From positions 43,237 through 107,236 of the forward strand of contig CAYRSA010000001.1 in NCBI GenBank assembly GCA_964426845.1: 64,000 nt of DNA. Direction: 5' to 3'. The position numbers and the translations under genes are program-made. This document shows, piece by piece, positions 1 through 64,000 of this stretch (positions within the stretch are counted from its first letter, which is position 1; every line of letters starts with the position of its first letter). Source of the DNA: an uncultured Candidatus Saccharibacteria bacterium. Its GTDB lineage: Bacteria > Patescibacteriota > Saccharimonadia > Saccharimonadales > JAGQNJ01. The notes beneath the pieces are model-generated. The model was not told the DNA's origin and did no database searches. It was given only the letters and a program-made list of their open reading frames with translations.

Positions 1-274
1 CGGCTGGGCTGGCTGAAGCGCTTCCGCCTGAACCGCTAGCTGCTGCTGCGGCCGCTGCTGCTGCAGGGTCAGAGCATCCGCCGCCGGCTACAGCATAGGG
101 AGCTGATGCGCTTTGTACAGTTGCTGACTGCGTAGCAGCAGAAGCAATCTGTGATTGGATAAGTTTGTTTGCTACGTATAGAGCGATAGGAACCGCTACT
201 AGGATTGCCACGATTGTCGACACGAAAGTCGCCATCATGCTGGCTCGCATTTGATTATATTGTGTTTGTACCAT
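1..274 (-). CDS. partial CDS (N-terminus only, continues past left edge): membrane-anchored Ala/Ser/Gly-rich protein
   Basis: ATG at 274 (rc) 7 nt after AAGGAGGG; reads MVQTQYNQMRASMMATFVSTIVAILVAVPIALYV (one TM-like segment) then a low-complexity Ala/Ser/Gly run to position 1 with no stop; absent from ORF track because truncated. Confidence 0.45.
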   Translation of the reverse strand, partial: MVQTQYNQMRASMMATFVSTIVAILVAVPIALYVANKLIQSQIASAATQSATVQSASAPYAVAGGGCSDPAAAAAAAAASGSGGSASASPA

Positions 275-458
275 ATTGATACCCTCCTTGTTATTTAACG
301 CACCTCTTCGTTTTTTCAGCGTACTCTTCATATACTAAATTGGTCAACCGTGAGCGTTTGTTTTCTACGAAAATACAACATTTAACTTCTAGCAAGGGGG
401 TGTTGTAAGATTTCTTACACCTTTTTTCAAGCCGGCAGTATTAACTTATAGCTAAACT

Positions 459-2222
459 ATGTTGTTTATTTCCGACCCCAGCAGGGCCACTCGCCGCGAT
501 ATTTTGCTAATTCACGTACTTCCGCCTCTATTGGTTTTTACAGCTTTTATGGGCGTCACGTTGTGGTCCTGGCAGACCACCAAACAAAGGGTGGCTGATC
601 AGCGCGACCAAGCCGTCAGTCAAGAAATCGGCCGGATTGAATCTCAGATTCGCGATCGAATGGGTGATTACGAACAAATCCTAGAATCAGCCAATGGATT
701 ATTTCAAGCCAGTAACGATGTTGATAGGGCAGAATGGAAAGCCTTCTACGAAAACTTCGACATCCCTAATCGCTATCCTGGTCTGCAGGGCATAGCTTTC
801 GCTGAAGTCGTACTGAAATCCGACTTAGAGTCTCACCAAAATCGAGTTCGAGCCGAGGGATATGCTAATTACACGGTCACGCCGGTTGGTGCACGCGATT
901 ATTACGTACCGTTGGTCTATCCTATCTCTGATGTTACGCCTGAAAATTACCAGTCTCTAAGCGGTTTTGGCTTTGATATTGCGACAGATGAAGTTCGTAA
1001 TCGGGCCCTCCAAGCAGCCAAGTCTTCGGGCCAGGCCACATTAACTGGAAAGCTTGCCTTGATGCAATCCGACCAACAGCAGGCTGCAGCCTTTATCCTG
1101 TACCAGCCTTTGTACCGTAAAGGTGATCTTAGTTCAGTAGCCGGCTATGCCTATGCACCGTTTACTGCCAAAAATCTGTTCGAGGGCATTTTTGGTGAAA
1201 ACAGTCAAAAAACCAGTATTGGCTTTAGGGTTTATGACCAAAAAGTCGCACCAGACAGCCTACTGTATAAAAATCAACTTTTTGACCAAGCCGAGAGTGA
1301 GATCATTCAGCACAGTGTTAAAATCGCTGGCCGCGACTGGATAATCGAGTATAAAGCGCCCGACTCTATTATTAGCGTTGCCAATCGCCGCAATCCGACA
1401 GCCACTCTAATCGCTGGTGTTATCTTTAGCGCTCTCATCGGCGGCCTAGTGCTTAGTCTACTGATGGCCCGAACCAGGTCCCTAGCTTTTGCCGAAACTC
1501 GCGAATTACAAAGAGCTAAAGACGATCTGTTGTCCATTGCCTCTCATCAACTGCGAACGCCGGCTACTGGGGTTAAGCAATATATTGGTATGTTGCTTGA
1601 GGGCTATGGGGGTAAAGTCCCGGCCAAGCAGAAAAAGTTGCTTAACGAGGCCTATAACAGTAATGAGCGCCAACTGGCGATTATCGATGAAATCCTGCAC
1701 GTGGCCAGAATCGACACTGGTCGGCTAGTTTTACAAAAAGAGCGTCTCAAAATTCGCTCGCTGGTCGATCAGATATTAAGAGAGCAGGCCAGTGCCATTC
1801 GCGATAAATCTCAAAAAATTCTGACATCCTTTCCCAAGAGAATCCTTTATGCGAATGGCGACCCTCAGTATGCCCGTATGGCCATTGAGAATATTATTAG
1901 CAATGCCATCAAGTACACTCCCGAAAAGGGGACCATCACCATTAAGTTAAAGCGATCTGGCGACTTTGCGGCCATTACTGTTTCGGATACTGGCGTGGGA
2001 ATTGATAAAAAAGATCTTGACTTGCTGTTCCAGAAGTTTTCGCGTATTCCTAATGAATTATCGAGACAAACTGCCGGCAGCGGCGTCGGCCTATATATTG
2101 CTCAGCATATTATTGACTTGCACGGCGGCAAAATTGAGGTCGACAGCGTCCTCGGCAAGGGGACAACTTTCACGATATTGTTGCCACTGGCTTTGCGAAA
2201 TCAAACTAAGGATAAACTGTGA
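459..2222 (+). CDS. sensor histidine kinase with extracytoplasmic CHASE-like domain
   Basis: 587 aa; two TM segments flanking ~280-aa sensor region; H-box SHQLRTPATG; HATPase_c motifs NAIKYT, DTGVGI, GSGVGL. Confidence 0.85.
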   Translation: MLFISDPSRATRRDILLIHVLPPLLVFTAFMGVTLWSWQTTKQRVADQRDQAVSQEIGRIESQIRDRMGDYEQILESANGLFQASNDVDRAEWKAFYENFDIPNRYPGLQGIAFAEVVLKSDLESHQNRVRAEGYANYTVTPVGARDYYVPLVYPISDVTPENYQSLSGFGFDIATDEVRNRALQAAKSSGQATLTGKLALMQSDQQQAAAFILYQPLYRKGDLSSVAGYAYAPFTAKNLFEGIFGENSQKTSIGFRVYDQKVAPDSLLYKNQLFDQAESEIIQHSVKIAGRDWIIEYKAPDSIISVANRRNPTATLIAGVIFSALIGGLVLSLLMARTRSLAFAETRELQRAKDDLLSIASHQLRTPATGVKQYIGMLLEGYGGKVPAKQKKLLNEAYNSNERQLAIIDEILHVARIDTGRLVLQKERLKIRSLVDQILREQASAIRDKSQKILTSFPKRILYANGDPQYARMAIENIISNAIKYTPEKGTITIKLKRSGDFAAITVSDTGVGIDKKDLDLLFQKFSRIPNELSRQTAGSGVGLYIAQHIIDLHGGKIEVDSVLGKGTTFTILLPLALRNQTKDKL

Positions 2223-2273
2223 ATTATTTCATTGTTCTAGGTCAGGCTATAAATGCTATGATTAGGAAACCAT

Positions 2274-2654
2274 ATGAGTAAACAAACTATTTTAATCGTC
2301 GAAGATGAGAAAGTCCTGAACGACGCCTATACCACGATACTAAAGAAAGAAGGCTACAAAGTTTTATCGGCCTACGACGGCGAAGAGGCTTTATCTATCG
2401 CCGAAACCAATCATATCGACCTAATCCTCCTCGACCTGCGTATGCCCAAGGTTAATGGAATCGAATTCCTTAAAGCCTACGACTTAGCCGGACAGGACAA
2501 CCCTCCAATCGTTATCGTCTTCAGTAACCTAGACATGCAAACCGAAATCGACGAGGCTTTCTCTCTGGGAGCTACCAAGTATATGCTTAAAGCCTGGGCC
2601 TCCCCCAAAGAATTAGTCAAACTAGTCAAAGATAACCTGGCCGTCAAAAAGTAA
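2274..2654 (+). CDS. single-domain response regulator (CheY-like receiver)
   Basis: 126 aa; EDE acidic pocket, DLILLDLRMP phospho-acceptor Asp, no output domain; directly downstream of the kinase. Confidence 0.9.
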   Translation: MSKQTILIVEDEKVLNDAYTTILKKEGYKVLSAYDGEEALSIAETNHIDLILLDLRMPKVNGIEFLKAYDLAGQDNPPIVIVFSNLDMQTEIDEAFSLGATKYMLKAWASPKELVKLVKDNLAVKK

Positions 2655-2665
2655 ACAATAGCATT

Positions 2666-2694
2666 TTGACACTATAGATAATGGGTGTTATAAT
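2666..2694 (+). promoter_or_regulatory. consensus sigma70-type promoter TTGACA-N17-TATAAT (with TGt extended -10)
   Basis: TTGACA 2666-2671, 17-nt spacer, TATAAT 2689-2694, ATG of next gene 8 nt after the -10 box. Confidence 0.6.
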
Positions 2695-2702
2695 AGATTA
2701 TT

Positions 2703-3314
2703 ATGTCGCGTGGTCATGTCATTGGTCTAGGATCCCTTCCAGGTGCCGGTAAAGGAGCGCTGGTCGAGCAACTCGAGGCTCGAGGCGTTCACCATCTCCA
2801 TGTTGGCACTATCGTACGTCAAGCAGCTGAGCACAATGGCTTTGTACCAGAGGACGAGACCCGCGAAGCTTATTTGCCGTTTTGGCGAGAGCACGCTAGC
2901 CGGCACGGAAATGACTGGCTAGCTCGGATAGCTTTTGCTACCGCTAGCGACCTAAAATCTCCCGTGGTACTAGACGGGGTGCGGATAAAAGCCGATGCCA
3001 AGGCCATCAAAGGTGCCAAGAACGCCACAATGGTATGGCTAGATGGTGACCTGCCGGTACTGGCTCAACGCCTACTAGATAGAGGCCGTATAGAAGATGC
3101 CGGAGTTCAAACCGTCGAAGATCACATTACAGCTTTACAGGCTCAGCTAGACAGCCGTGGTGAATTTGATCTGGGCGGTGTGCGCGAGCTGGCCGAGATA
3201 AGTCTGTTTCCAACGGTGCAGATCGAAGATCTTGAACAGCGCCAGCTTTACAATGGCCGAATAGCAGACAATCTGCTGGATCTTTGTAATCTTTTACCGC
3301 CCAAATCATACTAG
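2703..3314 (+). CDS. P-loop NTPase / nucleotide-kinase-like protein
   Basis: 203 aa; Walker A-like GSLPGAGKG near N-terminus; no closer family recognised. Confidence 0.55.
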   Translation: MSRGHVIGLGSLPGAGKGALVEQLEARGVHHLHVGTIVRQAAEHNGFVPEDETREAYLPFWREHASRHGNDWLARIAFATASDLKSPVVLDGVRIKADAKAIKGAKNATMVWLDGDLPVLAQRLLDRGRIEDAGVQTVEDHITALQAQLDSRGEFDLGGVRELAEISLFPTVQIEDLEQRQLYNGRIADNLLDLCNLLPPKSY

Positions 3315-3980
3315 CCGTATATCGGTAAAGCTTTCGTCGCCCATGCATTCCAGGAGTTTGCGGGTGTTTATTTTATAAACTTGATTATCGTATCTGACGA
3401 TGCCTTGCTTTTCCAGCTTCTTCATCTCGGTGGCCGTAGTTTCGCGAGTCAAGCCTACCAAGCTGGCAAACTGCTGATGGGTTAATTGAATGTTAATCTT
3501 GGAGATATTTTGGCTGACTGGCCGGCCATACCTTTGGGACAGATAAAACAGCGTGTAGCTAATTTTGGCGCTGGCCTTGGCCTGTTGCAAAGCCGTAACC
3601 CTTAACATCATACCCGTGTAGTTTTTAACGTAAGCGTCCATGAAATAACGAAGGTTATCGGGTTTTCTGCCGATCATAGTTCGCAGATCGTCCCGGGCAA
3701 TGCTGCAAATCTCACAATCAGTGAAGGTCTCATAGAAATAGACCGTGCTAGTGGTCTGGCCAAACAACCAGGTGCTGGGAAAGAACTCGCCAGCCACATG
3801 GAATGTCACTAACTGCTCCTCGCCGTCAGGGCTCAGATTGTAAACCTTAACTACCCCGCGCTTGATCAGAGCAACCGCCCGGGGAACTTCACCCTGATAG
3901 TAGATGACGTTATTCTTCGGCACACTGCGAGTTGTGCCTTTGGTTAGCACCTCCTTGATGATGGCCGGAACTTCTTTCAT
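3306..3980 (-). CDS. Crp/Fnr-family transcriptional regulator
   Basis: cNMP-binding beta-barrel (GEFFPSTWLFG...) plus C-terminal HTH (QQFASLVGLTRETTATEMKKLEKQGIV). ORF track starts at 4022; I prefer ATG 3980, which lies exactly 6 nt after TACACT (3987-3992 rc). Confidence 0.8.
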   Translation of the reverse strand: MKEVPAIIKEVLTKGTTRSVPKNNVIYYQGEVPRAVALIKRGVVKVYNLSPDGEEQLVTFHVAGEFFPSTWLFGQTTSTVYFYETFTDCEICSIARDDLRTMIGRKPDNLRYFMDAYVKNYTGMMLRVTALQQAKASAKISYTLFYLSQRYGRPVSQNISKINIQLTHQQFASLVGLTRETTATEMKKLEKQGIVRYDNQVYKINTRKLLECMGDESFTDIRLV

Positions 3981-4121
3981 AGACGTAGTGTAGCGTGCCG
4001 TCCACTGGCTGTCGACTTTCACCTCTGTACTTCGCCTTTATTGTGTAATATCTTACAGCTTTCCACTTGTTGTTGAGATAAATTTGATAAGCAAGCAATT
4101 AATAGTTCGTAAGGAGGATAT

Positions 4122-4235
4122 ATGAGCCAACAAACAAAGATTAACCAGTTTCTAGAGCGCAAAGCCCGGCAGTACCCTCGTTTAGATCTCAATAAGCAGA
4201 TCCAAACCGAAGATCGTTTAGATCATTTTCTGTAA
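4122..4235 (+). CDS. small ORF, 37 aa (MSQQTKINQFLERKARQYPRLDLNKQIQTEDRLDHFL)
   Basis: strong SD TAAGGAGGA 5 nt upstream of ATG; below ORF-track size cutoff. Confidence 0.35.
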   Translation: MSQQTKINQFLERKARQYPRLDLNKQIQTEDRLDHFL

Positions 4236-4276
4236 AGAAACTTTTGAGCGAATGAATACAAAGGAGGAGAGTGTTT

Positions 4277-4366
4277 ATGAAACAGCAACCGACCAGCATC
4301 ATGCACCGAGACGGAGATGAGGAAGGCGAAGGGACGACAGAGTGGCAGTCGCCCTACGAGCAATAA
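4277..4366 (+). CDS. small ORF, 29 aa (MKQQPTSIMHRDGDEEGEGTTEWQSPYEQ)
   Basis: strong SD AAAGGAGGAG 6 nt upstream of ATG; follows the 37-aa ORF. Confidence 0.3.
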   Translation: MKQQPTSIMHRDGDEEGEGTTEWQSPYEQ

Positions 4367-4497
4367 CCTAAGTCCACCGTACTTTGACAATACGAAAGGA
4401 TCAACCGAGCTACTTATCACTCGAGCAAGCGATATGCAGCCGACGTATTAAAGCATAAGTCCAGCCAGTGATTCTTCGATACAGTAGGGATACTAGA

Positions 4498-4534
4498 GCG
4501 GCCCCAAGGGAAGTGGGGTCGCTTTAGTTTTTTT
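4498..4534 (+). terminator. intrinsic terminator (possibly bidirectional)
   Basis: 9-bp GC-rich stem GCGGCCCCA/TGGGGTCGC (one G.U), 7-nt loop, followed by TTTAGTTTTTTT; lies between convergent units. Confidence 0.5.
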
Positions 4535-4540
4535 ACTGTC

Positions 4541-4780
4541 CTACTTAATTAGCGCATCGCGCAAGCCATCGATTAAGGGAATGTGGTCAAACAGGCTCAG
4601 GAACCACAGCAACAGCCCAATCAGGATAGTTCCGCCCAAGAAAGCCCCAAAACCGCCGGCCAAGCCTTTTAGAAATGAGGAAGTAACGGCCTGCTTTTTA
4701 TTAACATAGCCCGTCTCGTAGAAAGCTACTAGCTTTTTGCCCAGCTCCTCATATTGTTTGTCGGTTAACTTCTTACTCAT
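4541..4780 (-). CDS. small membrane protein (79 aa)
   Basis: start moved to ATG 4780 (SD AGGAG 9 nt upstream, 2 nt after stop of upstream gene); C-terminal TM GGFGAFLGGTILIGLLLWFLSLF. Confidence 0.6.
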   Translation of the reverse strand: MSKKLTDKQYEELGKKLVAFYETGYVNKKQAVTSSFLKGLAGGFGAFLGGTILIGLLLWFLSLFDHIPLIDGLRDALIK

Positions 4781-5213
4781 GACTGACCACTCCTGACGCC
4801 AGCTCTTTATATGAATTCTCAATTAGTTCGAAGAGTACAGCCGGGTCGACGTCACTGAGATGTTTTATATACAAACAAGCCTTTGATGTTGAATGCTTGC
4901 CCAGTTTTGCCATCTGAGAAGGGTAATTTACTTGCAGCTGACTGCTGAGGTAGAGTGTGGTTTTGCCTTTGCGCGGACTAAAGCCGACTTTCGGCCAATC
5001 ACCCTGTCGGCCACTGGCGTAAATATAGTGATAAGTGCCGTAGCCGATGATAGCCGGCCCCCACATGGCTGGCTTTTCGCCGGTAGCTTTTTGCATCATC
5101 TCATTAATAACTTTGCAGTCGGCCCGTTGTTTTTCATCGGGAATATTGTTAATAAAGTCTTCTACGCTAGCATTAGTTTTTTGGGTTTTTGGCTCTGTCG
5201 TTGACATAATCAA
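4773..5213 (-). CDS. DUF1801 (YdhG-like) domain protein
   Basis: 146 aa; N-terminal VEDFINNIPDEKQRADCKVINEMMQKATGEKPAMWGPAIIGYG is typical of this family. Confidence 0.7.
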   Translation of the reverse strand: MIMSTTEPKTQKTNASVEDFINNIPDEKQRADCKVINEMMQKATGEKPAMWGPAIIGYGTYHYIYASGRQGDWPKVGFSPRKGKTTLYLSSQLQVNYPSQMAKLGKHSTSKACLYIKHLSDVDPAVLFELIENSYKELASGVVSHE

Positions 5214-5271
5214 AGTATATCACCTCCTCGGTCACTAGTGTTCCTGTCATAAAAACAGTATAATACGGAGG

Positions 5272-5877
5272 ATGAAATCCCTAAAAAACCGCACTCTAGA
5301 ACAAAATTTACCCTGGATACTAGCTGGTGGCGCTAGTATCGGACTGCTAGCCGCCTTCGTGCTTACGCTGGAGAAAATCGCTCTCTTACAAGACCCGGGC
5401 CATCAATTATCTTGCAGTATTAACCCAGTGTTATCGTGTGGCTCGATTATCATGTCTGACCAGGCTTCAGCCTTTGGCTTTCCTAATCCGTTCCTTGGCA
5501 TTGCCGCCTTTGCTGTCCTGATAACTATCGGTGTGGCCATGCTGGCTGGAGCCAAGTTTAAGCGCTGGTTCTGGCGTGGCCTGCAACTAGGTACGATTTT
5601 CGGCATCGGCTTTGTCGCCTGGCTGATCTGGGAAAGCTTATATGACATCGGGGCACTGTGCCTGTACTGCATGGCGGTATGGTCAATTACCTGGCCAATT
5701 TTCTGGTACACAACTCTTTATAACTTGCGCAAGAAAAACATTCCCACTCCCAAGAGCCTTAAAGGGGTAGTAGCTTTTGCCCAACGGCATCACGCAGATA
5801 TCTTGATTGCCTGGTACGTATTGGTTATTGCCCTGATTATCGTGAACTTCTGGTACTACTGGAGCACCCTAGTATAA
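5272..5877 (+). CDS. vitamin K epoxide reductase (VKOR) family membrane protein
   Basis: 201 aa; 4-5 TM; cysteine pairs CSINPVLSC and CLYC. Confidence 0.8.
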   Translation: MKSLKNRTLEQNLPWILAGGASIGLLAAFVLTLEKIALLQDPGHQLSCSINPVLSCGSIIMSDQASAFGFPNPFLGIAAFAVLITIGVAMLAGAKFKRWFWRGLQLGTIFGIGFVAWLIWESLYDIGALCLYCMAVWSITWPIFWYTTLYNLRKKNIPTPKSLKGVVAFAQRHHADILIAWYVLVIALIIVNFWYYWSTLV

Positions 5878-5886
5878 ACTAGGGTT

Positions 5887-8718
5887 ATGGAATTAAATAA
5901 GGCTCAAGCGGCGGCGGCCGAACTTACTACCGGCCAGTTACAAGTCGTAGCCGGTGCTGGCACTGGCAAGACCAGGGTCATCGTCCAGAGGATCAGCAAT
6001 CTGCTAGACCAGGGTGTCAAGCCGCAGTCAATTCTGGCAGTGACCTTTACCGAGAAGGCCGCCGCCGAGATGCTGGAGCGAATATTGCAGTCGCGCCCCG
6101 ATCTGCACGCCGAGATGCCAATTCTGACCTTTAACGCTTTCGGCGAGAGACTGCTTCGGGAATTTAACACCGAAATTGGCCTGGGGCGCGGTTTCTTGTT
6201 GCTGAGCGATAGCGCTCAGATAGTTTTTCTCGAACAACACCTTGACGAGCTGGAGCTGGACTTTTACTCACCAGCCACCCAGCCCAAGGGGCAGTTGGTA
6301 GACGTGTCTAAGTACTTTTCTAAACTTAAACAAAACATCGTGACACCCGAAGCCTACGATAAATTTGTCAAGAAAATGGCCAGCGCTGATACCAGCCAAA
6401 AACTCGAGAAGACCAAGCACCAGGAGTTGTCACGGGCCTATGCCAATTACATCCGGCTGTGCAAAGAGTATAACGTCATCGATTATGACGATCAGATTTA
6501 TAGAGCAATTGAACTCCTAAGGGTTCGACCGAATATTCAAACTCTACTACAAGATCGCTACCGAGCGATTATGGTTGATGAGTTTCAGGATACCAACCCT
6601 ATGCAGTCGGAGCTGATTGACTTGCTAAGCGGGCGAGGCAACAGCTTAATGGTTGTTGGTGACGACGACCAGAGCATTTACGGCTTTCGGGGGGCGACTT
6701 TGGCTAATATTTTAGACTTCAAACAGCGCTACCCAAAGAGTCAAGAGGTGACCTTGATTGAAAACTATCGCAGTGGTCAGGCTATTCTGGATGCCGCTTA
6801 CTCGCTAGTACAGAACAATAACCCTTATCGTTTGGAAGCTACGCTTGGCATCGACAAGCGCCTACGAGCAAAAAAGGCCGGCAAAAAGCCAACCATCAAG
6901 CAATTCTCACGCCGAGACTATGAATTGCAATGGATTGTCGATGACATTATCGAACATCTTGCTGGCGGCACTCCGGCCGGAGAGATTGCTGTGCTAGTTC
7001 GCAATAATACGACCGCTAAGCTTATTGGCCAAGCTTTGAATCTAGCCGATATCGACTACGTCATTATTGGTGAACGCTACCAACTATACAGAACAGAGGT
7101 AGTTCGAATGATTGTCGAAGCCTTGCGCTGCATTATCGACACCACCAACAACACCAGCCTATATCACACCTTGGGCAGTGATCTTTTCGGTATTTCCGGG
7201 GCACTACTGGCCGATCTGTCCGGCCAAGCTCGGGTTAACAAGCAACGACTTGAGGAATTCTTGAATGAACAATCCGATGAAACTAAAGTTCAAGAGGCTC
7301 TGACTCAGATCAAACACTGGCGGGAAATGGCACCGACAACCGCTGTCGACAAGCTAGTTTACGCAATTCTCGATGAAACTGGCTATAAAAATCGGATTTA
7401 TAGCCGAGCCATGAGCGACACAGCCACCTCCATAACCGCTCAGCAACTGACCGAGTTTTTTAGAGCCATGGGCGAATTCGTATCTATTGCCCAACAACCA
7501 ACCGCTCTGCAGTATCTGGAATCATATCCGGTCCTGGAAGCGGCCGGTGAAAGCTCTGAGGATCAGACCCTACAGATTAGCAACCAACGAGTCAACGTCT
7601 TGACCATCCATAAAGCCAAAGGCCTAGAATGGGAAACAGTCTACATACCAGACTGTGTCGAGCGGGTACTGCCTAACACTACGCCACGGGGTGGCATCCC
7701 TCTGCCTAAAAAACTGGTGGCCAAGCATGTCTCGGAAGCTGATGACCAAATTGCCGAGGAGCGACGTCTGATGTACGTAGCCATGACCCGGGCCAGGGAA
7801 GACTTAATCATCTCCTTCAGTCGCAGCCATAACGGTCGGACTGCTCGCCGGCCATCGCGGTTTATCTCGGAAACATTTAAAAAAGATGAATTCGCCGACA
7901 GCGATGGCCGCTTACCGCCCCAGACCTTAGAGCTAGCCATTGCCGAGTCCATGGTCCAAAAGGAAGTACCACTCCCAGCCAGTATGCGCGAGGGCGAAAA
8001 CCTGCGGCTCAGCGTTAGCCAAATCGAGACCTACTTGCATTGTCCGCTTAACTTTTACTTTAAACACATTCTCAACATACCCGAACCAGCCAGCACCCAA
8101 GCCAGTTACGGCCAGGCCATTCATGGCGCAATCGAGACTATAAATAAAGCTTTGATGTCCGGAGACAAGCCTGACCTAAAGGCTGTCGAGTTGACCTTAG
8201 TAGAGGATATCGATAACGTCCCCGCCGAGTCTCAGCTTCTTAAACAACGCTTACAGCAACAGGCCTTAGACACCATTAGGCGATTCTATAAGTCACATGT
8301 CGAAGACAACCCGGAGGTGCCACAGCTAGTCGAGTCGTCATTTAGAATAAGGCTGGCTGATCAGAATTTAGTGATAACCGGACGCCTGGACGCCGTATTC
8401 GCATCTGAAAAGGGCGTCGAAATTCGGGACTACAAGACTAGCCCCAACGTAGACACGCCCACCAAAGCTAAAAACAAAGCCACCAACAGTCCCCAGCTTA
8501 CACTTTACGCGCTGGTCTGGCAGCAGCAACATGATGAGATTCCTCATAAACTGAGTCTTGAGTTCGTCAACACCGATCTGACTGGTAGTGTAGGCAAGAC
8601 TCAGCGGGGCATCGACACGATGACCACTAAGCTAGAGGAAATGGTCAAGTCTATTAGCGAACGCCAGTTCAAACCAGGCAGTAAACACGATTACTGCATC
8701 CATCCAGACCTAGACTAG
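5887..8718 (+). CDS. UvrD/PcrA-type SF1 helicase fused to C-terminal PD-(D/E)xK nuclease domain
   Basis: 943 aa; Walker A GAGTGKT, DEFQDT, VGDDDQSIYGFRGA, TIHKAKGLEW, YVAMTRA; C-terminal GRLDAV...EIRDYKT nuclease motif. Confidence 0.85.
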   Translation: MELNKAQAAAAELTTGQLQVVAGAGTGKTRVIVQRISNLLDQGVKPQSILAVTFTEKAAAEMLERILQSRPDLHAEMPILTFNAFGERLLREFNTEIGLGRGFLLLSDSAQIVFLEQHLDELELDFYSPATQPKGQLVDVSKYFSKLKQNIVTPEAYDKFVKKMASADTSQKLEKTKHQELSRAYANYIRLCKEYNVIDYDDQIYRAIELLRVRPNIQTLLQDRYRAIMVDEFQDTNPMQSELIDLLSGRGNSLMVVGDDDQSIYGFRGATLANILDFKQRYPKSQEVTLIENYRSGQAILDAAYSLVQNNNPYRLEATLGIDKRLRAKKAGKKPTIKQFSRRDYELQWIVDDIIEHLAGGTPAGEIAVLVRNNTTAKLIGQALNLADIDYVIIGERYQLYRTEVVRMIVEALRCIIDTTNNTSLYHTLGSDLFGISGALLADLSGQARVNKQRLEEFLNEQSDETKVQEALTQIKHWREMAPTTAVDKLVYAILDETGYKNRIYSRAMSDTATSITAQQLTEFFRAMGEFVSIAQQPTALQYLESYPVLEAAGESSEDQTLQISNQRVNVLTIHKAKGLEWETVYIPDCVERVLPNTTPRGGIPLPKKLVAKHVSEADDQIAEERRLMYVAMTRAREDLIISFSRSHNGRTARRPSRFISETFKKDEFADSDGRLPPQTLELAIAESMVQKEVPLPASMREGENLRLSVSQIETYLHCPLNFYFKHILNIPEPASTQASYGQAIHGAIETINKALMSGDKPDLKAVELTLVEDIDNVPAESQLLKQRLQQQALDTIRRFYKSHVEDNPEVPQLVESSFRIRLADQNLVITGRLDAVFASEKGVEIRDYKTSPNVDTPTKAKNKATNSPQLTLYALVWQQQHDEIPHKLSLEFVNTDLTGSVGKTQRGIDTMTTKLEEMVKSISERQFKPGSKHDYCIHPDLD

Positions 8719-8719
8719 C

Positions 8720-9424
8720 TTATTTTTTAGTAACTTTTTTGACAGTTTTTTCAGCTTTAGCGGCCGTACGAGCTAAGAAGCCAGGCTGTTTAGCGAACAA
8801 TAGAGCGAACAGATTTACACCAATAACTCCGCCAACCAGTGGTCCGATGACGTAAGCTTTACTCCAAGAGTCAACACCAAGGGCGGCAGCTGGGTTTAAG
8901 ATACCGTTACTGGCTATACCGGCGATGATGATACCGACGGCCAAAGATCCGCCGATAGTGGCGGCCTTTTGTCCACCCTCGTAACCGTTAAAGACGGCGG
9001 CAGCGACACCAAAGGTGAAGATGAAGGCTCCCACTAATTCAGCGACTAGTACTGGCCATTCAAAGGTTGGACCGGCAATGTTTTGCATGCCGGTGGGTAC
9101 AAGGTAGTTGTACAGGCTATAAGCGGCCAGGGCACCCAGGAATTGAGCAGCTACATAAACCAAGGCTCGAACTGTGCTGACCTTACGAGCCGACCACAAG
9201 CCCACAGTGACGGCAGGGTTAACGTGAGCACCAGAAGCGCTACCAATCAGCAGCACCAGCATGGCCATGGTTAAACCCACACCTAAGGCCACAAAGTAAG
9301 GCACACCGATTGCCGATCGCGATACAGCTAATATTGTGCCGGTTAGCACGGCTGTACCCATTACTTCAGCCACTACGGCAGCTGTATTTCTTCTATTCAA
9401 TACGTCCATCTGAGAACCCTCCAA
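8720..9424 (-). CDS. MIP-family channel (aquaporin/glycerol facilitator)
   Basis: 234 aa; two NPA boxes (HVNPAVT, ILNPAAA); 6 TM pattern; Lys-rich C-terminal tail. Confidence 0.9.
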   Translation of the reverse strand: MEGSQMDVLNRRNTAAVVAEVMGTAVLTGTILAVSRSAIGVPYFVALGVGLTMAMLVLLIGSASGAHVNPAVTVGLWSARKVSTVRALVYVAAQFLGALAAYSLYNYLVPTGMQNIAGPTFEWPVLVAELVGAFIFTFGVAAAVFNGYEGGQKAATIGGSLAVGIIIAGIASNGILNPAAALGVDSWSKAYVIGPLVGGVIGVNLFALLFAKQPGFLARTAAKAEKTVKKVTKK

Positions 9425-9478
9425 GTGAATTATTTTCTAACATATAGCATAATCCAATCTAACTGATTATGCAATCTA

Positions 9479-10519
9479 CTACTGGACTATGACAACTGGT
9501 AGAGCTTCGCCTCCGCCCTGTTCTTCAGCAGTCAGCTGTTTGCCAACACCCAGGTTGAAAAGGATCGCACCCATGACTTTGCGAGCGGCCTCGGTCTCTG
9601 TTCGACCTTGTTGCTCAAAGGACTCGAAGACAGCGTCTTTATAGAGCTTAATGGAGGCCACAAATGCTTCAACCGGTTGGCCGTCTGGTCCTTGGAAATC
9701 GCGCATAAAGGCTCCTTCATCGAAAGCCGAATCAGAAGCATCAACTACAACAACTTTTTCACTGTGATCCTCAATAAGTTCCTCATATTCGGCACCATGC
9801 TCAGTAGCAATTTCAATAATACCTTCAACAGGCACATCAAATAAAGCTTTGTTCTTGGCGTTGTGGCCACCACGATTAATTAGCTCCGACACTTCTGCTT
9901 CCTTGAGGTGGTCATGAAGGCCAACTAAGCCACCAACAGTCCAGGCTTTAGGCGCTACCACTGCTTTGTTGCGAACATTGGCTTTGAAAACTTCACCAGA
10001 AGCAAGCTGGCCAGCCGCTCCACAACCGCCGGCACCTTTATTATCATCACCATGCACAACGACTGGTCGGCCTTCGCCAATAATATTGACCACGTTCTGT
10101 TTGACCAGCAGGCTTACTGGTTGGTCATCATACAGCATCATGTCTGAGGCTGCACTAGTAATAGCTTCTCCGCCGGCAGTCTGAGGGTCAGCAAAGCCTT
10201 CCGTGAGCTGTAATCCACCTTCAGGGACGCGACCATCAATGCAACGAAACCGATTTGTCGGTTTACGTCGATATTCTGGACGAGCTACAGCTTGGACAAC
10301 TTCAGTTTTTCGGAGCTCTGGTATATCGGCGGCGCCAATAGCCCCAGCATTACCAGGCCCTAGGTCAGTTACGGCAATAATATTTACTTCTGGCACGATG
10401 AGTTTCTCCTGATTAGCTAACCTTTGGGCAATTTTAATTTGAGGGTCAAATTCCACACGGCTTCCTTGTTTATATTGTGATTTATGTAATTGTTTGTTAG
10501 TGACATTAGTCACAGTCAA
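9479..10519 (-). CDS. hypothetical protein (346 aa) with CxDxR ... H-x9-CG motifs
   Basis: long ORF, no overlap conflict; RCIDGR and VVHGDDNKGAGGCGA about 63 aa apart (see finding). Confidence 0.6.
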   Translation of the reverse strand: MTVTNVTNKQLHKSQYKQGSRVEFDPQIKIAQRLANQEKLIVPEVNIIAVTDLGPGNAGAIGAADIPELRKTEVVQAVARPEYRRKPTNRFRCIDGRVPEGGLQLTEGFADPQTAGGEAITSAASDMMLYDDQPVSLLVKQNVVNIIGEGRPVVVHGDDNKGAGGCGAAGQLASGEVFKANVRNKAVVAPKAWTVGGLVGLHDHLKEAEVSELINRGGHNAKNKALFDVPVEGIIEIATEHGAEYEELIEDHSEKVVVVDASDSAFDEGAFMRDFQGPDGQPVEAFVASIKLYKDAVFESFEQQGRTETEAARKVMGAILFNLGVGKQLTAEEQGGGEALPVVIVQ

Positions 10520-10575
10520 CAGAGGTCAATTGTACAGATGCAAATACACATGTCAAGTATAAATTTTAGATTTTG

Positions 10576-11001
10576 TTAGTGCCGTTTGCGACGCTTGAGT
10601 TCGGCGACCTTCAGGCGCACAGCTGAGCGGTCTAGCAGGCTTTGAGCCTTGTCCAGCGATACTTGGTCCTTGGCGCTCTTGCGTAGCTCCAGGGCCTCCT
10701 GATGAGCTTTCTCGGCCTCTTTTTCGTTGATCTCGTCAGAGGAATCAGCTTCGTCGACCAAAACTCGAACTTTATTATCAGTAATCTCGATGATACCGCC
10801 ATTAGTGGCGTAAACTTTCATAAAATCATCTGGGTCACCAGCTTTGACCCGAACCTTGATAATGCCCGGAGTGGCAATGGTTACCAGGGGCATGTGGTCT
10901 GGGAAGACTGCAATCTGACCTTCAGGTGTCGGTAAAACCACCTCGTGGACATTATCGCCGAACTTAGTGCCGGATAGGGTGACTAGGGAAAAGTGAATCA
11001 T
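10576..11001 (-). CDS. atpC: F1 ATP synthase epsilon subunit
   Basis: 141 aa; beta-sandwich N-domain plus helical C-domain; last gene of the atp operon. Confidence 0.9.
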   Translation of the reverse strand: MIHFSLVTLSGTKFGDNVHEVVLPTPEGQIAVFPDHMPLVTIATPGIIKVRVKAGDPDDFMKVYATNGGIIEITDNKVRVLVDEADSSDEINEKEAEKAHQEALELRKSAKDQVSLDKAQSLLDRSAVRLKVAELKRRKRH

Positions 11002-11281
11002 AGTTGATCTTCTGGGGGTAGTCTGTATTGCTCTTCAACGAAGTCGAGGGCTCGTCTTTGGTCATCTGCAACCGGTGGAACTTGCTGGCCGAGCCCAGGA
11101 CCTTGAGGTATAGCTGGATCATCCGCTAGTGCGTCGGCAATCTCCGTGAAAGCCTCTAGCTCATTGTCGGATACTTGGTCACGGCCATCTTCCTTACCAG
11201 GACCTTCAAGCGGGCCTTCTATATACTGGGGCGCATCGGGCCCTAAATACGGTTTTGGCTTCCAGTCAATTGGTTCTGGCA

Positions 11282-11282
<1 letters not shown>
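10998..11282 (-). CDS. small acidic Pro/Gly-rich ORF (94 aa) inserted between atpD and atpC
   Basis: start overlaps atpD stop (TAATG); stop overlaps atpC start (ATGA); no recognisable domain. Confidence 0.6.
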
Positions 11283-12667
<1,385 letters not shown>

Positions 12668-13015
12668 TTATTCTCCTTTATACCTGGGTTCTTGATACGA
12701 TTTTACTTTGTCATCTAGTCTACGTAGCTTGGCTATGTACTTAATTCTTGCTTCGGGTGTCCGGTGACTGCCCTTGTATACGCAGTCCCTGGCAATCATT
12801 TGTTGGGCAGATCCCAGATGCCGCCAAATTCCATGTGGCGACGGACAGCCAATCTGACTGTCGATATACGCCTGACTGGCCATTGCTAAATCGGCAACTT
12901 GCTGGGCTGTAACACTCTGTTGAGCCAGTCGGACATCTCTTACTCCTCCCCTGTAGAGAGCATCGCTATCTACTACTGTTGGGGGGTACTCAAATGCTTC
13001 GGTAGGCAGCGTCAT
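12668..13015 (-). CDS. ORF (115 aa) inserted between atpG and atpD
   Basis: stop abuts atpD start (TAAATG), and the atpD SD lies inside its 3' end; contains CPSPHGIWRH...C..GSH Cys/His cluster. Confidence 0.6.
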   Translation of the reverse strand: MTLPTEAFEYPPTVVDSDALYRGGVRDVRLAQQSVTAQQVADLAMASQAYIDSQIGCPSPHGIWRHLGSAQQMIARDCVYKGSHRTPEARIKYIAKLRRLDDKVKSYQEPRYKGE

Positions 13016-13017
13016 GT

Positions 13018-13251
13018 TTAGGCATCCTCCCCAGGCAGTTGTTCTGCGGGTTCGTCTGTGTCTGGGATAGGAAAAATATCTCCACTAAAACCAGCTTCGC
13101 CCTTTAATACTGCCTGTCCGTAGGCGCTGTTGGCGCCTGGATATTCTACGACTTCATCATCAATCATAGGGACACCGCGATCTGACCTCGTTGACGTCTC
13201 GCCGAATTCGGCACCCATTAATGACTTGTTTTCTCCAAACATTCCACTCAT
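13018..13251 (-). CDS. small acidic ORF (77 aa) inserted after atpG
   Basis: start overlaps atpG stop (ATGA); stop 2 nt before next ORF start. Confidence 0.55.
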   Translation of the reverse strand: MSGMFGENKSLMGAEFGETSTRSDRGVPMIDDEVVEYPGANSAYGQAVLKGEAGFSGDIFPIPDTDEPAEQLPGEDA

Positions 13252-14114
13252 TTCATGGCCTCCGCTCCACCGGTTATTTCTGCTAATTCCTGGGTAATGG
13301 CTGCTTGCCTAGCTGTATTAAACGCTAGTGTGAGGTCATCGACAAGCTCATTAGCGTTGTCGGTGGCGTTTTTCATAGCCATCATGCGCATCGATTGCTC
13401 GCTGGCCTGAGACTCATAAAAGATTTGGGATAGCTGAGATTCGATCAGTCGCATGGTTACGGTCTCTAGGACTTTCTCAGGTGAAGGCTCAAAATCGGCA
13501 GTTTCTAGGTCATGCGAAATTGGTTGAGCCGTAAAGGCGGCCGGCAAGACGCGCTGGACTTTGACTACTTGAGTGATACTCGATTGATAATCAGTGAAAA
13601 TAGCATCAACAGCATCGACTTTCTTCTTTTCGAATAGCTCAGTAATGGTTTGAAGAATTGGGGCGATATCATTGGCGTTCGGCTTTTCCGGGAAGTCGTT
13701 ATAAGAAGCCAGGACATCGACATCTTGCAGTCTAGACACAAAGCGAGCGGCTTGCTTGCCGACAATAATCAATTGGGCCGCCACTTTGTCGGCTTTGTCA
13801 ACTTGTAAGCTCTTAGTCAATTGGCGCAGGACGTTGCTGTTGTAGGCTCCGGCCAGACCACGGTCACTAGTAACCACAATGTAGACTTTGCTTTTGACAG
13901 TTCTTTGCACAAATAGGGGATGCTTGTTGACATTGGTCAGTTCGCGCAAGCGAGTCAGGATTTCGCCGGCTAAACGAGCATAGTCACGAGTCCGCAGAGT
14001 CTGCTCCTGGGCCCGGCGCATCTTAGAGGCCGCCACCAACTCCATAGCCTTAGTAATCTGCTTGGTATTCTTGACACTGGTAATCCGTCGCTTGAGCGCA
14101 GTGGTATTAGCCAT
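13248..14114 (-). CDS. atpG: F1 ATP synthase gamma subunit
   Basis: 288 aa; typical N- and C-terminal helices (MANTTALKRRI...ITQELAEITGGAEA). Confidence 0.95.
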   Translation of the reverse strand: MANTTALKRRITSVKNTKQITKAMELVAASKMRRAQEQTLRTRDYARLAGEILTRLRELTNVNKHPLFVQRTVKSKVYIVVTSDRGLAGAYNSNVLRQLTKSLQVDKADKVAAQLIIVGKQAARFVSRLQDVDVLASYNDFPEKPNANDIAPILQTITELFEKKKVDAVDAIFTDYQSSITQVVKVQRVLPAAFTAQPISHDLETADFEPSPEKVLETVTMRLIESQLSQIFYESQASEQSMRMMAMKNATDNANELVDDLTLAFNTARQAAITQELAEITGGAEAMK

Positions 14115-14117
14115 GTC

Positions 14118-14396
14118 TTACACATCCTCCAAGCCGGTTTCTGGCATACCTGCAGCGAACATTGACAAGCATTGATGAACAGCCAGACCCGCAAAGCCCA
14201 CTGTTGGCACTAACTTGCGCAGTCCTGGATCAAGTCCAATCGATACTGCAATGTCATGGGCTTGATCAGTACTAGCCCCAAATGCAATAGCCGCAGCAAA
14301 ACCATCACCTGCCTGGGCATCGCGTAACTCGCGGAACTTAGAGCTGGCCATAACTTCCCGGGCAAAAAATATCTCTTGGTCAGTTAGTCTAATCAT
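14118..14396 (-). CDS. ORF (92 aa) inserted between atpA and atpG
   Basis: start overlaps upstream ORF stop (ATGA); stop 3 nt before atpG ATG, and the atpG SD GGAGGA lies inside its 3' end. Confidence 0.6.
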   Translation of the reverse strand: MIRLTDQEIFFAREVMASSKFRELRDAQAGDGFAAAIAFGASTDQAHDIAVSIGLDPGLRKLVPTVGFAGLAVHQCLSMFAAGMPETGLEDV

Positions 14397-14629
14397 TCCT
14401 GCCTCGCTTCTCCTACGCCTTGACGAGCCTTTTCCAAGCCCCTCAAAAAAGCTACATCTTGAACTTGGTCGACTTCCAATGCTTGCGCTGCCAGAGTCGA
14501 CTGACTAGTCGTACGCTCAATGGCAGTTATTACGCCGACACTGACTCGGTTGCTGTAGCTACGGCGGGGGACAAACACATTAACTTCGTGTAGTAGCTCT
14601 CTGTTGAGTTCAAATTTAACTTCTGGCAT
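14393..14629 (-). CDS. ORF (78 aa) inserted directly after atpA
   Basis: start overlaps atpA stop (TAATG); no recognisable domain. Confidence 0.55.
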   Translation of the reverse strand: MPEVKFELNRELLHEVNVFVPRRSYSNRVSVGVITAIERTTSQSTLAAQALEVDQVQDVAFLRGLEKARQGVGEARQE

Positions 14630-16164
14630 TACTTCTCCTGATATTCCTTAGCTACTTGTTTGGCAACTTTTAGGATTAGGTCTTTGACTTTGTCATCTGG
14701 CTTGTCGCCCTTGTCTAATTGGGTCATTTCTTTCTTATGTTGAGACTTTAGAGCATTAAGTACGGCGTCTTGAGCTTTCTTAATGCTAGCCACTGGCACA
14801 CTGTCAAACACGCCTTCGTTGGCGGCCAACAACAAGGCGGTTTGTTGCCAAACAGCCAGTGGAGAGTACTGAGGTTGTTTCAGTAATTCAGTTAAGCGCT
14901 GGCCGCGCTCAATGGCTTGTTTGGTCTCGGGGTCTAGGTCGGTCGAGAACTGCGAGAAAGCCGCTAGTTCACGGAACTGGGCCAAGCTTAGGCGCAGGTT
15001 GCCGGCCACTGACTTAACAGCCTTGGTCTGAGCCGAACCACCAACACGGGACACCGACAGACCAACCGAAATGGCTGGGCGTATGCCTTGGTAGAACAGG
15101 GAAGTCTCTAGGAAAATTTGACCGTCGGTGATGGAAATCACGTTGGTTGGCACATAGGCGCTGATGTCACCGGCTTGAGTCTCGATGATAGGCAAGGCGG
15201 TCAACGAACCGCCGCCAAGTTTGTCGGACAGTTTAGCCGAACGCTCCAATAGGCGAGAGTGTAGGTAGAAGACGTCACCCGGGTAGGCTTCGCGGCCAGG
15301 TGGGCGACGAAGTAGCAAGGACATCTGGCGGTAGGCCGTGGCGTGCTTGGATAAATCGTCGTAGATGATTAAAGCGTGCTGAGCATTATCGCGGAAGTAT
15401 TCACCCATGGCTGTACCGGCGTAAGGAGCCAGGTACTGCAAGCTGGCTGGATCAGAGGCACTTGTGGCCACAATAATCGATTGGTCCATCACGCCTTCGC
15501 GTTTCAAACGTTCGGCTAGACGAGCCACCTTAGACAACTTCTGGCCAATAGCTACGTATATATTCACTACGCCGGTGCCTTGCTTGTGCTGGTTGATCAT
15601 AGTGTCGACAGCTACGGCGGTTTTACCAGTTTGGCGGTCACCGATAATTAGCTCGCGCTGGCCACGGCCGATAGGCACCATGGCATCAATAGCCATTAGG
15701 CCAGTCATCAAAGGCTCATGAACAGATTTGCGGTCCAGGACGCCCGGAGCCGGTCGTTCAATCGGACTGGTCGACTTAGTTTTAATCGCGCCCTTGTTGT
15801 CCAGAGGATTTCCCAGCGGGTCGACTACTCGGCCGACTAGTTCTGGTCCAACTGGCACTTCCAAGATGCGACCGGTAAGGCGAACTTTGGCGCCGGCCCT
15901 AATGTTGGTATCGTCACCCAGAATCACGGCGCCGATTTCGTCTTCCATTAAGTTCAAGGCAAAAGCTGGCACTACGCCGCCGTCATTGGCGTCAATTTCA
16001 ATCATTTCCGAATAACCGGTGTTAAACAGACCGTAAATCCAAGCCACACCGTCGCCGACTCGGGTAACAACGCCAACTTTTTCGACGTTGGGGCTGGTTT
16101 TTAGAGCCTCTATCGCGGCTTTTACGTCACTGCTTAGTTCTTTTACGTTCAAATCCTTCATCAT
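14629..16164 (-). CDS. atpA: F1 ATP synthase alpha subunit
   Basis: 511 aa; GDRQTGKT Walker A; full length. Confidence 0.97.
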
Positions 16165-16170
16165 TCTCCT

Positions 16171-16551
16171 TTATCTGCTAGCCGCTTTTAGCTGGTTTAA
16201 TCGGTTGCGTACGGTTAGGTCCAGCAATTCTTCGCTGGTTTCCAAGCGCACACCACCGAGTAACTCAGGGTCGACGACTTCGTTAATTATTAACTGTTTA
16301 CGGCCCATCAGGGACTTTATGGCCTTACGCGCACCGTCATTCAGTTTAAAAGCACTGGTGGCGGTCACTTCAGTCACATTGTCTTGCTTTTCCCGCAACC
16401 GAGCCACTTCGCGCATAACCGCGTCCAGCTCGCCAGTCCGGCGGCTCTCCACCAGGTAAGCCGCGATCGTCTCGGTCAGTTTCTTTTCAGAAACTTTGCT
16501 GGACAACTTCAAGATAGCTTCGGCTAGTTGTTGGCGGGAAGGGGCAGACAC
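16171..16551 (-). CDS. atpH: ATP synthase delta (OSCP) subunit, short form
   Basis: 126 aa; C-terminal DPELLGGVRLE...LDLTVRNRLNQL matches the delta C-domain; N-terminal part much shorter than the usual ~180 aa. Confidence 0.75.
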   Translation of the reverse strand: MSAPSRQQLAEAILKLSSKVSEKKLTETIAAYLVESRRTGELDAVMREVARLREKQDNVTEVTATSAFKLNDGARKAIKSLMGRKQLIINEVVDPELLGGVRLETSEELLDLTVRNRLNQLKAASR

Positions 16552-17099
16552 TAGGCTTTGCTCCCGACTCGAGCGAAGGCCCGCTTGATCAGAGATTCAT
16601 CTTTCTTAGCATCCAATTTCTCTTCGATAATAACTTCCGTAGCCTCGGCTACAAGAGCACGCATTTCTTGCTCTAAGCTCTTGCGGGCGGCGGCGATGTC
16701 GTCATCAATCTTGCCACGAGCATCAGCTAGAATGGCATCAGCTTTGCGACCGGCGGCTTCTTCGGCAGCCTTGATAATCTCGGCTGACTCCTTTTGGCCG
16801 CCAACGATAATTTCGTCAGCACTAACTCGAGCTTTACGCAACATCTCTTCGACTTTGTTGTCAAGTTGCTCTTTCTCGGCCTCCATCTCACGGCCCAGTC
16901 GCACACCGTCATCAATGGTCTTGCGACGCTTTTCCAGAGTCTGGACAATACCGTCCAGGGCAAACTTCTTGATAATAAAGAACAGCACCAAGAATGTAGC
17001 GGCTTGAGCCAGAATAGCCAACGGGTCGATACCCAATGCGCCAATACCCGAAACCTCTTCGGTAGCGCCAAAATTGGTTAATAAACTCAGTATCTCCAT
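16551..17099 (-). CDS. atpF: Fo ATP synthase b subunit
   Basis: 182 aa; one N-terminal TM then long charged coiled coil. Confidence 0.9.
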   Translation of the reverse strand: MEILSLLTNFGATEEVSGIGALGIDPLAILAQAATFLVLFFIIKKFALDGIVQTLEKRRKTIDDGVRLGREMEAEKEQLDNKVEEMLRKARVSADEIIVGGQKESAEIIKAAEEAAGRKADAILADARGKIDDDIAAARKSLEQEMRALVAEATEVIIEEKLDAKKDESLIKRAFARVGSKA

Positions 17100-17174
17100 G
17101 TTCTCCTTAGAATTATATCATCTTATCTGTTGTACGAGCTAAGCGGCGGGGCCTTAAGGCCCCGCTCAAATTAA

Positions 17175-17438
17175 CTATCCAAGCAAGAAGGCACCCAGAA
17201 GGAATGCCAACAGCGCGGTAACCTCGACCATGGCCGCGATAATCACGACCTGGCCAGCAGCCTTACCAGCTTCAGGGTTGCGACCCAAAGCTTTCATGTA
17301 GGCTGAGCCGATCCAACCAAGACCGATAGCGGCAGCTGACAAAGCAGCTCCCAGCATCAAAGCCTTAGCCATAGTTACGTCGGCAGCAACGGCTGCTTCA
17401 GACGCAGCTTCAGCTGCAAATGTTGTTAGTGGACCCAT
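17175..17438 (-). CDS. atpE: Fo ATP synthase c subunit
   Basis: 87 aa; hairpin of two TM helices, ALGRNPE loop, carboxylate in AMVEVTALLAF. Confidence 0.92.
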   Translation of the reverse strand: MGPLTTFAAEAASEAAVAADVTMAKALMLGAALSAAAIGLGWIGSAYMKALGRNPEAGKAAGQVVIIAAMVEVTALLAFLLGAFLLG

Positions 17439-17507
17439 ATTTCTCCTTTGCCGTGCGCCCTTTTTACGGGGAACCCGGGCTTAAATTTTACCTTATATGT
17501 CCTTTTA

Positions 17508-18359
17508 TCATGTAGTGCCAGCCTCGACCTTTTTGGCTGTCATCGTTTCATGAACGTCTTCATGGCCATGATCTTCAGCGTGGGCGATGGCCAAGCCCAG
17601 GTAGGTTGCAGTCAAAACAGTAAATACGTAGGCCTGAATACCGGCCACTAGGATCTCAAACATAATAATTGGAATAACGGCCAGCGGTGTTCGGCCGTTG
17701 GAAATAACCAGGGAAGTGAAGACCGCCACCAAAATCTCGCCGACGGCAGTGTTTAGGAACAGTCTTAAGCTTAGGCTCAAAATTCTAGTAAACTCACCGA
17801 AGACTTCCAGCAGGCCGATAAACATATTCAAAGGATTAAGTGGCTTGTTAGTGAAGTAGTGTTGCAGGTGTTTCTTGCCACCCTGAGCTTTGATAGACAG
17901 AATTTGCACGAATACGATAGCGGTTACGGCCATAGCGATGGTGCCGTTAAGGTCGGCGGTGAAGGGACGGAGGAGAGGGACGTGCTCGCCGGCATAGACA
18001 ACACTGACCTGCGGGCCGACTACCGGCAAAAGCCCCAGGGTGTTATTCAGTAAGATAAACATAAAGAACGTCCCGAAGATTGGTGCATACTGAACAGCTT
18101 TGGCTCGAGAACCGAAGACACCTTCCAGCATGTTTAGGACATATTCAATGATAACTTCAATAATCTGACCCCAGCCTTTACGGGGCTCAACCTTAATCCG
18201 TCGTCGAGCGGCAATCATAATTACAGAGATCAGCACGGCGCAAATCAGACCGTAGATCATGGCGTTAGTAACCTTCAAAGGTCCGAGGGTGGTAACTTGC
18301 TCGGCCCGCAGGCTGACATGAATATCGGATTCTGCAAACCGCAAAAAAGAGCCTAACAT
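17508..18359 (-). CDS. atpB: Fo ATP synthase a subunit
   Basis: 283 aa; polytopic; conserved LSLRLFLN Arg motif. Confidence 0.92.
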   Translation of the reverse strand: MLGSFLRFAESDIHVSLRAEQVTTLGPLKVTNAMIYGLICAVLISVIMIAARRRIKVEPRKGWGQIIEVIIEYVLNMLEGVFGSRAKAVQYAPIFGTFFMFILLNNTLGLLPVVGPQVSVVYAGEHVPLLRPFTADLNGTIAMAVTAIVFVQILSIKAQGGKKHLQHYFTNKPLNPLNMFIGLLEVFGEFTRILSLSLRLFLNTAVGEILVAVFTSLVISNGRTPLAVIPIIMFEILVAGIQAYVFTVLTATYLGLAIAHAEDHGHEDVHETMTAKKVEAGTT

Positions 18360-18478
18360 ATTCGGCTCCTGGCACCCTTACGAGTTGTCGTCATGACGAT
18401 GGCGGCAGCTTTACTCATTTACTTCCCGAACTATAGCAAATACCACCCCTGTGCGCAAGCCTACAAATCTAAGCCTGT

Positions 18479-18883
18479 TTAGCCTTGGACTGACTGGTGA
18501 TTGAGAAGGTCAAGCTGTACACCTTCGCCAGAAGATAGTCTACTTATAACTTCAGTTCGAACACGCTCTCGACGCTCTGCCTCGTGAGCCCCATAGAGCA
18601 TGGTCACACCACTAGCAGTCAGCAAACCGCCTGCAACTACACAATCTTCTATAAGCTCGACAGTAGATTCGTACAAATGCGCCTCAGTATCTAGTTTGTC
18701 AGCCGCCAACCACACGGCTCCGGTTAGCAGCATAGTGGCTCCAGGCACTACAGCACCGCATCCAAGCCCTTGCATAACGCGTTTGACCCACTTATTCTGC
18801 TTTGCTGACTTTTCCAGGTCTGCCCGAGAATCTAGAGCCAGCTGTTCGTAACCAAATCGGTTGATCATATTAGTATTATACAT
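18479..18883 (-). CDS. hypothetical membrane protein (134 aa) upstream of the atp operon
   Basis: two hydrophobic segments; at the position usually held by atpI but no recognisable similarity. Confidence 0.5.
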   Translation of the reverse strand: MYNTNMINRFGYEQLALDSRADLEKSAKQNKWVKRVMQGLGCGAVVPGATMLLTGAVWLAADKLDTEAHLYESTVELIEDCVVAGGLLTASGVTMLYGAHEAERRERVRTEVISRLSSGEGVQLDLLNHQSVQG

Positions 18884-18951
18884 GGTGTTACTAGTTTTGT
18901 CAATGTTATAAGTCGTTTATTGCGGTTTGTGATAGGTGATATAATAGACAT

Positions 18952-19128
18952 ATGTACTTTGCGCATATAATTGGCGAACACCACCACGAGAGTTTCCTGA
19001 CCGGAGTCATGCATGCCATCTTCAGCTGGACGGGGCTAATCATCTCCATCATCGTCTCACTTATCATCGGTCAAGCCATTTATCTGCATTTTCGTAAAAA
19101 AACCGCTAAGGAGCAAATCAAAAAATGA
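18952..19128 (+). CDS. small His-rich membrane protein (58 aa)
   Basis: MYFAHIIGEHHHESF...TM...HFRKKTAKEQIKK; TATAAT 6 nt before ATG; stop overlaps next start (ATGA); below ORF-track cutoff. Confidence 0.45.
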   Translation: MYFAHIIGEHHHESFLTGVMHAIFSWTGLIISIIVSLIIGQAIYLHFRKKTAKEQIKK

Positions 19129-19355
19129 TAACTGTCTACACAACCCCAACCTGCGCATTCTGTAAAGCTGTCAAAGCCTACCTAACCGACAAGAAAAAAG
19201 AATTCAAAGTGGTTGATCTGACCGAAGATCCCGAGGCCGCCCAATGGGTCTTACAGAACACAGGTCAACTGGCCGTACCGGTAACCCGTTTTGAAGATGA
19301 CACTATTGTGGTCGGTTTCGACCGTCCCCGACTAGAAGCCGCTCTGGCCAAGTAA
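19125..19355 (+). CDS. glutaredoxin/NrdH-like thiol-disulfide protein
   Basis: 76 aa; CAFC redox motif at the N-terminus of a thioredoxin fold. Confidence 0.85.
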   Translation: MITVYTTPTCAFCKAVKAYLTDKKKEFKVVDLTEDPEAAQWVLQNTGQLAVPVTRFEDDTIVVGFDRPRLEAALAK

Positions 19356-19451
19356 TCACAACCGGTTGTGATTAATATCACACGCTAGATGTGGGGTATT
19401 CAGTCGCCACCATAACGCTAGCAATAGTATTATGGGAGATAGGAGATAGAT

Positions 19452-19883
19452 ATGGCCCAGAAACCACAATATCCTTTCGTCGAATCACTAGCCGAACTAG
19501 CCGGGCCGGTACCGGCCGAATTGCCTCGTGATATCTATGAACTCGACAGCCTACTGACAGGCGACCGAAGTCTTGAGCGAATGCGAAGGGCCTATCCGCC
19601 CATGCTTTTCGAACATGCCATAGAACCGGTCTATCCCGGAGCTTACTTTGAAATTGCCAGCGTCCTTGATGCCATGCAGCTGGGCTCGGCGGCCTTGGCT
19701 GAAGATTTTCCTGAGGATAGTTTATTGGAAACCGTATTAGCTCGTTTTGATGAGTTCGTTCAAGATCATCACGGCATCGTATTAGAAAGGCAAGTTGACG
19801 CCACTAAGAATTTTGGCCGGCTGGCCACGGCCACGGCTCGCAAGCTGGGTGGCGTCTACCCAACCCTCAAGCACAGCGCCTAA
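19452..19883 (+). CDS. hypothetical protein (143 aa)
   Basis: ORF with SD AGGAGA upstream; no domain recognised. Confidence 0.5.
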   Translation: MAQKPQYPFVESLAELAGPVPAELPRDIYELDSLLTGDRSLERMRRAYPPMLFEHAIEPVYPGAYFEIASVLDAMQLGSAALAEDFPEDSLLETVLARFDEFVQDHHGIVLERQVDATKNFGRLATATARKLGGVYPTLKHSA

Positions 19884-19903
19884 ATTTCATGTAAGATATT
19901 GGT

Positions 19904-20476
19904 ATGGTTTTTGAGGATTATAAACAAAAAGACGCCGTAGTGGTGGTTTACACCGGCGAGGGCAAGGGCAAGACCAGCGCCAGCATGGGACTAATGACCC
20001 GGGCCCTGGGCAATGGCTGGAAAGTGGCCTTTATTCAGTTCATCAAGCACTGGGACGTCGGCGAACACGCCTTTATTCATAAGGTTCAACCGTTGTTCGG
20101 CAAAGATTTGTATTTTGTTAAAGGCGGCAAGGGTTTTTACAAAGCCCCCGAAGGCCTGGGTGAAGAGGGTGTAACCGAAGCCGACCATAAAAAGGCCGCA
20201 CGCGATACTTATGATGAGGCTTACAAAGCCGCCACCTCCGGCAAGTTCGATTTAGTCATCTGCGACGAAATTAACAATGCCGTCCAGAATAAGCTTATCA
20301 CCGTCAAAGATCTGGAGAAATTAATGAAAGATCGCAATCCTAAGACAAGCCTATGTCTAACAGGACGCAACTTCCCAGAAGAACTACTGTCACTGGCTGA
20401 CATCGCCACCAACATGACTAAGATCAAGCATCACTTCGACGATAAGTACCTGGCCAACAAGGGTATCGACTACTAG
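19904..20476 (+). CDS. cob(I)yrinic acid a,c-diamide adenosyltransferase (CobA/CobO/BtuR family)
   Basis: 190 aa; VYTGEGKGKTSASMGLMTRALGNGWKVAFIQFIK and CDEIN motifs typical of the family. Confidence 0.8.
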   Translation: MVFEDYKQKDAVVVVYTGEGKGKTSASMGLMTRALGNGWKVAFIQFIKHWDVGEHAFIHKVQPLFGKDLYFVKGGKGFYKAPEGLGEEGVTEADHKKAARDTYDEAYKAATSGKFDLVICDEINNAVQNKLITVKDLEKLMKDRNPKTSLCLTGRNFPEELLSLADIATNMTKIKHHFDDKYLANKGIDY

Positions 20477-20995
20477 ATGAATAGGCCAGTTCTGTTCCTG
20501 ATGGTGGGCTATCCTGGTTCTGGCAAAACCACTGTGGCGCAGCTTATCCATGAAGTTACTGGCGCCAAACACCTGTGGGCCGATCAAGAGCGCCAGAAGC
20601 GCTTCGAACATCCAGTTCATAAGCCTCAACAAAGTCGCAAGTTGTATAGCCAACTAAACCAAGAAGTTAGTGACATGCTCAAGGACGGGCACAGCGTCGT
20701 ATACGACACCAATTTTAACTTCCGGCGGGACCGCGGTCGAATGCGTACGCTAGCCCAGGAGGCCCAAGCTGACTGCAAATTGATTTGGGTCCAGGTGCCT
20801 CGGGATTTGGCTAAAACTAGGGCAGTTGAGCAATCAGCTGGCAAGCCAACTCGTCTATGGGGCAACATGGCAGAAGCCGACTTCAGCCGGATGGCGGACA
20901 ACTTAGAAGAGCCGGGGGCTGACGAACAACCAATCATTATCTACGGTGTGAATGTCGACAAAACGCGGGTCATGACAGCGCTAAGTTCAAGTTAA
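20477..20995 (+). CDS. P-loop kinase-like ATPase (AAA_33/zeta-toxin-like fold)
   Basis: 172 aa; GYPGSGKTT Walker A at the N-terminus. Confidence 0.6.
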   Translation: MNRPVLFLMVGYPGSGKTTVAQLIHEVTGAKHLWADQERQKRFEHPVHKPQQSRKLYSQLNQEVSDMLKDGHSVVYDTNFNFRRDRGRMRTLAQEAQADCKLIWVQVPRDLAKTRAVEQSAGKPTRLWGNMAEADFSRMADNLEEPGADEQPIIIYGVNVDKTRVMTALSSS

Positions 20996-21023
20996 GTTCA
21001 TTTTTAAGTGTTATAACTAAGTC

Positions 21024-21599
21024 ATGACCAAGCGCCAGAAAAAGCGGCTAGCTCAAGCTATTATCGCCCTTATCATTTTTCTGGCCGGCCTGGCTAGTGC
21101 GGCTCTGCAGGGCAATCCGTCGTCAGTGCCGGTGGCTGTGCAAGCAGGATTCTACCCCGTAACCCAGTTCGATGACGGCGACACGGTCGTCGTTAACATG
21201 GCCGGGGTAGAGGAGAAAGTCCGCTTTATTGGCGTGGACACGCCCGAGACCAAAGATCCCCGCAAGCCGGTTCAATGTTTTGGTCAGGCGGCCAGCTCTT
21301 TTACTAAAAACTTGATCGGTGATCGGCCGGTCAAGCTGGAGTCCGATCCGACCAACACTAACCGAGACCGCTATGGCCGATTGCTGAGATACGTCTACTT
21401 GCCGGACGGTACTTTCGTAAATCTGGAGATTATCAAACAGGGTTACGGCTTTGCCTACGTGGGTTTTCCAGTTCAAAAGTTGGAGGAGTTCAAATCGGCT
21501 CAGGCCGAAGCTAGAGCAGCTAACCGTGGTCTGTGGTCAGGCTGTAAGCCTACAGAAGACCAGTACGGCGGCTTTACCAGCAACGACGAAGGTAGCTAA
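21024..21599 (+). CDS. secreted thermonuclease (SNase family)
   Basis: 191 aa; N-terminal TM/signal; RFIGVDTPE and DRYGRLLRYVY motifs. Confidence 0.85.
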   Translation: MTKRQKKRLAQAIIALIIFLAGLASAALQGNPSSVPVAVQAGFYPVTQFDDGDTVVVNMAGVEEKVRFIGVDTPETKDPRKPVQCFGQAASSFTKNLIGDRPVKLESDPTNTNRDRYGRLLRYVYLPDGTFVNLEIIKQGYGFAYVGFPVQKLEEFKSAQAEARAANRGLWSGCKPTEDQYGGFTSNDEGS

Positions 21600-22462
21600 C
21601 GAATTTCTTTTAGCTTGTCGCTATCGACGTGGTGCATAGTCTTAAAGACTGGCCAACTTATCAAAGCATAGACGGTAAATAGCACAGCCGGTAAGAAGCC
21701 TATTAAACCCTGGATAATCCGCCGAGGCAGGCTTAATTGCAAATCTTTGTGCTGACTGAGAGTGCCTTTGCGGTCGTGGTAGGCTTTCATGCGGAAAGTC
21801 TTTTTCAGGTAGTCCCAATATTTTGGCCAGTACAGAAAGCTACCACCGTGGGTACGAATGATTAGCTGATTATCCTGAACAACTCGGTGACCATGGCCAA
21901 TCAGCTGGTAGGCGACGTCCTGATCTTCATGAACTAACAGACCGTTGGGTGCCATATCGTCCTTAATATCCTGCCAAGCTGTTCGTCGGACAGCCATGTT
22001 AGCTCCCCAGGTGGAGACGATGCCGTGTAGCGCTCGAATATTAATGAAGTAAGCTCGGGACCAAAGAGTGGAATGCCAATTTATGCCCATAATGACTCGG
22101 GTACTGCCTAGCCCGGTCAAGCCACCAACTGCCGGATCTTGGAAATCGGCTTGGACCCGCTTGACCCAATCCGTCATGATGACACTGTCGGCGTCGATAC
22201 GGCCCAAGATATCGCCTTTGGCCGAATTAAAGCCCCGAGCCCTCGAGACTGTCCGACCCTGGATAGGCTCTTTAACCACTCTGACAAACGGGTATTGGCG
22301 AGCAATAGCAATAGTGCCGTCAGTGCAGTTGTTATCGACAACGATAACTTCCAACGGCTTAACTGATTGTTTCTTGATAGCCTCCAGACACTGGAGAATA
22401 TGGTTCTCTTCATTAAAAACTGGTATGATTATAGAGACAGAAAGTGCTTGTGCTTTGTTCAT
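21596..22462 (-). CDS. family 2 glycosyltransferase
   Basis: 288 aa; SIIIPVFNEE, VVDNNCTDGT, RIDAD (DxD-like) motifs. Confidence 0.85.
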   Translation of the reverse strand: MNKAQALSVSIIIPVFNEENHILQCLEAIKKQSVKPLEVIVVDNNCTDGTIAIARQYPFVRVVKEPIQGRTVSRARGFNSAKGDILGRIDADSVIMTDWVKRVQADFQDPAVGGLTGLGSTRVIMGINWHSTLWSRAYFINIRALHGIVSTWGANMAVRRTAWQDIKDDMAPNGLLVHEDQDVAYQLIGHGHRVVQDNQLIIRTHGGSFLYWPKYWDYLKKTFRMKAYHDRKGTLSQHKDLQLSLPRRIIQGLIGFLPAVLFTVYALISWPVFKTMHHVDSDKLKEIR

Positions 22463-22491
22463 AAGTATATAGAAATACTAGCAGAAATAGC

Positions 22492-23727
22492 TTGCCCATG
22501 CCCCATAAACGACCTCGCAAAAAAACCAAATCGACCAAGATCCACCACCGAGCCATCCGACGGGTGACCTTGATGGGCTCGACTATCAAGCAAATGAGCA
22601 CGCCTCACGCCTTGAGGGCCAAGCACTGGTACGAACGCCGTAGTTTCTGGCACAAAGTCGGCATAATCCTAGCCACCGTAGTTATTCTATTTGTAGGCTC
22701 AATGTATGCGGTGGCTCGCTGGTACATGGCCAAGCACGCCGACGAACCACTGACTATTGGCACCACCTTTATTGCTCCTTACGCTGAGTACTACGGGCTA
22801 GACGCCAAGGACACCATGCAAGCCATTATTGATGACCTGGGCATTCGCCGCTTTCGCCTGGTTAGTTATTGGGATAGGATAGAGCCGGTCAACGGCCAGT
22901 ACGACTGGGAGGAACTAGATTGGCAATTCGATAAGATCGAGCAAGCGGGCGGCACGGTCAGCCTGGCCATTGGTCTGCGCCAGCCACGCTGGCCAGAGTG
23001 CCACTGGCCGCAGTGGGCTAAGGACGAACCCCAAACCGTCTGGCAGCCGCAGTTATACGAGTTTATGACTCAAGTTATCGAGCGTTATAAAGATCGGCCT
23101 AGCTTAGTCAGTTACCAGCTGGAAAATGAGTACTTTTTAGACGTTTTTGGTGATTGCCCAGACCACTCCCGCGAACGCTTGGTCGAAGAGTACAATTTAG
23201 TCAAAGGTCTGGACCCCAACACTCCAGTCATCGTAACCCGTAGCAATAATGCATTACCCAGCTGGCCAGTCGGCGAACCCCGAGCCGATATGATTGGAGC
23301 CTCGATTTATAAACGAGTCTGGGACGGCACAGTCACCAAGAGATACTTCGAGTATCCTTTGCCACCGTGGTTCTATGCTTTACTCGCCGGCGGGGCCGAG
23401 TTAACCACTGGTCGCAACACCTTCATCCACGAGATGCAGACCGAGCCCTGGGCGCCGATCGGCATGACGAATGCTACTATCGAGGAGCAGGACAAGTCGC
23501 TGTCGGCCGAAGATTTGCCCGAGCGCATCCAGTACGGTGTAGACACCGGCATGCGCACCATTGATTTATGGGGTGTGGAGTGGTGGTACTGGCGCAAGAT
23601 GAAACTCAACGACCCTAGTGTATGGGAAGCCGGCAAGCAAAAGATTAAACAATTAACCGAATCCGAAAAGCAGTGCAGTAATTATTACGCGGCACCGACT
23701 GATTCGCGCTCTAAGAGCCCTTGCTAA
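22492..23727 (+). CDS. membrane-anchored glycoside hydrolase (TIM-barrel, GH5/GH42-like)
   Basis: 411 aa; basic N-terminus plus TM; YQLENEY catalytic-type motif; true start uncertain (alternatives 22573, 22594). Confidence 0.6.
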   Translation: MPMPHKRPRKKTKSTKIHHRAIRRVTLMGSTIKQMSTPHALRAKHWYERRSFWHKVGIILATVVILFVGSMYAVARWYMAKHADEPLTIGTTFIAPYAEYYGLDAKDTMQAIIDDLGIRRFRLVSYWDRIEPVNGQYDWEELDWQFDKIEQAGGTVSLAIGLRQPRWPECHWPQWAKDEPQTVWQPQLYEFMTQVIERYKDRPSLVSYQLENEYFLDVFGDCPDHSRERLVEEYNLVKGLDPNTPVIVTRSNNALPSWPVGEPRADMIGASIYKRVWDGTVTKRYFEYPLPPWFYALLAGGAELTTGRNTFIHEMQTEPWAPIGMTNATIEEQDKSLSAEDLPERIQYGVDTGMRTIDLWGVEWWYWRKMKLNDPSVWEAGKQKIKQLTESEKQCSNYYAAPTDSRSKSPC

Positions 23728-23808
23728 CATCTGACTTGACCTTTTATAACATATTTGCAGCTTTTGTCTATGTACTTTATGGGGTGACTGGGTTATACTT
23801 ATGGCTAT

Positions 23809-24261
23809 ATGAAAAAGAAGAAGCATACGCCCGGCCGAATCCTAAATCGCCGCGCCAAGTTCGATTATCAGCTTGGTGATAGCTTTTTGGTGGGCATAAT
23901 TCTGACTGGTCGCGAGACCAAGTCTTTGCGCCAGGGACATGCTCATCTACGCGGAGCTTACGTGACTGTTAAGGATAATGAACTGTGGCTAACCAACGCT
24001 ACTATTGCCAGCGGTCGTACTTTTGTCATTCCGGAGGAAGAGCAAACCCGCCCCCGTAAACTACTAGCTCACCGCAAAGAAATTGACACCATGATCGCTG
24101 CCCGCCAGCAGGGCAACACCCTTGTGCCAACAGAGTTTTTGACGGGTTCTAGGCATATCAAACTTCGAGTCTCCATCGGCCGCGGTAAAAAGCGCTATGA
24201 TAAGCGCCAAACTATCAAAGAGCGTGACCAGGCTAGGGAAAGCGCCCGGTTGGTACGTTAG
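23809..24261 (+). CDS. smpB: SsrA-binding protein
   Basis: 150 aa; NRRAKFDY...LLAHRKEI...GRGKKRYDKRQ typical SmpB. Confidence 0.93.
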   Translation: MKKKKHTPGRILNRRAKFDYQLGDSFLVGIILTGRETKSLRQGHAHLRGAYVTVKDNELWLTNATIASGRTFVIPEEEQTRPRKLLAHRKEIDTMIAARQQGNTLVPTEFLTGSRHIKLRVSIGRGKKRYDKRQTIKERDQARESARLVR

Positions 24262-24336
24262 CGTTGCTGTAAATAGTACTTGCAAACTTAGCATAAAATT
24301 CATGATTATTTAAGAATCAACGATTATACTTGAGGA

Positions 24337-24690
24337 ATGACCAAAAACTTTGAAGACACTATACTCTCACTACTGCGTGGCATGGACCAGCGTATGGACG
24401 GAATGGCAGGAGATATAGCCGAATTGAAGACTGGCTACAACCACCTCGACAAAAAAATAGACTTGGTAATCGATATTTTGGCCGAACACACCGCAAAGCT
24501 AAAAGAGCACGACGAGCGTTTTTCTCAGATAGACGAGCGTTTTTCTCAGATAGACAAACGATTCGATGAGCACGACAGAATGTTCCGGCAAATTATTGAT
24601 GGTGTCATACCAGAGATGGAGACACGTACTAAACATAGTATGAAGCTCAAAAACCACGAGCGACGCATCACTGCACTCGAGTCAGCCTAA
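24337..24690 (+). CDS. coiled-coil protein with heptad DERFSQI repeats
   Basis: 117 aa; contains a 21-bp tandem duplication (24511-24552); TATACT 6 nt before ATG. Confidence 0.55.
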   Translation: MTKNFEDTILSLLRGMDQRMDGMAGDIAELKTGYNHLDKKIDLVIDILAEHTAKLKEHDERFSQIDERFSQIDKRFDEHDRMFRQIIDGVIPEMETRTKHSMKLKNHERRITALESA

Positions 24691-24739
24691 ACTCTTCGTT
24701 GCCAACAACAGGGGAGTCCGCTATAATTTCAAAGCATAT

Positions 24740-24814
24740 TCCCGGGTAGCTCAATGGTGGAGCAAGAAGCTGTTAACTTCGAGGTTGCCGGTTCGAGTCC
24801 GGCCCCGGGAGCCA
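24740..24814 (+). tRNA. tRNA-Asn (anticodon GTT), CCA encoded
   Basis: 75 nt; acceptor TCCCGGG/CCCGGGA, D arm GCTC/GAGC, anticodon loop CTGTTAA, T arm GCCGG-TTCGAGT-CCGGC; TATAAT promoter box at 24722. Confidence 0.92.
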
Positions 24815-24860
24815 AGCATAAGCATTTTCTTTACATTTCTTAATGCGATATAATTAGCGT

Positions 24861-25271
24861 ATGGCTGAACGAATTATCGGGATAGGTGAAACGAGTTCTT
24901 TTCGCTACTTTGCAATTCAGCCGCCCCTCGAAGATGTCGAAGCTAAAGCTCTTATTGACACACTGCAGCTTCCGTTCAGGGCTTACTGGCCGATGAACTT
25001 TACGCAAGAGCGAAGGGCTGACAGCCCGGACCATACCGAATTTGGAATTGACGTTGGAGCCGCTATAGATTGGATTGGGCTAGAAGAAGTCGATGGTGGA
25101 GCCGTTGAGATAGCTCAACAAATAGCATCTATCCTCGCCCAGCAAGGAGACGATGTTGTTGTTCTTGAAGATATTGTATCTACGAGCTGGGAAGCTCCCA
25201 TTTTTGGGCAAGATGCTGACCACCAAAGGGAGCTTGCGGAATACTTTAGGTCGCATCCAGAGCAAGAATAG
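24861..25271 (+). CDS. cassette 1: hypothetical acidic protein (136 aa)
   Basis: TATAAT (24849-24854) 6 nt before ATG; no domain recognised. Confidence 0.6.
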   Translation: MAERIIGIGETSSFRYFAIQPPLEDVEAKALIDTLQLPFRAYWPMNFTQERRADSPDHTEFGIDVGAAIDWIGLEEVDGGAVEIAQQIASILAQQGDDVVVLEDIVSTSWEAPIFGQDADHQRELAEYFRSHPEQE

Positions 25272-25349
25272 TCCGAGCATCCATCACCACCGAGAGCCAA
25301 GCATAATCGGAATGAGGCCTGAGAGGGTCTCTTTTGTTATGATTAGTGT
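25272..25349 (+). repeat. junction J1 (short form)
   Basis: left arm TCCGAGCATCCATCACCACCGAGA; core GAGAGCCAAGCATAATC 25292-25308; hairpin GAGGCC-TGAGAG-GGTCTC plus TTTTG; TATGAT 25338-25343. Confidence 0.8.
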
Positions 25350-26222
25350 ATGCGAGACTATGTAGCTGAAGTTAAGGCAGCCTTTCCTGAGCTAAAGATT
25401 AAGAAAACAAAGCTCTATGAAAATGGCTGGGATTGTGTAGTCGTAGAAGTGAATAACAGTCTCATGTTCCGCGTGCCAAGAAAAAAACGAGACATGACCA
25501 ACGACTGGAAACTCTTGGACTTCCTATCGAAGAAGGCCCTATCCGTACCCGGTGGCAATGTTATCTCGGCGGACGGTGTCATTACTGGTTATGAGAAGCT
25601 CCCAGGGGAAGAACTAAGGCCAAAAGTCCTCGAGAACCTAGACCCAGCTTTGAAAGGTGATGCCCTAAATCAGATAGCTGATTTCCTGACAGAACTGCAC
25701 GGTCTGGATATCAAAGAAGTTGAGGCTCTCGGCTACCAGCCAAAGGCTCCAGATTATTTGTTCGACAAGGTGCGGGGATGGGTTGATAAGTACCTGCCGC
25801 AACGCTTAAGTGGGCCAGAAATGGAACGGGTTGAGAAGTTTATGCATGAATGGGAAGAAAACATCGGTGGCTACACAGCTTGTTTAGTTCATTGCGACTT
25901 TTCATCAGACCATATCTTGTACAACAAGGAAGACAGCAACATACGATTAGGCTTTATTGACTTCTCGGACAGCATCATCCACGACCCAGCCTGGGACTTC
26001 GCCAAGCTATTCGACTACGGTGAGAAAGCATTCAAGCACATACTTGGCAGGTACAAAACAGCAAACAACAAGCACGGGATTGACAAACGAGCAAGAATCT
26101 ACAGAGAACGAACCTATGTATGGCACTTAGTTGACCCCTTCTTAGACCTGCCGTACTTACCCTTTGACTTTGAAACGGCATTGAAAGATTTCAGAGCTAA
26201 CATGATGTCAGAGAAAGATTAG
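25350..26222 (+). CDS. cassette 2: aminoglycoside/small-molecule phosphotransferase (APH family kinase)
   Basis: 290 aa; catalytic HCDFSSDHILY and IDFSD motifs of the APH/choline-kinase fold. Confidence 0.8.
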   Translation: MRDYVAEVKAAFPELKIKKTKLYENGWDCVVVEVNNSLMFRVPRKKRDMTNDWKLLDFLSKKALSVPGGNVISADGVITGYEKLPGEELRPKVLENLDPALKGDALNQIADFLTELHGLDIKEVEALGYQPKAPDYLFDKVRGWVDKYLPQRLSGPEMERVEKFMHEWEENIGGYTACLVHCDFSSDHILYNKEDSNIRLGFIDFSDSIIHDPAWDFAKLFDYGEKAFKHILGRYKTANNKHGIDKRARIYRERTYVWHLVDPFLDLPYLPFDFETALKDFRANMMSEKD

Positions 26223-26314
26223 TTCTAACGTCCGTCACTACCGAGACCCAAGCATAAGCGGGATGAGAAAGAGGCAGGAATACATCTTTTGATATCTTGG
26301 GATATACTGTAAAT
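26223..26314 (+). repeat. junction J2 (short form, unique right arm)
   Basis: left arm AGTTCTAACGTCCGTCACTACCGAGA; core GAGACCCAAGCATAAGC 26243-26259; TATACT 26303-26308. Confidence 0.75.
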
Positions 26315-26812
26315 GTGATTAAAATTGAATTTGTTCCTGAATCTGAAAGTTTTACTCCAGCAGCTAGTGAATATGCTGATATATGGAACGCTGATGGTTC
26401 TCGAGTGGTAGAAGCAATACAAACCGTGACTGGCTTACCCCTGGAAGAAGAAGTCCAAGCAGTGGTCTTTGAGGGGATAAGCCGCTCACACCCTCTTAAG
26501 TTCAGAGCTAGTTATGATAGAGAAACTAAAGCAGCTACTATTGTGCACGAGTTGTTGCACAGGGTTTGTGTTGCTAATCATCTTAAATTACCAGTGGATG
26601 ACGAAGACCGAGGCATAGCTGCTCACAAACAGATTGACCTGGCACTCTATGACATTTGGCGCAGTCTATATGGTCAAGAGTTTGCAGATAGACAGGTAGC
26701 AATTGAGTCTGAGAGAGCAAACGGTAAATACCGTGAAGCTTGGGGTTGGGCACTATCAATGTCAGAGCAAGAACGACAAGCTAAATTTGCTTCATTAATT
26801 CCCAAAGAATAG
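26315..26812 (+). CDS. cassette 3: hypothetical protein with HExxH-like motif (VHELLH)
   Basis: ORF track starts at TTG 26297; GTG 26315 lies exactly 6 nt after TATACT, as in the other cassettes. Confidence 0.55.
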   Translation: MIKIEFVPESESFTPAASEYADIWNADGSRVVEAIQTVTGLPLEEEVQAVVFEGISRSHPLKFRASYDRETKAATIVHELLHRVCVANHLKLPVDDEDRGIAAHKQIDLALYDIWRSLYGQEFADRQVAIESERANGKYREAWGWALSMSEQERQAKFASLIPKE

Positions 26813-26955
26813 TTCTATCTTCCATTGTTTTGGACAGAACCATAATCTGACCATAGTACTTGGTACGAAGTACGTCAGCTATAGGGAGCCAAGCATAAGC
26901 ACTTTGAAGGTGTTAAAACCTAGACATATATCACGTTTTGTGGTATTTTTAGTTT
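26813..26955 (+). repeat. junction J3 (long form)
   Basis: left arm AGTTCTATCTTCCATTG; insert CCATAATCTGACCATAGTACTTGGTACGAAGTACGTCAGCTA from 26840; exact core 26884-26900; right arm CCTAGACA..TTTTGTGGTATTTT; TATTTT 26944-26949. Confidence 0.85.
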
Positions 26956-27459
26956 GTGTCAGTTCGTGTTACTACTGAAGAAGCCCGAGAGTATGTAGCC
27001 TCCAAATTACATGGCCTCGAAACTCCTCGAATGATGAGGTTTCCGACAATGGGCAATCATCTTGCATCTGCAATCATTTGGGCTGCCTGTGGTGAGGAAG
27101 GACAAAGACACGATATTGGGTTTTATTACACTTCCTTCAGGATTATTAGCCCAAGACCGTTCGAACAAAACTTGCAAAGAAGTCAACTTTGGCTAGACGC
27201 CCTGGAGAACTTTGAAGAATATGAATGGGGAGCGCGTGAGAGGCTTAGAAATGGTGAAAGTGACAATATTTTAGACGGTCTCGATTGGGAGACGGCTGCT
27301 CAGTGGAAGTTTGATGATTGGCCAGTCGATATTTTCGCGGTTAACTCGCTTGGAGAGGCAGCAAAAGTTTCACACATGGGCGGATTTGTAGACTTAGATG
27401 ATACAAGCTGGCCTATCGTTCAGTCTTCAATTCACTATGGGATAGCAGAGCAGTTCTAA
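26956..27459 (+). CDS. cassette 4: hypothetical protein (167 aa)
   Basis: GTG start 6 nt after TATTTT; no domain recognised; its TAA stop is the second stop of the AGTTCTAA motif. Confidence 0.55.
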   Translation: MSVRVTTEEAREYVASKLHGLETPRMMRFPTMGNHLASAIIWAACGEEGQRHDIGFYYTSFRIISPRPFEQNLQRSQLWLDALENFEEYEWGARERLRNGESDNILDGLDWETAAQWKFDDWPVDIFAVNSLGEAAKVSHMGGFVDLDDTSWPIVQSSIHYGIAEQF

Positions 27460-27576
27460 TTTCTTTCAGCTCTGCCATTGCCATAATCTGACCATAGTAC
27501 TTGGTACGAAGTACGTCAGCTAGAGGGGCCAAGCATAAGCACTTTGAAAGAGGTGCTTTTTTGTTAGTATTAGAGC
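27460..27576 (+). repeat. junction J4 (long form)
   Basis: insert from 27481; core with 1-nt deletion GGGGCCAAGCATAAGC 27525-27540; hairpin AGCAC-TTTGAAAGAG-GTGCT plus TTTTTTG; TAGTAT 27565-27570. Confidence 0.85.
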
Positions 27577-28224
27577 ATGAAAGTTGCGATTACAGGAGCG
27601 AACGGAAAAGTTGCACAGGCATTGATTGGCCAGCTTGACCCTGAACGATTTGAAATTACTAAACTAGACATCCCAGACCACGACTCAGCTAATCTGGATG
27701 CCTTAATTGCTGATACCAAGGGTCATGACGCACTTATTCATCTGGCCTGGAAAGACCTAGACGTAGGCTCTGTTGACCCAATCAATGGGGTTATGTACGA
27801 GAACGCCTACAGAGCGGCTGTGGCAAACGGAATTAGTCTTGTTATGATGGGTAGCTCCAACCATGCTAGAAGCCACGAGCAGCGTGAAGCTGATGGTCGG
27901 ATACGATACACAGGCCAAGCCGAATTAGCTAATAACCTCTATGGGGTGGAGAAGCAGAAGATGGAGGCAATGGGGAGGCTGTTTGCTGCAACAGAAGGGT
28001 TGTCAGTGCTCTGTGTGCGTATCGGCAATATTAATCCAGAAGATGAACCACGCCCCGACGTGCCGACCAGGTGGATGAGTCACAGAGACTGGGGAAACTT
28101 TGCAAGTCTTGCTTTAGAGTACGCTTTTCCTGAAGGGCATTTCGAGATAGCTTATGGCGTAAGCGACCAACCTATCTTCGACTGGACTAATTCATTTGGT
28201 TACGAGCCACAAGACAAAGCTTAG
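27577..28224 (+). CDS. cassette 5: NAD(P)-binding Rossmann protein (epimerase/dehydratase-like, short)
   Basis: 215 aa; MKVAITGANGKVAQAL glycine-rich dinucleotide motif. Confidence 0.65.
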   Translation: MKVAITGANGKVAQALIGQLDPERFEITKLDIPDHDSANLDALIADTKGHDALIHLAWKDLDVGSVDPINGVMYENAYRAAVANGISLVMMGSSNHARSHEQREADGRIRYTGQAELANNLYGVEKQKMEAMGRLFAATEGLSVLCVRIGNINPEDEPRPDVPTRWMSHRDWGNFASLALEYAFPEGHFEIAYGVSDQPIFDWTNSFGYEPQDKA

Positions 28225-28353
28225 CTCTAACTTCCATCACACCCGACATCGCCATAATCTGTCCGTAATACTTAGTACGAAGTACGTCAGCTAGAGGAAG
28301 CCAAGCATAAGCGGAATGAGACCTGAGAGGGTCTCTTTTGTTATGATTAAGAA
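28225..28353 (+). repeat. junction J5 (long form)
   Basis: left arm AGCTCTAACTTCCATCACACCCGACA; insert from 28251; core GGAAGCCAAGCATAAGC 28296-28312; hairpin GAGACC-TGAGAG-GGTCTC plus TTTTG; TATGAT 6 nt before ATG. Confidence 0.85.
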
Positions 28354-28839
28354 ATGGGTGTTAAGAACTATCTGATTGAAGGTGTCTCAGGAACAGGCAA
28401 AAGCTCGGTTTGCCAGGAACTTAGGCGTCGTGGCTACGATGTGGTGGATGGCGATAAAGAGCTGGCTTATCAAGGTGACCCTGAAACAGGCGAAAAGACA
28501 GAAGGGCATACTCACCAACACCACATCTGGAATGAAGCTAAAGTCCGTAAAATTGCTTCAGACCACACAAAGTCAGTTACTTACTTTTGTGGTGGTTCAA
28601 GAAACTTCAGCAGGTTCTTAGACGTGTTCGACAGGATATACATCCTGGATGTTGACGAAGCAACCCTAAACGACCGACTAGACAGTAGGGATGGATGGGG
28701 TAAAGAAAAATCTGAACGTGAATTAGTATTAAGGCTTCATGAGAGCAAGGAAGACTTGCCACAAGACGGTATAGAGATAGATGCCACGGAGCCACTGTCA
28801 AAAGTGGTGGATAAAATCATTAGCTCATCAGAAGCCTAG
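28354..28839 (+). CDS. cassette 6: P-loop kinase-like protein
   Basis: 161 aa; GVSGTGKSS Walker A at the N-terminus. Confidence 0.6.
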   Translation: MGVKNYLIEGVSGTGKSSVCQELRRRGYDVVDGDKELAYQGDPETGEKTEGHTHQHHIWNEAKVRKIASDHTKSVTYFCGGSRNFSRFLDVFDRIYILDVDEATLNDRLDSRDGWGKEKSERELVLRLHESKEDLPQDGIEIDATEPLSKVVDKIISSSEA

Positions 28840-28907
28840 TTATAACATCCCCCACTACTAAGAGCCACAACCTAGACAAATTTCACTTTTTGTGGTATTT
28901 TAGTGAT
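28840..28907 (+). repeat. junction J6 (degenerate short form)
   Basis: left arm AGTTATAACATCCCCCACTACTAAGA; only GAGCCA of the core retained, then CCTAGACAAATTTCACTTTTTGTGGTATTTT (same right arm as J3); TATTTT 28896-28901. Confidence 0.7.
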
Positions 28908-29453
28908 ATGAATGTCCGTAGAGAAACCGACCCGCAATCACCAACGTCTCCCATACTTGCTAGGTGGTTGGCATATGATGATGAATATTGCGAGCACGAT
29001 ATTACGCTAGAAACTGCTGGCGGCCGACATGGCATAGGCATTTGGAAAGAAGAAGGTGAGATAGTTGTAGCTACCGGAAACCTTTGGGTTGATGAAAAAA
29101 TGCGTCAAACTGGCGTCGGTACTAGGCTACTTAAAGCCGGTCTTGTATTGGCCAAGAGCCACGGAGCCACAATATCAAGCTCTGATGTCTACTCGCCCCA
29201 TGCATTAAAAATTAGGCAAAATATATTTGGTGAAAACAATCTTAGATTTTGGGACGCATCCAACTTCAATATAGGTGAGCTACCTATTTCAGTAAGTCAA
29301 GCAATTATGTCTCTTGAGCGGGCTGCCCAGAGTGCCGAAGAGTATAGAACAAGCGAAGAGGGATTTATCGTTAGGTCTGTACTTGCCGATGTAGATATGT
29401 GCGACTGGGAGCAACCTATAGAAGTGAACGCTCCTGACCTGCCAACGGACTAA
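28908..29453 (+). CDS. cassette 7: GNAT-like N-acetyltransferase
   Basis: ORF track starts at TTG 28890; ATG 28908 is 6 nt after TATTTT; acetyl-CoA loop-like MRQTGVGTRLLKAGLVLAKSHGA. Confidence 0.55.
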   Translation: MNVRRETDPQSPTSPILARWLAYDDEYCEHDITLETAGGRHGIGIWKEEGEIVVATGNLWVDEKMRQTGVGTRLLKAGLVLAKSHGATISSSDVYSPHALKIRQNIFGENNLRFWDASNFNIGELPISVSQAIMSLERAAQSAEEYRTSEEGFIVRSVLADVDMCDWEQPIEVNAPDLPTD

Positions 29454-29594
29454 TACTCTTTTTCCATCACTTCCGAGAGCGCCATAATTTGACCGTAGTA
29501 CTTGGTACGAAGCAAGTCAGCTAGAGGGAGCCAAGCATAAGCGATATGAGACCTGAGAAGGTCTCTTTTGTTGTTTGTGGGGTATACTATCTGT
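29454..29594 (+). repeat. junction J7 (long form)
   Basis: left arm TACTCTTTTTCCATCACTTCCGAGA; insert from 29481; exact core 29526-29542; hairpin GAGACC-TGAGAA-GGTCTC plus TTTTG; TATACT 29583-29588. Confidence 0.85.
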
Positions 29595-30284
29595 ATGAAA
29601 CTTGCAGGTGAAACAGCGGTTATAGTCGGTGGAAGCCAAGGAATCGGGCGGGCGCTGGCCGAAGGACTGCTCCACGAAGGTGCCAATGTTGTAATCGCTA
29701 GTCGAACCCAAGAAACAGTAGAAAAGACTGCTGAAGAAATTGGTGCAGAGGCTTTTGTTGTAGACGTACGTGAAGAACAGGACTTAAGAGACCTTGCTGC
29801 TTTTGCAATCGAGACTTTTGGTGGAATTAACTTATGGGTCAATAGTGCGGGTCAATTCAAGAAGTTTCCCAAGGAAGACCTCCTTGACATGGAAAGAGCT
29901 CATGAGATGTTTGACGTAAACTTTTTTGGTGCTGTACTTGGCTCAAGAACAGCATTGCTCAATATGGAAGACGGTGCATTAATTAACTTACTATCCAGCG
30001 CAGCACTCGATGCCACTCGGTCTGTTGGAGCTAAGTTATATGCATCAAGCAAGTGGGCACTGCGGGGCTATGTAGATGCATTGCGTGGTGAAAATCCAGA
30101 CAGTCCAGTAAGAATACTTTCTGTTTATCCAGGTGGCACGAAGTCACACCTACATGACGAAGCTCTGCCCGATGAATTTGCAAATTTTATGGAGCCAGAG
30201 CATGTTGTTGAGAAAGTTATCGCAAACTTGCTACTCGAAGAGCCAGAACTAGATTTAGTTATTAAGCGACCGTCAGTAAGCTAG
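29595..30284 (+). CDS. cassette 8: short-chain dehydrogenase/reductase (SDR)
   Basis: ORF track starts at TTG 29568; ATG 29595 (MKLAGETAVIVGGSQGIGRA) is 6 nt after TATACT; YASSK catalytic motif. Confidence 0.85.
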   Translation: MKLAGETAVIVGGSQGIGRALAEGLLHEGANVVIASRTQETVEKTAEEIGAEAFVVDVREEQDLRDLAAFAIETFGGINLWVNSAGQFKKFPKEDLLDMERAHEMFDVNFFGAVLGSRTALLNMEDGALINLLSSAALDATRSVGAKLYASSKWALRGYVDALRGENPDSPVRILSVYPGGTKSHLHDEALPDEFANFMEPEHVVEKVIANLLLEEPELDLVIKRPSVS

Positions 30285-30402
30285 GCCTACCCCAAGCAAT
30301 CTCCATAACCTGACCGTAATACCTGGTAAGAAGTACGTCAGCTAGAGGGAGCCAAGCATAAGCGCTTTGAATAAGGTGCTTTTTTGTTAGTATTAGGCCA
30401 GT
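30285..30402 (+). repeat. junction J8 (long form, most diverged)
   Basis: left part GCCTACCCCAAGCAATCTCCATAACC; insert from 30302; exact core 30347-30363; hairpin AGCGC-TTTGAATAAG-GTGCT (A-T, G-C, C-G, G.U, C-G pairs) plus TTTTTTG; TAGTAT 9 nt before ATG. Confidence 0.8.
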
Positions 30403-31635
30403 ATGTCAACAGTCTCTTTTATTCGTTCTCCATGTGAGGTCCTGGTACTTGATGAGGTCAAGACTGGGTCTCGATTTCTTGAACTTCCACCTCCCGAATA
30501 CACAGACAGGGAATATGAAGAGGTCTTCCGAGATGCACAAGCAAGGCTAGGGCTTGAAGATTTAGAGCCTGTTCATGAAGGAGGGAAAACAAAACTTGTA
30601 GCCCCTGACGGATACAAGTTTCGGATAACTGGAGCTTTTACCCTCTGGCCAGACGGTAATGATATTTCCTGGGGCTATGGACCTCCTACGGACAGTTACG
30701 AAGAATGGCGCAGACAAAATCAGGGTAGCTTGGCTAGGTATGAGGCTGAGGGGTTAAGTCCTGAAGAAGCTGAGAAACGGGTTGCTGACGGAGAATGGGA
30801 GACAAGTACATATGGCATTCCGAGTATTGAATATTATGAAGGCCCAAGTCTGACATTTTCTTTTGATGACGTGGAGTGGGGAGGAATTGTGCCAACAGAC
30901 AGAGAAAGCAGACACTCTTCTGATGATGGGCCGCCCACTGTTAAGGTACGACTAAGTCATTATAGGGAAACTTGGTTAGAGCAAGCGCGTAGGCATATAA
31001 AACTGCCTAATAGCGAAAATGACAGATTGCTTGCAACCCACCAATACGGACAGCCCGGAATAATTCCTTGCTGGAAGGGTGGACACAGTGATGGTGATAT
31101 AGAAAATATCGCGATTGAACTTGTACCAATCGGTGAAGACGATGGAGACAAAGAATTGCCTATGCTGAAAAGATTGTGGGTACCCGAGAATGTACGATGG
31201 ACTTTATATGAAGACTTCCCCGACTTAATAGACCAAGATGGCGACGAAGCAAGCCGCACGGACATGGGAGGTGCAATGCGCATGTTTGGGGAAGTTATGG
31301 GGCTTCTTGGTGGTTCAGACCAGAATATGTTTGACCAATTAAGCGCGGAAAGCAGATTAGCAGTCGTCGACCACCCTATGCTTGCTCATATGGATACTGG
31401 GAAGTTAGCAGAAGCCGTTGAGGAGCTTATTCAAATCACAAATGAGCAAGAACCAGGGAAAGATAGAGAGCGAGAGAGAGAAGAGGAAAATGCTAAAAAG
31501 ATGGAAGCAAAACGGAAACGACTCGTAGTTATAACAGACTTGGACGAAAGTATTCATTCGGTTGCTCGAAGAATAGGGGCAGACGACACTTGGCTCGAAG
31601 ACCACGCTCGCTATGTCAATAGCTTTGACTGGTAA
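30403..31635 (+). CDS. cassette 9: hypothetical acidic protein (410 aa)
   Basis: long ORF, no domain recognised; C-terminal charged EREREEENAKKMEAKRKR stretch. Confidence 0.6.
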   Translation: MSTVSFIRSPCEVLVLDEVKTGSRFLELPPPEYTDREYEEVFRDAQARLGLEDLEPVHEGGKTKLVAPDGYKFRITGAFTLWPDGNDISWGYGPPTDSYEEWRRQNQGSLARYEAEGLSPEEAEKRVADGEWETSTYGIPSIEYYEGPSLTFSFDDVEWGGIVPTDRESRHSSDDGPPTVKVRLSHYRETWLEQARRHIKLPNSENDRLLATHQYGQPGIIPCWKGGHSDGDIENIAIELVPIGEDDGDKELPMLKRLWVPENVRWTLYEDFPDLIDQDGDEASRTDMGGAMRMFGEVMGLLGGSDQNMFDQLSAESRLAVVDHPMLAHMDTGKLAEAVEELIQITNEQEPGKDREREREEENAKKMEAKRKRLVVITDLDESIHSVARRIGADDTWLEDHARYVNSFDW

Positions 31636-31771
31636 TGTGAAGTTCTAGCTTCCACAGCCTTCGCCATGGCCATAATCTGACCATAATACTTAGTACGAAG
31701 TACGTCAGCTAGAGGGAGCCAAGCGTAAGCGTTTTGAGACCTGGAAGGGTCTCTTTTGTTATACTAGGACA
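31636..31771 (+). repeat. junction J9 (long form)
   Basis: left arm GAAGTTCTAGCTTCCACAGCC; insert from 31669; core GGGAGCCAAGCGTAAGC 31714-31730; hairpin GAGACC-TGGAAG-GGTCTC plus TTTTG; TATACT 31760-31765. Confidence 0.85.
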
Positions 31772-32218
31772 ATGGATTTACACGAACTTGCAAAAGAGTA
31801 TCTAGGCAGTGTCAAGCACATGCAACTTGCTACCGTCAAGAATGGTCAGCCATGGATTTGTACCGTCTATTTTGTGGCTGATGACGATTACAATTTTTAT
31901 TGGACGTCGGGCCGAGACAAGCAACACTCGGTTGAAATAAAATCTGATCCAAGAGCCGCGGCTACCGTAGTTCTAGACACTGATAAAAAACGAGCTCTAC
32001 AGATGGCGGGTAGTGCCGAGGAAGTCAGTGATGAGGAGTTAGAGCGCGTACACCAGCTATACCAGTCAAAATTTGGCTCAAAAGACTATGATTTAGAGGA
32101 AATGAAACAGCACAAGGCCGTCGGCCGAGCCTATTGGAAGTTTAAGCCTTCTGTAGCCATGTTTTGGGACGAGGTTAACTTCCCAGACACGCCAAAACAA
32201 CGCTTGAATCTGGTATAA
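31772..32218 (+). CDS. cassette 10: pyridoxamine 5'-phosphate oxidase-family (FMN-binding split barrel) protein
   Basis: 148 aa; N-terminal HMQLATVKNGQPWICTVYF pattern typical of PNPOx/general-stress-26-like proteins. Confidence 0.7.
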   Translation: MDLHELAKEYLGSVKHMQLATVKNGQPWICTVYFVADDDYNFYWTSGRDKQHSVEIKSDPRAAATVVLDTDKKRALQMAGSAEEVSDEELERVHQLYQSKFGSKDYDLEEMKQHKAVGRAYWKFKPSVAMFWDEVNFPDTPKQRLNLV

Positions 32219-32331
32219 TAACCTCGTTGATAAGTCCAGATAACGGATAGACCTTGTCCTCGCAAGGAACAACTATTTACTGGCTAACATTATAAAAGAG
32301 GCTCACTATTAACATAATAAGGAGTCATCTG

Positions 32332-32490
32332 ATGTCAAAAATGACAAAAGAAGAAGAAATCGACTGGTACGAGCGGTCCAAGAAACATTGGCGTTCGTGG
32401 GGTTCGTGGTTCAGTTGGGGCTCTCCTGTCGGGTTAGGACTATTTTTCCTAGCCTGCGCCGGAGCCATCTGGATCATTGCTCAGATATAG
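32332..32490 (+). CDS. small Trp-rich membrane protein (52 aa)
   Basis: SD AAGGAG 7 nt upstream; MSKMTKEEEIDWYERSKKHWRSWGSWFSWGSPVGLGLFFLACAGAIWIIAQI; below ORF-track cutoff. Confidence 0.45.
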   Translation: MSKMTKEEEIDWYERSKKHWRSWGSWFSWGSPVGLGLFFLACAGAIWIIAQI

Positions 32491-32685
32491 AGCAATCAGC
32501 AGGGAAGCAGGGCGTCACAACATGGCGCTCTGTTTTTGTCTTTTGTAGACAAGCACCCACTTTTGTGATATTTTCCATTATATGCCCTTAAGAATTGATG
32601 AGACTACGCCTTTTGACTTGGTACGAGAGCTGTCTCCAACCCGGCACGCCGCTACCGCTGCTAGAGATAGACCCCTAGACACCGA

Positions 32686-32928
32686 TTAGATTATCGGCAG
32701 GTCCTCGACAGGCTGATCGAGTATTTTAGCTAGTAGCTCGATCTGTTGAAACTTACAGTATTTAATTGGAGCTCCGGCGGCGTCATAAATCCGGTAGTAG
32801 TGGGTGAAGGTGACTGTTTCACCTTTGAAGTTCTTGGCCTGTGTGGGCTTTTCGATTCGCCTAATTGTCCAGCCGGCTGGCTGGTCGGCTAGAATGCGCT
32901 TGATCTTGGCGTAGTGGTTGAAAGGCAT
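32686..32928 (-). CDS. hypothetical protein (80 aa)
   Basis: ORF track extends to 33123, but ATG 32928 (MPFNHYAKIKRIL...) lies 7 nt after TATACT and avoids overlap with the divergent gene. Confidence 0.5.
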   Translation of the reverse strand: MPFNHYAKIKRILADQPAGWTIRRIEKPTQAKNFKGETVTFTHYYRIYDAAGAPIKYCKFQQIELLAKILDQPVEDLPII

Positions 32929-33002
32929 TAATAAGAGTATATCAATACATAAGTCCAGAAGCCCCGTCTCTCGACAAAACACTGTTATTATGGTATCCTT
33001 TA

Positions 33003-33770
33003 ATGATGACAGAACATCAGCCAAGACTACCGGATAATGCCTGGTTCCCTGGGGAGCAGGTCGCCAGTTGGGAAGGCCGCCGCTTTGGCTACCGAGCCCT
33101 TTTTGAAGCCATCGTCGATCCATCTACCTTTAAAGAGATTTGTAATTCAGCCGGACAGGACGAGCTGATTGAATTATTTGAGCCTACTGAGAACGATAGT
33201 CTATCGATCACCATGTTAGGCGAATACGACGAACCTACTGGTGAACCGGTTGTACTAAGCATTGAAAACCCAGCCACAATCTTAACACATGGCTCGCGTT
33301 TCATACTTGATGCTACTGCCTCCAGCGAACCTTTCGCTTACACCTGCACTTTATACGGAGAAAAGCCTTTGAGACTTGATTACTTCGCTCTGGGTGATCG
33401 GGAGCGTCCTGTCAGATTCATAGAAACTCTAGCTATCAAAGATGGAGTCGAGTGCGATGTCTATGAGCTCGACGGCGACGATACACAGGATTTGGCTATA
33501 GTTCGGGTCGCCAAGGGCTCATCTACACCACGCCAACGTGTGCTACAGGGCGACTTAACGATTGAAGGCCATGTATCAGGCGAAGGCGAATTAGTTATCG
33601 CTAGAGCCAACGGCAACAAAGAAGTATACCCTTTCAGAGATGATTTACGTACACGGCCAGTGCAGGTAGATATCGGTGACACCATGCGCTGGACAGCAAT
33701 TGGAGATCTCGTTTTCTATGAAATATGCCAGCCGCCCTACGCCGAAGGCCGCTATCAAGACCTAGATTAA
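33003..33770 (+). CDS. hypothetical protein, C-terminal cupin-like barrel
   Basis: 255 aa; C-terminal GDLTIEGHVSGEGELVIA...GDTMRWTAIGDLVFYEI suggests a beta-barrel; weak call. Confidence 0.5.
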   Translation: MMTEHQPRLPDNAWFPGEQVASWEGRRFGYRALFEAIVDPSTFKEICNSAGQDELIELFEPTENDSLSITMLGEYDEPTGEPVVLSIENPATILTHGSRFILDATASSEPFAYTCTLYGEKPLRLDYFALGDRERPVRFIETLAIKDGVECDVYELDGDDTQDLAIVRVAKGSSTPRQRVLQGDLTIEGHVSGEGELVIARANGNKEVYPFRDDLRTRPVQVDIGDTMRWTAIGDLVFYEICQPPYAEGRYQDLD

Positions 33771-33803
33771 GCCAATTGCCGCAACTAGTGGTACACTATT
33801 ATC

Positions 33804-34283
33804 ATGATGGTTAAGCTTGTCTCGTACTTGCGATATGCTCTAGGTGGCGCTGGTTTATATTTTGCCTTCAGTCAACTGGCCGCTAGCCCAGCCGAAGCTG
33901 TAGCCACTGCCACTCTATACACTGTGGGAGCCGTAGGAATTCTCAGTTTTGTCAGCCATGCCCTCCTACACGAAGGCGATGCCAAGATGATTGGCTTCAG
34001 CAGTAAAACACCTAGTTTCCAGTTCGAAGTTGGCTTCGCTAATCTAGCTTTTGGTGTGGTAGCCTTGATCAGTTACGTCGATGGCTGGGGCATCAGAGCC
34101 AACACCACTCTGTTACTAGCTTACTCTTTGTACCTACTCCAAGCCGGAATCTTGCATTTCGCCGAATCCCGCCGAAAGAAGAAAATGAGCCAAACCAACC
34201 TCATTAGGGCTATGGTCACTTTTGCATACAGCGGAGCTATGCTGTACATCGCCGCCCACGCTATCAGCTCGAGCTCCTTCTAG
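33804..34283 (+). CDS. hypothetical polytopic membrane protein (159 aa)
   Basis: 4-5 hydrophobic segments; TGgTACACT 6 nt before ATG. Confidence 0.6.
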   Translation: MMVKLVSYLRYALGGAGLYFAFSQLAASPAEAVATATLYTVGAVGILSFVSHALLHEGDAKMIGFSSKTPSFQFEVGFANLAFGVVALISYVDGWGIRANTTLLLAYSLYLLQAGILHFAESRRKKKMSQTNLIRAMVTFAYSGAMLYIAAHAISSSSF

Positions 34284-34329
34284 CCATTTACAAGCGGAGT
34301 ATAATAGAGGCATTAACCAAGGAGGGATT

Positions 34330-34557
34330 ATGTCTGCAAAAGAATTAAACCTAAAACCAGGTAAGTGGGTAGTGGCCGACTGTGGCTCGATGCCCAGCGA
34401 CAGCAACTGCCAATTAGTCATATTGGCTCCTGAGGACCAGAAGGCTGATTTAGTAGATGCCGGCGTCAAGCATGCCGTTGCCAAGCATGGCCACGAAGAA
34501 AGCGACGAGCTGAGGAAGGGCGTTGAAGGCATGTGCGAGGTCGTCGAAATCGCATGA
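34330..34557 (+). CDS. DUF1059-like small metal-binding protein (75 aa)
   Basis: start set to ATG 34330 behind SD AAGGAGGGA; Cys pair plus His-rich KHAVAKHGHEE. Confidence 0.6.
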   Translation: MSAKELNLKPGKWVVADCGSMPSDSNCQLVILAPEDQKADLVDAGVKHAVAKHGHEESDELRKGVEGMCEVVEIA

Positions 34558-35204
34558 AAATAACCAAGCTAGTTCACTCTTGCTTACTGGTCGAGAAAGA
34601 GAATACTCGGATACTTGTCGATCCCGGCAACTACAGCTGGGCCAGTGGATTGGTCGGCGAAGATCACATGAAAGATTTGAGCGCCGTGGTGGTCACTCAC
34701 GCTCATCCCGACCATCTGCATCAAGATTTCGTCGAAGCTATCAACAAGGGCTCGCCCAAAGCTGTTTGGTACGGTCCGCAGGAAGTAGTCGATCAACTTA
34801 GCGAGTGGGACATAAATGGCAGGACTACGAGCGACGACGTCAACGTCAAGTTTATTGATTCAAAGCACGCCGACTTGTCGCCATGGTTCGGCCAACAGCC
34901 CGACCATACCAGTTATGTGCTGTTCGGCGACCTGATAATTGGCGGTGACTGTCACACGCTTGACCAATCTCACGGAGCCAGAATCTTCGGCGCCGCAGTC
35001 AGTGGCGGCCCCTGGGCCGGAGTGGTGGGCTTTGCCAAAATGATCGAAGCTATGACAGACCGGCCAGCCACCGTAATCCCTCTACATGACTGGCATTGGA
35101 ACGAAGAGGCCAGGGCTGGTATCTATGACCGACTGCCAGATGTGCTGGGCCAATTTGACGTCAGCTTTGTACCGCTAGAGAACGGTAAAACCGAAGAGCT
35201 GTAA
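34554..35204 (+). CDS. MBL-fold metallo-hydrolase
   Basis: start set to ATG 34554 (ATGA overlap with upstream stop); THAHPDH zinc motif. Confidence 0.8.
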   Translation: MKITKLVHSCLLVEKENTRILVDPGNYSWASGLVGEDHMKDLSAVVVTHAHPDHLHQDFVEAINKGSPKAVWYGPQEVVDQLSEWDINGRTTSDDVNVKFIDSKHADLSPWFGQQPDHTSYVLFGDLIIGGDCHTLDQSHGARIFGAAVSGGPWAGVVGFAKMIEAMTDRPATVIPLHDWHWNEEARAGIYDRLPDVLGQFDVSFVPLENGKTEEL

Positions 35205-35235
35205 CATACGAAGATGCTCGGTGTATAATAAGGCC

Positions 35236-35547
35236 ATGCCCACAACCATCGTTTCCGCCGGTCCGGCTCATAAAATGCCGGCCGATCTGGGTAAAGCCCT
35301 GGCGGCTGACCCAAAAGCTCTGGCCAAGTGGGAGAGTCTGACGCCACTGGCTCGTAATGAGTGGATTTGCTGGAATGTGACCGTCAAACAGGAGGCCACC
35401 CGCAAGAATCACATAAAGAGAACTGTTACTGAACTCAAGGAAGGTAAGCGCCGCCCCTGTTGCTGGATGGGTTGTGTGCATCGGACCGACAAGCCGATCA
35501 GCCCAACCATGAAATGGATTCTAGAAAAACAAGGAGGTAAGCGATGA
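35236..35547 (+). CDS. YdeI/OmpD-associated family protein
   Basis: start ATG 35236 is 6 nt after TATAAT; PADLGKALAADPKALAKWESLTPLARNEWICW is typical of the family. Confidence 0.7.
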   Translation: MPTTIVSAGPAHKMPADLGKALAADPKALAKWESLTPLARNEWICWNVTVKQEATRKNHIKRTVTELKEGKRRPCCWMGCVHRTDKPISPTMKWILEKQGGKR

Positions 35548-35999
35548 CAATAACCCCAAACCTGTGGTTCGACGGCAATGCCAAGGAAGCGGTGGACTTT
35601 TACGTCTCGGTCTTCCCGGACAGCAAGATAACCTCGACCGAATACTACCCCGAGACGCAAGAGGAGGGTCTAGCCGACTTTCAGAAAAGCCTGGCCGGCA
35701 AAGTGCTGACCATTGAGTTCGTGCTATCCGGCAACCCCTTTGTCGCCATCAACGCCGGTCCAGAGTTCAAATTCAACGAATCGGTTTCCTTCTCGGTGCC
35801 TTGCAAAGACCAAGCAGAAATCGACTACTTCTGGGAAAAACTATCCAAAGTACCCGAGTCCGAGCAGTGTGGCTGGTGCAAAGATCAATTTGGCCTGAGT
35901 TGGCAAATCGTGCCGGCCAATATGAGCGAGCTAATGAAGCGCCCTGATGCTTTCAAGAAGATGATGGAGATGCACAAGCTGATTATTGCTGACTTCTAG
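35544..35999 (+). CDS. VOC/glyoxalase-superfamily protein (PhnB-like, 3-demethylubiquinone-9 3-methyltransferase-domain family)
   Basis: 151 aa; MTITPNLWFDGNAKEAVDFYVSVFPDSKI and CGWCKDQFGLSWQI are signatures of this family. Confidence 0.85.
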   Translation: MTITPNLWFDGNAKEAVDFYVSVFPDSKITSTEYYPETQEEGLADFQKSLAGKVLTIEFVLSGNPFVAINAGPEFKFNESVSFSVPCKDQAEIDYFWEKLSKVPESEQCGWCKDQFGLSWQIVPANMSELMKRPDAFKKMMEMHKLIIADF

Positions 36000-36864
36000 A
36001 GTTTTTGTAGTCGTTAAAGCGCACTTCAGTAGGCGTAATCTTCAGGACTACGTAGTCGCCGGCCGCAATTTTTGTTATCGGCGGAATATCAACTTCGCCT
36101 CTGTATAAGTGAGGTCTGACTATCTTCTCCAACATCATTTGGGCTTTGGGCAATTCTGATTCAACTGTAGCCATACCCTGCAATTGGACAGTTTGGCGGG
36201 CGCCTTCATCAACAACCGTCAGGGCCACGCCAGGGTGTACTAGAATATTTTGAGCTTTCCGGGTGGTGCTCTTGGTAGCTACATAAATGTCTCCGTTGTC
36301 GGATAGGGCATAGTAGACGGCCGCGCCGGTGATATTACCTTCGCGGTCGGCACTGGATAGCACGGCCAAGTTGTGCGAAGCCAAGAACACGCCGGCCGAC
36401 TTGTCGATACCCACGGGTGTCGCCGAGATTTCAGCTGGGTTGGGGCTGCCAATTGCCGTGCCGCCAACTTCCTCTAAGCGTCGTTCCTCCATATAGGAAA
36501 CGAATTTATCAGCGCATTTACGGTTTACAAACAGGATTGTGTAGTCACCAAGCCTAGTATGGACGGTGACGCCCGCAAAACGGCCTTGGGTATTGAAAGA
36601 CACGCCGCTCAGCACGTTGTAGGAGATCTCATCATTAATTCTGAAGAAAGGCTTGTGTTCTAGATAAAGCATTCTCAGGTTAGTAGCCACAAACATAGCT
36701 GACTCCCGACCACGACGACCGTATATTACACCGCCAATATGTTCGTCAGGATGAATCATGGTGGGCAGATGTTTGGTCTCGCCCTTCATAAGGCCATAAT
36801 TGGACATGCCGGCGGCCACCAACTCTTTACGAACCCGTTCTTCGTGGGCAGTCAATGGTTTCAT
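35983..36864 (-). CDS. bacterial PH-domain plus PNPOx-like fusion protein
   Basis: 293 aa; N-terminal YokE-like PH region, C-terminal FMN-binding split-barrel-like region. Confidence 0.55.
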   Translation of the reverse strand: MKPLTAHEERVRKELVAAGMSNYGLMKGETKHLPTMIHPDEHIGGVIYGRRGRESAMFVATNLRMLYLEHKPFFRINDEISYNVLSGVSFNTQGRFAGVTVHTRLGDYTILFVNRKCADKFVSYMEERRLEEVGGTAIGSPNPAEISATPVGIDKSAGVFLASHNLAVLSSADREGNITGAAVYYALSDNGDIYVATKSTTRKAQNILVHPGVALTVVDEGARQTVQLQGMATVESELPKAQMMLEKIVRPHLYRGEVDIPPITKIAAGDYVVLKITPTEVRFNDYKNSRSQQ

Positions 36865-36886
36865 ACTCTTATTATACTCCTCTGGG

Positions 36887-38041
36887 CTAGCGAACGGGGG
36901 TATAGCCCTCGGCCGCGCCGTGATCGGTCATGACCGCCTGGAACAATAGATTGGTTTGATTTCGAAATGAACCAGCACAGATGAGTAAGTAATACTGCCA
37001 CATGCGCTTGAATCTTTCGTCATAGTGGTCGGAGATGTCCGGCCAGGCTTTTTGAAAGTTAGCATGCCAGGCCATCAAGGTGTGATCGTAATTTGTGCCC
37101 ATTTCGTGCCAGTCGGCTATATCGAAGGCAGCTTTGGAAGCTCGCCGAATTTGAGCCTCCGAAGGGATGTGCCCGCCTGGGAAAATGTACTTAGTTATCC
37201 AGGGGTCGGTGGTCAGGCGGGTGCGGGGCGCCCCGATGGTGTGCAATAGGCTCATACCCCCGGGCTTGGTCACGGCTTTGACCTTATCAAAATAGCCGCG
37301 GTAGTTTTTTGGACCAACATGCTCGAACATACCGATAGAGTAAACTCGGTCGTATTGGCCAGTTACTTCACGCCAATCCTGGCGACGGACTTTGATTTTT
37401 GGGTGATGTTTCTTGATATAAGCCACCTGTTCAGACGCCGGTGTAATGCCGACGCCCTCTACACCGTACTTACGCATAGCATAACTCAACGGACCCCCCC
37501 AGCCACAGCCGATTTCCAACACCCGCATCCCCGGTTGAAGCCCCAGCTTGCGGCAAATTAGGTCAAACTTAGCTTCTTGAGCCTGGTCAAGGTATTTGGG
37601 GTCGCCTTTAGACTTGTCGGGAACATCTTTCCAGTAAGCACAGCTGTAAGCCATGGTCTTGCCCAGCATCGGTACATATAAATCGTTGCCAATATTGTAA
37701 TGGTGTTCGGCGTTATGCCTGGCCCGCTGGGGACTTTGGAGATTTTGAAACAGCGCGGCGGCGGCTGCTCGGGCTAGAGTCGCTTTTCCTAGACTTTGTA
37801 CTGGCGATTCGGCTCCACCGATTTTGTCGACCAGGATGTCCAGCCGTTCGCAGTCCCATAAGCCGTCCATATAGGTCTCGCCGGCGGCTAGGGCACCACC
37901 ACGGATCAAGCGCCCGTATGCCGACTCGTCATGAACCTGTGGATCCCAGGGGTTGGGGCCGTTGAGCTGGCAGCCAGCGGCTTCCAGCATTTTAGTGATT
38001 TTTTCTTCTGCGCTTAACGGCACGTAAGCTCCAATCTTCAC
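36887..38041 (-). CDS. cfa: cyclopropane-fatty-acyl-phospholipid synthase
   Basis: 384 aa; SAM motif VLEIGCGWGG, HYNIGNDLY, FEHVG, YIFPGG motifs. Confidence 0.88.
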   Translation of the reverse strand: MKIGAYVPLSAEEKITKMLEAAGCQLNGPNPWDPQVHDESAYGRLIRGGALAAGETYMDGLWDCERLDILVDKIGGAESPVQSLGKATLARAAAAALFQNLQSPQRARHNAEHHYNIGNDLYVPMLGKTMAYSCAYWKDVPDKSKGDPKYLDQAQEAKFDLICRKLGLQPGMRVLEIGCGWGGPLSYAMRKYGVEGVGITPASEQVAYIKKHHPKIKVRRQDWREVTGQYDRVYSIGMFEHVGPKNYRGYFDKVKAVTKPGGMSLLHTIGAPRTRLTTDPWITKYIFPGGHIPSEAQIRRASKAAFDIADWHEMGTNYDHTLMAWHANFQKAWPDISDHYDERFKRMWQYYLLICAGSFRNQTNLLFQAVMTDHGAAEGYTPVR

Positions 38042-38256
38042 TACAATGCTCTAGTAACTAAATTATTAGCATATCCCTATCTGTTAATCAAGGTGTGACT
38101 ACCCTTATAAAAGTACTCATCAGTATTTACTTGATGTCTATCTATACGGCGGGCTTCGGCGGTTGTTTCCAGTTTCAGACAAGACTGTCTTTATGCCTGT
38201 CCTGTTAGTACGGGCGTGGGGTAATAAAAAAAAGGGGGAGTTGTTATAATTAGATT

Positions 38257-40092
38257 ATGTCAGAACAACGTAATGGTCCGCGCGAGGAAGAAGTTTTCCA
38301 GACTCAACTGGCGTCAATCGTAGATAGACCTTTGGACCCCAGAAGTATTGATACTTACGCTGACGACATCCTGAATGACTTGATCGCTTTTTCTAGCGAG
38401 GTACGTGATAGGTATGCCGCAATAGACGGCCGGGCATATTCAAGCCTTAAGGATGTCGAAGACGCAGCGTTTGCTCATTTTGACCTTGAGGATATGGATG
38501 AGCTACTGGACTTCGTTCAAAGGAAAGCCGACGCCATTCACTCACTTGATGCTGTAATAGGCAAGGCCACCGAAGTTAACAAAGTTATTACACCCCCTGA
38601 AACAGAGTCTAGTCTGTCACAAGGGTATGAGCCGTTTGAGCCCAAGGAAATAATCCCAAAGTTAAAAACTACACTATTTGTTTTGCTCAATAACTTTGAA
38701 ATTGATGTTGCAGACCCCGATCAACTAAGACTTACCCGGGGCGTACTCGATCAACGTATGATGCGCAGACAAAGCTATTATATGCTTGAGGTCTTAAAGA
38801 TCGACCGTATAGCCCTAGTATGTGACGAGGGTGATAACGTTACCTTTGTATTTGACACAGCCCGCCTGAAAGAACTAGGAATATCGGCCAGTGATCTCGC
38901 TGATCTGCCAAAGCCAGATCTTGAAGACATAATCAAAAACGAGCCGAACAGTGGTAAGCGGTTCATTTATAGCAAAAACTACGCAGGCCGAATGCTCGAC
39001 GCACTACAGGATCCGACTACTGCGAATCGTCCTGAGCCCCCTGATAATGGGGAGTTACGCCTGGTAGTAGCCGCTCCAGAGAATTACCTAAGTACTAAGG
39101 GTCTTTGTGCGAAGCTGGGTGTAGGCAGTGTTGCTATCAAGAAAGTCCTCGAGGAACTTGGTGAAGCTTTAGGAGAAACACGCCCTTATAAATTTGGTTC
39201 CAAAACGACCGTTGGATATTCTCCGCAACAGCAAGCTATGATTGAAACAGCTATAGAGGCTGATGGCCCCCGGACTATGCCAGACGGGTATCTCAACACA
39301 AGAAATATTGCCTCTATAACCGGCCTGGATTGGCCTTTAGTTAATAAAGTCATTGAAAGCCTGGGCGAGGAGCTGGGAGAGGTTTATAAATACCGGTCAG
39401 CCGGAAAGTTAGTTTCCGCCTTTAGCCCAGAACAACAGGATCTTATTCTGGAGAACATTCAGATTATTCCTGATGCGCCCGAGGGCTATTTGTCACGAAC
39501 AGGTATAAATGCTGCCACTGGCTTTAGTCATGATTTATTAAGGAAAGCAATCGCTGCTGTCCGCGATGAATTGGGCGAACCAACAATTCTCAAGGGGAAG
39601 ACAGGAGTAGGCACTGAGTTCTTTTCTCCAGAAAAACAAGAAATTATTATGGATTACCTCTCTAGGGAAGGTTTTTTGGCTAGTGACGCGCCGGAGGGTT
39701 ACCTGACCGTTGCGGGCATTGCTAGTCATTTTGGTATATCTAGCAATGCTGTCAATACCGCAACTGAAGTAATTGGAGAAGAATTAGGCCCAGCCCATAG
39801 GTATAAAGTGCAATCACATGTTGCGCTTACTTATTCACCGGACCAAATCGCTAAGATTCGTGAACACCTGGAGTTGAATAAAAAGTTGGCCGGGCGGCCG
39901 CCTGAGGGTTTTATGTCCATCAGACGCGTCGCAACACAATATGGACATTCAACCGACACCGTCTGGAAAGCTTTGGATGAGTTAGAAGACGAACTTGGAG
40001 AGATAGCAGACCACAAGTATGGATCTGTGGTTACAAAAAGCCTGTCGCCAGAACAGCAACAAATATTGATACGCCACATGGAGAAGATATAG
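38257..40092 (+). CDS. hypothetical 611-aa protein with 5 C-terminal tandem ~65-aa HTH-like modules
   Basis: repeats from 39070: APENYLSTKGLCAKLGVG..., MPDGYLNTRNIASITGLD..., APEGYLSRTGINAATGFS..., APEGYLTVAGIASHFGIS..., PPEGFMSIRRVATQYGHS..., each ending ..YSPEQQ..I; TGtTATAAT 6 nt before ATG. Confidence 0.75.
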   Translation: MSEQRNGPREEEVFQTQLASIVDRPLDPRSIDTYADDILNDLIAFSSEVRDRYAAIDGRAYSSLKDVEDAAFAHFDLEDMDELLDFVQRKADAIHSLDAVIGKATEVNKVITPPETESSLSQGYEPFEPKEIIPKLKTTLFVLLNNFEIDVADPDQLRLTRGVLDQRMMRRQSYYMLEVLKIDRIALVCDEGDNVTFVFDTARLKELGISASDLADLPKPDLEDIIKNEPNSGKRFIYSKNYAGRMLDALQDPTTANRPEPPDNGELRLVVAAPENYLSTKGLCAKLGVGSVAIKKVLEELGEALGETRPYKFGSKTTVGYSPQQQAMIETAIEADGPRTMPDGYLNTRNIASITGLDWPLVNKVIESLGEELGEVYKYRSAGKLVSAFSPEQQDLILENIQIIPDAPEGYLSRTGINAATGFSHDLLRKAIAAVRDELGEPTILKGKTGVGTEFFSPEKQEIIMDYLSREGFLASDAPEGYLTVAGIASHFGISSNAVNTATEVIGEELGPAHRYKVQSHVALTYSPDQIAKIREHLELNKKLAGRPPEGFMSIRRVATQYGHSTDTVWKALDELEDELGEIADHKYGSVVTKSLSPEQQQILIRHMEKI

Positions 40093-40137
40093 ACCCCTGT
40101 CGTCACAGCACAAGCACAAGCGTGATAGAATAGGGGT

Positions 40138-41421
40138 ATGACAAACAGTTCGCTTAAGAAGAAGCGTTCCAGTAAGAAAAATAGCCGGCCGACTTTTTGG
40201 CAAAGGCACCGGATATTTAAGTGGTTTTTAATCATCTTAGCAGCCTTGGTGGCTTTAATGTTCCTGAAGTCAGCTTTCGGTACCTGGCAAACCAACAAAC
40301 AGCAGTCCGAGCTAGCGCCGTTTTATGACACCACTGGACTATCTCTAGACGGGCCACTGGGCGAAGTAGTCAGATGGGAGAATTTGGGCGACGAAGTAGT
40401 CGGCGGTATCGGTTACCGAGTTTTGTATAGGACCGAGAAAGCTGATGGCACTAATACTTTTACATCTGGCATGGTGTTTGTGCCGTACAATCCGGCTCAG
40501 AACCGGCCGGTGTTGGCTTGGGCTCATGGCACCCTGGGGTTGGGTGACGTGTGCACGCCGTCCAGAGTTAAAGATCCGGCTAATATCTCGTGGTTGGGCG
40601 ATGCATTGAGCCAGGGTTGGGTAGTGACAGCGACTGATTACGCTGGTCAGGGAACGCCCGGGCCACAGGAGTACTTGGTGGGCTCGGCTGAGGCTCATGA
40701 CGTTATTAACAGTGTGCGAGCCGCCCGCAACATGGAGCAAACCAACGCCAGCAACGAATACGTAGTCTGGGGCCATTCCCAAGGAGGCAACTCGGCTCTG
40801 TTTACAGCCAGCAACTCGTCTAAATATGCACCGGAATTATCCCTGAAGGGCACGGTGGCCTCGGCCCCAGCCGCTGAACTACCAGAACTGCTTGACGCTC
40901 AGTACAATACAGCTACTGGCTGGGTGATTGGCTCGATTGTAGCCGCGACTTGGCCAGCCGTAAACCCGGCATTAAATCTTAATGATGTGCTGAGCAACGC
41001 CGGCCAGAAGACTTATCAGAAGTTGGCTAATCAGTGTATTCAGAAGTCGGCCCTAGCCGGCCTAATGCGAACAGCTTTGAAGCAACAGATATTCTCGACT
41101 AACCCTATCGAGGTTCCGGCCTGGAAAGACATGGCCGTGGCTCAGTCTGGACCGAATTTGGCAGCTAATCAGCCGTTGTTAGTGGTCGAGAGCAAAACTG
41201 ATAAAGTCGTTCTGCCGTCGACCACGGCGCTGTATATCCAGCAGGCTTGCTCGGCTGGCTCGAACTTGCAAAGCTTGTGGATCGACAAGGGTAATCATGA
41301 AGTCATACCGAAGTTGACCTACCCGCAGGTGATCCCGTGGATTAAAGACCGGTTCCAGGGATTGGCTAACCAATCTAGTTGCTCTCAGCCACCGGCGGTG
41401 ACACCGGCCACACCCATTTAG
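40138..41421 (+). CDS. secreted alpha/beta-hydrolase, LIP-type lipase-like
   Basis: 427 aa; basic N-terminus plus TM/signal; nucleophile elbow GHSQGG. Confidence 0.7.
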   Translation: MTNSSLKKKRSSKKNSRPTFWQRHRIFKWFLIILAALVALMFLKSAFGTWQTNKQQSELAPFYDTTGLSLDGPLGEVVRWENLGDEVVGGIGYRVLYRTEKADGTNTFTSGMVFVPYNPAQNRPVLAWAHGTLGLGDVCTPSRVKDPANISWLGDALSQGWVVTATDYAGQGTPGPQEYLVGSAEAHDVINSVRAARNMEQTNASNEYVVWGHSQGGNSALFTASNSSKYAPELSLKGTVASAPAAELPELLDAQYNTATGWVIGSIVAATWPAVNPALNLNDVLSNAGQKTYQKLANQCIQKSALAGLMRTALKQQIFSTNPIEVPAWKDMAVAQSGPNLAANQPLLVVESKTDKVVLPSTTALYIQQACSAGSNLQSLWIDKGNHEVIPKLTYPQVIPWIKDRFQGLANQSSCSQPPAVTPATPI

Positions 41422-44109
41422 TTACTCCATGTTCCGCTTAACATGTTCCGCTTGATCGGCGGTATAGTATTCGGCTAATTGTCCGTTCCCAGCTAGGTAC
41501 TCTGCAGGTTGTATACCAAGTTCGATGGCCTTTTCCCGAAAGAGCTGGGCCCGCCTGGTGCTTCCCGCAGCCGTGAATGCGGTTACAACCGTGTCTGGAG
41601 CAGGCTGATAACTGAAGTATGGATGTTGCTTTAGCTGTTCGAGGTCTTCGGGAGACAGGTATCTCGATACTCTACCTTTGGAATTTTTGAATCTCTGCCA
41701 CTCCATGCCCAAACTTTTAACCATCTGGTCGATATATCGACCATCTCGTCCCAATTCTTCACTTAGGTCGTTGACTGAGTAGAAGCCATCCGGGGCTACT
41801 GTAGTTGTTAACAACGGATGCTGTTCAAGACTGGCAACATTTTCTGGGGTCAAATGCTTCGATAATCTTCCTTTGTCCGTTCTGTGCATAGTAACTTCTA
41901 TGCCTAGCTCGACACACATACTTTCTAGAGTTATTGTCGAGAGTCCGTTAGACCGAGCAAAGCTTCGAAAGCCGACAAGCGTGTCAGATCCTCGCTCACT
42001 GGTGACAATGGGGTGCTCGGCGATCCGATCATAGTCTTCATCCGAAACGTAAGCAACAGGAATATTTCGCGGACTGCGATAAGTAGTGATTTCTATTCCG
42101 AGGTCTTCACAGGCTGATTGAAAGGCAGCAAGGGTGACATCAAGTTTGGCGTGAGCTTGGTTCACTGAAATAAAGCCCTCCTCAGGTACGGGTGATCCCC
42201 GTCTTTCGTAAGCTTCTCGGAGTATATCTATATCACGTGGTGAATAATGATCTGTCAACAAACCTCGATCTGTCAGATAAGGCGTCGGTGTTACTCCGGT
42301 TTCCGCGACTAGGTCAGCGAATAGTCGAGAGGAGGCGAAGCCTATTTGTTCTGAGACTGTTCTTCGAGTCACAAACTCCTCGGGGGCATAGTCGGCCTGA
42401 ACATCTGGGTATTTTCGAAGATCCTGAATCTGTTCTGGCGACAGACACATGCCTAGCTTTTTGCTGAGTGGAGAGGGGTAGAAAGACACTGCCATCTTGG
42501 TATCACTAATTATTCTCTCTATCTTGGCCCTACTAACTCCCAAGTTTTCGGCTGCAGTCGAGATGTGAACATAATCCTCTGGCATATCTTGGTAGTGCTC
42601 GATAATGTAGTCGACGATCGCCTCGGCATCCTCGGGGTTCAGGTAGTAGTATGTCCGCCGACCTCGGGATATTTGACTAGTTTCAACTTCAAGCAATCCG
42701 GCTATCCGGCCAATAAAGTCATCCGTAACACCTAAGCTATTAGCAAGGCCACCTAGAGTCATCCAACCTGTTTCGTTCATTTGTCTCTCGGTCTGAAGGG
42801 TGTTTTCGACCTCAGACAACACCTCTAAAACATCGCGAGTCGTCTTTGAGAACTTAACTTCACCGATTTGGACACGCTGTACTTCTTTGGGAATGCCTCG
42901 CTTTTCGGCATGGGTCTGAACTTTGTCCCAGAACTCTCTGACCATTAACAGCCTGTCAGCATTAGCTACAAAATCACGAACTTGAACCCGCTCTTTTCCC
43001 GGGAACTTACGCAAGCCCCGACCGAGCTGTTGTAAGAAGATAGTTGGTGATTCGGTCATACGTCGGAAAACCACTTGGTTAACGTCAGGCACATCGATAC
43101 CTTCGTTAAACATGTCAATTGTTAGTAGTGTATCCAGTTCTCCTGACCTTAACTGATCTAGGTATTTTTTGACCTCATGAGTGGGTAAACCCGAATGGAC
43201 GGGGGCGGCACGGTCAAAATACTGAGCAAATTCTTCGGCATCTTCAATCGAGGTACAGAAAACTAGTCGCTTGACCGGACCTTGGATATCAGCCTCGTCA
43301 GCGATACATATATCGGCCATCTCTTGATCTCGTAGGGGAACAAAGATGCTGCGGTTGAGTTGTGTGTAAGCGTGTTCATCGCCGTGTATATCAACCAGGA
43401 GGCGGTTAGTTTCAACGTCGTCAATACAAACCTGATAATCAACTTGGGTCAAGGAACCTTCCGCAATAGCTTCTTCCAGAGGCTTTGTATAGCGTTCAGG
43501 ACCAAAAACTTCCCTAATGTTCCTTTGATCCATACGATCAGGCGTTGCCGTCACCCCGACAAGGGAGTCGAAAGCAAAATACCGAACTGTCGGTTCGTAG
43601 GTTACGGCCTTAGCATGGTGACCTTCGTCGACATAGCCAAATCTGAACTCATCTGGCATAAAGGCCTCTCTCCACCTGCGCATAGCCTGAAAAGAGGCGA
43701 ACAGACAAGTTACTTCATGATAATCCCGTTCTTCACCTGTAAATATACCGTAAGTGTGGTCTGGACCAACTATTTTTTCGAAGCGGTCCCTGGATTGTTC
43801 AAGTATACGGTTTTGATGACAAAGAAATAGCACTCGATCTTCTGGGCTCTGGCTTAATAGTCTGCGGGCATCAGCCGCCATAACCGTGGTCTTACCTAGG
43901 CCTGGAGCCATCTGTATTAGGGTAGTACTAGCGCCTGCTTGACGAGCCGCCTCTATAGCATCCAAGGCCTCAATTTGTTCTACCCGAGTCTCAATATCGG
44001 GATTTTCTTGCTGAATATCAGCTATTAACCTCAGGGTATCTTCTGAAAATGGGTAGCTAGAACCGGGAGGAATTCCTGCTGGCAAGCGCTCAAAACTAAC
44101 GTCCGACAT
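41422..44109 (-). CDS. SF2 DExH helicase (ResIII/Helicase_C type) fused to 7 C-terminal ~60-65-aa HTH-like modules
   Basis: 895 aa; APGLGKT, DEGH, TATP, QQLGRGLR motifs in aa 60-370; repeat region aa 444-895 (nt 41425-42780); stop abuts lipase stop with 0 nt. Confidence 0.85.
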   Translation of the reverse strand: MSDVSFERLPAGIPPGSSYPFSEDTLRLIADIQQENPDIETRVEQIEALDAIEAARQAGASTTLIQMAPGLGKTTVMAADARRLLSQSPEDRVLFLCHQNRILEQSRDRFEKIVGPDHTYGIFTGEERDYHEVTCLFASFQAMRRWREAFMPDEFRFGYVDEGHHAKAVTYEPTVRYFAFDSLVGVTATPDRMDQRNIREVFGPERYTKPLEEAIAEGSLTQVDYQVCIDDVETNRLLVDIHGDEHAYTQLNRSIFVPLRDQEMADICIADEADIQGPVKRLVFCTSIEDAEEFAQYFDRAAPVHSGLPTHEVKKYLDQLRSGELDTLLTIDMFNEGIDVPDVNQVVFRRMTESPTIFLQQLGRGLRKFPGKERVQVRDFVANADRLLMVREFWDKVQTHAEKRGIPKEVQRVQIGEVKFSKTTRDVLEVLSEVENTLQTERQMNETGWMTLGGLANSLGVTDDFIGRIAGLLEVETSQISRGRRTYYYLNPEDAEAIVDYIIEHYQDMPEDYVHISTAAENLGVSRAKIERIISDTKMAVSFYPSPLSKKLGMCLSPEQIQDLRKYPDVQADYAPEEFVTRRTVSEQIGFASSRLFADLVAETGVTPTPYLTDRGLLTDHYSPRDIDILREAYERRGSPVPEEGFISVNQAHAKLDVTLAAFQSACEDLGIEITTYRSPRNIPVAYVSDEDYDRIAEHPIVTSERGSDTLVGFRSFARSNGLSTITLESMCVELGIEVTMHRTDKGRLSKHLTPENVASLEQHPLLTTTVAPDGFYSVNDLSEELGRDGRYIDQMVKSLGMEWQRFKNSKGRVSRYLSPEDLEQLKQHPYFSYQPAPDTVVTAFTAAGSTRRAQLFREKAIELGIQPAEYLAGNGQLAEYYTADQAEHVKRNME

Positions 44110-44156
44110 TCCAAGATTATACTATATTACTCTAATATTATCAAGGGTGGGGTAGT

Positions 44157-44846
44157 CTAGTGCCAGGTCTCGATAGACTCGTGGAGAGCTTCAACCTCAT
44201 CTGCATATGCCCCGGCTAAGTCGTTTTCATCAGCAAACCGCTTTGCATTGATTCGAGCCGCCCCCAGGTTAAAGCCCCTTATTAGAGTTGATTCCACTAC
44301 GTACTCCATTGATCTTTGCATAAACTCAGATGAGGGCTCGCCGTCTGTTGCGCCCCCTGTTTCTTCAAAAATTTCCCTTATTCTTTGGTGCCGCTCGGCT
44401 TTGGCGACTTCACTGTCAAGCCGCTTCAAGGCCGGACTTTCAGCTATAAAGTATTTAGCGATAGTAGGCTGGATGGTGCCACCCTTTATTTGGTACTGAA
44501 TCCAATCCTGTGGTATTACCTCGTCATCTGGCCGGGTGGTTCGAAGGTCTATTTGTAAAATGGTCGCGCGGGGGTCTAGATAGCCACCAGTGTTAAGAAT
44601 AGTAGCTGGTTTGTAGTCTGTGGCCTGCTCTGGAGTCAAACCGGCCCGGTCTCTTACGGCGTCGGGCAAAGTCAAGGGTTCTTGACCATACCAGAAATGG
44701 AGCGACGTTAATTGGGGATATGGAGACTCCTCACAGTTAAGCATATTGTGGCCGACAGCAGCCGTTAATAGCCCGCTAATCTGTTCGGGGCTGGCAAGTA
44801 TCTCTGACATGTCGGATATTATCCACCAATCAAGTAGATTCTGCAA
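44157..44846 (-). CDS. hypothetical protein (229 aa), first gene of the helicase unit
   Basis: co-oriented, 47 nt upstream of the helicase start; no domain recognised. Confidence 0.55.
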   Translation of the reverse strand: MQNLLDWWIISDMSEILASPEQISGLLTAAVGHNMLNCEESPYPQLTSLHFWYGQEPLTLPDAVRDRAGLTPEQATDYKPATILNTGGYLDPRATILQIDLRTTRPDDEVIPQDWIQYQIKGGTIQPTIAKYFIAESPALKRLDSEVAKAERHQRIREIFEETGGATDGEPSSEFMQRSMEYVVESTLIRGFNLGAARINAKRFADENDLAGAYADEVEALHESIETWH

Positions 44847-44897
44847 GCATAAGCAATTATGCTATTATTACAACAACCATTAAAAAGGACTCTTATT

Positions 44898-45518
44898 ATG
44901 AAACTACGAAACAATCAGCAGGGAATCGCTCATCTGTATTTAATCCTAGCCTTGATTCTAGCTCTAGTCATCGGCCTGGTTGGTTGGCGAGTATGGGCTA
45001 TGAGATCAGACAAAGCGGCTGAGACCTCAACGGCTAAGACGGCCGAGGAGGAAGAGCCAGCCCCAGCCCTAACATATGTCCAGCCGCCCAGCGAAGATTA
45101 CCGGGTAGCTTTGCCCGATACCTGGGTTACTGGCAGCTGTCCAGATACCCCAAATCTGTTATTCTTGGCGCCAACTAGCGATAAGCTAGGCAAGTGTAAT
45201 AGCGAGTCCGGTGGCACAGTGAGCATTAGCCGCAACGATGGCAATACCGGTTATGGGGAAGACTATTATACGGCGGATGATTATTACGGCAGTGTCAGTT
45301 ACACACCAGTAACTATTGACGGTATCGAGGGCTATAAAGTGGCCTACACAGTGTCTACAGCGACCGAGCTAGGCTATCCACCAATCGGCACCCAAGTAGT
45401 GCAATACGTGCTGTTTGACGGCACCAACACCTACCAGGTTACTTACACTCGCTTTAGCGGCGACCCAGACCTCAGCGCTCAGGCCCAAGCCATTGCTGAG
45501 TCGTTTGATGTGTTGTAG
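44898..45518 (+). CDS. hypothetical membrane-anchored/secreted protein
   Basis: start set to ATG 44898 (SD AAAGGA); N-terminal TM LYLILALILALVIGLVGW. Confidence 0.55.
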   Translation: MKLRNNQQGIAHLYLILALILALVIGLVGWRVWAMRSDKAAETSTAKTAEEEEPAPALTYVQPPSEDYRVALPDTWVTGSCPDTPNLLFLAPTSDKLGKCNSESGGTVSISRNDGNTGYGEDYYTADDYYGSVSYTPVTIDGIEGYKVAYTVSTATELGYPPIGTQVVQYVLFDGTNTYQVTYTRFSGDPDLSAQAQAIAESFDVL

Positions 45519-45527
45519 CTCTACCAG

Positions 45528-46943
45528 CTACCTAATGCGAGTTTGTCTAGGCAAAGTGATCCGAAATGTAGTTGGCTTTTTGGACCCTATGAGCTCTATA
45601 GAACCTTTAAAGTGCGTCTCAACAACTGTTTTCGTAATGAACAATCCGATGCCCATACCATTCTTTTTAGTTCCATAGAATGGCTGAAATATCTTTTTCG
45701 CACACCCAGCCGGCACTCCTGCGCCCCAGTCGCTAACATCAATAACAATCTTCTTCTTGGCCGCTTTAATACTCACGGTTACGGATCGGAGATCATCAGA
45801 GCTTTGAGATACGTTCATGGCTTCTAGTGCGTTCTTCACCAAGATGGTAATTATCTGCCCAAAACGCATTGGGTCGCCCGTCACCTTCATATTACTATTG
45901 TTTCCTTCTGTGACTACGTATGGAGTAATCTGTGTCTTTTGGAAGTAATCATGCAAATGATCAATAACAGCCTTTATCTCTTCGTGTACATTGAATTCTC
46001 TTGGATGCTCCTCGTCCTGAAGTTGGCCACGAACTTCCTGAACTAAGTCATCCAGATAGGAGATACTCTGGTGAGCGCTCTCGACGGCTTGCTCGATAGC
46101 GTCGGAATGAGCCTGCTTCTTCAGGTCTTCAATATCCAGTGTCAATACGCTAAGATGGTTGGCAACATCGTGCACTAGAGCGGTACTCATTTGGCCGAGC
46201 TCTGCAAAGCGATAAAGCTGTTGCATCTCCTTGAGCTGGACAGCTCTCAATTCTTGCGTTCTTTTTTCAAGACGGATGGCCAGAAGTTTCTTTTCATCAG
46301 ACAGCGCTTTTTCAGCTACATGTGCCTGGTTGAGAGAACGCTCGATCTGCCGGCCAAATAACCACGATACGAGAGCCAGCATTCCGATTAGCAGGCAATA
46401 GCCAAGCGCCTCACCTAATTTTGGTTGGGCGCCGACCTGCCAGCTCACACTGGGCGAGTAAATACCTAACGAATTCAATAACTCGATAGTAAGCATGAAG
46501 AAGCTGATAACAGCTGCCATAATCAGAGAGAAGTGAGCTCCGAGCAATATACCCGACAGGGTGACTGCGATACTCATCATCAGAAGCGCGAAGGGAACAT
46601 TAATTCCCCAGGCCCAAATTGAGGCAACAGATATAAATAAGTAAAGTCCTACAAGTAGGGTTGAGGTTAAGTACCTTTGCTTGCGATGATGCAGTATATT
46701 TGCGCCCACAAGATATATAAACGCTATGCCGCCTGCTATAACTCGAGCTAGTATATGATGGTTGCCGGCCAAGCTATAGCTAAGTAACATCAGCACAAAC
46801 AGCCCGCCAATGACCATGGTGGTTGCGACTAGTAGGGCCTTTAGCACGATCGAGCTAGCCGCGCTGTCCGGAATTTTCGAGTACCCATTCAGGTCGCTAT
46901 AGGCAAGTTTTAATCTTTGTCGAGCGCTATTTTTTTGTTCCAT
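45528..46943 (-). CDS. sensor histidine kinase, polytopic membrane sensor
   Basis: 471 aa; ~6 TM; H-box LVHDVANHL; HATPase_c NALEA, DWGAGV, GMGIGL. Confidence 0.85.
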   Translation of the reverse strand: MEQKNSARQRLKLAYSDLNGYSKIPDSAASSIVLKALLVATTMVIGGLFVLMLLSYSLAGNHHILARVIAGGIAFIYLVGANILHHRKQRYLTSTLLVGLYLFISVASIWAWGINVPFALLMMSIAVTLSGILLGAHFSLIMAAVISFFMLTIELLNSLGIYSPSVSWQVGAQPKLGEALGYCLLIGMLALVSWLFGRQIERSLNQAHVAEKALSDEKKLLAIRLEKRTQELRAVQLKEMQQLYRFAELGQMSTALVHDVANHLSVLTLDIEDLKKQAHSDAIEQAVESAHQSISYLDDLVQEVRGQLQDEEHPREFNVHEEIKAVIDHLHDYFQKTQITPYVVTEGNNSNMKVTGDPMRFGQIITILVKNALEAMNVSQSSDDLRSVTVSIKAAKKKIVIDVSDWGAGVPAGCAKKIFQPFYGTKKNGMGIGLFITKTVVETHFKGSIELIGSKKPTTFRITLPRQTRIR

Positions 46944-47649
46944 TTTTGTTGGTTTTATCGAATTCAGCCTCTGAGTTTGGGGAGTCTTCCACCATATACC
47001 CTATGCCGTAAGCGGTCTTAATCAAAGGTTGCCTGAAGGGGCGATCAACTTTATCACGCAAGTGTTTAATATGTACATCAACAGTGTTATTCCAACTTGA
47101 CACACCATCTTGCCAGGCATGATCTAGTATCATTTCTCGTGACATGGCTCGGCCTCTGTTGCTAACTAGGTATTCAAGAATATCAAACTCTTTACGCCGC
47201 AACGAGATTTGTATGCCACTCCTGTGGACCTCTCTTCGCGCGGTATTGATTTCTAAGTCTTGCACAAGTAGTGTGTCGGCGATCATTTGCCGAGGCTGGC
47301 GGCGTGCTAATGCAGCGACACGAGCTTCCAACTCTGCGCCACTAAAGGGTTTGGTGAGATAATCGTCTGCTCCACTACTAAGTAATTGCACTTTGGATGA
47401 GACATCGTCCACAGCTGTTAGTATTAGAATTGGGACATCAACATCATTTGCTCGCAGAGCTTTACAGACCTCTAGCCCGGGTATGTCGGGGAGTCCAAGG
47501 TCTAAAATAATGACACCGTAATCCTCTTTTAAGGCTAGGTTCAGACCATCCTCGCCATTAAAGGAAACTGCAACGACGTAAGCCTTCTCGAGGACTTTTT
47601 TAATACGATCGGTCAGTCGGATATTATCCTCAATCACTAAAACTTTCAT
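46927..47649 (-). CDS. OmpR-family response regulator
   Basis: 240 aa; receiver (VIILDLGLPD) plus winged-helix trans_reg_C (TVDVHIKHLRDKV...IKTAYGIGY). Confidence 0.9.
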   Translation of the reverse strand: MKVLVIEDNIRLTDRIKKVLEKAYVVAVSFNGEDGLNLALKEDYGVIILDLGLPDIPGLEVCKALRANDVDVPILILTAVDDVSSKVQLLSSGADDYLTKPFSGAELEARVAALARRQPRQMIADTLLVQDLEINTARREVHRSGIQISLRRKEFDILEYLVSNRGRAMSREMILDHAWQDGVSSWNNTVDVHIKHLRDKVDRPFRQPLIKTAYGIGYMVEDSPNSEAEFDKTNKNGTKK

Positions 47650-47770
47650 TTGTAGAAGTCCTGTTAGTATTCTTAACTACCCTAATATTGCATACCAATT
47701 GTTAAATGATTATTAACTTTTTAGTTAATTTTTATGGTGCTTTTTACAACCAGCTTGTAAGGAAAAGTTG

Positions 47771-48514
47771 TTAACCTAAGATACTCTTGTATGTTTCGTG
47801 TGTGATGACTATATGATCAAGCAAATCTATCCCTAGAATAGTACCTGCTGACTGGACTTGCGTAGTTACAATTAAGTCTGCCTCGGTAGGCTGAACATTA
47901 CCAGAAGGATGGTTGTGAGCAATAATCACGCCAACAGCTCCGTGCTCAATGGCCGGCTTGAAGACTTCGCGTGGATGAACGATGTTAGCAGTAAGACTAC
48001 CTACAGAGATCAGTTCCTCGTGCACTAGTTCGTAACGACTATTCACATACAGCCCTCTAAGTTGCTCTTTCTGAAGTCCGCCCATTGTCTTTAAGTATTC
48101 ATAGGCCTGGGCAGCTGTTCGAATGAAAACAGGCCGACCAGCCTTGGTGGCATAGAAACGCCGGCCCAATTCAAATGCAGCTATCAACTGGCAAGCTTTC
48201 GATACCGGGATATCAAGAATCTCTGCCATGCGCTCTGGGTTAGTCTCGTGGACGATAGATCGCTCTCCGTACTCTTTGAGAATCCGCTGAGACATGTGCA
48301 TTACTTCTTCTTTTTTGCTACCGACACCAAGCACGACCGCCACAATCTCGCTAAGTGATAAGTTAGTTGGGCCGTAGGCGATCATCCTTTCACGAGGCTT
48401 CTCGGCTCCGGGCAAGTCGCGTACGCGCAGTACGTATCTATTGGGCGCTTCACCCATAACAAGATCGTTGTCGTTGAGTTCATAGGTGGATTTTGTGTCT
48501 TCAGTCGTAATCAT
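47771..48514 (-). CDS. radC: RadC-like JAB-domain protein
   Basis: 247 aa; HNHPSG JAMM motif and HhH-like N-terminal region. Confidence 0.88.
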   Translation of the reverse strand: MITTEDTKSTYELNDNDLVMGEAPNRYVLRVRDLPGAEKPRERMIAYGPTNLSLSEIVAVVLGVGSKKEEVMHMSQRILKEYGERSIVHETNPERMAEILDIPVSKACQLIAAFELGRRFYATKAGRPVFIRTAAQAYEYLKTMGGLQKEQLRGLYVNSRYELVHEELISVGSLTANIVHPREVFKPAIEHGAVGVIIAHNHPSGNVQPTEADLIVTTQVQSAGTILGIDLLDHIVITHETYKSILG

Positions 48515-48714
48515 ATCCTTACTTTACCAAAGCACTTATTAAATAGTGCTTAACTTGTAAAAATACTAGGTGAATACCTCGTTTAATAAATAGTAAGTTG
48601 GGCTATTTAATGGATAGGAAATAGTTCGCTTCAGTAACTTTACACCTTAGAGTACGTATAGGGTCTATACAAAATAATGCGATAGTGTATAATTATGTAA
48701 GAAAGTTATATGCT

Positions 48715-49800
48715 ATGATAAATTACGGAAAACCTCCATTTTTACCAGTAAATAATCTCGACGTTTCAAGCTACTACCGCGAATTAGCTGATGCTTCATA
48801 TGCACTCGGCATGCTCCAGGTGGCGCACGGTAAAATAAGCAACTCAGACCACCTTATCCGTCCTCTACTCACAAGAGAAGCTTCGCTCAGTTCTAAAATA
48901 GAAGGAACCGTTACTGATTCAAAGGATGTGTTTATACTTGATGCAACAGGCAAGGCACCTAAGCAAGACACTGTCGTCGTAGCAAACTACCGTCGTGCCA
49001 TGAAGATAGCATCATCGTTTAAAGACGATCGTAAAATTACTCAGACAAAGTTACGCCAACTTCACACTGTCCTGCTTCGCAACACTCCATACACAGGAAC
49101 GCTAGGAAAGTATCGAGAAGTTGACGCATGGATTGGCAAGGATAAAAATACCCCCATTGATAAAGCATTATATGTAGCGCCGCATCCTACTCAGGTTACC
49201 CCTTATATGGACAACCTGCTTAAGTACTTGAATAATTATGATGAGCATCCGCTGATTAAAACAGCGGTATTCCATTACCAGTTCGAAGCTGTGCACCCTT
49301 TTGAGGATGGTAACGGCAGAATTGGCCGCATGCTGGTGCCGGCATTCTTGCACTATCTAGGCGCCCTTTCAGCTCCTGTCCTTTATACAAGTGAATACTT
49401 TGAGAAAGAAGCAGAGACCTATCGTAAAAAACTCAACGATGTTGATAAGACTGGGGACATAACTCCTTGGATAAAGTTCTTTCTTGAATCAATAAAGAAT
49501 CAGTGCGATATCTCTATAGCGTTGGTAGACAGGATTCTGAAACTTAACGCCGAACTTCATGAGACCTATGAACACTCGCAGTCACCAAATGTCGTCCGTG
49601 TAATTGATTACTTTTTCGAGTATCCAATATTCACAGTGCCCGAGATGGTAAAACACCTAGGCATAAACCGTATTACGGCCGTCAATATTCTGAAGAAACT
49701 TGAAAGCGATGGAGTTATTGAGCTACTCGCAAACCTGAAGGGCCCCAAAAATGCCAAGCTTTATTCATTCCCAAAACTGGTAGAAATTATCGTTTCTTAG
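48715..49800 (+). CDS. Fic-family (AMPylation/filamentation) protein with C-terminal wHTH
   Basis: HPFEDGNGRIGR Fic motif; ORF track starts at GTG 48685, first ATG is 48715; start uncertain. Confidence 0.85.
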   Translation: MINYGKPPFLPVNNLDVSSYYRELADASYALGMLQVAHGKISNSDHLIRPLLTREASLSSKIEGTVTDSKDVFILDATGKAPKQDTVVVANYRRAMKIASSFKDDRKITQTKLRQLHTVLLRNTPYTGTLGKYREVDAWIGKDKNTPIDKALYVAPHPTQVTPYMDNLLKYLNNYDEHPLIKTAVFHYQFEAVHPFEDGNGRIGRMLVPAFLHYLGALSAPVLYTSEYFEKEAETYRKKLNDVDKTGDITPWIKFFLESIKNQCDISIALVDRILKLNAELHETYEHSQSPNVVRVIDYFFEYPIFTVPEMVKHLGINRITAVNILKKLESDGVIELLANLKGPKNAKLYSFPKLVEIIVS

Positions 49801-50163
49801 GCTTAGTGTAATTTTCTGCTAATGAGGCGCCTGTAACTTTTCTTACTGTAGCCCAGACATAAGCTTCTTAGACTGATAAGTACCAACAAAAATGGAGGGT
49901 ACTGTGGGGACAGAATCGAACAAACGCAAAATAGAATACAACCGAGCTGCCGAAAAGCGGGCCACTTGGCGGGAATATTCCTGGCAGACTTAGGCGATAA
50001 GAAGGGCAGATGAACAAATTTGCTCCAACCGTCGCCAAGCTGTGGCCAGTGTGCTGTCCAAGGCTCGGGAAAGCTAATAACTGTTGTGGTTATCTCCTAA
50101 AACCGTTGACAAAACCCCGACAAAAGCCAACAATAAGGGTATCAACATAATCGGAGGTATCCT

Positions 50164-50706
50164 ATGGATGCAGTCAAACCCATGTGGGAAGCATTGATGG
50201 TACGCGGTATTGCAGGAATACTGTTTGGCATCGTGGCCGTATTTTGGCCAGGTCTTACACTAGTTACGCTAGTGTACATTTTTAGTGTCTATGTTTTAAT
50301 CAGTGGTGTTGTCGGCATCATTACCGGTGTTAGTCACCTGGTAAAGGGCAATAAGTGGTTCTTAGGACTACTGCTTGGCTTTGTCGAGCTGGGCGTCGGT
50401 ATCTACTTGGTACGGCACCCCTTGGTAACCTTCGCAACTCTAATCTTGCTGATCGGGCTTGTCTTTATCGCTCGGGGAGTTTTCGAAGTTGTTATGGGCT
50501 TCACCGAAGACAACTACGCTACTCATAAGCTACTTGTGATCATGGGCGGCGTGCTATCAGCTGTCGTTGGTATCATCGTCTTGCTGCAACCAGCAGCCGG
50601 CGGCGTAGCTTTCGTCTGGGTACTTGGCCTTTACGCCTTGATTACCGGACCAATTCTAGTAGCCCTGTCGCTTGACGTTAAAAAGACTGTCGAAGGCAAG
50701 AAGTAA
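50164..50706 (+). CDS. HdeD/DUF308-family membrane protein
   Basis: 180 aa; six regularly spaced TM helices with repeated G-rich pattern; SD GGAGG. Confidence 0.65.
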   Translation: MDAVKPMWEALMVRGIAGILFGIVAVFWPGLTLVTLVYIFSVYVLISGVVGIITGVSHLVKGNKWFLGLLLGFVELGVGIYLVRHPLVTFATLILLIGLVFIARGVFEVVMGFTEDNYATHKLLVIMGGVLSAVVGIIVLLQPAAGGVAFVWVLGLYALITGPILVALSLDVKKTVEGKK

Positions 50707-50814
50707 CTAGCTAAAATAAAATCCTGCATTGAAACACCCTGGGAAGCCGGGGTGTTTTATATTAGCAACTTATACACAGCGCAGTTTAAAGCGCTTATGT
50801 AATAATAGAAGTAA

Positions 50815-52578
50815 ATGGAAAAGGAGAAGAACCTAAGATACAAGGCGTGGCTACGCTCATACTACCGGGGCGCCTGGTTGCACGTCTCGATATTACTGGT
50901 CCTGACCCTGATCCTAGTAGGCATTGAACTAGCCAATCCATGGCCCCTGAAGCTACTGGCCGATTCAGTCTTCGGCGACGTACCGCCGCCGGGTTTTTTG
51001 GCTGAATACTCCAGGGAGTCGCTGCTGGTTTTGGTAGCCTTTTCATACATCGGCCTGTACTTGTTCGGCAGCTTGTTTGCCTTTATTAACGACTACCTTG
51101 GTACGCGCTTCAAGATGAGCATGGACCAAAAACTCAAAGAAAACTTTTTCTGGCATGTATTGCATCTGCCAGTCCGCGACCCTCAACGCTTAGAGAACAG
51201 CGACTATGTCTACCGTCTTAATGACGAGAGCAACTCCATGCCAGCCCTGGTCTTTGACAACTTTATCACCATTGTCAGTTCGACTATTACCATTGGTGGT
51301 GTCCTGATTATCTTGCTGATGTTTGACTGGCAAATGACCTTGCTGGCTCTGGCTATTGTGCCTTTCTTATTCTTGTCGGTGGTTTACTTCGGCAAGCGCC
51401 TAGAGAAACAGTCCGAGATCATTGAAGAGGCTTACAGCGATATCTACAGCCACACAACCGAGTCCATAGAGAATACCGACATCGTTCAGTCCTTCAACCG
51501 CCAACAACAGCAAGTCGCGGACTTAGGTGCCTTGCTGAAACGACGCCTCAAGGAAGAGCTGAAGAGCACCACCTTAAATGGCCGGTTTAGCTTCACTAAC
51601 AGTTTGTTGTCCATCCTATCGATTTGTGTGGTTATCGTCTTAGGCGGTCATGCCGTCTTTAACGGCCGCATAACCTTCGGAGACTTGTTGATCTTCGTGA
51701 CTTACACCCAGGCCATGTATGACCCCTTACAGGCCTTGTCCGAAGCCCTGGGAGCTCGTAAAGACAATCACGGCCGGCTCAAGCGCGTTTTTGAGGTTAT
51801 CTACGATCACGCCGACATCGAGAACACTAATGTCGGGGCGGTGATGGAGAACGTCCAGGGTCGTATTAGCTTCAGAAAGGTTTCTTTTAGCTACAAAGAT
51901 AAGGTCATTTTAGATAATGTCACCCTAGATGTCCGGGCAGGCGAGAAAGTCGGCTTTATCGGGCCCAGCGGCACCGGGAAGAGCACTATGTTGTCGCTGT
52001 TGCCGCGTTTTGGATTACCAGATAGTGGCTTTATCTACATCGACGGACAGGAGATCAGCACTCTTAATCTCAAGAGCCTGCGCGAGCAGATTGCCATCGT
52101 CTCCCAAGAACCTAAGCTATTCTCCATAACCATTGGCGAGAACATCGCCTATGCTTATCCCGATGAGACAAACCCCTTACCAGATATCATGCGAGCCGCA
52201 GTGGCAGCTAACGCCTCGGAGTTTATTGATAGGTTACCCGATAAATACGACACGCCGGTTAACGGCAGTGGAACCAGCCTTAGCGGTGGTCAGAAACAGC
52301 GGGTGGCTGTGGCTAGAGCGATGTTCAAGCGGGCACCGATTCTCATCTTGGATGAGCCAACATCGGCACAGGATACTAGCTCTGAGAATAAAGTCTTGGA
52401 CGGCATTAACCACCTCATGCACGGTAAGACGGTGATGATGGTGACTCACAAACACTCACTATTGTCAGCCATGGACACAATTTATGTTATTGAAGACGGC
52501 AAGATTAGAAACGTTAAAGAATACGGCGGTCTAGACTCTTACGAGCGCTATCTGGAGATTCACGAACTAAAAAGCTAA
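50815..52578 (+). CDS. ABC exporter, fused permease/ATPase (MsbA-like type I)
   Basis: 587 aa; 6 TM; Walker A GPSGTGKST, signature LSGGQKQR, Walker B ILILDEPTS. Confidence 0.9.
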   Translation: MEKEKNLRYKAWLRSYYRGAWLHVSILLVLTLILVGIELANPWPLKLLADSVFGDVPPPGFLAEYSRESLLVLVAFSYIGLYLFGSLFAFINDYLGTRFKMSMDQKLKENFFWHVLHLPVRDPQRLENSDYVYRLNDESNSMPALVFDNFITIVSSTITIGGVLIILLMFDWQMTLLALAIVPFLFLSVVYFGKRLEKQSEIIEEAYSDIYSHTTESIENTDIVQSFNRQQQQVADLGALLKRRLKEELKSTTLNGRFSFTNSLLSILSICVVIVLGGHAVFNGRITFGDLLIFVTYTQAMYDPLQALSEALGARKDNHGRLKRVFEVIYDHADIENTNVGAVMENVQGRISFRKVSFSYKDKVILDNVTLDVRAGEKVGFIGPSGTGKSTMLSLLPRFGLPDSGFIYIDGQEISTLNLKSLREQIAIVSQEPKLFSITIGENIAYAYPDETNPLPDIMRAAVAANASEFIDRLPDKYDTPVNGSGTSLSGGQKQRVAVARAMFKRAPILILDEPTSAQDTSSENKVLDGINHLMHGKTVMMVTHKHSLLSAMDTIYVIEDGKIRNVKEYGGLDSYERYLEIHELKS

Positions 52579-52582
52579 AAAC

Positions 52583-52711
52583 CTATGGTCGGCCCGAGGG
52601 ACGGCTGGGTCGGCCAATGGCTGCTCCGCGTATCTCTTGTTGTTTCTTGATGATAGCAGTTATATGCGAAGTAGGACTTCGGCGAGCTTGTGTTGTGTAG
52701 TTTTTTGGCAT
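52583..52711 (-). CDS. Pro/Arg-rich mini-protein C (42 aa)
   Basis: MPKNYTTQARRSPTSHITAIIKKQQEIRGAAIGRPSRPSGRP; SD AAGGAG 4 nt upstream; 11 nt after the stop of peptide B; stop 4 nt from the ABC exporter stop. Confidence 0.55.
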   Translation of the reverse strand: MPKNYTTQARRSPTSHITAIIKKQQEIRGAAIGRPSRPSGRP

Positions 52712-52722
52712 TTGACTCCTTT

Positions 52723-52851
52723 TTATTTACCGCGTCCTATTGGTCGACCTGGTCGACTAGGGAGGCGATATATTTGAGTAACCGGGCGTCCGGTTGCTGG
52801 TTTTGGCCTGTTAGGGGTTGGGCGACGACTATTTACTGGTTTTTTTGCCAT
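52723..52851 (-). CDS. Pro/Arg-rich mini-protein B (42 aa)
   Basis: MAKKPVNSRRPTPNRPKPATGRPVTQIYRLPSRPGRPIGRGK; AAAGG 7 nt upstream; 12 nt after the stop of peptide A. Confidence 0.6.
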   Translation of the reverse strand: MAKKPVNSRRPTPNRPKPATGRPVTQIYRLPSRPGRPIGRGK

Positions 52852-52863
52852 TTTTTTGCCTTT

Positions 52864-52989
52864 CTATTTAGTGCGTCTACCTATCGGACGAGCGGGGCGG
52901 CTCGGTGGACGATAAATTATAGTGTTTGGACGTCCAGGTTTTGGTTTCGCTCCACCTGCACCTGGATCAATTGTTGGTGATTTTGCCAT
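52864..52989 (-). CDS. Pro/Arg-rich mini-protein A (41 aa)
   Basis: MAKSPTIDPGAGGAKPKPGRPNTIIYRPPSRPARPIGRRTK; AAGGAT 7 nt upstream; shares YR.PSRP.RPIGR with peptide B. Confidence 0.6.
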   Translation of the reverse strand: MAKSPTIDPGAGGAKPKPGRPNTIIYRPPSRPARPIGRRTK

Positions 52990-53028
52990 TTTATTTATCC
53001 TTTTTTATTTTTGTTGCTTACGCTTTTT

Positions 53029-53058
53029 ATAATAGTCCGCTTGGGATTATTTTGTCAA
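53029..53058 (-). promoter_or_regulatory. promoter of the mini-protein operon (TTGACA-N18-TATTAT)
   Basis: rc TTGACA = 53053-53058, rc TATTAT = 53029-53034, 18-nt spacer; ~40 nt upstream of peptide A ATG. Confidence 0.5.
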
Positions 53059-53111
53059 GCATGGTATAACTATCAATATCCAACCGAATAATCCAATGGA
53101 GACAAAAACCT

Positions 53112-53945
53112 ATGCCCAATGAAACCCTCGAAGCCTTCGAAGTACAAGAGCTCAACCCCGAGCAATCGGCTGCCTTACTAGATATATCCAACCAAGCGGG
53201 CGTAATCATGGAACAGCGGTGGGGTAGTGGCTTCCCAGAGTTTACCAGAGGCGAGCTGGACACTCTGCCATACCATAATCTGAACCACGCCGAGACCCAC
53301 GCCCGAGCCAGTGCTAAGATTGTCGAGAAGTTGGGCTTTCCACAACCATATGTGGTTTTGGCCGAATTGACCGGTCGCTCTCATGACCTAGAACAGCAGA
53401 AGGGCCGGGGCCAGGACGAAGCCGACAGCGCCAGTTGGCTGGGCGAAAAGCTGCGCGAAACCGGCTTGTTCCCAGAGTCATATATTAAGATGGCCGAGCT
53501 GGGCATTGTTGGTACCGAGCCAGTCTTTGACGATAAGGGCATACCAACCGGCCAAGTAGCTACTACCCAAGAATACCCTGATGAAATCACCGCCAAATTC
53601 GCCAAGGCTATTGCTTGTGGCGATTTTGCCCATTTGTATTCACCAGCCGGACCGTATCTCGGGCAAATGCTATACTGCGAGATCAACAAGCTTGACCCAC
53701 AGGCCACCGGCCCTATCGAAGATATTGACAAGGTCACTGCTTGGTTTGAGGGCAATGTTAGACTACTTGCCAACTTCAAGTTTGCTCTGCCAGAGGCTGA
53801 GGAGATTCTTACTGGCAATAAAGTAGCAGTCCAAGCTCATACCGACCAGCTAGTGGCCAACCTACGTGGTGGTGAAATCTCTACTTGGGATCAGCTGACC
53901 AAGGCCAACCTTGGCTTTATGGAAATTACTAGTGCCAGCCAGTAG
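53112..53945 (+). CDS. hypothetical protein, possible HD-domain phosphohydrolase
   Basis: 277 aa; H...HD pattern (YHNLNHAETH ... GRSHDLEQ); weak call. Confidence 0.45.
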   Translation: MPNETLEAFEVQELNPEQSAALLDISNQAGVIMEQRWGSGFPEFTRGELDTLPYHNLNHAETHARASAKIVEKLGFPQPYVVLAELTGRSHDLEQQKGRGQDEADSASWLGEKLRETGLFPESYIKMAELGIVGTEPVFDDKGIPTGQVATTQEYPDEITAKFAKAIACGDFAHLYSPAGPYLGQMLYCEINKLDPQATGPIEDIDKVTAWFEGNVRLLANFKFALPEAEEILTGNKVAVQAHTDQLVANLRGGEISTWDQLTKANLGFMEITSASQ

Positions 53946-53947
53946 TC

Positions 53948-55159
53948 CTATTCTCGCCGAAGAGCCGCTATGGGATCCTTTTTGGCAGCTTTGACGGCCG
54001 GGGCAACACCGAAGATGCCGCCCACGGCTATTGCCACAAACAGGGCGATGATGGCGTATTGCGGTGGCAAAACCAAGCTGATGTCGGTGAATAAGTTCAT
54101 ATAAATGACGACTGCATAGGCCAGCACAACGCCCAGTAGACCGCCGACGGCACTTAAGATAACGGCTTCGGCCAGGAACTGTTGCAGGATTTGTTGGTCG
54201 GTGGCGCCGACAGCTTTGCGCACACCAATCTCGTGAGTCCGCTCGGTGACCGATACGATCATGACGTTCATAACCCCAATACCGCCAACGAACAGGGAAA
54301 TAGCCGCGATGGCCGCCACTAGGCCGGTCAGGATATCCAAAGTTTGACTGGTCAGAGCCAGGGTCTCGGTTTGTTTGAGAACGCTGAAGTCCTCTTGGCC
54401 GCCGTGGGCCTTCTTAAGATTAGCCACTACTTCCTGCTGAGCCTGATCGACTGCGTCCGGGCTGGTCGGTTTGGCTAGAATTTGGAAAATCTGAGCATTG
54501 CCCTCGGCCACAGCTTTGCCCGTGGTGTAGGGGATAAAGATAGCACTGTTGTAGTTGGCTCCCGGCGTGAAGGGCGAGCTGTCGAACTCGGCCAGAACAC
54601 CTTTGACGATATAGCGTTCGCCACGGAAGTCCAGGGCTTTGCCGACCGGTACGTTTTCTTGGAAGACTTCTTCAGCCACCTGTTTGCCGATAACTGCAAA
54701 CTTGCGGCCCTCGTCGGTCTCCCGGAAAAACTCGCCATATTCAATCTTGTGGTTAAGCAGTTCTGGGAAGACATGAGTGGTGGCAATCACCCCGCCATTT
54801 TGGTACTTCTTGCCGTCATAACTAACAATGCCGGTTACCGTACTCAGTGGAGCCACGGTCTGGACTTCGGACGCGCTGGTGACAGCCTCGACGTCAACAT
54901 CATTGAGTGTGCCGGTCGGCCCGCTTCCGAAAATCGAACTGCTGGACACCCCGCTCTTACCGGTCGTGCCAGGACGCACCAACAGCAAATCGCTGCCATA
55001 CTCTTGGACCTGGCCCCGGATATCCTGCTTAGCCCCTTCGCCGAGAGAAATAATGACCAGCACCGAAGTCACGCCGACAATTATACCCAGCATAGTAAAC
55101 AAACTGCGCAGTTTAGCTCGTTTAATCGATTGCCAAGCTAATTTCAGGTTGCCATTCAT
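53948..55159 (-). CDS. ABC transporter permease, MacB/FtsX type
   Basis: 403 aa; N-terminal TM, large extracytoplasmic domain, three C-terminal TM (FtsX fold). Confidence 0.85.
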   Translation of the reverse strand: MNGNLKLAWQSIKRAKLRSLFTMLGIIVGVTSVLVIISLGEGAKQDIRGQVQEYGSDLLLVRPGTTGKSGVSSSSIFGSGPTGTLNDVDVEAVTSASEVQTVAPLSTVTGIVSYDGKKYQNGGVIATTHVFPELLNHKIEYGEFFRETDEGRKFAVIGKQVAEEVFQENVPVGKALDFRGERYIVKGVLAEFDSSPFTPGANYNSAIFIPYTTGKAVAEGNAQIFQILAKPTSPDAVDQAQQEVVANLKKAHGGQEDFSVLKQTETLALTSQTLDILTGLVAAIAAISLFVGGIGVMNVMIVSVTERTHEIGVRKAVGATDQQILQQFLAEAVILSAVGGLLGVVLAYAVVIYMNLFTDISLVLPPQYAIIALFVAIAVGGIFGVAPAVKAAKKDPIAALRRE

Positions 55160-56031
55160 GACTTTTTAACCTTTTTAGTCTTCTTCTTGGACTTAAGTTT
55201 GGCCTTGCGCTTTTTCTTGGCCGGCTTAGTTTTATCCTCTTCGCCTGGAATAGCCTTCATCAAGGCCGACACCCCAGCTGCGTCGTCCTCCTCAGTCTTC
55301 CTGGATACAAAGTACATACTACGCTGCAGAATCTGCGGTATATCACCGATTTGGCTCTGCTCGTCGTGGATAATCGCCCCATCGTGCATGTAGACGACGC
55401 GGCTGGCGTACCTAGTCAGGGCCGGGTTGTGGGTGACCATCAACACAGTGTTGCCGGCTTTGTGAATTTCGCTGAGCAACTCCATGACTAAACGCGAGGA
55501 TTCACTGTCTAGATTGCCGGTTGGCTCATCGGCGATTATCAGACTAGGGTTATTGATAAGCGCTCGGGCAATGGCTGCTCGCTGGGCCTCACCACCGGAC
55601 AGCTGGGAAGGGTAGAAATACTCGCGGTCAGCCAAGCCAACCCGGTCTAGGATCTCGCTGGCTCGTTTAGCCCGGCGCACCGGTGTTAAACCCTTGTAGG
55701 CCAGGGGCAAAGCTACGTTTTCCAGAACCGTCAGTTCGGGCAGCAGATTAAAGGATTGAAAGACAAAGCCTACAGTATCACGGCGGATCCGAGCCCGCTG
55801 CCTAGACCGTAGCTTGCCAGTCATGCGGGCGCCCAGCTTGTAATTACCGTGACTTGGTGTGTCCAGCAAGCCAATGACGTTCATAAGAGTGGTCTTGCCG
55901 GAGCCACTAGGGCCCATTATGGCAATGAAGTCGTTCTTCTCGACCACGAAATTAACTTCGTCCAAAGCAATAGTGGCAGCCTCACCAAAGCCATAGAGTT
56001 TGCTTAGTTCCTGAATTTCGATTAACGCCAT
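55156..56031 (-). CDS. ABC transporter ATP-binding protein (MacB/LolD type) with polylysine C-terminal tail
   Basis: 291 aa; [28 protein letters not shown]; last 30 aa [25 protein letters not shown]; ATGA overlap with permease. Confidence 0.9.
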
Positions 56032-56163
56032 GTTGAGCCCGCCGTATTACCTAGTATTAAAAAGGGTATTTGCCGTGTTGGCAAAAACCCTCCAGTGCCC
56101 CTTACTATACGCCTGGCATAGGTATCATTTCAAGGTAATTTTAAGCTATACTAGTCCAGTCAA

Positions 56164-56255
56164 GGAGAGGTGTCCGAGTGGTTGAAGGAGCACGCTTGGA
56201 AAGCGTGTATGCGCGGCAACGTGTATCGCGGGTTCGAATCCCGCTCTCTCCGCCA
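56164..56255 (+). tRNA. tRNA-Ser (anticodon GGA), long variable arm, CCA encoded
   Basis: 92 nt; acceptor GGAGAGG/TCTCTCC, anticodon stem-loop CACGC-TTGGAAA-GCGTG, T arm GCGGG-TTCGAAT-CCCGC. Confidence 0.9.
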
Positions 56256-56295
56256 TATATTGATATTATTACTATAAAGTTGTATAGTTTAGATA

Positions 56296-57399
56296 ATGAG
56301 TAGTGAATTAGAGCGTAGCTACGATTGGTCGCCCCACCGGGCCGAGTTGGTGGTCGACCATGACTCGTCAGTCGCCACTGTTAATTTCCCAGCCGATCCC
56401 AACGCCGTAGACATTTTGCGCCTGGGTGATTTCTATTTTCACTTCGATGCCGACCGGCTCGGCATCTTATCCAAGATCGAATATCCCTTTAACCCGGACA
56501 GCGCTAGCGCCGCTCCGATCCTGCCTATTGAAGAGAGCCCTGATGGCAAGCTCGGGTCCACCGACCGCCACGTCCACACGGCTATGAAACTAATTGGTGT
56601 CGGTCTTTGGGATGAATTAAGATCAACCGGACTTATTGATAGTCGCAAAGATCTTGACGAGGCCTTTACTGTAGTCGGTCGTGACGGTGCCGAGGCCACC
56701 CGTCTTGAAGTTCACCTGCTGATAAAAGATTCCTTAGGTCGGCTGGTGCCATCTGGCCTTCTGGACGCCGAACTAAGAGGTGCCGTAAAACACCCAAACG
56801 TACACAAACTCCGGCGAAGCCGCATGGTTCGTATCGCCGCGTTTGGCGTGGCGGCCATTGCTTTGGTTGGCCCGGCTTACAGAAGCGGCCAAGCGGTACT
56901 TCGAGCCAACGACCAGATTCTGGCACTGGAAGACGCTAATAATGACCTTCGAAACAGTCTGTCCAATCCCCGAATACTATTGGACGACATTGATGACGGT
57001 GCATTCGCTGTTGGGGATAGGGACTACATGCCTAGTATTCCCAACATGACGGCCACAACTATGCTGGACGAGTTAGATTACGACCCAGCCATATCCGATG
57101 CTGTAGTAGTCATGGCCAGCAGCCCGGGCGATTCCATTGATGAACTCAACCCCTCAGACAAACAACGAGTTAGACGTGACCTCGACGACTTCTTGGACCG
57201 TGCGGCCGTCACCATGAATAACACCGACGATACTATCGATGACCTCACGGCTGAAGAGGGTAAGAAGTTAGTGGATATGTTAGAGCTTGGTAGCCTGGGC
57301 TTAGCCGCCCTGGGAGTTTTCGGCTGGCGTCAGCTGGGTGGACCGAGGCGCTTTGTCCGTAATAAAAGCAAGATCCGTGGCGATCAACTTAGGTGGTAG
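56296..57399 (+). CDS. hypothetical protein (367 aa) with internal and C-terminal TM segments
   Basis: long ORF; TATAGT 7 nt before ATG; no domain recognised. Confidence 0.55.
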   Translation: MSSELERSYDWSPHRAELVVDHDSSVATVNFPADPNAVDILRLGDFYFHFDADRLGILSKIEYPFNPDSASAAPILPIEESPDGKLGSTDRHVHTAMKLIGVGLWDELRSTGLIDSRKDLDEAFTVVGRDGAEATRLEVHLLIKDSLGRLVPSGLLDAELRGAVKHPNVHKLRRSRMVRIAAFGVAAIALVGPAYRSGQAVLRANDQILALEDANNDLRNSLSNPRILLDDIDDGAFAVGDRDYMPSIPNMTATTMLDELDYDPAISDAVVVMASSPGDSIDELNPSDKQRVRRDLDDFLDRAAVTMNNTDDTIDDLTAEEGKKLVDMLELGSLGLAALGVFGWRQLGGPRRFVRNKSKIRGDQLRW

Positions 57400-57403
57400 G
57401 GAA

Positions 57404-58117
57404 TTAGACGATTGTGGTGCCGACCTGGTCGCCTTTGACCACAGCCAGCAGATTACCTTCTTTGAAAGCGTCGAAGACCACGATAGACATGTCATGCTCC
57501 ATAGCCAGGCCTAGAGCCGCCTTGTCCATTACCTTTATCTGAGGATTCTCGATAGCCTTCTGTAGAGTCATAGCCTCCAAGCGCTTTGCATCTTTGTGCT
57601 GAGCCGGATCTTTATCATAGACACCGTCAACTTTCGAAGCTTTCAGCACGACGTCGCAATCCAGCTCCAAGCCAATATTAACGGCTGGCATATCGTGCGT
57701 GAAGTAGGGCCTAGCAATGCCGCCGGCCACAATAACCACTCGGCCTTTTTGCAGATGCTTTTCCGCCAAACGGAAGGAGTAAGATTCAGCTACTTGCTCG
57801 GCAAAAACGTTGCTCAAACAGCGAGTTTTGATACCCTGGGACTCAAATATATCGGTTAGAGCCATTGCGTTAATAAGCCCGGACAGCATTCCCATTTGAT
57901 CAGCTGTAACTCGTTTTATCCCATGCCCAGCCACTTCGGCACCACGCACCATATTGCCGCCACCAGCGATAATAACTATCTGACAACCGGCATCGGTGGT
58001 TTTCTTAATTTCCTTGGCCAGCCAAATGGCAACGTTCGGGTCGATACCAGACTTGAAATCGCCAGCCAGCTGTTCGCCCGACAGCTTTAGAAGAACTCGC
58101 GAATACTTGGTACTCAT
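57404..58117 (-). CDS. pyrH: UMP kinase
   Basis: 237 aa; KYSRVLLKLSGE, GGGN, amino-acid-kinase fold motifs. Confidence 0.95.
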   Translation of the reverse strand: MSTKYSRVLLKLSGEQLAGDFKSGIDPNVAIWLAKEIKKTTDAGCQIVIIAGGGNMVRGAEVAGHGIKRVTADQMGMLSGLINAMALTDIFESQGIKTRCLSNVFAEQVAESYSFRLAEKHLQKGRVVIVAGGIARPYFTHDMPAVNIGLELDCDVVLKASKVDGVYDKDPAQHKDAKRLEAMTLQKAIENPQIKVMDKAALGLAMEHDMSIVVFDAFKEGNLLAVVKGDQVGTTIV

Positions 58118-58146
58118 CTAAGGGGTAAGTCTAGCACAAAATTGAT

Positions 58147-58581
58147 TTATTCAGTAGTGGTTACAGGGGGCAGAATGGTGATTCTGCCATCTTCAACAGT
58201 AACAATATCGTCTTGACTTAAGGCATTGAATTGATTTGGTCCGATTCGTAGGGTGTGGTCTCGGCAGACTTCTTCTTCTGAGGTTCTGGCCACCGGTTGA
58301 CCTTCACAACGCTCGAGTGTGACATACCACTCTGCTGGAAAGCGTTGCCTATGCGAGCCTTGAGTGCAGGCAACTACTGGGAATGCTACCACGCAGTTCT
58401 GAGTATCCGGTACGTAGTCGGTATGAGCTGGGTTATGAATCAAATCAGCTACCCGTGATGGTCTAGTTAGATCCATGGGTTCCGGGACGGGTCGCCTATC
58501 CTCGTTGGCCGGGTCTCCACAGCCGGCTAGCAATAATAGGCTGAGCGCCGTGGGTGCAAATTTTTCAAAAGTTCTATTCAT
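58147..58581 (-). CDS. hypothetical lipoprotein (144 aa)
   Basis: signal peptide with lipobox LLLAGC. Confidence 0.6.
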   Translation of the reverse strand: MNRTFEKFAPTALSLLLLAGCGDPANEDRRPVPEPMDLTRPSRVADLIHNPAHTDYVPDTQNCVVAFPVVACTQGSHRQRFPAEWYVTLERCEGQPVARTSEEEVCRDHTLRIGPNQFNALSQDDIVTVEDGRITILPPVTTTE

Positions 58582-58634
58582 ACTCGATATTATACCACAT
58601 GAGTCAATTTTTGCAACTTTGCTATACTGGTGGC

Positions 58635-59429
58635 ATGAAGTTGTACAGCTGGAACGTCAACGGCATCCGAGCCGTCTGGAACAAGGGCGCTTTTCAGGAA
58701 TTTATCAAGCAGCATGACCCCGACGTCTTGTGCCTACAGGAGACAAAAGCTCAGCCCGATCAATCGCCAGTGGATTTGCCTAACTACGAAGAATACTGGT
58801 TTAGCGCCGTTAAGAAGGGTTATTCCGGCACGGCCATTTTCTCTAAGACAAAACCTCTTGCCGTTATCAACGGCTTTCCTGAAGATATTATCAAGAAGTA
58901 CAAGGTGACAGGGGACGTTTACGGTGACTCCAACGACGAGGGCCGGGTAATGGCCGCGGAGTTCCGAGATTTCTATGTACTGACTGTCTACACACCTAAC
59001 GCCAAAGACGACCTAAGCCGAGTAGGCCTGCGCCACAAGCAGTGGGATCCTGCCTTTTTGGCTTATATCAAGCAATTAGAGAAGAAAAAGCCAGTCCTGG
59101 CCTGCGGTGACCTCAATGTGGCTCATACCGAAGATGACTTAGCCCGGCCCAAGCCTAATGTCGGCAAGAAAGGCTTTACTGACGAGGAAAGGGAAGGCTT
59201 CCAACGCTTTATGGACTCTGGGCTAGTCGACACCTTCCGAATGTTTACCAAGGGCAATGGTCACTACACTTGGTGGTCGCATTTTGCCAAGGCAAGGCAA
59301 CGCAATGTCGGCTGGCGGATCGACTACTGGCTGGCTTCGGCTAAACTCAAGTCCAAAATCAAGTCAGCCCAAATCCACGACGACGTCATGGGTAGCGACC
59401 ACTGCCCGATAAGTATTGAGATTATATAA
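58635..59429 (+). CDS. xth: exodeoxyribonuclease III
   Basis: start set to ATG 58635 (MKLYSWNVNGIRA), 6 nt after TATACT; QETK, GDLNVAH, SDHCP motifs. Confidence 0.92.
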   Translation: MKLYSWNVNGIRAVWNKGAFQEFIKQHDPDVLCLQETKAQPDQSPVDLPNYEEYWFSAVKKGYSGTAIFSKTKPLAVINGFPEDIIKKYKVTGDVYGDSNDEGRVMAAEFRDFYVLTVYTPNAKDDLSRVGLRHKQWDPAFLAYIKQLEKKKPVLACGDLNVAHTEDDLARPKPNVGKKGFTDEEREGFQRFMDSGLVDTFRMFTKGNGHYTWWSHFAKARQRNVGWRIDYWLASAKLKSKIKSAQIHDDVMGSDHCPISIEII

Positions 59430-60142
59430 TGGGCAAGCAGTTTGCTGTCTTCGACATAGACGGCACCCTGATTCGCTGGCAGCTTTACCACGCCGTCGTC
59501 GACCGCTTGGCCAAAAAGGGGTTACTTGGCACGGAGGCCTATGAGGCTATCCATGAGGCCCGCATGGTTTGGAAAAATCGCGAGTTTCCAGAGGCTTTTC
59601 GCGCATACGAACTAGAGGTTATCAAAGCTTACGAGTCAGCCCTACCCAAGCTAAGTGTGGCTGACTTTCAAACCATCGCTGGCGAGATTGCTGAGGAGTA
59701 TTCGTCACAGGTCTACAGTTACACCCGAGATCTGGCCAAACGCCTTAAAAAAGAGGGCTATGTATTGCTGGCTATCTCTGGCTCGCACCAGGAACTGGTT
59801 GAGCATGTCGGCCGACAGTACGGCTTCGATGATTGCCTGGGCACCCAGTATCTACAAAGCCATGGGCGTTTCACTGGCGAACAAATATTTGTAGCCGACG
59901 ACAAACGAGCAGCTCTCAACAAACTTATCAAAAAACGCAGTCTCAGCCTCAAGGGCAGCTATGCCGTCGGTGACAGCAAAAGTGATGCCCCCATGCTGGC
60001 GATGGTAGATAATCCGGTGGCTTTCAATCCGGACCGCAACCTGTTCGATATAGCCCAGAAATCTGGCTGGCCCATAGTTATCGAGCGCAAAAATGTCGTC
60101 TACCAACTCGATAAGCGATCCGGCAAGTATCAGTTACAATAG
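59429..60142 (+). CDS. HAD-superfamily hydrolase (subfamily IB, SerB-like)
   Basis: 237 aa; FDIDGTLI, ISGS, GDSKSDAPM motifs. Confidence 0.8.
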   Translation: MGKQFAVFDIDGTLIRWQLYHAVVDRLAKKGLLGTEAYEAIHEARMVWKNREFPEAFRAYELEVIKAYESALPKLSVADFQTIAGEIAEEYSSQVYSYTRDLAKRLKKEGYVLLAISGSHQELVEHVGRQYGFDDCLGTQYLQSHGRFTGEQIFVADDKRAALNKLIKKRSLSLKGSYAVGDSKSDAPMLAMVDNPVAFNPDRNLFDIAQKSGWPIVIERKNVVYQLDKRSGKYQLQ

Positions 60143-60146
60143 AGTT

Positions 60147-60929
60147 ATGGATTTTTGGCAAAAACAGGCAAGCGAACCACTCTTTCCAGATCTGTTATGG
60201 AGCCGACCCGAAAATAAGCGTACTGCCGGTAAACTGTTAATCATTGGTGGCAATCTGCACAATTTCAGCGCTCCGGGTGCGGCTTATCAGACGGCTGTGG
60301 AGGCAGGAGTAGGCACAGCTCGAGTCCTCTTGCCTGAGGGCCTGCGCAAAACCATTGGCGCCGTCCTGGATAATTGTGAATTTGCGCCCATGAATAAAAG
60401 TGGTAGCTTCTCAAAACTAGCACTTGATGAGTGGCTAGAAAACGCCGCTTGGGCTGACGGAGTCTTGCTGTCTGGTGACCTGGGTCGCAACTCCGAGACG
60501 GCCATTGTCACCGAGCAGTTTATCAAGAAATACTCTGGTCAGTTGACCATCACCCAGGACGCCCTGGACCAATTCCGAGACAACCCCAAGGAGCTATTTA
60601 GCCGGCCCAACACTACCAACATAGCCAGCTTTGGCCAGTTGCAGAAAATGTGGCCCTTCGTCACCGCCGACGACCGAGTCATCAAGTATGGTAATTCCTT
60701 GACTCAGAATCTCGACATCCTGCACGCCACAGCCAAGAATCTGCCGATCAATCTAATAACCAAGCAGCACGACGACTTAATTGTCTTAGCTGACGGCAAG
60801 ATTAGCACTACCAAGAGCACCGAAGAAGTTTGGCGGGTAGACACCGCCGCCAAGGTCGCTGTCTGGTGGTTGCAAAATCCGATCAAACCTTTCGAAGCCC
60901 TGACCACTGCCGTGGCTAAATTCAAGTAA
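60147..60929 (+). CDS. YjeF_C/carbohydrate-kinase-like protein (degenerate NAD(P)HX dehydratase homolog?)
   Basis: start set to ATG 60147; GKLLIIGGN and GVLLSGDLGRNSETA resemble, but do not match, the GPGLG motif; weak call. Confidence 0.4.
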   Translation: MDFWQKQASEPLFPDLLWSRPENKRTAGKLLIIGGNLHNFSAPGAAYQTAVEAGVGTARVLLPEGLRKTIGAVLDNCEFAPMNKSGSFSKLALDEWLENAAWADGVLLSGDLGRNSETAIVTEQFIKKYSGQLTITQDALDQFRDNPKELFSRPNTTNIASFGQLQKMWPFVTADDRVIKYGNSLTQNLDILHATAKNLPINLITKQHDDLIVLADGKISTTKSTEEVWRVDTAAKVAVWWLQNPIKPFEALTTAVAKFK

Positions 60930-61006
60930 ACTGCGATCTTATCGCAGAATGCGATTTATGTCACACAGTCTGGCAATCCGGAGTTGGCTTGATTATAGTT
61001 ATGGTT

Positions 61007-62023
61007 ATGGCAGGCCCAGAATCGACAGTACGCCCCATTGCGATTTATCGAAACTACGGCGATACTCCACCTGACTTTGAAACCCTTTTGCCACTTTACG
61101 AACGCCAGCTTCACATCATCGAACCAATTGTCCCGACTGATTTACTTGAATTTCCCATCCTAGAACCACCACCTAACCTAGGAGGTGGTGTATCAAGGGA
61201 TTTATTACTTGGCGACTTATGTCGTGACTTGGCCGATGCTCGAAGGGAGCAAAGAGACCAGTGGCTAGGCCGAGCCAAAAGTCATCTTAGAGATGCCAGA
61301 GATGTTGGTAAGATATGGGTAGAGAGAGGCCCGAGAAGACGCACCGATGATCTCCACCAAAATGTTGCCGCGGCAGCAGTCCGCCTTATCGACACTCCTA
61401 CTTGGGAAGCAGCACTGGCCGGGAAACCGGTCAGTTTTGATTATGAGGCAATTATCAAGGCGTGTGCCAAAGTCTACCAATTTGTAGACCACAGGGCGAG
61501 TGGGGTAGAAGATGCCATGGCCGAAGCCCTGCCAATGATAGCCGTAGCCCACCAAGGGGCGGGGTCTGGGCGCCATGCTTTGTATCGAGAAGACCAGCAG
61601 AATGCACTTCATTCTGTAGAGCAACGGCGAGACGCTCAAGAGCCACCGCCTTATCTTCGACGCCGAAATCCTCGATGGGATTGCAGTCTGACCCGCTCCA
61701 CGCATCCAGATGACTTAGTGACGCCACCTCGCCGTATACAAGTCAAACGGCTCAATTTTCGCCCCGGAACTAACGCCTCGGCCAATGCCTACCTAAACGG
61801 GAACGTATTGCCGGTATGCACTGCTAATTTTGGCTGGGCCTCCCCAAGAGCTGTAATTGCCAGTTGTGCTATAGCTTTAGGCCTGGAGAATCCTAGATTG
61901 CTAGAAGGTTTGGACCGGAGTAGTATCATGAGTCCTTCGCAACTGGAGGACAGTTTCGGTAACGCTATGCACTATTTGCTCGATGCTTCGATCGAAGAAG
62001 TGGCAGAAGCTGTTAATCAATAG
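61007..62023 (+). CDS. hypothetical protein (~338 aa)
   Basis: ORF track starts at TTG 60989; ATG 61007 is 7 nt after TATAGT; no domain recognised. Confidence 0.5.
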   Translation: MAGPESTVRPIAIYRNYGDTPPDFETLLPLYERQLHIIEPIVPTDLLEFPILEPPPNLGGGVSRDLLLGDLCRDLADARREQRDQWLGRAKSHLRDARDVGKIWVERGPRRRTDDLHQNVAAAAVRLIDTPTWEAALAGKPVSFDYEAIIKACAKVYQFVDHRASGVEDAMAEALPMIAVAHQGAGSGRHALYREDQQNALHSVEQRRDAQEPPPYLRRRNPRWDCSLTRSTHPDDLVTPPRRIQVKRLNFRPGTNASANAYLNGNVLPVCTANFGWASPRAVIASCAIALGLENPRLLEGLDRSSIMSPSQLEDSFGNAMHYLLDASIEEVAEAVNQ

Positions 62024-62026
62024 GTG

Positions 62027-62111
62027 TGGTGCCGGAGGAGGGACTCGAACCCTCAATCCCGAAGGAACACGATTTTGAGTCGTGCGCGTATACCAATTCC
62101 GCCACTCCGGC
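62027..62111 (-). tRNA. tRNA-Leu (anticodon CAA), CCA encoded
   Basis: 85 nt; acceptor GCCGGAG/CTCCGGC, anticodon stem-loop CACGA-CTCAAAA-TCGTG, long variable arm, T arm GAGGG-TTCGAGT-CCCTC. Confidence 0.9.
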
Positions 62112-62185
62112 ATGCGTCAAATTGTACTACATTTACCCCAAGAGATGATATACTTTTATCTGTTAGACAAGCATAAGTTATACCT

Positions 62186-63307
62186 ATGAGCAGTAACGAC
62201 CATGACAACCTAGAGCCGGCGGTTAATATTGCCCGCGCCAAGCTGGCCAAGCTATACGCCGAAGAGCCCAACGCCAAGGAGGAGATTGTTGAGGCTAGTA
62301 CGGCCACACACCGCTCCAAGCACCAGCGCTATATGCACTCCTTAAGCACTTCTGGGAAATCTCTGGCCGAGATTCAAACGGCTTGGCACAGTTATTACGT
62401 CGGCCTATCCGATAAGGAAAAGCACGATGTTTGGCAGGAGTTCTACGCCGCTCATGATAAAACTAATATCCCACCGGCGCAGGCACCCCAAGCTCAACAT
62501 CCAGTTGCCGATGTACCCAAAAAGCCGGCCAAGCCTCAGTCGGTGGCCGCCGTCAAGCAAAGGATTGTCCGATCTGCCAACTCTGGCCGCAAACCCTCCA
62601 GGAAACAGCACCTCCACTCCATGTTCTTTGGCCTGGGTATGGGTGCGTTAGTCATGTTAGTGCTGCTGTTTGGCTTCTTCAATGAGCGCTTTGTAGCGCC
62701 GTTTATTACTCCAAGTCGAGCCGTAAGTTCAACACCAATAATTGTCGATCCTAACTCCACGGTGGCCGGACCGGAGTCTGAAATCATCATTCCCAAGATT
62801 AATGTTGAAATCCCAGTTGTTTACGACGTCGGCACTACCGAAGCTGATATCCAAAACGCCCTCGAGAGGGGAGTCGTCCACTATTCCAGCACGCCCAACC
62901 CCGGGCAAAAGGGCAACTCGGTGATTGTCGGCCACTCCAGCAACAACATTTTCAACCAGGGTAAGTATAAGTTTGCTTTCGTTTTACTGAATAAGTTGGA
63001 AGTAGGTGACATCTTCTACTTAACCAAGGATGGCGTCCGCTATGCCTACAAGATTTACGAGAAGAAGGTTGTACCGCCGTCGGATGTCTCGGTCTTAGGC
63101 CCCAATGATAAGCCGGCCACGGCTACACTCATCACTTGCGATCCGCCGGGCACCTCTATCAACCGCTTAATCGTGGTTGGCGAGCAAATCAGCCCCGACC
63201 CCAACAACAACACCGCCAGTACAGCTAGTCCGGCTGCCGGCGAAACCAGCACTGTGCCTGGTAATGCTCAGTCCCTGTGGAACCGCATCACAGACCTAAT
63301 TTTCTAG
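62186..63307 (+). CDS. sortase-family transpeptidase with long N-terminal extension
   Basis: 373 aa; TM at ~aa 150-170; catalytic VIVGHS and TLITCDP (TLxTC) motifs. Confidence 0.85.
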   Translation: MSSNDHDNLEPAVNIARAKLAKLYAEEPNAKEEIVEASTATHRSKHQRYMHSLSTSGKSLAEIQTAWHSYYVGLSDKEKHDVWQEFYAAHDKTNIPPAQAPQAQHPVADVPKKPAKPQSVAAVKQRIVRSANSGRKPSRKQHLHSMFFGLGMGALVMLVLLFGFFNERFVAPFITPSRAVSSTPIIVDPNSTVAGPESEIIIPKINVEIPVVYDVGTTEADIQNALERGVVHYSSTPNPGQKGNSVIVGHSSNNIFNQGKYKFAFVLLNKLEVGDIFYLTKDGVRYAYKIYEKKVVPPSDVSVLGPNDKPATATLITCDPPGTSINRLIVVGEQISPDPNNNTASTASPAAGETSTVPGNAQSLWNRITDLIF

Positions 63308-63334
63308 CCCGCTCTCACTTCGCTCAAATCTCGA

Positions 63335-63352
63335 TGTAGCATATATGCTACA
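63335..63352. other. perfect 18-bp palindrome between convergent genes
   Basis: TGTAGCATATATGCTACA; no flanking T-tract, so terminator function is uncertain. Confidence 0.4.
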
Positions 63353-63376
63353 GAGCAGGTAAGGACACCGGGCATT

Positions 63377-64000
63377 CTATTGAACGCGCATTGAGGTATT
63401 GGTCAAGGATTGACCTGAAGTGGCCGGCGCCAGGGTGTTGAGCTGCTCAAAGTTGTCATCAAACATTGGCTGGGTGCCAGGCACAATAGGATTCAAGGTC
63501 TGCTGGTTGGTGCCGTCGAAGTCAATAATCAAAACTTTACCCTCGGTCGAGCCCATCAGGCGGTGGCCGTCCATCCAACGCACAGCGCTGGGGTCATCAA
63601 AATTGGGGTTGACCGTATACTTATATTGGCGGTCTTTTTCAGAGTCGTAGACCGCGAAATTAGAGCCGTTCTGAACAGCAATAAAGCGGCTGGTTGCCGA
63701 GAAGCTTACGCGAGTCGGGTGGTCTAGGCGAATAGTCCTGATGGTAGGCGTGGTGTTATTGACGCTTTGCAAGGCCAGCACCGGATCGCGGTAGACATAG
63801 GCTTCATTAGCCGTCGAACTACCAACCACTACATACCAGCGGTTACTGTATTGAGCCAGGTCCAAGACATAGGTCTCGCCAGCCGGCAGTTCGCGCACCA
63901 AGTAATCTTTGTTGTCTTGCCGAACCATGGCTCGGACTTTAGCCGGATCGGTGGCTCCGGCCGATGTGACATATAAGATATTGTCGTCACCATGCGCTTT
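63377..64000 (-). CDS. partial CDS (C-terminal part; N-terminus beyond right edge): beta-propeller-like hypothetical protein
   Basis: the frame stays open from 63928 to 64000 (24 codons, no stop), so the ORF-track ATG 63928 is probably internal. Confidence 0.55.
   Translation of the reverse strand, partial: KAHGDDNILYVTSAGATDPAKVRAMVRQDNKDYLVRELPAGETYVLDLAQYSNRWYVVVGSSTANEAYVYRDPVLALQSVNNTTPTIRTIRLDHPTRVSFSATSRFIAVQNGSNFAVYDSEKDRQYKYTVNPNFDDPSAVRWMDGHRLMGSTEGKVLIIDFDGTNQQTLNPIVPGTQPMFDDNFEQLNTLAPATSGQSLTNTSMRVQ

Follow-up and report, generated by a model that had tools for sequence, protein, structure and literature searches.

The repeats at the gene junctions of a tRNA-anchored array, found in the 64-kb stretch of DNA analysed here (the window), are best explained as recombination scars, each preserving the 3'-terminal ~30 codons of a serine-integrase gene that spanned its own attachment site, and we put the probability of this reading at roughly 0.7. 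With the same confidence, the repeat arm would be at once the phage-side half of the attachment site of a large serine recombinase (LSR) and the 3' end of the LSR gene. That the repeats diverge like a gene yet are untranslatable would follow from each being the split-off last ~30 codons of such a gene. Because no recombinase of any kind, tyrosine recombinases included, occurs within the 64-kb window, the nine scars in it are regarded as untranslated relics.

An array of single-gene units at tRNA-Asn

The array spans 24.7-32.2 kb of the window and has a tRNA-Asn as its first element (Table 1). The last 8 nt of this tRNA, GGGAGCCA, together with the next 9 nt, AGCATAAGC, form a core at 24807-24823 that is repeated at every junction. 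The units measure 0.5-1.4 kb and consist of a single gene without an integrase; no junction lies 3' of the PNPOx ORF, and this last unit may be original flank. A degenerate DNA pattern retrieved ~16 related loci, eight of which have a tRNA-Asn upstream in the same orientation. Viral contigs gave no match, a point against the LSR reading.

Table 1. Features of the array and its junctions, in window coordinates
Feature	Position	Strand	Basis or remark
tRNA-Asn(GTT), array anchor	24740-24814	+	ARAGORN; Rfam tRNA 63.6 bits
Array, ten single-gene units, ORFs all +	24824-32218	+	ORF list, Pfam
Unit ORF	24861-25271	+	ORF list
J1, short-form: 30-nt P-type arm DYAWLSVVMDART + core	25270-25308	-	heptamer TCGGACT, nt 24-30 from TGG
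APH unit	25350-26222	+	ORF list, Pfam
J2, short-form AYAWVSVVTDVRT	26221-26259	-	TAGAACT at nt 24-30
Unit ORF	26297-26812	+	ORF list
J3, long-form: putative recombinase-tail relic WLPIADVLRTKYYGQIMVLSKTMEDRT + core	26811-26900	-	tail-HMM E 0.0019
Unit ORF	26956-27459	+	ORF list
J4, long-form; 1-nt core deletion (GAGGG-GCC), frameshift	27452-27540	-	recount
Epimerase-like unit	27577-28224	+	ORF list, Pfam
J5, long-form WLPLADVLRTKYYGQIMAMSGVMEVRA	28223-28312	-	tail-HMM E 0.0018
AAA kinase unit	28354-28839	+	ORF list, Pfam
J6, degenerate short-form; arm and GAGCCA retained, remaining core gone	28838-28870	-	read from sequence
GNAT unit	28890-29453	+	ORF list, Pfam
J7, long-form WLPLADLLRTKYYGQIMALSEVMEKEY, then stop	29453-29542	-	tail-HMM E 0.0081
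SDR unit	29568-30284	+	ORF list, Pfam
J8, long-form, decayed furthest of all copies (R>L, K>R; no distal conservation)	30284-30363	-	tail-HMM, recount
Unit ORF	30403-31635	+	ORF list
J9, long-form WLPLADVLRTKYYGQIMAMAKAVEART	31641-31730	-	tail-HMM E 0.0012
PNPOx unit, last of array	31772-32218	+	ORF list, Pfam
Right arm type A: terminator-like hairpin GAGACCTGAGAGGGTCTC + T run, directly after core	28318-28344	+	terminator-like site scan
Right arm type A, further copies	25314-25340, 29548-29574, 31736-31762
Right arm type B: AAGCACTTTGAAAGAGGTGCTT + T run	27537-27568, 30360-30391
Right arm type C: promoter-like TAGACA-17-TATTTT	26921-26949, 28873-28901

An earlier note on this DNA, made from the sequence alone, had described the junction repeats, and its coordinates proved correct on re-check; the long-form copies start at 26840 (J3), 27480 (J4), 28252 (J5), 29482 (J7), 30303 (J8) and 31670 (J9). 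Its 1-nt deletion in J4 is present, as is the opening of the J5 frame after a TAA, and its statement that no stop is conserved agrees with a stop at the peptide end in J7 only. J1, which it had read as AYAW, encodes DYAW because its core reads ...ATAATC. The TAG stop of a unit ORF frequently lies within the repeat edge. Three types of right arm recur among the junctions, and they resemble cassette 5' modules more than the ends of LSR genes, a point that counts against the LSR reading; terminator-like sites number 16, compared to 6.4 +/- 2.6 expected.

Coding-like divergence of the repeats

Within the 61-nt consensus of the six long repeats there are 13 variable columns, distributed 8/3/2 over codon positions 3/1/2 of a single minus-strand frame, and the recount thus gave the same 13 columns and the same eight third positions as the earlier note. 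The synonymy claimed there for seven of these eight changes holds, but the count does not, as all eight are synonymous when taken singly; in J7, GTA>GTG co-occurs with a first-position change, giving TTG. The window copies by themselves give a weak signal in the position count (P ~0.10 once three phases are allowed for). With four diverged comparison copies from a Saccharibacteria MAG (L001/L002) added, 12 of 26 column-variants are synonymous compared to ~21% expected (P ~0.001), and one pair of copies differs by 10 changes in 11 codons, every one of them synonymous and CGT>AGA among them.

A selection test that included copies from other genomes, as had been proposed, gave a pN/pS of 0.36-0.59 in the claimed frame for 19 copies from 14 loci, compared to 0.9-1.2 in both shifted frames (column-shuffle P = 0.01-0.02); the six window copies gave 0.06-0.37 in the claimed frame. 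These values on copies from other loci support the view that the repeats are remnants of coding sequence that had diverged in its donors under purifying selection. The relics from protein databases were retrieved as ORFs and are therefore biased to open frames, a point against the LSR reading. In each of the 24 copies ascertained by DNA, the frame runs for 24 codons or more from W without a stop (median 35). Arg is encoded by CGT, CGA, AGA or AGG and never by AGY, though the search pattern permitted AGY. At other Saccharibacteria metagenome loci the peptide is conserved while the DNA drifts.

A serine recombinase family and its putative split-off tails

In relatives, an LSR family adjoins tRNA-Asn on the opposite strand. 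At L038 an opposite-strand ORF runs into the tRNA 3' end, and a profile of the ~110-aa family built from this type of ORF matched 1944 proteins, the best 150 matches including 18 proteins of 400-540 aa that were matched at their extreme C-terminus. P0044 and P0187 contain Resolvase and Recombinase domains, with Zn_ribbon_recom in P0044; among solved structures the family has no sequence-detectable relative. All four full-length LSR genes examined (L127, L132, L133, L134) overlap tRNA-Asn by 42 nt and end in W-L-P-x-x-D-S-N-x-Q-P-x-x and a stop. In at least 13 distinct relic ORFs the LSR C-terminus instead continues in frame through W into W-L-[PAT]-L-[AV]-[DN]-x-[LF]-R-T, crossing the TGG that is the complement of the tRNA CCA, and a stop follows 29-33 aa later. 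At L127 this tail and the full LSR are 7.2 kb apart, the tail being at the opposite end of the inserted element. Neither a full-length LSR with an attP-type tail nor an intact parent gene with the exact window peptide, which had been expected, was found among 5.8 billion or 1.84 billion proteins; the tail-bearing ORFs are all relics of 37-166 aa, and full-length LSR genes were seen only in the integrated state, their tail replaced by tRNA antisense.

The window peptide starts at TGG. When an HMM made from seven LSR-linked tails only was run on the six-frame translation of the window, its six best matches were J9, J5, J3, J7, J4 and J8, the first four with E of 0.001-0.008 and J4 and J8 with 0.1-0.2, and the next match had an E of 1.6. 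Comparison of the window-tail and LSR-tail profiles by hhalign gave an E of 1.7e-5. This match fits one candidate origin proposed earlier, an integrase gene with the att site inside it. The alternative named with it, that elements bring a replacement for the end of their target gene, was rejected because the target is a tRNA of which only 8 nt are repeated. At L130 a right arm of the window type (..QSAYA|W, same core, same terminator) is joined to a tail whose L131 counterpart continues an LSR relic in frame; of 96 nt, five differ between the two tails, four of them being synonymous third positions. The KYYGQIM-type tail of the window did not turn up in fusion with any LSR fragment. Similarity of the window tails to LSR-linked tails is detectable in the first ~11-14 residues only, and as this stretch is also the DNA half-site, part of the profile match could be DNA-level.

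In nearly all of ~30 P arms, whether long or short, T[CA]G[ATG]AC[CT] stands at nt 24-30 counted from TGG, if frameshifted copies are set aside; in the tRNAs TCGAACC takes up nt 19-25. Relative to the tRNA, the T-loop-like motif of the repeats is thus displaced 5 nt away from CCA. In serine integrases the zinc-ribbon-domain motif is shifted by 5 bp between attP and attB (PMC3783163), and the shift in the repeats is what this LSR rule predicts.

Alternative explanations and proposed origin

Constraint at the DNA level only, with the arm serving as a half-site for protein binding or being a degraded copy of the tRNA T-arm and acceptor end, would make the peptide likeness and the 3-nt periodicity by-products. 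The best-conserved stretch, nt 1-30 from TGG, falls where an LSR half-site is expected and mimics the tRNA (GAC ... TCGAACC), short forms retain it without the rest of the peptide, the profile similarity is limited to it, and the window-only position count is non-significant. We nevertheless find this explanation unlikely, as codons 11-17 and 11-25, which are beyond the reach of a 25-30-bp half-site, still show pN/pS of 0.06-0.6 compared to ~1 in shifted frames, and as the Arg codon usage, the 24 open copies and the continuity with LSR C-termini at the relic junctions all speak for a coding past. A stand-alone translated protein of ~50-70 aa across each junction, such as an excisionase-like factor or a micropeptide, is very unlikely. 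Four short database ORFs (P0001-P0004) have start codons 11-22 codons upstream of W, and several window junctions have 43-58 codons of open frame, but at J3, J5 and J9 no ATG, GTG or TTG stands between the last upstream stop and W, in agreement there with the earlier claim that in-frame starts are missing; many loci have a stop 0-6 codons before W, the region upstream of W is unconserved and belongs to terminator or promoter modules, and J4 is frameshifted.

Still less probable is an integron-like system, in which the repeats would be attC-type sites folding single-stranded for a tyrosine recombinase and the peptide pattern would be incidental. Single-gene units in one orientation with 40-120-nt repeats between them, integron-typical cargo (APH, GNAT, SDR, and toxin-antitoxin or restriction-modification genes in relatives) and the TAG stops at repeat edges resemble such a system. 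However, the 64 kb lack its recombinase, single-stranded junction DNA folds no better than shuffled sequence (z +1.2 to -1.5), no consensus structure emerges and covariation does not exceed that of controls, the units have their own terminator or promoter modules, and in relatives the sites are associated with a tRNA end and serine recombinases. The least probable explanation is that each cassette transcript ends in a structured RNA, whether 3' UTR element or tRNA-like mini-helix, and here too the earlier judgement that it fits less well is upheld. Window copies do contain an imperfect hairpin (CTGAC..GTACTT-loop-AAGTAC..GTCAG) followed by ..GGGAGCCA, and the wider alignment has a few double-sided changes (7 cells; covariation score reached by 7/500 shuffles), but 22% of cells are unpaired, the 78% that pair compare to 76% in shuffles, RNAalifold predicts no consensus structure, Rfam matches only tRNA, and diverged copies drop the stem and retain the peptide.

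Recombination scars with LSR gene tails would have partial precedents. In Mx8 IntP the integrase ORF lies across attP, and integration beside or into a tRNA gene end replaces its 3' end and alters its C-terminus (PMC6070905, PMC4383910). The family described here would share with this myxophage tyrosine recombinase, whose attP is inside int, an ORF extending across attP, and differs in that a serine recombinase is involved, ~30 codons would be swapped for 12 tRNA-antisense codons, and the split-off ends pile up in an array of integrase-less units. SSV-type "suicidal" integrases of archaeal viruses and plasmids also have the recombination site within the gene, which integration partitions, and their compact int-plus-att module can spread from one element to another; they are tyrosine recombinases said to be exclusive to archaea (PMC8371274). 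There the gene is truly disrupted, whereas here the host is a CPR bacterium and the serine recombinase keeps its catalytic and DNA-binding domains intact after integration. The large serine integrases A118/LI, Bxb1, phiC31 and SPbeta share Resolvase, Recombinase, zinc ribbon and coiled coil, short att sites and the 5-bp shift of the distal motif between phage-type and host-type half-sites (PMC3783163), but not a tRNA gene end as target or an ORF crossing attP; the 2015 Islander paper states that no serine integrase was known to have tRNA genes as targets. In anatomy the array is like chromosomal integrons or integrase-less attC clusters, with single genes in one orientation, accessory or defence cargo and conserved repeats between them; unlike them, it lacks IntI and an attC fold, has a tRNA as its anchor and units with terminators and promoters, and its repeats would trace back to the site of a serine recombinase and the end of its gene. 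In Islander-type tandem islands, too, successive insertions next to one tRNA gene are marked by direct repeats of a 3' fragment of the tRNA. Cis-mobilizable elements and tycheposon satellites are comparable to such islands. Known tandem islands have tyrosine integrases, normally one per member, whereas the units here are 0.5-1.4 kb single genes without an integrase, and their tRNA repeat is only 8 nt.

We propose that the source elements were integrative and used an LSR specific for the tRNA-Asn 3' end. The reading frame of this LSR would cross the element's own attP, with the crossover region at codon TGG, and for this reason the P arm would encode the final ~30 codons, W-L-P-L-A-D-x-L-R-T and then an amphipathic stretch, its first ~30 nt serving both as P-type half-site and as coding sequence. 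Integration at tRNA-Asn would detach these codons and leave the integrated LSR ending in 12 tRNA-antisense codons, while the detached codons would stay at the far end of the inserted DNA, beside a core copy. Counting against this, a ten-unit array implies repeated use of one tRNA site, and LSRs are known to recombine attP with attB only (PMC3783163). The differences among scars, mostly synonymous, would have accumulated within working LSR genes of different donors, with minor later decay in the scars themselves (the J4 frameshift, J8). Once excised, the element would be predicted to make a full-length LSR with an attP-type tail, and it is from such an LSR gene that the KYYGQIM-type tail of the window presumably came.

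Coding-type divergence of the junction repeats

Ten short ORFs follow the tRNA-Asn(GTT) gene of the window, all on the + strand, with Pfam matches to APH phosphotransferase, epimerase-like, AAA kinase, GNAT, SDR and PNPOx families and none for four of the ten. The repeats between consecutive ORFs (junctions J1 to J9) hold a 17-nt core, GGGAGCCAAGCATAAGC, which at the tRNA locus is made up of the tRNA's final 8 nt, CCA among them, and the 9 nt that come next. The core is present at tRNA-Asn and at eight junctions, the combination of a tRNA gene and direct repeats of its 3' fragment that the Islander criterion describes. Left of the core the arm is either long (about 75 nt; J3, J4, J5, J7, J8 and J9) or short (30 nt; J1, J2 and the degenerate J6), and right of it stands one of three shared modules, all opening with AGCATAAGC, two kinds having a terminator-like hairpin and T run and the third a promoter-like TAGACA-17-TATTTT. 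In six of the nine junctions the conserved repeat (TAGTTCTAAC) opens with TAG, and these three bases are at the same time the stop codon of the + strand cassette ORF, indicating that unrelated ORFs were joined to the repeat at one exact point; no cassette-genesis mechanism accounts for this precise fusion. Past the last junction follow further genes of accessory type that have no junction repeats, namely a small membrane ORF, a gene with a metallo-beta-lactamase fold, and DUF6790, YdeI/OmdA and PhnB-like genes. A strong terminator and a third copy of the promoter-like element are also present there, and this stretch could represent an eroded, older portion of the island.

The earlier note, made from the sequence alone, had read the repeats as relics of a coding segment on the minus strand, and its count could be reproduced: 13 columns of the 61-nt consensus vary, eight of them at third positions of the frame A-Y-A-W-L-P-L-A-D-V-L-R-T-K-Y-Y-G-Q-I-M. 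Taken singly, all eight changes are synonymous in the six long window copies, and the frameshift of J4, the missing start codons and the missing conserved stop are as described there. In the window alone 8 of 13 falls short of significance (P about 0.1 once three phases are allowed for), and it is the addition of outside data that makes the position bias significant. A Saccharibacteria MAG contig (L001/L002) carries an array of the same kind with diverged arms, one copy of which differs from the window consensus by 10 nucleotide changes in 11 codons, all synonymous and including CGT>AGA for Arg. In a set of ten copies, synonymous changes account for 12 of 26 column-variants, compared to about 21% expected (P about 0.001). 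For 19 copies from 14 loci, using codons outside the search pattern, the claimed frame gives a pN/pS of 0.36-0.59 compared to 0.9-1.2 in shifted ones (column-shuffle P 0.01-0.02); the six window copies give 0.06-0.37. An open frame of at least 24 codons from the W is found in 24 of 24 DNA-ascertained copies (median 35), and the divergence is most clearly of coding type in the distal codons K-Y-Y-G-Q-I-M onwards, outside the 25-30-bp half-site.

The intact parent gene that the earlier note suggested seeking did not appear, as a profile of the peptide run against 5.8 billion proteins returned four short ORFs and no long protein. A core-pattern scan of genome contigs matched one MAG, and a back-translated peptide pattern had no match on viral contigs. 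On metagenomes this pattern gave about 16 true loci among the matches listed, most of which were an unrelated conserved protein (WLPVADLFST..., probably of a conjugative transposon), since MGN also permits Ser. tRNA-Asn lies upstream in the same orientation at 8 of the approximately 16 true loci among the matches listed. L049 and L052 are syntenic with the window (smpB, the coiled-coil gene, tRNA-Asn, then other cassettes), and at L038 an opposite-strand ORF runs into the tRNA 3' end, reading ...LLEPFNASSTMSKSRN/WLRGRGSNPRPIG-stop; its homologues are mostly fragments of 77-166 aa from Nanosynbacter and other Saccharibacteria.

Coordinates of features in the window and in related loci outside it
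Feature	Sequence	Position	Remark
Coiled-coil ORF	window	24337-24690	just upstream of tRNA-Asn
21-nt tandem duplication	window	24511-24552	in the coiled-coil ORF
tRNA-Asn(GTT)	window	24740-24814	downstream of smpB
Array of ten ORFs	window	24824-32218	+ strand
Short-form junctions	window	25270-25308, 26221-26259, 28838-28870	
Short-form junctions	L001	~1535-1572, 2795-2833	
TAG at repeat edge	window	26219-26229, 26810-26820, 28222-28232	examples
Accessory-type genes	window	32219-36000	past last junction
Strong terminator	window	32503-32537	
TAGACA-17-TATTTT	window	32546-32574	third copy
Junction after MazE/PemK-type pair	L003	9389-10174	lone junction
C-terminal LSR fragment	L038	6740-7052	rev.
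tRNA-like arm variant	L049	818	rev.
tRNA-like arm variant	L052	65	rev.
Integrative element, 7.2 kb	L127	10286-17534	GCA_024682595.1, JAIKZA010000008.1
LSR fragment with tail	L128	7597-8169	Logan SRR30424958 contig, 18.6 kb

Large serine recombinases at tRNA-Asn and their tails

A profile of the L038-type fragments matched 1944 proteins, and among the best 150 of these, 18 proteins of 400-540 aa match at the extreme C-terminus. Pfam finds Resolvase, Recombinase and Zn_ribbon_recom in one database protein (P0044) and Resolvase and Recombinase in another (P0187), and judged by such domains these long proteins are large serine recombinases (LSRs). LSRs are present at the homologous tRNA-Asn site of four loci from different samples (L127, L132, L133 and L134) compared to none in the window. 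In each of these four, the full-length loci examined, the LSR and tRNA-Asn lie on opposite strands and share exactly 42 nt, so that the last 12 codons of the LSR in the integrated state are tRNA antisense; the ORF enters its target and gains a new C-terminus, in the manner of the Mx8 and SSV integrases. tRNA-antisense residues form the C-terminus of 70 of the 190 related proteins fetched. A search of solved structures gave no sequence-level relative.

No recombinase of any kind was detected in the 64 kb of the window (about 57 ORFs compared with Pfam, and LSR queries with the six-frame translation), nor did the LSR C-terminal profile and five full-length LSRs reveal a recombinase relic in the six frames; they gave weak matches only, to the tRNA antisense itself and to a coiled-coil protein. 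The coiled-coil ORF upstream of tRNA-Asn matches the coiled-coil part of one LSR weakly (E 9e-4), which is probably a compositional effect. Its perfect tandem duplication (GACGAGCGTTTTTCTCAGATA twice) is in frame and doubles DERFSQI, and a comparable heptad repeat, EHTRILD three times, is present in the homologue at L052.

At least 13 distinct relic ORFs run in frame from the LSR C-terminus through the W into a tail, W-L-[PAT]-L-[AV]-[DN]-x-[LF]-R-T-x-S-x-D-Y-D-...-I-K-x-L-L, with the stop 29-33 residues after the W. At L127 the order is tRNA-Asn, a full LSR reading into the tRNA, the 7.2 kb element, TGGCTCCC and the tail LPLADTFRTALFSYDSEKLEEVKVIL, the C-terminal relic of an older LSR lying directly upstream of this tail and in frame with it; joining the end of the L127 LSR to the tail, as in circularisation, gives one continuous ORF. 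Profile searches of protein databases found no full-length LSR with the tail, and a protein search with LSR end plus tail gave 89 matches, all of at most 118 aa and none a full-length excised form. We infer that an excised-form protein with the tail exists, and its absence would be expected if the databases hold mainly integrated copies. AlphaFold draws the tail of the database protein P0042 as two helices at a pLDDT of 57, a low confidence to which we gave no weight.

The window peptide can be linked to these tails. With a profile of seven LSR-linked tails, the six long junctions are the six best matches in the six-frame window (E 0.001-0.008 for four and 0.1-0.2 for two; next match 1.6), and profile-profile comparison of window tails with LSR-linked tails gives E 1.7e-5 over 14 columns. 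Furthermore, a window-type right arm (identical core, GCACTTTG and terminator) is joined at L130 to the tail WLALANELRTASMNYDESEVRNIKGLLLGVA and stop, a tail that occurs at L131 as an in-frame fusion to an LSR relic; 5 of 96 nt are different between the two tails, and four of these are synonymous third positions. The KYYGQIM-type tail, the distal part of the window junction peptide, was never observed attached to an LSR fragment: none was found upstream of KYY-type tails, and a resemblance seen by eye at L006 proved unsupported.

Several other features of these loci deserve mention. Besides the LSR, the compact L127 element has a small HTH_17/MerR-like gene, perhaps for a directionality factor, as well as SpoVG-like and ABC-F ATPase genes; ribosome-protection resistance proteins are among the members of the ABC-F class. 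C-terminal LSR fragments that recur at about 100-115 aa and begin near ..ITVDEYDKY.. adjoin tRNA-Asn in many oral Saccharibacteria (L038, P0005-P0042 and many matches of the LSR-end profile searches), and they could be either relics cut at a preferred point or a small protein that is kept, for example one interfering with incoming integrases. L128, a phage-like contig with portal, capsid, Gp19, amidase and VRR-NUC genes, has a C-terminal LSR fragment and intact tail without a full recombinase, and thus the module of LSR end and tail occurs in phage DNA too.

The arm as a proposed gene tail and attachment site

We propose, from sequence comparison, that each junction consists of a P arm, a crossover core and a right arm derived from LSR-mediated insertion at tRNA-Asn. 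The P arm, the element-side half-site, would be the tail of the recombinase's own gene, and the differences between copies would have arisen in working recombinase genes of different donors. The paradox of gene-like evolution where translation is impossible would thereby be explained by a concrete and checkable mechanism.

The arm also has the features of a DNA site. Counted from the T of TGG, tRNAs have the T-loop sequence TCGAACC at nt 19-25, and P arms have T[CA]G[ATG]AC[CT] at nt 24-30 in nearly all of about 30 copies, long or short and of several lineages, except where 1 nt has been deleted, as in J4. In serine integrases a phage-type half-site has its distal (zinc-ribbon-domain) motif 5 bp more distant from the centre than a host-type one does (PMC3783163), and the left arms show this same displacement. 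A half-site role would make W-L-P-L-A-D-x-L-R-T the best-kept part, retained in the short forms, and would let the arm survive in untranslated copies. The short forms correspond to the long form with precisely 17 codons (51 nt) removed and the T-loop-like heptamer still at nt 24-30 from TGG, which means that the long arm contains two [LV]-R-T units at a spacing of 51 nt. The recurrence of the short forms in another genome (L001) marks them as a variant that has been propagated rather than an isolated deletion. A further variant at L049 and L052 has a more tRNA-like arm (TGGC[CT]CCCAGGGCCGGGTAAACGCCCGACT), again with a ..CGAC.-type heptamer at nt 24-30.

Recombination by LSRs is restricted to attP with attB (PMC3783163), and the tRNA-proximal site must therefore stay host-like after each insertion. 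We conjecture that the shared right-arm modules might keep it so; at L127 the newer element is inserted tRNA-proximal to the older relic. The pile-up of ten units is not explained by the LSR insertion scheme, and the re-use step is a conjecture. A bolder idea, to which we give rather poor odds, is that Saccharibacteria run an integron-like gene capture on LSRs, in which integrase-less cassettes, each with a P-type arm formed by the LSR's own gene tail and a right arm restoring a host-type tRNA-Asn site, would be inserted serially by a phage- or element-borne LSR acting in trans, the C-terminal tail swap at integration serving as a built-in directionality or activity switch.

Alternative readings and relation to known systems

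A structured RNA, which the earlier note had thought a poorer fit, was rejected, and the hairpin in the repeat finds no support: pairing occurs in 78% of cells compared to 76% in shuffles, RNAalifold gives no consensus structure, single-strand folding is no better than in shuffles, and Rfam recognizes in the window only the tRNA and no junction family. The array resembles an integron in appearance but fails the defining tests, since no recombinase was detected among the approximately 57 window ORFs scanned with Pfam, where an integron would have an IntI tyrosine recombinase with attI beside the array, and the junctions do not fold as attC (z +1.2 to -1.5 on both strands, no consensus structure). 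At L003 a lone junction directly follows a MazE/PemK-type toxin-antitoxin pair on the same strand as the peptide, an arrangement resembling the inverted toxin-antitoxin cassettes of integrons. The suggestion that the arm is a replacement copy of the target gene end did not hold, since a tRNA is the target and only 8 nt of the repeat are tRNA sequence. Tandem tRNA islands are also similar, but here the units lack an integrase each and are 0.5-1.4 kb with one ORF.

Integrase ORFs extending across attP are known from Mx8 IntP (PMC6070905, PMC4383910) and SSV-type elements (PMC8371274), and a 2021 review regarded self-partitioning integrases as exclusive to archaea (PMC8371274). The LSRs share with them an ORF that enters the target on integration and gains a new C-terminus. 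They differ in that Mx8 and SSV use tyrosine recombinases, whereas the present proteins have Resolvase, Recombinase and Zn_ribbon_recom domains and no tyrosine catalytic domain. A crossing in the excised state would fit at least 13 in-frame relic junctions and the coding-like divergence, and no full-length excised-form gene was found. In the papers searched, an ORF crossing its own attachment site is described for tyrosine recombinases only, and the Islander paper states that serine integrases were not known to target tRNA genes. Searches of the open-access literature gave no description of this LSR family, its tRNA-Asn site or the Saccharibacteria arrays.

Our data document a large family (1944 profile matches) of serine recombinases that target a tRNA gene end and whose reading frame probably extends across the attachment site of the element itself. 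They also supply paired att half-sites from a divergent set of LSRs, candidate tools for genome engineering. In Saccharibacteria tRNA-Asn is a hotspot where resistance-like, restriction-modification and toxin-antitoxin genes turn over, which bears on gene flow in these reduced-genome epibionts.

Follow-up and report, generated by a model that had tools for sequence, protein, structure and literature searches.

An unannotated operon of orphan Pro/Arg-rich cationic peptides, lacking leaders and varying between strains, in a narrow Saccharibacteria lineage

Does the short interval between two ABC transport systems in a 64,000-nucleotide stretch of Saccharibacteria DNA (the window hereafter) hold genuine genes for small Pro/Arg-rich peptides, and what might such peptides do? 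The original prediction placed three tandem minus-strand small open reading frames (sORFs) there, and their coordinates and translations match the sequence exactly, all three starting with ATG (Table 1). Each has the SD-like element ascribed to it (AAGGAT, AAAGG and AAGGAG), the spacers between A and B and between B and C measure 12 and 11 nt, in agreement with the 11-12 nt claimed, and the proposed upstream promoter TTGACA-N18-TATTAT is present. Downstream, 4 nt separate the stop of C from that of the convergent MsbA-type exporter, as had been described. Ranked by P+R+K content, A and B take the top two places among the window's 325 ATG-initiated ORFs of 20-70 aa, and an SD-like element accompanies only A, B, C and one other of the 25 P+R+K-richest ORFs listed; this ranking, the presence of SD elements and conservation in four haplotypes together indicate a pattern that exceeds chance. 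The locus is a genuine unannotated operon of three co-oriented small genes behind one strong promoter.

Table 1. Features of the peptide array and its surroundings, with positions given in the window
Feature	Position	Strand	Remarks
Peptide A	52864-52989	minus	A-type, 41 aa, ATG start, MAKSPTIDPGAGGAKPKPGRPNTIIYRPPSRPARPIGRRTK
Peptide B	52723-52851	minus	second A-type copy, 42 aa, ATG start, MAKKPVNSRRPTPNRPKPATGRPVTQIYRLPSRPGRPIGRGK
Peptide C	52583-52711	minus	C-type, 42 aa, ATG start, MPKNYTTQARRSPTSHITAIIKKQQEIRGAAIGRPSRPSGRP
Sigma-70-type promoter of the peptide operon, TTGACA-N18-TATTAT	53029-53058	minus	11 of 12 consensus positions
5' leader of peptide A	52990-53028	minus	contains SD AAGGAT at 53002-52997
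SD-like AAAGG of peptide B	52863-52859	minus	read from sequence
SD-like AAGGAG of peptide C	52721-52716	minus	read from sequence
Antisense shadow ORF, 96 aa	52690-52980	plus	spurious; length and frame not conserved
MsbA-type ABC exporter, convergent	50815-52578	plus	Pfam ABC_membrane and ABC_tran only, without peptidase domain
HD-superfamily phosphohydrolase-fold protein, 277 aa	53112-53945	plus	divergent from the peptide operon
MacB/FtsX gene and its ATPase	53948-56031		context of the array

The array is present in four haplotypes, represented by related metagenomic contigs, with in-frame indels among them. Reading frames, start codons and SD are conserved throughout, the -35 TTGACA is invariant, and the leader stretch AAAAAGGA followed by ATG is likewise retained, as is a nucleotide core of the array, GGACGTCCAAACAC-N3-ATTTATCGTCC; the -10 element is weaker in the other haplotypes (TAATCT or AGTAAT). 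Copy number varies, with the arrangements A-B-C, A-C-C, A-C and A-C plus a decayed copy, and in every haplotype an A-type gene precedes at least one C-type gene. Peptide A has orthologues in L004, L010/11/17 and L014/15/16, and B is confined to the window strain and L001, a contig identical to it. C-type copies occur in all haplotypes and invariably end in SGRP before the stop. The decayed third copy is a pseudogene remnant in L014 (positions 4266-4409), and L010 carries a fusion-like C of 46 aa. Copy number has evidently changed from strain to strain by duplication, fusion and decay.

Gene callers gave nothing, or the antisense ORF, at this position in related contigs, and the exact peptides A, B and C are absent from a collection of 15 billion proteins, which bears out the claim that the array is unannotated. 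The 96-aa plus-strand ORF reported in its place had been called spurious, and rightly so: its frame is broken into fragments of 40-62 aa in L004 and shortened to 72 aa in L010, and the third-position substitution bias fits the minus-strand frame and not the plus-strand one. With the frame broken in L004 and the bias lying on the minus strand, this ORF is an antisense shadow. The locus is a clean case of gene-caller failure, in which a conserved, selected three-gene operon was missed and its shadow annotated instead, and it also illustrates how sORFs arise, fuse and die out in a single species.

Recurrence in four haplotypes, in-frame indels, third-position substitutions and dN/dS of 0.07-0.3 indicate that the three sORFs are coding. 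Within one narrow lineage, whose four haplotypes of 38-46 codons each are a thin basis for comparison, peptide A has a dN/dS of 0.07-0.09 between the L004 and the L010/L014 lineages, with L004 and L010 differing at 3/1/15 first, second and third codon positions, of 0.23 between the window and L004, and of 0.23-0.31 for other pairs; peptide C gives 0.30-0.46 against its relatives. The paralogy of A and B that had been proposed is borne out by 60% identity (dN/dS 0.31), and with a dS of 1.16 between them B is an old paralogue of A. The window allele of A departs from this pattern, with a dN/dS of about 1 against L014: for this pair, the flanks have Sd 177.5 and Nd 16.5 and peptide A has Sd 5 and Nd 14 (Fisher p 3.9e-10). 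In peptide C, dS reaches 1.28, so far above the flank dS of 0.35-0.40 that allele replacement is indicated, and both alleles and copy number vary between strains whose flanks are 98-99% identical. The core motifs are under purifying selection, with whole alleles being swapped or diverging much faster than the flanking genes.

One might suppose that these are young, fast-evolving orphan sORFs, expressed but with little or no specific function, which drift, duplicate and decay in a variable intergenic hotspot. The very narrow distribution with no homologues found, the remnant in L014, the dN/dS of about 1 between the window and L014 alleles, and the fact that other relatives (L005/L009) have an unrelated sORF at this site would all suit such a history. 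However, peptide A is constrained like the flanking enzymes between the L004 and L010/L014 lineages, the ATG, SD and -35 do not vary, SGRP-stop is kept in all C-types and the A-then-C order in all haplotypes, and we consider this explanation improbable.

Alignment with MAFFT shows that the peptides are one orphan family with two subtypes, in which an A-type corresponds to a C-type minus a linker of about 10 residues. A-types follow the pattern ...KPKPGRPNT[IL]IYRPP[ST]RPxRPIG..., and C-types the pattern ...RRPASPxT[IV]SxI[IL]-10-residue linker-RPSRP..SGRP-stop, in keeping with the earlier view that C is a more distant relative of A and B. A, B and C are cysteine-free and almost acid-free, with a computed pI of about 12 and a net charge of +8 to +12 (+7 to +11 in the relatives' peptides), and contain neither Trp nor Phe; their GRAVY is -1.0 to -1.3, and about -1.0 to -1.4 across all nine peptides. 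No helix or other secondary structure was predicted in the AF2 model, and the sequences hold no hydrophobic or amphipathic segment and no leader, export signal or double-glycine (GG) motif, as had already been noted for the hydrophobic signal and the GG leader.

The peptides are without detectable relatives outside one narrow lineage. A, B and C have no match in Pfam, and none was found in NCBIfam or PHROGs, nor for A and C in PADLOC; the family profile had no match to PDB sequences at E <= 10, a word-indexed homology search with the A+B alignment returned nothing, and neither did tblastn against plasmids and phages. In a full HMMER search of 1.84 billion representatives, the only match was a 547-aa Ser/Thr/Pro repeat protein, rejected as compositional. 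A genome-contig scan with the A+B alignment gave 229 pattern matches, none of which was confirmed, with patterns strict enough that they would also miss the L004 allele. A degenerate DNA motif for IYRxPxRPxRPIG matched nothing in either viral contigs or JGI metagenomes (0 in each); the C-type motif had 7 matches in metagenomes, all of them chance ORFs such as MAKHYWSRPAWP... By hhalign, the family is unrelated to the sORF found at the same position in L005/L009, and Rfam searches of both the window and the gene-free L009 gap gave nothing relevant.

The original prediction linked the peptides to the two flanking ABC systems as a means of export or immunity. Both systems are where they had been located, the MacB/FtsX gene together with its ATPase, but exporter orthologues at 70%, 58% and 55% identity occur without peptides, and L027 has exporter and MacB pair side by side, convergent and 26 nt apart. 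The adjacency in L027 implies that the array and the HD-fold gene stand between genes that were already neighbours, and with the peptide-free orthologues it makes the ABC context weak evidence for dedicated export or immunity; both ABC systems predate the array. A motif search in relatives had been proposed as a check of conservation and ABC linkage: the reading frames held in four haplotypes, and the ABC genes also occur without the peptides. A genome-contig scan with the exporter retrieved unrelated transporters only. The immediate neighbours are the HD-fold hydrolase, the MacB/FtsX pair and a DUF308 protein; the HD-fold protein has no match in Pfam, its AF2 model (pLDDT 85.5) is closest in the PDB to B. 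subtilis YpgQ (5dqw, TM 0.72 on target), and beside its homologues of 55% and 35% identity there is no space for peptides. The neighbourhood is variable and includes defence-type genes (SoFic and a type IV REase-like helicase), with a DUF87/TrwB insertion in L004. No dedicated transporter, immunity gene or peptidase was found at the locus.

Small tandem ORFs next to an ABC exporter might also be RiPP precursors or double-glycine-leader bacteriocins processed by that exporter, whose NCBIfam list includes bacteriocin-exporter models, all of them far under the cut-offs. Yet the peptides lack a leader, GG motif and Cys, and their Ser and Thr fall into no discernible core arrangement; a C39 peptidase domain is absent from the exporter, which is conserved without the peptides, and no modifying enzyme is found among the genes annotated around the locus. 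On the absence of leader, GG, Cys, C39 domain and modifying enzyme we rejected this very improbable reading.

A role in cis or at the RNA level is another conceivable outcome, either as Pro/Arg-codon-rich arrest or leader peptides, or with the promoter mainly driving transcripts that run antisense into the exporter's 3' end. Past C, the minus strand has no terminator-like site before the convergent exporter, the first being inside that gene at 52267-52253, and the peptides contain RPP and PPG/PPS motifs. Against this, the minus strand offers no downstream cistron to regulate, selection acts on the amino-acid sequence and not on the RNA sequence alone, the three ORFs are initiated separately with their own SDs, and tRNAs are the only Rfam families in the window; the lack of a downstream cistron, the amino-acid-level selection and the separate SDs led us to discard the arrest or leader peptide, and little probability attaches to a cis or RNA role as a whole.

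The likeness to Pro/Arg-rich antimicrobial peptides (PrAMPs) of animals, which the earlier reading had itself marked as one of composition and motif and not of homology, holds for polycationic Pro/Arg-rich chemistry but fails on several class marks. PrAMPs are defined by a Pro content of at least 25% and a net charge of at least +1, with the PRP motif indicative but not essential, and by antimicrobial activity via an intracellular target, the 70S ribosome or DnaK (PMC7736402, Box 1). All peptides of the family carry such a charge, but Pro makes up 22%, 21% and 12% of A, B and C, all under 25%; 28% is reached only by A-type alleles of relatives, with C-types at 12 to 20%. The tripeptide P-R-P is missing from A, B and C, which have SRPARP, SRPGRP and GRPSRP instead; L004 and L010 do have it in their C-type alleles (RPRPSG). 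Type II PrAMPs of the apidaecin family have a conserved C-terminal PRPPHPRL pharmacophore with a penultimate Arg and a C-terminal Leu carboxylate (PMC11549390), whereas A, B and C end in ...PIGRRTK, ...PIGRGK and ...PSGRP and lack an Arg-Leu-COOH warhead. In Smith-Waterman comparisons with ten PrAMPs, scores against nine were no better than those of shuffled sequences (for oncocin, pyrrhocoricin, metalnikowin, Bac7, Tur1A and PR-39, z -0.7 to 1.6); the exception is arasin-1, whose GRPKPIFRPRP resembles GRPxxxIYRxP (z 4.6 for B and 2.8 for A). Of the panel's sequences, apidaecin, Bac7, abaecin and the first 25 residues of arasin-1 match those in Tables 1 and 2 of PMC7736402. With type I (oncocin, pyrrhocoricin, Bac7) and type II (apidaecin, drosocin) PrAMPs and with arasin-1, the array peptides share a short, unstructured, polycationic and Pro/Arg-rich character, R-P repeats with one Tyr or an aliphatic patch, and a variable N-terminal part followed by a conserved C-terminal motif in tandem copies. 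They are, in contrast, bacterial and made without a pre-pro region, and about double the length of the panel's short insect PrAMPs (15-20 residues).

In genetic organisation, the array resembles the leaderless multi-peptide bacteriocins of Gram-positive bacteria, such as the two-peptide enterocin L50/DD14 and the four-peptide aureocin A70. Leaderless bacteriocins are described (PMC13262744, PMC6131525) as being made active without a leader peptide by producers that need transport and immunity functions. Like them, the array consists of tandem small (30-50 aa) cationic paralogues translated without a leader, unprocessed and strain-variable, here as two to three tandem genes with ATG and SD; ABC-type rather than Sec transport would be a further likeness. 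However, those bacteriocins are hydrophobic or amphipathic helical membrane-active peptides whose clusters include dedicated genes for transport and immunity, whereas A, B and C are strongly hydrophilic, have no predicted helix and share no sequence similarity with them. The lack of any hydrophobic or amphipathic segment makes the usual membrane insertion of bacteriocins unlikely.

An unstructured peptide with a conserved linear motif most likely binds a macromolecular partner in extended form, and the main alternative places that partner inside the producer: the peptides would be intracellular basic binders of its own nucleic acid or ribosome (nucleoid-associated, protamine-like, ribosome-associated or tunnel-plugging), not exported. 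The missing signal, leader and dedicated exporter, the pI of about 12 and charge of +8 to +12 with GRP and SPxx-type elements and predicted disorder, the strong promoter and SDs expected of abundant small proteins, and a selected core motif that implies a specific partner are all in its favour. AT-hook, SPKK/SPxx and protamine-like peptides and the H1-like PAKK tails of actinobacterial HU share the extreme basicity and disorder, and the GRP and SPxx elements and the KPKP stretch of the array peptides recall them; protamines, however, have far more Arg, and the array peptides stand free instead of forming tails on folded proteins, and are strain-variable and lineage-restricted. AT-hook membership was rejected, as no canonical R-G-R-P core exists in the nine peptides, where GRP is preceded by P, T, I, S or G, and Pfam AT_hook gave no match for A, B or C at E <= 1. 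A known ribosomal or nucleoid protein family, which had been named as a possible identity, was sought without a match in Pfam, NCBIfam and PDB sequences. Moreover, the array is limited to one narrow clade and absent beside the 70%, 58% and 55% identical exporters, and its copy number and alleles differ where flanks are 98-99% identical, which would be unusual for housekeeping nucleoid or ribosomal proteins. We regard the intracellular binder as possible but rather doubtful.

Strain-level turnover, tandem paralogues, strong expression signals and the lack of a fold are more in keeping with a conflict molecule than with a housekeeping factor. Our preferred reading, to which we would give a probability of about one in three, is that the array encodes a leaderless two-type set of cationic peptides which bind their target in extended form and are probably used against other cells. 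The peptides would be made in final form, without leader or processing, and might leave the cell via an exporter not dedicated to them, perhaps one of the two ABC systems alongside; the A+C pair would then act on other cells via a non-lytic, intracellular or polyanion target. Such a set would resemble leaderless multi-peptide bacteriocins in its genetics and Pro/Arg-rich host-defence peptides in its chemistry. A peptide directed against the ribosome or DnaK raises a self-poisoning problem in the producer's cytoplasm, and nothing seen at the locus solves it.

In its boldest and quite improbable form, this idea would make the A-type and C-type peptides the first bacterial leaderless counterparts of Pro/Arg-rich host-defence peptides, released by the producer, taken up by neighbouring or host bacteria and bound in extended form to the exit tunnel or DnaK, with allele turnover as the mark of an arms race; as a variant, they might be a dormancy factor that plugs the producer's own ribosomes. 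If active, the peptides would represent a new chemical type of ribosomally made bacterial peptide (hydrophilic, unstructured, Pro/Arg-rich, leaderless and unmodified), would show that chemistry of the PrAMP kind is not an animal invention alone but arose in bacteria too, and would provide short, easily synthesised templates with a natural allele series for structure-activity work. At present the array is of value as a well-documented lead from a narrow lineage. No precedent emerged from literature searches on PrAMP-like peptides of bacteria or on proline-rich bacteriocins. The SRA runs related to the locus have one incidental mention in the literature, in connection with a South American environmental metagenome.

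Three adjacent short open reading frames (sORFs), A, B and C, encode Pro/Arg-rich peptides, and sequence comparison gives high confidence that they code for protein and are transcribed as a single unit. The original prediction of an unannotated tricistronic operon held in its details: the three peptide sequences were recovered by recomputed translation, and the SD-like elements (AAGGAT, AAAGG and AAGGAG for A, B and C, respectively), the spacers of 12 and 11 nt and the upstream promoter were all present. When the window's 325 ATG-initiated ORFs with lengths of 20-70 aa are ranked by P+R+K content, A comes first and B second, and of the 25 richest listed just four carry an SD-like element, namely the three peptide ORFs and one more. 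The exact sequences were not found in a collection of 15 billion proteins, while on related contigs gene calling either placed nothing in the gap or reported a 72-aa ORF on the antisense strand, thus neither these peptides nor anything similar had ever been called. The 72-aa call is a systematic mis-annotation, because the antisense strand of CCN/CGN/GGN-rich coding sequence is stop-poor.

Relatives, reached through the neighbouring ABC exporter and 277-aa protein, yielded four haplotypes of the locus: A-B-C (window and contig L001), A-C1-C2 (L004, flanking proteins 85% identical), A with a 46-aa C (L010, L011 and L017), and A with a C of 42 aa and a third copy that has decayed (L014, L015 and L016). 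The first gene has the same -35 box, SD and ATG in all of them, and indels within A measure 6 and 3 nt. Between L004 and L010, differences in A number 3/1/15 at codon positions 1/2/3, a pattern beside which cis or antisense regulatory roles seem less likely. Nei-Gojobori dN/dS for A is 0.07-0.09 between L004 and the L010/L014 lineages and 0.23-0.31 for other pairs, paralogues included; set against such values, neutral orphan sORFs are also a less likely reading. The conserved signals, codon pattern and dN/dS confirm that A, B and C, at first only possible ORFs, make up a gene family under selection. The 96-aa plus-strand ORF, rightly suspected of being spurious, is a shadow ORF, since the wobble bases of the minus-strand genes stand at the first position of its codons, and it is broken up in L004.

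Coordinates of features in the window and, where a contig is named, in related metagenomic contigs
Feature	Position	Strand	Remarks
Peptide A	52864-52989	-	41 aa, ATG start
Peptide B	52723-52851	-	42 aa, ATG start
Peptide C	52583-52711	-	42 aa, ATG start
Promoter TTGACA-N18-TATTAT	53058-53029	-	11/12 consensus positions matched
ABC exporter	50815-52578		convergent to array; ABC_membrane and ABC_tran domains
277-aa gene	53112-53945	+	divergent from array, on its other flank
MacB/FtsX permease and its ATPase	53948-56031		beyond 277-aa gene
Direct repeat, first copy	52577-52587		spans exporter stop and C stop
Direct repeat, second copy	53104-53114		at 277-aa gene start
SoFic (Fic-domain gene)	48685-49800	+	PADLOC SoFic defence model, E 6.6e-92
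Type IV restriction-like helicase	41422-44109	-	895 aa, ResIII/Helicase_C; PADLOC type IV methyl-directed restriction enzyme models, E 2.6e-43
Sortase	62186-63307
72-aa antisense ORF	L010 1196-1414; L011 389-607; L017 2871-3089	+	automatic gene calls opposite peptide genes
Decayed third copy (L014, L015, L016)	L014 4266-4409		no proper start
Unrelated 45-46-aa sORF	L005 2176-2313; L009 6821-6961	-	unannotated
Region downstream of that sORF	L009 6962-7874		about 0.9 kb
DUF87/TrwB-like ATPase and 237-aa gene	L004 8218-10940		ATPase 670 aa
WhiB-family gene	L027 1-295

The window and L014 belong to one species-level group, with exporters 98.8% and 277-aa proteins 97.8% identical and a flank dS of 0.35-0.40. 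Peptide A nevertheless differs between them at 9/39 residues; its gene has 14 replacement to 5 silent changes, where the flanks have 16.5 to 177.5 (Fisher p 3.9e-10). Peptide C is 45% identical, and its dS of 1.28, about three times that of the flanks, indicates that the allele was replaced or converted and not vertically inherited. The predicted paralogy of A and B is borne out, B being an old paralogue (dS 1.16) seen only in this strain, and the C-type of L010 resembles the L014 C gene joined by fusion to the C-terminus of the decayed third copy. The array thus behaves as a birth-and-death cassette within conserved flanks, with its core motifs under purifying selection. A perfect 11-nt direct repeat, AAAAACCTATG, exactly brackets the array; L010 retains it in part, L004 does not. 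Chance alone would give about 0.3 repeats of this kind in the region, and this one could be a coincidence or a trace of the array's insertion.

Nine aligned sequences share one plan: an N-terminal M-[AS]-K followed by a basic Pro-rich stretch, a middle [KR]P.[SR]P[NQ]T[IL] with a short aliphatic patch (IIY or I/V-S-x-I-I), and a C-terminal RP[SA]RP...[SI]G.RP. The A-types retain GRPNT[IL]IYRPP[ST]RPxRPIG, while the C-types alone have a polar linker of about 10 residues and all end exactly in SGRP-stop. The peptides lack Cys, Trp and Phe, carry a net charge of +7 to +12 (computed pI about 12, GRAVY -1.0 to -1.4), and have no secondary structure in the AlphaFold2 model (pTM 0.17). No homologue was found in profile searches of Pfam, NCBIfam, PHROGs, PADLOC and PDB sequences, by word-indexed search of 5.8 billion clusters, by full HMMER search of 1.84 billion representatives, or by tblastn against plasmids and phages. 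The single HMMER match (P0058), a 547-aa repeat protein, was rejected as compositional. In viral contigs and JGI metagenomes a degenerate DNA motif for the A-type gave 0 matches, and the 7 for the C-type were all judged chance. Exporter orthologues at 70% (L005-7), 58% (L008/9, L027) and 55% identity (L028) lack the peptides, and 277-aa homologues at 55% and 35% identity have gaps of only ~120-130 nt alongside; as known so far, the family is restricted to one narrow, uncultured bacterial clade. It is new in sequence, and its chemistry is unusual for a bacterium.

In L005 and L009 the Pro/Arg peptides are missing, and a different sORF stands at the same position, convergent and just past the orthologous exporter. 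It ends in PHNRARTL[YS]LWLRGTQR-stop, differences in its last 18 codons are mostly synonymous, and it had no NCBIfam match and no relationship to the peptide family by hhalign. In the region downstream of it in L009 no gene is called, and Rfam gave nothing at E <= 0.01.

The peptides had been likened to proline-rich antimicrobial peptides (PrAMPs), which are recognised by charge, proline of at least 25%, a PRP motif, activity and target (PMC7736402, Box 1). Their charge agrees with this definition, but proline reaches only 22, 21 and 12% in A, B and C, none of which contains a PRP tripeptide. They also lack the PRPPHPRL/Arg-Leu-COOH pharmacophore that defines apidaecin-type peptides (PMC11549390). 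In 50 Smith-Waterman comparisons (five family members by ten PrAMPs, against composition-preserving shuffles), scores lay inside the shuffle distribution (z <= 2.1) except for arasin-1, with z of 4.6 for B and 2.8 for A due to GRPxxxI[YF]RxRP. Given the number of comparisons and the animal source, we read this likeness as short-motif convergence rather than homology. What stands of the PrAMP reading is a likeness in chemistry, which falls short of membership on the criteria that can be tested, and we found no description of a bacterial PrAMP-like peptide or proline-rich bacteriocin in the literature.

The A-then-C order is kept, with two subtypes, purified core motifs and rapid turnover. Since the peptide is disordered yet its linear motif is conserved, it would probably bind a macromolecule in extended form, and strain-level turnover together with tandem paralogues favours a conflict molecule over a housekeeping factor. 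We propose, at roughly one chance in three, that leaderless peptides of two types act as a set against other cells by way of a non-lytic target, with PrAMPs as the chemical analogue and leaderless multi-peptide bacteriocins as the genetic one (PMC6131525, PMC13262744). The peptides have no leader or export signal, and a domain search found no peptidase domain in the exporter; RiPP or GG-leader precursors are less likely here. The same want of an export signal suits intracellular peptides that bind nucleic acid or the ribosome and would escape the self-poisoning faced by action on other cells, but the array's variability and narrow distribution sit poorly with that role, which we rate as the main competitor and somewhat less likely.

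The hint that the flanking ABC systems serve export or immunity was not supported. In L027 the orthologous exporter and MacB/FtsX-ATPase pair are convergent, 26 nt apart with nothing between, and in L009 both lie near each other where the peptides are absent; they are thus ancestral neighbours rather than a dedicated apparatus, and are candidates for opportunistic export, nothing more. In the clade of the window they are separated by about 1.4 kb, which holds the array and the 277-aa gene; in the window the stops of C and the exporter are 4 nt apart. The 277-aa protein, found also without the peptides, is predicted to adopt an HD-superfamily phosphohydrolase fold (AF2 pLDDT 85.5; best PDB match B. 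subtilis YpgQ, TM 0.72 on target; further matches to PDE and SAMHD1), and an H...H...HD pattern is visible in its sequence. It had no match in Pfam, NCBIfam, PHROG or PADLOC, and only four homologues among 5.8 billion clusters.

The wider neighbourhood is variable and includes defence-type genes, among them the restriction-like helicase within 10 kb of the peptides. SoFic is a strain-specific insertion: RadC is followed directly by a DUF308 gene in L004 and two small ORFs occupy the spot in L014. In L004 the 277-aa gene and the MacB permease are separated by an insertion of the DUF87/TrwB-like ATPase and 237-aa gene, which marks the site as an insertion hotspot. The window also encodes an F-type ATPase and an AddA-like helicase, which together with the sortase suggest a monoderm envelope. 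The WhiB-family gene of L027, on the same contig as the 58%-identity exporter, and the sortase hint that the lineage is monoderm, with a possible relationship to, or association with, actinobacteria.
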